A stretch of 16,131 nucleotides of DNA from Conexivisphaerales archaeon (GTDB lineage Archaea > Thermoproteota > Nitrososphaeria > Conexivisphaerales > DTJL01): assembly GCA_049509455.1 (NCBI GenBank), contig JBEKZX010000035.1, positions 1 through 16,131 of the forward strand, given 5' to 3'. A program made the position numbers and the translations under genes. Below are positions 1 through 16,131 of this stretch, in pieces. Numbering within the stretch: position 1 is the stretch's first letter; each line of letters opens with the position of its first letter. The notes beneath the pieces were generated by a model. The model was not told the origin of the DNA, made no database searches, and worked only from the letters and a program-made list of their open reading frames with translations.

Positions 1-762
1 GAAAGCAGGAGCAGGGTGGGGATCCCCACTTCGCTTGCCATGCACGACATGGGCTTGGCTACGGTCATCGGCTCGGAGAACAGGGATGCCTCTGGAAAGA
101 ACCTGGCTGGAAGCGTAAGGACGGCCATGGAGAGGCTCAGGACGTGGGACGGGAGGAGCCAGGTCCACGAACCGGTGGACAGGAACCTGCGAGAGGCCTT
201 CAGCGAACTGGATAGGTTGGCAGACAAGCTGAACGTATCCGACGTCATCGTCGAAAGATCTGCCTACATCTACAGGAAGGCTATGGAGAAGGGCCTCGTG
301 AGGGGAAGGAGCATCGGCGCCCTCATCGCAGCGTCCACCTATGCCGCCTGCAGGGTGACGGAGACCCCGAGGACGTTGAAGGACGTGGCGGCTGCCAGCA
401 GCCTGAAGAAGAAGGACGTAGCCAGATGCTACCGGCTCCTCCTACGTGAGCTTGAGCTGAGGATGCCAGTCACGGACCCTGTGAAATGTGTCTCCAGAAT
501 CGCCAGCAAGGCAGGCCTGACTGAGAAGACGCAGAGGCGCGCCGTTGGCATATTGAAGGGGGCCATCGAATCCAGGACGAGCGCCGGGAAGGACCCCATG
601 GGACTGGCTGCGGCGGCCCTCTACGTAGCCTGCGTGCTCGAAGGCGAGGACAAGACACAGAAGGACATCGCCGAGGCTGCCGCTGTCACGGAAGTCACCA
701 TAAGGAACAGATACAAGGGGCTGAAGATGGCGCTCAAGATCCAGGAGCCGACGGATGCATAG
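1..762 (+). CDS. tfb: Transcription initiation factor IIB (TFB), 5'-truncated; cyclin-repeat core
   Basis: Frame is open from base 1 (ESRSRVGIPTSLAMHDMGLAT, the B-reader/linker region). Both cyclin repeats are present: RNLREAFSELDRL...GLVRGRS...AASTYAACR and GKDPMGLAAAALYVAC...TQKDIAEAAAVTEVTIRNRYK. The N-terminal Zn ribbon lies upstream of the window. Confidence 0.97.
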   Translation, partial: ESRSRVGIPTSLAMHDMGLATVIGSENRDASGKNLAGSVRTAMERLRTWDGRSQVHEPVDRNLREAFSELDRLADKLNVSDVIVERSAYIYRKAMEKGLVRGRSIGALIAASTYAACRVTETPRTLKDVAAASSLKKKDVARCYRLLLRELELRMPVTDPVKCVSRIASKAGLTEKTQRRAVGILKGAIESRTSAGKDPMGLAAAALYVACVLEGEDKTQKDIAEAAAVTEVTIRNRYKGLKMALKIQEPTDA

Positions 763-992
763 GCTTAGTTAGTCCAGCCCCCAACTCTCTGAATGGCTTG
801 ATGCGGTGAGAAGATCGAGCGGGTGCGTATCGACTATTCGAGGGCGGCTCCATGGCGGATGGAATGGGTATAAGGATATTACATGTTTTTACAAGTCTGC
901 TTGACGTTCTACTAGCAAAGGGACACATCCATTTTGAACACCTTACATCACCTTTTTGAATCTCGAACCCATTCAGGTTTAGAGCCCACCCG

Positions 993-1175
993 CTATTGCT
1001 CGTTCACATGCTGGCCTTCACAATAGAGGTTCATCCCAAACGACTCGGCTTCTTCCAAAGCATCGACCAGAGCGCTGTGGGTATGCCGCCTTGAGGTAAC
1101 GAAACCGAAGCCGTGCATCGCCGCCTTAGTAGTCTCCGACCACTTCTTGCCGAACTTCCTGGTGATGGTCTTCAA
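993..1175 (-). CDS. Possible small hypothetical protein or gene remnant (60 aa)
   Basis: TTG start directly follows the TGA of the upstream dehydrogenase in the same frame; codon usage looks host-like. No family recognised with confidence. Confidence 0.3.
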   Translation of the reverse strand: MKTITRKFGKKWSETTKAAMHGFGFVTSRRHTHSALVDALEEAESFGMNLYCEGQHVNEQ

Positions 1176-2186
1176 TCAGAGCACAGCTGAAGGGAGGGGC
1201 AGGTCCTTCATCGTGCACAGCCCGGGTTTTGCTTCCAAGACCCTCGGTATCATGTTGATGAGCATCGCGACCGTCCCGTAATCGCCGTGCACGCAGGGGG
1301 TTATCTTCGAACGGACGCTGGGCAACCCGTCCACCTCCACGAGGTCGAACTCCTCCTCGGCTCCGACGTAGGCCACGAATTCGTGCTCAATAACAGCCTC
1401 CCCTTCCATCATTCCCTGGGCCGCCTGCCTCAGCCCTGCAACCTTGCCTAGGGGCACCTCCACTCCGTTGCTCCTGACGGCCCTGTCTAGCAATACCGGC
1501 TCTACCTCGCCCAGCCGCAGCTCGTCCAGCTTCCACCCCAAGCCCGCGGCTATCATCGAGATGGACTCCCCAAGCCCGACGTGGCCCGATATCCTTCCCG
1601 TCCGAAGCGCCTCTTTGAACTCCTCCGGAGCCATGCCCGCTCCCACCTTCTTCTGAAAGGGGACCCTCCTCGAGCCCGCGTTAAGCTTCCTGACGACCTT
1701 CACGCGCCTTACCTCGACGCAGGGAGCGGTCAGGACCAGAGGCAGGGCGTCCATGAGGAAGCCGGGGTTGATGCCTGTTCCCAGGACTGTGACGCCGTGC
1801 TCCTTCGCGACAGCGTCCAGCTTCTTGGCGAGCCCTTCGTTCAACAGGTAGGGGAAGGAGAGCTCCTCGCAAGAGGACACCACGTCCAGTCCCCTTCTTA
1901 CCAGCTGTTCGACCTCCGGGTAGACCTTGCTGAAGCTGCTGGAGGTGGTGTGGATGGCTACGTCGGCCTCCCTCCCCTCTAGGGCTTCGTCCACCTCTCC
2001 TGAGATCTTCACCCCCACTGGCCTACCTAGGCCCACTGCCTCCCCCAGGTCCCTGCCCACCTTCCCCGAGTCTACGTCGACGGCGCCCACAATGCGAATC
2101 CAATCTTTCTTCTCCAATATGGCCTTGGCCACCATCGAGCCTATAGCCCCCACCCCGAAAGAAATGGCGTTGACTTGGGATTTCAT
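1176..2186 (-). CDS. 2,4-diaminopentanoate dehydrogenase (Ord)-like / native amine dehydrogenase family NAD(P)-dependent oxidoreductase
   Basis: N-terminal Rossmann motif GVGAIG, then GAVDVD..KVGRDLGE, VVSSCEEL, VLGTGINPGFLMD, GHVGLGES and a C-terminal GDYGTVAMLINMIPRV..A.PGL.TM.DLP. These match the DapB-N plus DAP-DH C-terminal architecture. Substrate not determinable. Confidence 0.85.
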   Translation of the reverse strand: MKSQVNAISFGVGAIGSMVAKAILEKKDWIRIVGAVDVDSGKVGRDLGEAVGLGRPVGVKISGEVDEALEGREADVAIHTTSSSFSKVYPEVEQLVRRGLDVVSSCEELSFPYLLNEGLAKKLDAVAKEHGVTVLGTGINPGFLMDALPLVLTAPCVEVRRVKVVRKLNAGSRRVPFQKKVGAGMAPEEFKEALRTGRISGHVGLGESISMIAAGLGWKLDELRLGEVEPVLLDRAVRSNGVEVPLGKVAGLRQAAQGMMEGEAVIEHEFVAYVGAEEEFDLVEVDGLPSVRSKITPCVHGDYGTVAMLINMIPRVLEAKPGLCTMKDLPLPSAVL

Positions 2187-2233
2187 GAACTCTTTGGGGG
2201 GAGAAGGCGACAGAAAAACGTTGCACCAAGACC

Positions 2234-2262
2234 GGCGTCCTCGCTCATCGACGACGGACGCC
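2234..2262. promoter_or_regulatory. Inverted repeat between the divergent dehydrogenase and aminotransferase genes
   Basis: GGCGTCC (2234-2240) pairs with GGACGCC (2256-2262); TCG/CGA inside can extend the stem. Confidence 0.35.
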
Positions 2263-2284
2263 TCCGGCCCGTTCAGTCTCTTGC

Positions 2285-2294
2285 AAAGTTTAAC
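2285..2294 (+). promoter_or_regulatory. Putative BRE/TATA box of the aminotransferase
   Basis: AAAGTTTAAC lies about 26 nt upstream of the in-frame GTG at 2320, the spacing of a leaderless archaeal promoter. Confidence 0.55.
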
Positions 2295-2319
2295 TCTTCA
2301 CACCTTCTCAGCTCCCCGA

Positions 2320-3642
2320 GTGAAGGCTTTGAGCTACGAAGAGAGGACGCCGGGGTCCAAAGCGCTGTTCGAGAGAGCCTGCAGACACATACCCGGGGGA
2401 GCGACGTACTCCATACGATACTTCGAACCCTACCCGCTCTACATCCGTCGGGCTAGGGGGAGCAGGGTCTGGGATGTCGACGGGAACGAATACATCGACT
2501 TCTGGATGGTGCATTTCGCAGCAATACTAGGCCACGGCTACGAGCCTGTCGTCCAGGCCGTCCGAGATCAGCTCCAATATGGGGCTCACCTAGGCTTCTG
2601 CAACGAATGGGAGGTGGAGTGGTCTGAGTCGGTCTGCAAGTGGTTCGGTGCGGAGAAGGTGAAGCCAGCCAACAGCGGAACCGAGGCCAACATGTACGCC
2701 CTGAGGCTGGCGAGGGCATACACGAAAAGGAGGAAGGTGGGCAAGGTATTCGGAGGCTGGCATGGCGGCTCTGACGACTTGCACGAGGCCGTCAGCTACC
2801 CCTACGACAAGCCTGCCTCCCTCGGCTTGCCAAGCATGCGAGACGTCGTCTTGCTTCCCTTCAACGACCTCGAAGGGGCTGCGAAGGCGGTCAGGGGGAA
2901 GGAGCTGGCCTGCATCATCGTGGAGCCGATGCTGGGGTCAGCTGGGGCCATCCCGGCGCAGGTGGGCTTCCTAAAGGGCCTGAGGGAGATCTGCGACAGG
3001 ACGGGTTCCCTTCTGGTCTTTGACGAAGTCGTGACGGGATTCCGGCATCCCGGCGGCCTGCAGAGATACTTCGGAGTTAGGCCCGATCTGACGACCTTGG
3101 GGAAGGCCGTGGGTGGCCAGTACTTCGGCGGCGCTGGTGGTTTCTGCGGCAGCTCGGAAATCATGGACCTGCTGGACCAGACGAAGAGGACGAAGTTCTG
3201 GGAGCGATCGTTCCTGGGGGGGACCTACACTGGCAACGCGCTCACAATGAGGGCTGGGCACGCAGTGATAAGCGAGCTTCAGAGGAGGAAGGAGGAGGTA
3301 TATCCCTTAGTCGATTCTTTAGGCGAACGGGCTAGGAAGGGGATTGCCGAGGTCTTCAATGAGAACCACTTCGAAGCCTACGTCACAGGCCTGGGCTCGA
3401 TGTTCGGCCTCCATGTCACGAAGGAGATGCCGATGGATGGTGAATCAGCCTCCAGGACGAAGGATGTGATTCTGCATAAGGATCTCTTCGACCACATGGT
3501 GAGGAACGGCGTGGCCTATATGACGCCGCAGAGCCCCCACATGGCCATCTCTTTCGCCCACACCAGGGAGGACATCGACAAGTTCGTGGCCCTCACGGAG
3601 GAGTTCGTCAGGGCTCATCCAGAGAGGAAATCGGTTGGATGA
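2320..3642 (+). CDS. PLP-dependent class III aminotransferase, glutamate-1-semialdehyde aminomutase (HemL)-like fold
   Basis: Motifs RGSRVWDVDGNEYIDF, NSGTEANMYALRLARAYT, LLVFDEVVTGFR and PDLTTLGKAVGG (PLP lysine). The track start at 1927 overlaps the opposite-strand dehydrogenase, so the real start is probably GTG 2320 or TTG 2329. Confidence 0.92.
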   Translation: MKALSYEERTPGSKALFERACRHIPGGATYSIRYFEPYPLYIRRARGSRVWDVDGNEYIDFWMVHFAAILGHGYEPVVQAVRDQLQYGAHLGFCNEWEVEWSESVCKWFGAEKVKPANSGTEANMYALRLARAYTKRRKVGKVFGGWHGGSDDLHEAVSYPYDKPASLGLPSMRDVVLLPFNDLEGAAKAVRGKELACIIVEPMLGSAGAIPAQVGFLKGLREICDRTGSLLVFDEVVTGFRHPGGLQRYFGVRPDLTTLGKAVGGQYFGGAGGFCGSSEIMDLLDQTKRTKFWERSFLGGTYTGNALTMRAGHAVISELQRRKEEVYPLVDSLGERARKGIAEVFNENHFEAYVTGLGSMFGLHVTKEMPMDGESASRTKDVILHKDLFDHMVRNGVAYMTPQSPHMAISFAHTREDIDKFVALTEEFVRAHPERKSVG

Positions 3643-3686
3643 AGGCCTCCGCACCTTGTTGGTGAAGTGGCGGTCGTCAAACATCT

Positions 3687-3980
3687 TCAATTCCTATGCC
3701 GCGCGCCGGACGTATTTGTTGTTATGAACTCGGTCTTCCACAGACATTGGGGATGGCTCGTCGAAGGGGACAGGAGGTTGTCAAGATTGTCGTACTTGGA
3801 GAGCTCGCAGGGCCGGAGAGGAGCCTGAGGCGAGCCCGCCGCGATAGCCAGGAGCGCCCTCGTGATGATGGAGAGGAAGAGGGGCTGGTCCAACTCCTTC
3901 GCTGGCGGGGATGCCGCGGAGAGGATACTCAAGCCCACATACTGGAAGCTGTCATGATTCTTCCAGCCGGGGACGACCAC
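3687..3980 (-). CDS. Possible hypothetical protein or degenerate reading frame (97 aa)
   Basis: Codon usage (ctc/atc/aag/gac/gag) resembles host genes and it lies just downstream of the HTH gene. No motif recognised; it competes with a + strand ORF at 3696-4043. Confidence 0.25.
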   Translation of the reverse strand: MVVPGWKNHDSFQYVGLSILSAASPPAKELDQPLFLSIITRALLAIAAGSPQAPLRPCELSKYDNLDNLLSPSTSHPQCLWKTEFITTNTSGARHRN

Positions 3981-3984
3981 CGGT

Positions 3985-4016
3985 TGATCCTCTGGATCAG
4001 GGTCATCGGGGACCCT
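3985..4016 (-). other. Two abutting hairpins immediately after the stop codon of the HTH gene
   Basis: TGATCC-TCT-GGATCA (3985-3999) and AGGGTC-ATCGGG-GACCCT (3999-4016); the second overlaps the TAG stop at 4015-4017. Confidence 0.35.
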
Positions 4017-4704
4017 AGCGAGATCTGGCGAGTAGCGAATTGACGGATTGTTGAAGCTGAAACAGGGCTATATCCAAGTGATCAACTTTGTCATACAGTT
4101 GAGTCACGAGCATCGAAAGGCTAGTGATGGAATCCAACATCGGAGAGATCTGTGTTTGGAGAGGTATCAGGTTTTGGGCGCGCTCCTCCTTCCTCTGGTT
4201 CGAGCTTTCGATTTCGGAGAGAAACTTCTTCGCCAACTCCTGTTCTCTCTCCCCCTTCTCCTTAGCCGCCTTCTTCATCTTCCAGGTTTCCTCGCAAAGG
4301 AATCTGTACGTGCTCCTTGAGCCCTCCGGGGTCGGGCCCATTACCTCCTCCACGTCCTTGAGGATGGCCTCTGGCGTGTCATAGTCGCGCTGGTTCAGGC
4401 GCGTAAGAAGAAAGTAGTAATCCATAAAGCCTAACGCTGGTCGCTGCGTCGCCGGCGAGGTCTCCACTTGACGTGCTGGCGTCTCAGTTGGCCTGACTTT
4501 CTTCTCTGGTTTGACACCTTTCAGATACCTCTCCAAGGTCGAAGGAGGAACATTTCCGAGAAGGACCCCTATCTTCTCGTAAGTCATATTATCTCTCCTC
4601 CATTTGATGGCTTTCACCTTCTCCTCCTCGGTGAGCTTACTCCTCCTCCTGATCCCCGGCCTTTTCTCCGTCATGTCTCCGGGATTGACTATCCTTAGTG
4701 GCAT
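4015..4704 (-). CDS. Orphan DNA-binding protein: N-terminal helix-turn-helix plus C-terminal coiled coil
   Basis: KLTEEEKVKAIKWRRDNMTYEKIGVLLGNVPPSTLERYLK fits a homeodomain-like/terminase-small-subunit-type HTH. The C-terminus has heptad character (LVTQLYDKVDHLDIALFQLQQSVNSLL). A clear TATA box lies upstream. Confidence 0.75.
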   Translation of the reverse strand: MPLRIVNPGDMTEKRPGIRRRSKLTEEEKVKAIKWRRDNMTYEKIGVLLGNVPPSTLERYLKGVKPEKKVRPTETPARQVETSPATQRPALGFMDYYFLLTRLNQRDYDTPEAILKDVEEVMGPTPEGSRSTYRFLCEETWKMKKAAKEKGEREQELAKKFLSEIESSNQRKEERAQNLIPLQTQISPMLDSITSLSMLVTQLYDKVDHLDIALFQLQQSVNSLLARSR

Positions 4705-4729
4705 AACATATGTACTGAGATACGAACGC

Positions 4730-4737
4730 TATATATA
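4730..4737 (-). promoter_or_regulatory. TATA box of the HTH gene
   Basis: TATATATA lies 26 nt upstream of the ATG at 4704. Confidence 0.7.
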
Positions 4738-4826
4738 CACCCTCCGGCTAACCCTTCCCTAGGTCCGCTGAAACCACCGGATTATTGCGAAGCGGTAATA
4801 AGACCCATGAAGGGTCCTTTGTGGCG

Positions 4827-5126
4827 ATGTTATTCATCATCGACCATACGCACGCTGCCGAGCACTGCCCGGCAGGAACGATCCGCCCGTACAAGGAATT
4901 CACCAACGACCTGAACAAGGCGGCCACCGCCAACGACGTCAAGATAGTCGAGGGCTACGTGGACGGCCCCGGCCATCACATCTACTTCGTAGTTGAAGCC
5001 AAGGATGTCGCCCAACTCTACGCCTTCTCGCTGCCTTTGCTCTCCATAGGGCACACGCACGTGGCCCCCGTATTGAAATGGAACAAGGCTACCGAAGTGA
5101 CCCGGAAGCTCGGTCGTCAGAAGTAA
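4827..5126 (+). CDS. Small His/Cys-rich protein, probable dimeric alpha/beta-barrel (DUF3303/GYD-like), 99 aa
   Basis: MLFIIDHTHAAEHCPAG...GYVDGPGHHIYFVVEAKD...GHTHVAPV matches the H.H..E.CP / H..y.vvEA pattern of small ferredoxin-like barrel proteins. ATG 4827 has TAATAA about 26 nt upstream. Family name is from recall. Confidence 0.7.
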   Translation: MLFIIDHTHAAEHCPAGTIRPYKEFTNDLNKAATANDVKIVEGYVDGPGHHIYFVVEAKDVAQLYAFSLPLLSIGHTHVAPVLKWNKATEVTRKLGRQK

Positions 5127-5171
5127 CGCTCCCTTCAATCAACTGTATTTTTGTTCCCCGGCCAGAGAAGC

Positions 5172-5345
5172 GTGAGCAATCGATTTGACCCTGAAGGGGA
5201 CCCTTGGCATCCCATTCGATATTTCAGGAGACAGGAGGAACTCGAGGCCGCCAGGGAGCTGGGGAACGAAGAGAACTCCGACTGGATCACGGAGCAGCTG
5301 AAGAAGGCCCTGGACCCAAAGGACAGGGACACCGTCGAATTCTAG
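5172..5345 (+). CDS. Small hypothetical protein (57 aa)
   Basis: GTG start about 22-25 nt after TATTTTT; host-like codon usage; charged helical sequence; contains copy 1 of the 33-nt direct repeat. Confidence 0.55.
   Translation: MSNRFDPEGDPWHPIRYFRRQEELEAARELGNEENSDWITEQLKKALDPKDRDTVEF
5271..5303 (+). repeat. 33-nt imperfect direct repeat, copy 1
   Basis: GAGAACTCCGACTGGATCACGGAGCAGCTGAAG; 30/33 identical to 5878-5910. Confidence 0.9.
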
Positions 5346-5505
5346 GAAGGGCTGCGTAGTCGGCTGCCAGGGTTCCGGCCCACCCTGCGGGTCACGGCAT
5401 TACGGCCACCCCACCATGGCGCTTCAGACAAAGCATAAGAGAGTCAACCTCGAAGGCAAGCCGGGTGTAAATCGCCCGGACGAATCCTGAAGGTCGAAGC
5501 TTGGT

Positions 5506-5856
5506 TTGAACAAGTCGTTAGTCGGTGTTGGCCTCTGCCTGGCAGCCGTGGGCCTCTTGTACTTCTGGTATCTATTCTACAAGGGGGCTATCACCGTCAG
5601 TACGGACCCTTGGATTCTGTACTGGGGTGTAACTGGATCCGCGGGGATCGTCCTGGTCCTGATTGGCGTTATCACTAGTCGGGGGAAGGTGGCCAGAATG
5701 CCTTCCAGGTTCTGCGTCCACTGTGGCACGGGCATCAGGTTCAATGAAGAGATCTGTCCTCATTGTGGCCTCGTCACCGACCCTCCTGGAGCCAAACCCC
5801 GGGCTGATGACGGTTCAATGATGAGGCGCCTTGGAAAGCTCCTCGGAGGACGATAG
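5506..5856 (+). CDS. Membrane protein with two TM helices and a C-terminal zinc ribbon
   Basis: Hydrophobic segments (LVGVGLCLAAVGLLYFWYLF; ILYWGVTGSAGIVLVLIGVIT) followed by FCVHCG...ICPHCG (CxxC-x10-CxxC). Confidence 0.8.
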   Translation: MNKSLVGVGLCLAAVGLLYFWYLFYKGAITVSTDPWILYWGVTGSAGIVLVLIGVITSRGKVARMPSRFCVHCGTGIRFNEEICPHCGLVTDPPGAKPRADDGSMMRRLGKLLGGR

Positions 5857-5877
5857 AGTTTACTGGAACAGGTGCAA

Positions 5878-5910
5878 GAGAGCTCCGACTGGGTCACGAA
5901 GCAGCTGAAG
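5878..5910 (+). repeat. 33-nt imperfect direct repeat, copy 2
   Basis: GAGAGCTCCGACTGGGTCACGAAGCAGCTGAAG; differs from copy 1 by three A/G transitions; offset 607 nt. Confidence 0.9.
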
Positions 5911-5954
5911 GGGCGCACCGCCGACGTTTCCCTGAAGCTCCTGTGTTACGGATA

Positions 5955-5963
5955 AAATTAAAT
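5955..5963 (+). promoter_or_regulatory. Putative TATA box of the xpb-bax1 operon
   Basis: AAATTAAAT lies about 25 nt upstream of the in-frame GTG at 5988. Confidence 0.55.
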
Positions 5964-5987
5964 CCTGAGCCGACGACATCGGGTATA

Positions 5988-7445
5988 GTGCAGCCCACCT
6001 ATCTATCCTACGACAGGGGAACCATCTTGATAAGGAGCGAAGCGAAGGTTCCCCACTCGACTTGGGACGACAGGGTCAGGGCGTTCAGGGCCCAGGCCCT
6101 GTATTATAGGGAGATAGTCGAGTTCCTGAAGGAGAGCGACCTGTCAGCGATCGAAGACGACGTCGAGGACCTCCCTCCGTGCCCCGACCTCAGGTGCAAA
6201 GGCGTAACCCTGAGGTCGTACCAGAAGAGGGCGCTCGACTCCTGGGACAAGGCGGGGAGGCGAGGGGCCATAGTGCTGCCTACGGGCGCCGGGAAGACCG
6301 TGATCGCGATGAAGGCCATGGAGCTCGTGAACAAGCCTGCAATCGTGATCGTCCCAACCTTGGACCTGCTCGGCCAGTGGAGAGAAAGGGTCGAGGGGCA
6401 ACTTGGCATCGAGGTCGGAGCGTACGGAGGAGGCGAGAGCATGGTCAAGGCAGTGACGATATGCACGTATGACTCGGCTTACATCAGGGCCGGAGAGCTG
6501 GGCAACAGGTTCAGCCTCCTGATCTTCGACGAAGTACATCACTTGCCCGCCGAAAGCTTCAGGCAGATCGCAGAGATGTTCACGGCTCCGTACAGGATGG
6601 GCCTCACGGCCACCTACGAGAGGGAGGACCTCCTCCATGTCGAACTGCCAAGGCTGATCGGGGGCGTCGTGTACAGGCTCAAGCCGGAGGACCTCGCGGG
6701 AAGGTACCTCTCCGATTACGGCATCGAGAGGATGAATGTAGAACTGACGGAGGGGGAGAAGGAGGAATATGAAAGGAACTACAGGGTCTTCGCCGACTAC
6801 CTGGAGAGCAACAGGATATGGCTCAGGTCGCCGCTGGACTTTCAGAGGTTTATAATGAGGACATCGAGGGACCCTCAGGCAAGGCGGGCGTTGCTCGCTA
6901 GGAACAGGGCGATGAGCATCGCATTCAACTCCCAGGCGAAGATGGAGAAGCTCGAGGAGGTGCTGCGCGAAAACCCGGACGAAAGGATACTCATCTTCAC
7001 CCAACATAACGAGCTTGTGTACAGGATATCGAGGAGGTTCCTACTACCGTTCATAACTCACACGACGGACAAGGAGGAGAGGTATGAGGTATTGAAAGGT
7101 TTCAGGGAAGGAAGGTTCAGGGCTATCGTCACGTCCAAGGTACTTGATGAGGGGATTGACGTGCCGGAGGCTTCCATAGGGGTCATAGTGAGCGGGACCG
7201 GCAGCTCGAGGGAGTTCATCCAGCGCCTGGGGAGGCTGTTGAGAAAGAGCGAGGGGAAGGCGCGGGCGAGGCTGATAGAGCTCGTGTCAAGGGAGACATC
7301 GGAGACGGGGACCAGTAGCAGGAGAAGGAGGGGGAGGAAGATAGATGACGCAGAAGGAGTTGGGGACGGATCTCAGGAAGGAAGTGGCTACGGCGATTAT
7401 GACGGAGAAGGGGATCAGGCGGTCGGGAAGACGGCAGGGAGGTAG
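5988..7445 (+). CDS. xpb: XPB/Rad25/Ssl2-family SF2 DNA helicase
   Basis: Walker A LPTGAGKT, Walker B DEVHH, motif III GLTAT, XPB-specific RED motif (YEREDL), LDEGIDVP and QRLGRLLR; adjacent to a DUF790 gene. GTG 5988 is favoured over 5943 by TATA spacing. Confidence 0.95.
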   Translation: MQPTYLSYDRGTILIRSEAKVPHSTWDDRVRAFRAQALYYREIVEFLKESDLSAIEDDVEDLPPCPDLRCKGVTLRSYQKRALDSWDKAGRRGAIVLPTGAGKTVIAMKAMELVNKPAIVIVPTLDLLGQWRERVEGQLGIEVGAYGGGESMVKAVTICTYDSAYIRAGELGNRFSLLIFDEVHHLPAESFRQIAEMFTAPYRMGLTATYEREDLLHVELPRLIGGVVYRLKPEDLAGRYLSDYGIERMNVELTEGEKEEYERNYRVFADYLESNRIWLRSPLDFQRFIMRTSRDPQARRALLARNRAMSIAFNSQAKMEKLEEVLRENPDERILIFTQHNELVYRISRRFLLPFITHTTDKEERYEVLKGFREGRFRAIVTSKVLDEGIDVPEASIGVIVSGTGSSREFIQRLGRLLRKSEGKARARLIELVSRETSETGTSSRRRRGRKIDDAEGVGDGSQEGSGYGDYDGEGDQAVGKTAGR

Positions 7446-7451
7446 CTGGCG

Positions 7452-9044
7452 ATGCTTCCGTCGAACCTGTTGAGGGCGAAGGTCTCAAGGGGAAAAATAC
7501 GCCCCATCTACGTGAGCTTGGATGTCGATACCCTGGCGCTGGCTGAAAGGATCACGGGCATTTTCAGAAATGGGATAGGAAGGAGGAAGGGAGAGCTCCT
7601 CAAAAAGTTGAGGGAGGTGGAGGATGAGGGCTACGACTTCAAGTTGGTCAGAGGATTATCTGCCCTTCTTGAAAGGAGGTGCACCTTCGAGGCTCAAAGC
7701 GCGCTGAATCCAAGGGAGGCGAGGATGACCGTCTTCGAGGAGGCGAGCAAAGCGAGAGCGACCAGCCCCGAACAGAGGGATGATGTGATTCAAAGGGCTT
7801 CAAGGAGGTTGGGCGTTTCTCAACAGGATCTGGAGAGGACCCTCTTCAGCGACATAGAGGAGGAGCTAATGCTTAAGGGCTTTGAACCTCTCGACTCCGA
7901 TGTGCTTCTCAAACGCTACAACTTCTCCTTAACGCAAACGCTCCTCTTCAAGTCACTCAGGATGGAGTTCTCCGCCTCTGGGAATTGGAAGAACATCTTC
8001 AGGGACGTGAAGAGACTGGGCCTGATATACTCGGTAGAGAAGGGAGATGGCGACCCGGGAGGCTACAGGGTCTCGCTCGACGGCCCTCTTTCGCTCTTCA
8101 AGATGACGGAGCGCTACGGCACGTCGATCGCGAAGCTCCTTCCTCAGATAGTGGCATCGGATTCGTGGCGCATCAAAGCTGAAATCCTTACGAGAAGCAG
8201 AGGGGGAAGGGTGTACTCGTTCGAGGCCGATGCCGATGAACTGAAGGGGATCGTCGATGCTTCACGGGAAGCGTCCGATGAAGGACCTCGGACCGACCTC
8301 TATGACAGCACCGTTGAAGCGAGGTTTGCGAGGTCGTTCCTTTCATACGGTTCTGGATGGGTCTTGAGAAGGGAGCCAGAGCCTCTGATAGCGGGCATTC
8401 ACGTGCTCATACCAGACTTCAGCTTCGAGAAGGATGGCGCCAAGGTATACCTCGAGGTGGTCGGCTTCTGGACCTCCGACTATCTGGAGAGGAAGATTAG
8501 CAAGCTCAACTCGATTTCAGGGATAGACGTGATCATCGTAGCGGATGAAAGCCTGGCCTGCTCGAAGCTCGAGAGGCTGAAGGGCAAGGCGCTAGTGATA
8601 TACTACAAGAAGGAGGTCCCTCTGAAGCCCATAATCGAGCACCTTAAGGAGGTGGAAGCCTCCAAAGTCGGGGAGCAGGCGGAGAGGCTGAAGGGAGAAG
8701 CCGTCGCCCTGAAGGGAGACGTCGTCAGCCTCGACGAAATCGCAAGGGAGAGGGGCGTTGCGGTGGAGTCCGTAAGGATGGCCGTGCAGGGCTTCAAACC
8801 CGAAGGATACGTGAGGGTTGACGAGTGCTTCATCTCGGAAGCGAAGCTCGGGGAGATAGATCGGAAGCTGGAGGGGGTCGAGAGGCTGACCGATGCCCTG
8901 GAGATGATCGAGGCATCTGGAGTGAAGGATGGGCACAAAGTACTCGAGGCCTTGGGATACACCTCGGTCTGGGAGGGGATGGAGATGGATAAAGTCAAGA
9001 TAAAGAAGAAGTCCGCGCCGAACCCTCCGTCGGACACTGCTTGA
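7452..9044 (+). CDS. bax1: Bax1 / DUF790 endonuclease, partner of XPB
   Basis: Start MLPSNLLRAK; YNFSLTQTLLF; VSLDGPLSLFKMTERYG; nuclease core IPDFSFEKDGAKVYLEVVGFWTSDYLERK; GGAGGT Shine-Dalgarno upstream; canonical position after xpb. Confidence 0.93.
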   Translation: MLPSNLLRAKVSRGKIRPIYVSLDVDTLALAERITGIFRNGIGRRKGELLKKLREVEDEGYDFKLVRGLSALLERRCTFEAQSALNPREARMTVFEEASKARATSPEQRDDVIQRASRRLGVSQQDLERTLFSDIEEELMLKGFEPLDSDVLLKRYNFSLTQTLLFKSLRMEFSASGNWKNIFRDVKRLGLIYSVEKGDGDPGGYRVSLDGPLSLFKMTERYGTSIAKLLPQIVASDSWRIKAEILTRSRGGRVYSFEADADELKGIVDASREASDEGPRTDLYDSTVEARFARSFLSYGSGWVLRREPEPLIAGIHVLIPDFSFEKDGAKVYLEVVGFWTSDYLERKISKLNSISGIDVIIVADESLACSKLERLKGKALVIYYKKEVPLKPIIEHLKEVEASKVGEQAERLKGEAVALKGDVVSLDEIARERGVAVESVRMAVQGFKPEGYVRVDECFISEAKLGEIDRKLEGVERLTDALEMIEASGVKDGHKVLEALGYTSVWEGMEMDKVKIKKKSAPNPPSDTA

Positions 9045-9080
9045 GTGGTGAGACGCTACCTTGCTTCTCTATAGGTATAG

Positions 9081-9563
9081 TCAGTCAGGTCTTGTCGTGC
9101 CGGCGTTAATTCTTTGCGCGGACTTGTATGCGTCATAGATGTTGTAGATCCACCACAGCGGGACGAGCAGGAAGCCGATTAACACTATTACTAGGACTAC
9201 ACACACGATACCTACCAAAATGAACGCAATCCCTTTTCCTATTTGCCCGTTGTAGATCTGTCCCAGACCTGGGAAGAAGAATGAGAGGACTGCAGCGATT
9301 CCAGGATTCTTCAGTGGCTCGGCCACCCGTAGCTGTCCCATCACTCGAACCCCGCACTTGGGGCATATCTCGGCGGCCGCGGCTATCACGGCGCCACAGT
9401 GCTGGCAGTACTTGGTTCCCCCTTCGTAGGGCTGGCCTTGCGGCTGAGGTGGGGGGGACTGTGGCTGAGGCGGTGGTGCGGAGGAGCTCATGGGTCTGCC
9501 GCAGTTCGGGCAAAACTTCACCGTGGCCTGCACTTCTGCCCCGCAGTTGCTGCAATAGACCAT
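9081..9563 (-). CDS. Double zinc-ribbon plus TM2-domain membrane protein
   Basis: YCSNCG...FCPNCG, a Pro/Gln linker, YCQHCG...ICPKCG, then the TM2 motif KNPGIAAVLSFFFPGLGQIYNGQIGKG and a hydrophobic hairpin. ATG 9563 is supported by TTTAATA 24-30 nt upstream. Confidence 0.9.
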   Translation of the reverse strand: MVYCSNCGAEVQATVKFCPNCGRPMSSSAPPPQPQSPPPQPQGQPYEGGTKYCQHCGAVIAAAAEICPKCGVRVMGQLRVAEPLKNPGIAAVLSFFFPGLGQIYNGQIGKGIAFILVGIVCVVLVIVLIGFLLVPLWWIYNIYDAYKSAQRINAGTTRPD

Positions 9564-9586
9564 TATGTCAGCTGACGTCTCTTTCC

Positions 9587-9593
9587 TATTAAA
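9587..9593 (-). promoter_or_regulatory. TATA box of the zinc-ribbon/TM2 gene
   Basis: TTTAATA on the minus strand at the expected spacing from ATG 9563. Confidence 0.6.
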
Positions 9594-9743
9594 GCGTTGA
9601 GAGCTTGCAGCTGCAGCTGCGATGAACACTATCTCCATAACAATTTCGTCGGCTGAAGTTGTTATGCTCTACAGGCTATTACGTCGACTCCGAGGAGAGA
9701 GAGACACAATAGAAGTCTAGCCAAGGGCTCCGAAGTCATGCCA

Positions 9744-9770
9744 CATCGAGGGCTCGATGAAGGCTTAAAG
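9744..9770 (+). promoter_or_regulatory. 7-2-7 palindrome abutting the putative BRE/TATA of nurA-herA
   Basis: CATCGAG-GG-CTCGATG (9744-9759) is followed directly by AAGGCTTAAAG (TTAAAG at 9765-9770). Confidence 0.5.
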
Positions 9771-9846
9771 GACGCCTTCAATAATCATCCTCCTGTTGTT
9801 GTCTCCTTCCGTCATGAACCCAGTGATTCCGTTAGAGGCGTAGTGC

Positions 9847-11649
9847 TTGTCCGACTTTGAGACTCGCACCATCGAGGAGGTCCAGAGCTCCACCCGCTAT
9901 CTGCTGAGCTCTTTCAAAGACAAGATCGACCTCCTAAAGAAGGCAGGTCCCGACCTTAAGCGGCTCCTGCGCTTCGGCGTCGATTACGATGCGGCATTCC
10001 GTACCGCGACCCGATTCTTCGGGAAAGAATATGTGAAGTACATCGCCATCGACGGCACGGACGCCCTGGATGAGCAACTGGACCTGCTCGTATTCTACGT
10101 CGGGGCCTTCGCATACGTCGGCTCCGTCATGTTCTCTCCCACGGGGGTCGACATCGGAGACGCAACTCCCGGTGGCTCCGACCTATCTGTCTCGGCAGCC
10201 ATCCCCCTTTCAGAGGAGGACGCTGCTCTTGTCTTCGGACAGAAGACTCAGTCGGGTGTCGAAGTGGATCCGGAAAGGCTGCCCGGCTCCATCATGCACC
10301 TCTCCGAGTACTATCTGGCCTACAAGGCTGCGGTGGCTGACGGCAGCCTCAGAGTCATCCTCATGGACAGGACACTGGCGGGCGACGTGGGCCACCTCAA
10401 CTGGAGCACGAAGGAGCTCATCGAGGACCATGACTGCATACTTGAAGGGATTGACACTCCCCACGGCAGGGTGACCAACCTCGACCTCCAGCTTGCGAGG
10501 ATGCTACTGCCCAACCCTCAGCTCAAGACCCCAGCCCCGCGGAGCCAGCTCCTGAAATACGCCGCCCTGGAGCTCCTGTTTCAGGGCGACCAGCTGAGTT
10601 CGCAGCAGATCGTCGGCAGACTGGGGGCCCAGCCGGCGAGGGAGGAGAAGCTACGAGACGACTTCGGGGGGCTCGAGAGCGAGTTCCACGTCTTCGAGAA
10701 GGTCTTCAACTACAAGCTCAAGCCCGACGTTAAGTTGTACTGGGATAGGGTCCTCGCGGCGGCCGGCATGGTGGCGGAGCATATCTTCGACCCGAAGGGA
10801 AGGCATCCCCTGCGCTTCAGGAAGGGTGCCGGGGAGCGCTGGATTACGGCCGACGACTTGGACTTCATGACGCTGATTTTCATCCACGCCGTCACGAGGA
10901 AGGCCTGGGCCGACAACCTCCTCTTAATAGGCATGGTAAAGGACACTTCGGCCTCCGAGCTAGTCAATGCGGTGGTGCCCATCCTGCAGAGCGCCGGCAA
11001 GCTCAAGCTGGGCCAGGAGCTCCCCAGCTTCAACAGCGACAAGATGCTCCTGCAGACGGACAGCGTCATCAACGCCGCCGACGTCCCCACGCCATGGCAT
11101 ACAATCGACATGGACGCGGCCTTCAGGACGATGGCGCCGGAGCAGGACCCCAAGCTCAAGAAGGGGGAGACCAGGGTGAGGGGCGCCTTCAAAAACGTCG
11201 TCAACGCCGAGAGGACCTACGTCAAGACCTACGTCCAGCTCTGGAGCAGTCAGGCCAACCCCGCCGTCAGGAGCCACGTCTTCAGCTTCGACAGGCCGGC
11301 CTTCGCCGAGTACGACCACTGGGACGAGGTGCTCGTCCACCACCAGGACAACAATGTGGACGAGAAGATAGCCCCTATCCTCCACTTCGACAGGGGGTCG
11401 GAGATGACCAATTTGGCGATGGCGATGCTATTCCAGATGGGCAAGGAGGTCGTGCCTGAGGCCATAGGCCACAACTACCCCCTCTTCCTGGCCGACAAGA
11501 AGGCGAAGGCCGTTTTGAAGCAGAACCGGGAGGCCTACCTCGGGGCCGTGGCGCTGGAGATGAGCAAATCGGACCTGGACCAGCAAGTTCTTTTCTCCAG
11601 CCGGTTTAGGGACTACAGGAGCCAGGTGGAGGCGAAGAGGAAGAGATGA
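9847..11649 (+). CDS. nurA: NurA-family 5'-3' nuclease, long form (600 aa) with an internal insertion
   Basis: RNase H-fold motifs YIAIDGT, VILMDRTL, LIGMVKD and C-terminal GHNYPLFLADK; ATGA overlap with the downstream HerA-like gene. Confidence 0.82.
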   Translation: MSDFETRTIEEVQSSTRYLLSSFKDKIDLLKKAGPDLKRLLRFGVDYDAAFRTATRFFGKEYVKYIAIDGTDALDEQLDLLVFYVGAFAYVGSVMFSPTGVDIGDATPGGSDLSVSAAIPLSEEDAALVFGQKTQSGVEVDPERLPGSIMHLSEYYLAYKAAVADGSLRVILMDRTLAGDVGHLNWSTKELIEDHDCILEGIDTPHGRVTNLDLQLARMLLPNPQLKTPAPRSQLLKYAALELLFQGDQLSSQQIVGRLGAQPAREEKLRDDFGGLESEFHVFEKVFNYKLKPDVKLYWDRVLAAAGMVAEHIFDPKGRHPLRFRKGAGERWITADDLDFMTLIFIHAVTRKAWADNLLLIGMVKDTSASELVNAVVPILQSAGKLKLGQELPSFNSDKMLLQTDSVINAADVPTPWHTIDMDAAFRTMAPEQDPKLKKGETRVRGAFKNVVNAERTYVKTYVQLWSSQANPAVRSHVFSFDRPAFAEYDHWDEVLVHHQDNNVDEKIAPILHFDRGSEMTNLAMAMLFQMGKEVVPEAIGHNYPLFLADKKAKAVLKQNREAYLGAVALEMSKSDLDQQVLFSSRFRDYRSQVEAKRKR

Positions 11650-13451
11650 GCCTGCAGGTTTTCGACGATTTGGGCGGCGAGTTCCAGGCCCAGCTAAGAG
11701 AGATCAAGTCGAACACTAGGACCACGGTGGACGGAAGCTCCACCATCACCTTCAGGACGGCTAGGATAGAGTGTAGTTACACACCAAAGGTCATCAAGAG
11801 GTTGGCGGCGGGGCAGCTCCTGGCCATCCCCAACGTCCAGGCCATCGGGGTGAACGACGCCTTCTCCATCTACGAGATAGCCGACGTCTACCCAATGCAC
11901 TACTCCATGCTGACCCTGGACACGTCGCAGCCGGCGGCCATCAGGAAGGAATTCATGGAGATGATCCAAAAGGAGTGGGAGAAGGGCTCCAAGAGCACGT
12001 GGATCGAGATAGTCGGCGCCCCCACCAATTACACCATGAAGGTGGGGACGGACGGCCTTTCCTTCGAGAAGAGGCAGTCGGCTCCGCTGACCGGCAGCGC
12101 CGTGCGGCTCCTGAGCAAGGACGCCATCCAGAAGCTGCTGTGCTATTCGCCCAAGGCAGGCGTTGAAGACAACACCTTCGGGAACCTCCTCGGAGTCACC
12201 GACCAGGAGCTGGCCTTCACGGTTGACGTTGAGAAGCTGATACACTACCACGTGGGCGTCTTCGCCTTCACCGGCTCGGGCAAGTCCAACATGACGGCCA
12301 TGATTGTAAGGAAGGCGCTCAAGGTCGTCCCAGACCTGAAGGTCGTTATATTCGACGTCTCATCGGAGTACGGCGTGCATCTCCTCGACGTCTTGGACGG
12401 AAACCCCAGCAGGGTCATCTTCACCGAGCCCTTCGAGACTGGGAAGGAGGCGGAGGACTACGTCAAGCACCATGCCCTCCCCGAATCCCTGACGGACAAG
12501 ACGAAGAAGCTGGAGGAGAGGGTAGAGAGGCTCTTCAAGGCGGGGAAGGTGAAGACAGTCGAGCTCCCCATCGTGGGGGAGGAAGGAATACTCAGGTTCA
12601 GCACATACGGCGGACTGGTGGAGGTCCTGTCGAACACCCTCAACGACAAGTACGGGGCCGTGAACACCAAGCTCTACGTACCGGTAATCATAGACAGGAT
12701 AGATCGCTTCGTCAAGGACAACGGCCTTACGACGGATTCGACCTTCGACGCGAAGACTGAGGGCCTCCTGGACGGCCTGAAGGACATCACCGACAAGCTA
12801 GAGGACCGCGCCACGCTGAAGAAGGTCTTCGACGCGCTGACGACGGTCGTCGGCATGTTAGCTGAAACGAAGAAGGAGGAGGGAGAGGCGTACACCTGGG
12901 ACGACGTGGTCGACGAGATACTCTCCACTGACAAAGACTCCCCCAGGATCTTCGTCGTGAACCTGCCAGAAGCCGAGGACGCCAGGCTACAGACTGCGGC
13001 CGTCATAGGGAAGGTGTTCAGGAAGAGGAAGAGGAGCTTCACCCTAACGCCTCGCGTGCTCTTCGTGATGGACGAAGCCCAGGAGTTCATGCCGAGGGAG
13101 ACCAGGAAGGAGGACGGCACGGAGCAGGCCAGCAGGGCCGTCGAGAGGCTGCTCAGGCATGGGAGGAAGTACCACCTCCACGGCTGGATCAGCACCCAGC
13201 GGGTGGCGAATCTCAACACCAACGCCCTCCAGCAGCTGCATAGCTACTTCGTGTCGACCATGCCCAGGCCCTACGACAGGCAGCTCATCTCGGACACCTT
13301 CGCGATAGACGACGCCTTCATGGAGAGGACGCTGGCATTCCAGAACGGGGACTGGCTGCTCACAAGCTTCAAGGCGACTGCGACGCAGAACATACCCGTC
13401 TTCTTCCACGCAGAGAACAACGAAGAGGTACTTGGGCGGTACTTAAGTTGA
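11646..13451 (+). CDS. herA: HerA/FtsK-superfamily ATPase (DUF87/HerA-like helicase-translocase)
   Basis: N-terminal HAS-barrel-like region, Walker A HVGVFAFTGSGKS, VIFDVSSEY, Walker B VMDEAQEF, arginine-finger motif RHGRKY and sensor STQR; translationally coupled to nurA. Confidence 0.9.
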   Translation: MSLQVFDDLGGEFQAQLREIKSNTRTTVDGSSTITFRTARIECSYTPKVIKRLAAGQLLAIPNVQAIGVNDAFSIYEIADVYPMHYSMLTLDTSQPAAIRKEFMEMIQKEWEKGSKSTWIEIVGAPTNYTMKVGTDGLSFEKRQSAPLTGSAVRLLSKDAIQKLLCYSPKAGVEDNTFGNLLGVTDQELAFTVDVEKLIHYHVGVFAFTGSGKSNMTAMIVRKALKVVPDLKVVIFDVSSEYGVHLLDVLDGNPSRVIFTEPFETGKEAEDYVKHHALPESLTDKTKKLEERVERLFKAGKVKTVELPIVGEEGILRFSTYGGLVEVLSNTLNDKYGAVNTKLYVPVIIDRIDRFVKDNGLTTDSTFDAKTEGLLDGLKDITDKLEDRATLKKVFDALTTVVGMLAETKKEEGEAYTWDDVVDEILSTDKDSPRIFVVNLPEAEDARLQTAAVIGKVFRKRKRSFTLTPRVLFVMDEAQEFMPRETRKEDGTEQASRAVERLLRHGRKYHLHGWISTQRVANLNTNALQQLHSYFVSTMPRPYDRQLISDTFAIDDAFMERTLAFQNGDWLLTSFKATATQNIPVFFHAENNEEVLGRYLS

Positions 13452-13532
13452 GGCCGCTAGGGGCTGGGGAACGAGTAGAACCTAGGTCAGGCGACGGCTA
13501 TGATAAAGAAGAATTCTAAGCCTGATTTAGAG

Positions 13533-14075
13533 TCACTTCTTGTACCAGAAGCTCTTGTAGTCCTTGCCGGTCTTCGTGTGCGACCTCGCGAACTGGAATG
13601 CGTGCTTTATGCTCACGCCGTCCACGACGTACCTCTTGTAAAACATGAGCGAGAACAAGGCGGCGTCATCCCATCTTACTTCGGTTGAGGGCGCGATGAA
13701 GTAATCCGACTTGAACGCTTCGGCCATCTTCTTGGTGTTGCTCACGCAGGCGTTGAGGAACACCAGCTTCGCCGTGTGGTCCAGCCTGTCTATCTCCTCC
13801 GCTGATACCTCCCAAGTGCTCCCGTTGCCTATCGTCGCATCGCGCGGCCCCTCCTTCAATCCGTGGGCCGAGATGTGGATGATGTCGTACCTCTTGCCGG
13901 TATTGAGCTTGCTGAGGAGCTCCGACTTGCTTCTCACAGAATAGCACACCGCCTTCGCCTTGGCCGGTTTGAAAAGGCGGCAGATGGAGAAGAACTGCTT
14001 GAGCAGTTTCCCCTCGCTCGGTTCGCCCTTTTGAGTGCAGTCCAGTACCAGAATGGATCGCCCTGTCATCATCAC
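13533..14075 (-). CDS. Stand-alone CHAT-domain (caspase/HetF-like) cysteine peptidase, about 180 aa
   Basis: Intact clan CD dyad motifs YDIIHISAHG (His) and LVFLNAC (Cys), followed by the CHAT-like FIAPSTEVRWDDAALFSLMFYKRY...SIKHAFQFAR segment. Confidence 0.8.
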   Translation of the reverse strand: MMMTGRSILVLDCTQKGEPSEGKLLKQFFSICRLFKPAKAKAVCYSVRSKSELLSKLNTGKRYDIIHISAHGLKEGPRDATIGNGSTWEVSAEEIDRLDHTAKLVFLNACVSNTKKMAEAFKSDYFIAPSTEVRWDDAALFSLMFYKRYVVDGVSIKHAFQFARSHTKTGKDYKSFWYKK

Positions 14076-14127
14076 TGGACATGCACGGGCTTACTGAAAA
14101 GCATGTACTCCAAGACTGGGCTCGTCA

Positions 14128-14397
14128 ATGAAGGACGGAATAGGAACCATCCTTGACCAGACGTTGGATACGCTAGATGACCAATTGTCAAGAAAGAGGG
14201 TTAGATGCACCATCAAGGGAGGCTCCATACATGAATACCGTTATGTCGTCCTTCGTCGAAAAGGACATGAAAGAAACCCCCTCCCGACACTGGGTGTTGC
14301 CCACACGTGGGCCTCTCTCCATGTCGAGCCAAGACATAATAATCGGGCGGGACGAGCGTCTCTGAGGCGACATCGCCGTTGTCAGTTTGTCTCATAG
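14128..14397 (+). CDS. Possible basic hypothetical protein (89 aa)
   Basis: ATG-initiated ORF ending just before the parB-like gene; the segment RVRCTIKGGSIHEYRYVVLRRKG looks protein-like. The C-terminal half is unconvincing and the region is rich in inverted repeats. Confidence 0.25.
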   Translation: MKDGIGTILDQTLDTLDDQLSRKRVRCTIKGGSIHEYRYVVLRRKGHERNPLPTLGVAHTWASLHVEPRHNNRAGRASLRRHRRCQFVS

Positions 14398-14428
14398 CGT
14401 CTGGCGTTGGGAGGGGAGGGCGGTTCCC

Positions 14429-15454
14429 TTGACGGAGTTCAGAGTCCTCGACGTAAAGAAGATACAGCCTAACCGGCTGAACCCCAGGCTGGAGTTCGGA
14501 AAGAAGGGCCTCGACGAGCTCTCAGACAGCATCAAGGAGAAGGGCCTCCTCCAACCCATAGTCGTCAGGCCAAGGGGGAGCTACTACGAAGTCGTAGTGG
14601 GGGAGCGGAGGTATAGGGCGTCCCAGCAGGCCGGACTGTCCGAAATCCCCGCCGTCATCCATGAATACTCTGACGAAGAGGTCATAGAGCTGAACCTGGT
14701 CGAGAACATACAGAGGTCGGACCTGAGTGCCGTGGAGAAGGCCAAGGCATGCAGCATGCTGAAGGAGAGGTTCCCCGATAAGTACAGGTCCTGGGCCGAC
14801 GTGGCCGCCAGCATCGGCGTCGATTCGGATACCGTCAGGAATTGGGTCAGGACCCTTGAGCTTCCCGAGGAGGTGCAGACGATGGTGGCCCCTAGGGAGC
14901 GGAAGAGGGTCCCCGAGGGGAAGGTGGGCTACGCCACCGCCCTCGACGCCGCCAAGAAGATTGAGGAGAGGCCCAGGCAGGTGGAGGTTATCAAGAGGAT
15001 CGTGGAGGAGCAGCTCCCCCAAGCGAAGGCCAGGGAGGTCATAAGGAAGGCCGCTGAGGAGCCGAAGAAGAAGGTGGAGGAAGTGGTCAGGGAAGTCCTC
15101 ACGGCCCCAGTTCAGATGTCCTTCAGGATGAACGAGGTCAGACCTGTACTCAGGGGCGAGAAGACCCAGACGTCGGGCCACTACACACCAGACGAGATGG
15201 AGAGGCTGAAGCCCGGTTCTGTAATACACGCCTCCATCTGCGAGCCCCACTTCGCCGACCTCAGGGTCAGGAACAGGACCATCAAGCGGCTGAGGGAGTT
15301 CACAGATTCCGACGCCAGGATGGAAGGATATGTCGATCTAGAGCGCTACAAGGAGGCGTGGGCCGAAGCGCATGGCTCATGGGACGCCGACGATATGGTC
15401 GACATAGTCCAGTTCGACCTCCTGAAGAGATACCCGGGCGTCGAGGGCGTCTGA
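14429..15454 (+). CDS. ParB/Spo0J-family protein (ParB N-terminal domain plus HTH) fused to a C-terminal ASCH (PUA-like) domain
   Basis: ParB: IQPNRLNPR...LSDSIKEKGLLQPIVVR...YEVVVGERRYRA...ENIQRSDLSAVEKA. HTH: SWADVAASIGVDSDTVRNWVRTLELPEEV. ASCH: MSF...VLRGEKTQT...LKPGSVI...LREFTDSDARMEGY...VDIVQF. TTG 14429 has GGAGG upstream; alternative start 14387. Confidence 0.88.
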   Translation: MTEFRVLDVKKIQPNRLNPRLEFGKKGLDELSDSIKEKGLLQPIVVRPRGSYYEVVVGERRYRASQQAGLSEIPAVIHEYSDEEVIELNLVENIQRSDLSAVEKAKACSMLKERFPDKYRSWADVAASIGVDSDTVRNWVRTLELPEEVQTMVAPRERKRVPEGKVGYATALDAAKKIEERPRQVEVIKRIVEEQLPQAKAREVIRKAAEEPKKKVEEVVREVLTAPVQMSFRMNEVRPVLRGEKTQTSGHYTPDEMERLKPGSVIHASICEPHFADLRVRNRTIKRLREFTDSDARMEGYVDLERYKEAWAEAHGSWDADDMVDIVQFDLLKRYPGVEGV

Positions 15455-15800
15455 TCAGGCAGATTAGCTCGGTTCAAGTGTGGGATGCCCTAATATGCAC
15501 CTCTGTGTTTCCGACTTCGAAGACCGAGGCCCCCAGCCATCAGGAACAGGCCTATTCCAAGCCTCGCTGTTCCCGGTTGTAGCCTGAGGCACAGATGCCA
15601 TCGAAGGAGCTGGTCGTTGGGCTTTGGAGGCCTGCCCGATTCCGCCTCTATATGATGTTGGCTTTGCCCCTGACTTGAGGGGGAGGCCGTCATGAATCCA
15701 AGCGGGAAGCCTTGGTGAAGATGCTTAGCTCAGATTCCTGGACAAGGGCTAGTAATCCCCAGAAGTCTTTTATCGTCTGCTGAAAGATAGAGTGAAGATT

Positions 15801-15929
15801 ATGCAGGCGAGAGGCGAAGTCAAGAATCTGAGCAAGGTCGACGGAACAAGGAACTTCAAAAAGGGGCATTTGGAGCCGGTCATCTTGGTCGACTTCCAGG
15901 GATTCACCGACTACGCGAAGGCGAGGTAG
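15801..15929 (+). pseudogene. Truncated cupin-like gene remnant (42 aa)
   Basis: KNLSKVDGTRNFKKGHLEPVILVDFQGFT resembles the N-terminus of small cupin proteins (K.l..PDEtR.F.kGkle.v.l.gft.gra.fePGW.WS) but stops before the barrel. CTTTTAT lies about 27 nt upstream. Similarity is from recall. Confidence 0.45.
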
Positions 15930-15994
15930 TCCACGATGGCCAGCCTCTCGGACACCGAACGCGATCGCATCTATTGGGAAGGGAGCGGGAGAAG

Positions 15995-16131
15995 TTGGAC
16001 AACGAAGTGCTGAAGGCGATAAGGGAGAGGAGAAGCGTCTACAGGTTCAAACCTGGACCGGTGGAGGACGAAAAAATCCAGGCCATCTTGGAGGCCGGTC
16101 GCTGGGCCCCATCGTGGACTAACACTCAGCC
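15995..16131 (+). CDS. Nitroreductase-family flavoprotein, 3'-truncated by the window
   Basis: Not in the ORF track. TTG 15995 gives [46 protein letters not shown], with the RRS and APS..N.QP FMN-binding motifs. Confidence 0.92.
   Translation, partial: [45 protein letters not shown]

Follow-up and report, generated by a model that had tools for sequence, protein, structure and literature searches.

An accessory ParB-HTH-ASCH fusion protein with an apparently partly decayed YqfB-type site in an archaeal genome

[quoted passage not shown] Sequence comparison indicates that this copy is a divergent, long-branch and partner-less member of an already catalogued family. Our preferred explanation, which we consider to have about an even chance of being right, is that the product is an accessory orphan ParB CTP-switch protein with an ASCH domain that only binds, and probably a defence-related or regulatory remnant. 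In this mechanism, the ParB_N and HTH modules would bind DNA, with CTP driving self-association of the N-domain as in ParB, Noc and KorB, and a YqfB-type ASCH barrel would substitute for the C-terminal dimerisation domain of ParB. In the wider family, the fusion typically opens a two-gene operon, with PDC-M19B as the second gene, and its ancestral role would be defence-related. In the lineage of the window, the partner would have been lost and the ASCH active site would have decayed; the ASCH domain would thus not act as an N4-acylcytosine amidohydrolase but bind a ligand, a nucleic acid or a protein. A protein that lacks the C-terminal dimer might be unable to close a clamp on DNA.

The window makes up one entire contig (C70); the genome measures 2.05 Mb, at a completeness of 95.5%. 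The open reading frame is intact on the plus strand, from 14387 or 14429 to 15454. The TTG at 14429 is the likelier start, because the nearest database homologues have 341 amino acids and a GGAGG-rich stretch, a putative Shine-Dalgarno sequence (14410-14424, plus strand), lies 5-19 nt ahead of it; the alternative upstream TTG at 14387 on the same strand would yield 355 amino acids. From 14429 to 15454, the gene encodes 341 amino acids plus a stop codon, and its homologues have 328-345 amino acids. All features of the gene given below are also on the plus strand. Other genes of the window encode metabolic proteins, TFB, and an XPB helicase together with Bax1/DUF790, the partner of this helicase. 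The gene of a 600-amino-acid protein without a Pfam match is followed by HerA and then, on the minus strand, by a small gene of the CHAT type. Beyond the ParB-ASCH gene, a nitroreductase gene begins. The GC content of the window is even (0.53-0.61), and no Rfam family or tRNA was matched in it.

The intact ParB CTP-binding motif and HTH of the original prediction were borne out by Pfam and by an alignment of 120 homologues. The ParB N-terminal domain, of the CTPase fold, occupies residues 3-95 (14435-14713; PF02195, E=1.8e-31, and 1.9e-32 in the genome search), and the HTH occupies residues 98-207 (14720-15049; PF17762, E=3.9e-7). In Box II, or the P-motif, GERRYRA (residues 58-64; 14600-14620), G58, E59, R60, R61, R63 and A64 are invariant and Y62 is present in 119 of the 120 homologues. 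In Box III, ENIQR (residues 92-96; 14702-14716), E92 and R96 are invariant and N93 is again found in 119 of 120. Position 42 in the C-motif GLLQPIVVRP is Gln in the window protein (14552-14554) and in 27 of the aligned proteins, and Glu in the other 93. Thus, Box III ENxxR and the Gln or Glu of the C-motif, which are implicated in CTP hydrolysis, are both present as far as the sequence tells. The top sequence match in the PDB is Spo0J of T. thermophilus (5e-35, 40% identity across the N-terminal and HTH domains), and residues 23-203 of the structural model described below match Spo0J (1vz0) with a Z of 14.7. Among the NCBIfam models, TIGR00180 (parB_part) gave 4.7e-41. The sole match of the window protein in PADLOC was that of its ParB domain to a methyltransferase model. 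CTP binding was reported for a related fusion from archaea, ParB-DUF488-HTH (10.1101/2025.10.10.680097). Because the N-terminal nucleotide-binding domain and the HTH are intact, DNA binding and the use of CTP are, to go by the motifs, the most likely activities of this part of the protein.

One possibility is that the protein is a CTP-dependent regulator of transcription or of the nucleoid, of the KorB, VirB or Noc kind, in which the ASCH domain would serve only for dimerisation or effector binding. Regulation is a known function of orphan ParBs in which the CTP motifs and an HTH are intact (summarised in 10.1101/2025.10.10.680097), and the closest likeness in NCBIfam is Noc (2.9e-46, which is far below the cut-off). 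Purifying selection across the whole protein, described below, also fits such a function. However, we found no conserved or shared palindrome near the gene in the window, in its orthologues or in the flanks of 80 homologous loci. Furthermore, no regulated neighbour is conserved, and the gene is missing from a near-conspecific genome. Taken as a separate explanation, this is fairly unlikely; it overlaps the preferred one, rather than being exclusive of it.

The C-terminal part of the protein, residues 226-334 (15104-15430), is an ASCH domain, a PUA-like beta-barrel that occupies the position of the dimerisation domain at the C-terminus of ParB, as the original prediction had it, and its predicted extent (15107-15420) agrees with ours. 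The Pfam match to ASCH was just short of the cut-off (E=0.0015, 19.6 bits against 21.2 bits). An AlphaFold2 model was built from the 120-sequence alignment (mean pLDDT 88.6). Residues 226-332 of the model superpose on E. coli YqfB (9kyf_A) with a Z of 14.4 and an rmsd of 1.9 Å over 100 of 102 residues, at 21% identity, and in the exhaustive structural comparison further ASCH structures followed YqfB with Z values of 9-12. Foldseek against YqfB gave E=9.6e-6 and a TM of 0.83. In a comparison by hhalign, the family profile matched YqfB of E. coli K-12 with a probability of 94.5% (E=7e-8), and YqfB was the only significant sequence match of an ASCH-only profile (47 sequences) in the PDB. A phmmer search of the PDB with the ASCH part alone gave no match, and the profiles and the fold search were needed. 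As three independent lines, the superposition, the hhalign comparison and the ASCH-only profile confirm the sub-threshold call, and we regard the ASCH assignment as secure.

The catalytic residues of YqfB can be located in the window protein by the alignment. Lys21 corresponds to K245, Thr24 to T248, Arg26 to G250 and Glu74 to E299, exactly as had been predicted: Lys, Thr and Glu are kept and Arg is replaced by Gly. The first three positions lie in the octapeptide GEKTQTSG (residues 243-250; 15155-15178), and Glu299 (15323-15325) is invariant in all 120 sequences of alignment A1. Furthermore, His70 of YqfB is replaced by Asp295 and Tyr89 by His315. At the Arg26 position, the 120 aligned homologues have Arg in 98 cases, Lys in 13 and Gly in 6. 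Both orthologues from the same genus have the octapeptide GEKVQVSG, with Val at the nucleophile Thr and at the position of Thr246, and Gly at the position of Arg. In these orthologues, which share 73-76% identity with the window protein, the loss of the nucleophile argues that the catalytic site is not maintained by selection in this clade. On sequence grounds, then, the ASCH active site appears partly decayed in the lineage of the window, with Gly for Arg in all three genomes and Val for Thr in the two orthologues.

The domain itself remains under purifying selection in this clade. Among the three clade members, pairwise dN/dS was 0.09-0.15 for the ASCH part and thus much like that of the other parts (0.07-0.16 for ParB_N and 0.12-0.30 for the HTH), although these values are rough because dS is near saturation. 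Thus, a domain that remains constrained though its motif has decayed is probably kept for something besides YqfB-type catalysis, and in the window protein it is most likely a binding module.

These observations bear on the alternative that the ParB module loads onto DNA and slides, and that an active ASCH amidohydrolase strips DNA or nascent RNA of N4-acyl marks or the like. Lys245, Thr248 and Glu299 align with the catalytic triad of YqfB, the fold is nearly superposable on that of YqfB, and the full motif is strongly conserved across the family. Moreover, in a 2026 preprint, 19 of 19 ASCH proteins assayed removed ac4C from tRNA, and the ASCH Arg was dispensable in EOLA1, although it was essential in another ASCH protein (10.64898/2026.02.27.708502). 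However, the Arg position that is occupied by Gly here forms the oxyanion hole in YqfB, in which the mutants Lys21Ala, Thr24Ala and Arg26Ala are all inactive (PMC6972931). In addition, the orthologues have Val at the nucleophile Thr and at Thr246, and there is no C-terminal dimerisation domain to close the clamp. The removal of a base modification, which had been proposed earlier, is unlikely for the window copy given the Gly at the Arg26 position and the Val of the orthologues, and we regard an active enzyme on a sliding clamp as quite unlikely here. Some residual amidohydrolase activity of the window protein may nevertheless be possible, since Lys, Thr and Glu are kept and the Arg is dispensable in EOLA1. 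Because the full motif is conserved across the family, an active enzyme is plausible for relatives that are linked to the partner gene described below.

The fusion is common. A word-indexed search returned more than 5,000 ParB-family matches; nearly all of the best 120 have 328-362 amino acids, and most of these 120 have precomputed ParB_N, HTH_ParB and ASCH domains. The homologues are annotated as "ParB family partition protein" and are mostly metagenomic; the few sources with a name include Bathyarchaeia and Chloroflexota. ASCH has been recorded as an archaea-enriched, "RNA-related" fusion partner of ParB-CTPase domains, with no experiment given (bioRxiv 10.1101/2025.10.10.680097; also PMC12704722); according to the former study, archaeal ParB-HTH proteins of such kind rarely occur with ParA. 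An essay of the Aravind group noted ParB-HTH and ASCH fusions in cyanobacteria (PMC4738411). The original prediction took this fusion to be uncharacterised. This holds for experiments, but the fusion itself is real, was already recorded in the above studies (10.1101/2025.10.10.680097, PMC4738411) and has thousands of database members. With the ASCH-only profile, 2,927 clusters were obtained at E<=1e-3 from 1.84 billion representatives; besides the fused proteins of about 330 amino acids, most of them are stand-alone proteins of 100-130 amino acids, the size of YqfB. A single full-length viral match (L109) had 34% identity and no Pfam ASCH domain. In a single-protein scan of genome contigs, the matches were only canonical bacterial ParBs. 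The clade of the window lies on a long branch (0.96) in a tree of 80 proteins.

These 80 proteins are full-length homologues that were collected with their flanks in a metagenome scan, and all neighbouring open reading frames were clustered. At 32 of the 70 loci with a called downstream neighbour, one family of about 250 amino acids is encoded directly downstream on the same strand, usually 1-13 nt from the ParB-ASCH gene or overlapping it. All 20 aligned members of this partner family match the PDC-M19B models of PADLOC (best E=1.4e-70). There was no significant match of the partner in Pfam and none of its sequence profile in the PDB; a weak lead to DuOB (dual-OB) was obtained for 3 of the 20 members (E about 0.01; Atlas 0.87). 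The partner has conserved Cys and His residues, and its several hundred relatives are annotated as "hypothetical" and are mostly archaeal where the source is named. Our literature search on DuOB or PDC-M19 found nothing useful. Partner-linked proteins occur on both sides of the midpoint of the tree, and we infer that the fusion was ancestrally in an operon with a PDC-M19B dual-OB protein. In the window, no M19B is present downstream, and none was matched in the genome of the window (G000) or in those of the two orthologues (G001 and G003); nor did the window protein match the PDC-M19A models of PADLOC.

The presence of the partner is correlated with the state of the ASCH motif. Every partner-linked protein has the complete Gly-x-Lys-Thr-Gln-Thr-[Ser/Thr/Ala]-Arg motif and the Glu, and degenerate motifs were seen in partner-less copies only. 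Counted as distinct sequences, the partner-linked proteins comprise 29 with an intact and 0 with a degenerate motif, and the partner-less ones, counted where the sequence extends 800 nt or more downstream, comprise 11 and 19, respectively. Since the sequences are related, this correlation reflects perhaps three to four independent losses. By sequence, partner loss thus appears to go with decay of the catalytic motif across the family. PDC systems are candidates proposed by "guilt by embedding" (Payne et al., bioRxiv 10.1101/2024.01.29.577857). The defence role suggested in the original prediction gains indirect support from the fact that about half of the homologues are in an operon with a PDC-M19B candidate, but the window copy has no M19B. 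Because PDC-M19 is itself a candidate, the link to defence is guilt by association twice removed.

A more speculative possibility, to which we would give only a small chance, is that ParB-ASCH and the ancestral PDC-M19B form a CTP-gated, DNA-loading reader or eraser of N4-acyl cytosine marks in DNA, of which the partner-less copies with a degenerate site would be reader-only derivatives. We know of no established biology of N4-acylcytosine in prokaryotic DNA. Phage modules of ParB plus ABC-ATPase-GNAT have reportedly been predicted to acylate DNA bases (Iyer et al. 2013, NAR). By analogy, ParB-ASCH may be the cellular counterpart of these phage modules. If true, this would add a new layer to virus-host conflict in archaea and Chloroflexota.

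As was originally predicted, the protein does not serve in partitioning. No ParA is present in the window, in agreement with the earlier claim, and no Walker A of the ParA/MinD type was found among 707 neighbour proteins from the 80 homologous loci. The conserved core of the N-domain starts at about residue 8, and residues 1-3 are missing from half of the 120 aligned homologues; with no N-terminal extension in the family, there is no place for a ParA-activating peptide. In the model, the ASCH barrel at residues 226-334 takes up the place of the C-terminal dimerisation domain, which is absent. We searched the 2.05-Mb genome for the parS consensus TGTTNCACGTGNAACA, although a differing site may exist, and found no canonical site at up to one mismatch. 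At two mismatches, there were 3 sites against 4.25 expected, and the counts at two to three mismatches were at or below expectation. The gene is the single ParB_N gene of the genome and is strain-variable. The database names and the 40% identity to Spo0J across the N-terminal and HTH domains might suggest an ordinary ParB that partitions a chromosome or a plasmid, but this is very improbable: four defining features of a partition ParB (ParA, the ParA peptide, the C-terminal domain and canonical parS) are lacking, the gene is dispensable, and archaeal chromosomes are generally without ParABS (10.1101/2025.10.10.680097).

Comparison with related genomes suggests that the gene is accessory, strain-variable and dispensable. 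Full-length orthologues (76% and 73% identity) were found in just two of the four other genomes of the same genus, and other genomes of the order have ParB-like proteins of about 285 amino acids with a helical C-terminus instead. The two orthologues (in G001 and G003) lie amid unrelated metabolic genes, with no window gene within about 8 kb. In the near-conspecific genome G004, HerA is 97% identical and the flanks are about 92% identical in DNA; the 600-amino-acid gene and HerA are retained on one side and the nitroreductase gene on the other. Comparison of the window with contig C3 of G004 by blastn delimited a strain-variable segment, 13474-15694, that includes the CHAT-like and ParB-ASCH genes. 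In G004, the same flanks enclose different DNA of about 3 kb with a PNPOx-like gene and unknown open reading frames, as found by blastn and Pfam. No ParB match was obtained in G004, which is 86% complete, and we found no repeats at the two ends of the variable segment.

The same comparison disposes of the last alternative, that of a four-gene system of NurA-like, HerA, CHAT and ParB-ASCH proteins. The four genes lie side by side in the window, the HerA models of PADLOC recognise HerA, and the 180-amino-acid protein has a weak CHAT match (E=5e-5); such a system is nonetheless hardly credible, as the orthologues in G001 and G003 are without any such neighbours, G004 has the NurA-like and HerA genes (about 92% DNA identity) without CHAT and ParB-ASCH, and none of these families recurs beside the 80 homologues. 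The linkage to NurA, HerA and CHAT is not conserved, and the adjacent genes are no part of the function of ParB-ASCH.

For the window, our result is deflationary: the copy is partner-less, strain-variable and probably non-catalytic. The points that concern the family, namely the YqfB-type motif, the M19B partner and the coupled decay, are more useful than the window copy. CTP switches of the ParB fold that act beyond chromosome segregation are under active study, and one of the commonest archaeal forms without an assigned function is the ASCH fusion. A YqfB-type ASCH domain with a conserved motif, an ancestral operon with PDC-M19B, and partner loss that goes with motif decay together provide a handle on it.

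Among known systems, the fusion of ParB-CTPase and ASCH domains in the survey cited above (PF02195+PF04266; 10.1101/2025.10.10.680097) has the same architecture as the window protein. That survey was without biochemistry, analysis of the active site or a partner gene, and the window copy differs in its long branch and its decayed ASCH motif. PDC-M19 (10.1101/2024.01.29.577857) is related through M19B, which matches the gene downstream of about half of the ParB-ASCH homologues; however, ParB-ASCH is in place of the M19A component, and M19B is missing from the window and from the orthologue genomes. With YqfB, an N4-acetylcytidine amidohydrolase (1TE7, 9KYF/9KYH; PMC6972931), the whole ASCH domain superposes, including the threonine-type octapeptide GxKTxTxR. 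In contrast to YqfB, which stands alone, the ASCH domain of the window is fused to a DNA-binding module and has Gly for Arg26, Asp for His70 and His for Tyr89, and its orthologues are without the Thr. Thus, the C-terminus belongs to the ASCH superfamily by fold and fails one tested feature of YqfB-type catalysis (Arg26). In the archaeal ASCH-AAAD_HTH erasers of tRNA ac4C (10.64898/2026.02.27.708502), ASCH is joined to a helix-turn-helix, as in the window protein. However, the two domains of these proteins come in the reverse order, the HTH is LysR-like and unrelated, and there is no ParB CTP domain; their catalytic residues are intact and their activity on tRNA was shown. The CTP domain with GERRxRA and ENxQR and the ParB HTH are common to the window protein, ParB/Spo0J (1VZ0) and Noc (7NFU), whereas the ParA-activating peptide, the C-terminal dimerisation and DNA-binding domain, the parA neighbour and canonical parS are missing from the former. 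By analogy, the window protein is most like the orphan ParB CTP switches Noc, KorB and VirB.

The interval between the HerA-type ATPase gene and the nitroreductase gene is a strain-variable spot (13474-15694 in the window versus 7230-10257 in L124, a stretch of contig G004:C3 from the near-conspecific genome G004). The window version contains a CHAT-like gene and the ParB-ASCH gene (14429-15454, plus strand); in G004 a PNPOx-like gene lies there, together with two or three unknown ORFs; no bracketing repeats were found around the segment in this comparison. The CHAT-like gene (13533-14075, minus strand) encodes a stand-alone protein of 180 aa with a His...Cys pattern, which just missed the Pfam cut-off of 24 bits (23.3 bits, E=5e-5), and it is unlinked to ParB-ASCH in other genomes.

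On the HerA side, the ATPase, which matches the PADLOC HerA models, forms a pair with a 600-aa NurA-like protein. The two genes, which together span 9847-13451 on the plus strand, are translationally coupled through overlapping stop and start codons, a Pfam search of the 600-aa protein gave no match, and G004 keeps the pair at about 92% DNA identity. A stretch of about 90 nt surrounding a 33-nt direct repeat is located at 5244-5333 of the window, and the same stretch occurs twice in G004 (L124 10258-10346 and 16515-16578), with one copy on each side of the NurA-like and HerA genes. The gene order from TFB to HerA differs between the two genomes; thus, the direct repeat may mark rearrangement points.

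Among ParB relatives, a viral ParB_N and HTH protein of 348 aa (locus L109, 7938-8984 of contig IMGVR_UViG_3300050026_000481) shows 34% identity to the window ParB-ASCH across nearly the full length and lacks a Pfam ASCH call. Two HNH endonuclease genes flank its gene, with a PAPS-reductase-like gene close by. Relatives of the same order and class (loci L009, L014, L020, L021 and L025) encode another kind of orphan ParB-like protein, about 282-323 aa long, whose N-terminal and HTH domains are followed by a helical C-terminus instead of ASCH. The same-genus genome G001 carries both this protein and ParB-ASCH.

In 13 homologous loci (L054 and 12 others), a eukaryotic-type DNA topoisomerase IB gene (1820-3154, minus strand, in L054) adjoins ParB-ASCH on the opposite strand. 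These loci form one clade, where the ASCH motif is mostly degenerate, and the adjacency is probably lineage synteny. Directly 3' of the ParB-ASCH homologue in L037 is a conserved gene for a partner protein of about 250 aa (11005-11775, plus strand), found at the equivalent position in 31 further loci and missing from the window's genome. Some Cys/His residues are invariant in the partner, and a Pfam search gave nothing significant and only a weak lead to DuOB; all 20 partner proteins tested matched PDC-M19B, a component of the PADLOC phage-defence candidate PDC-M19.
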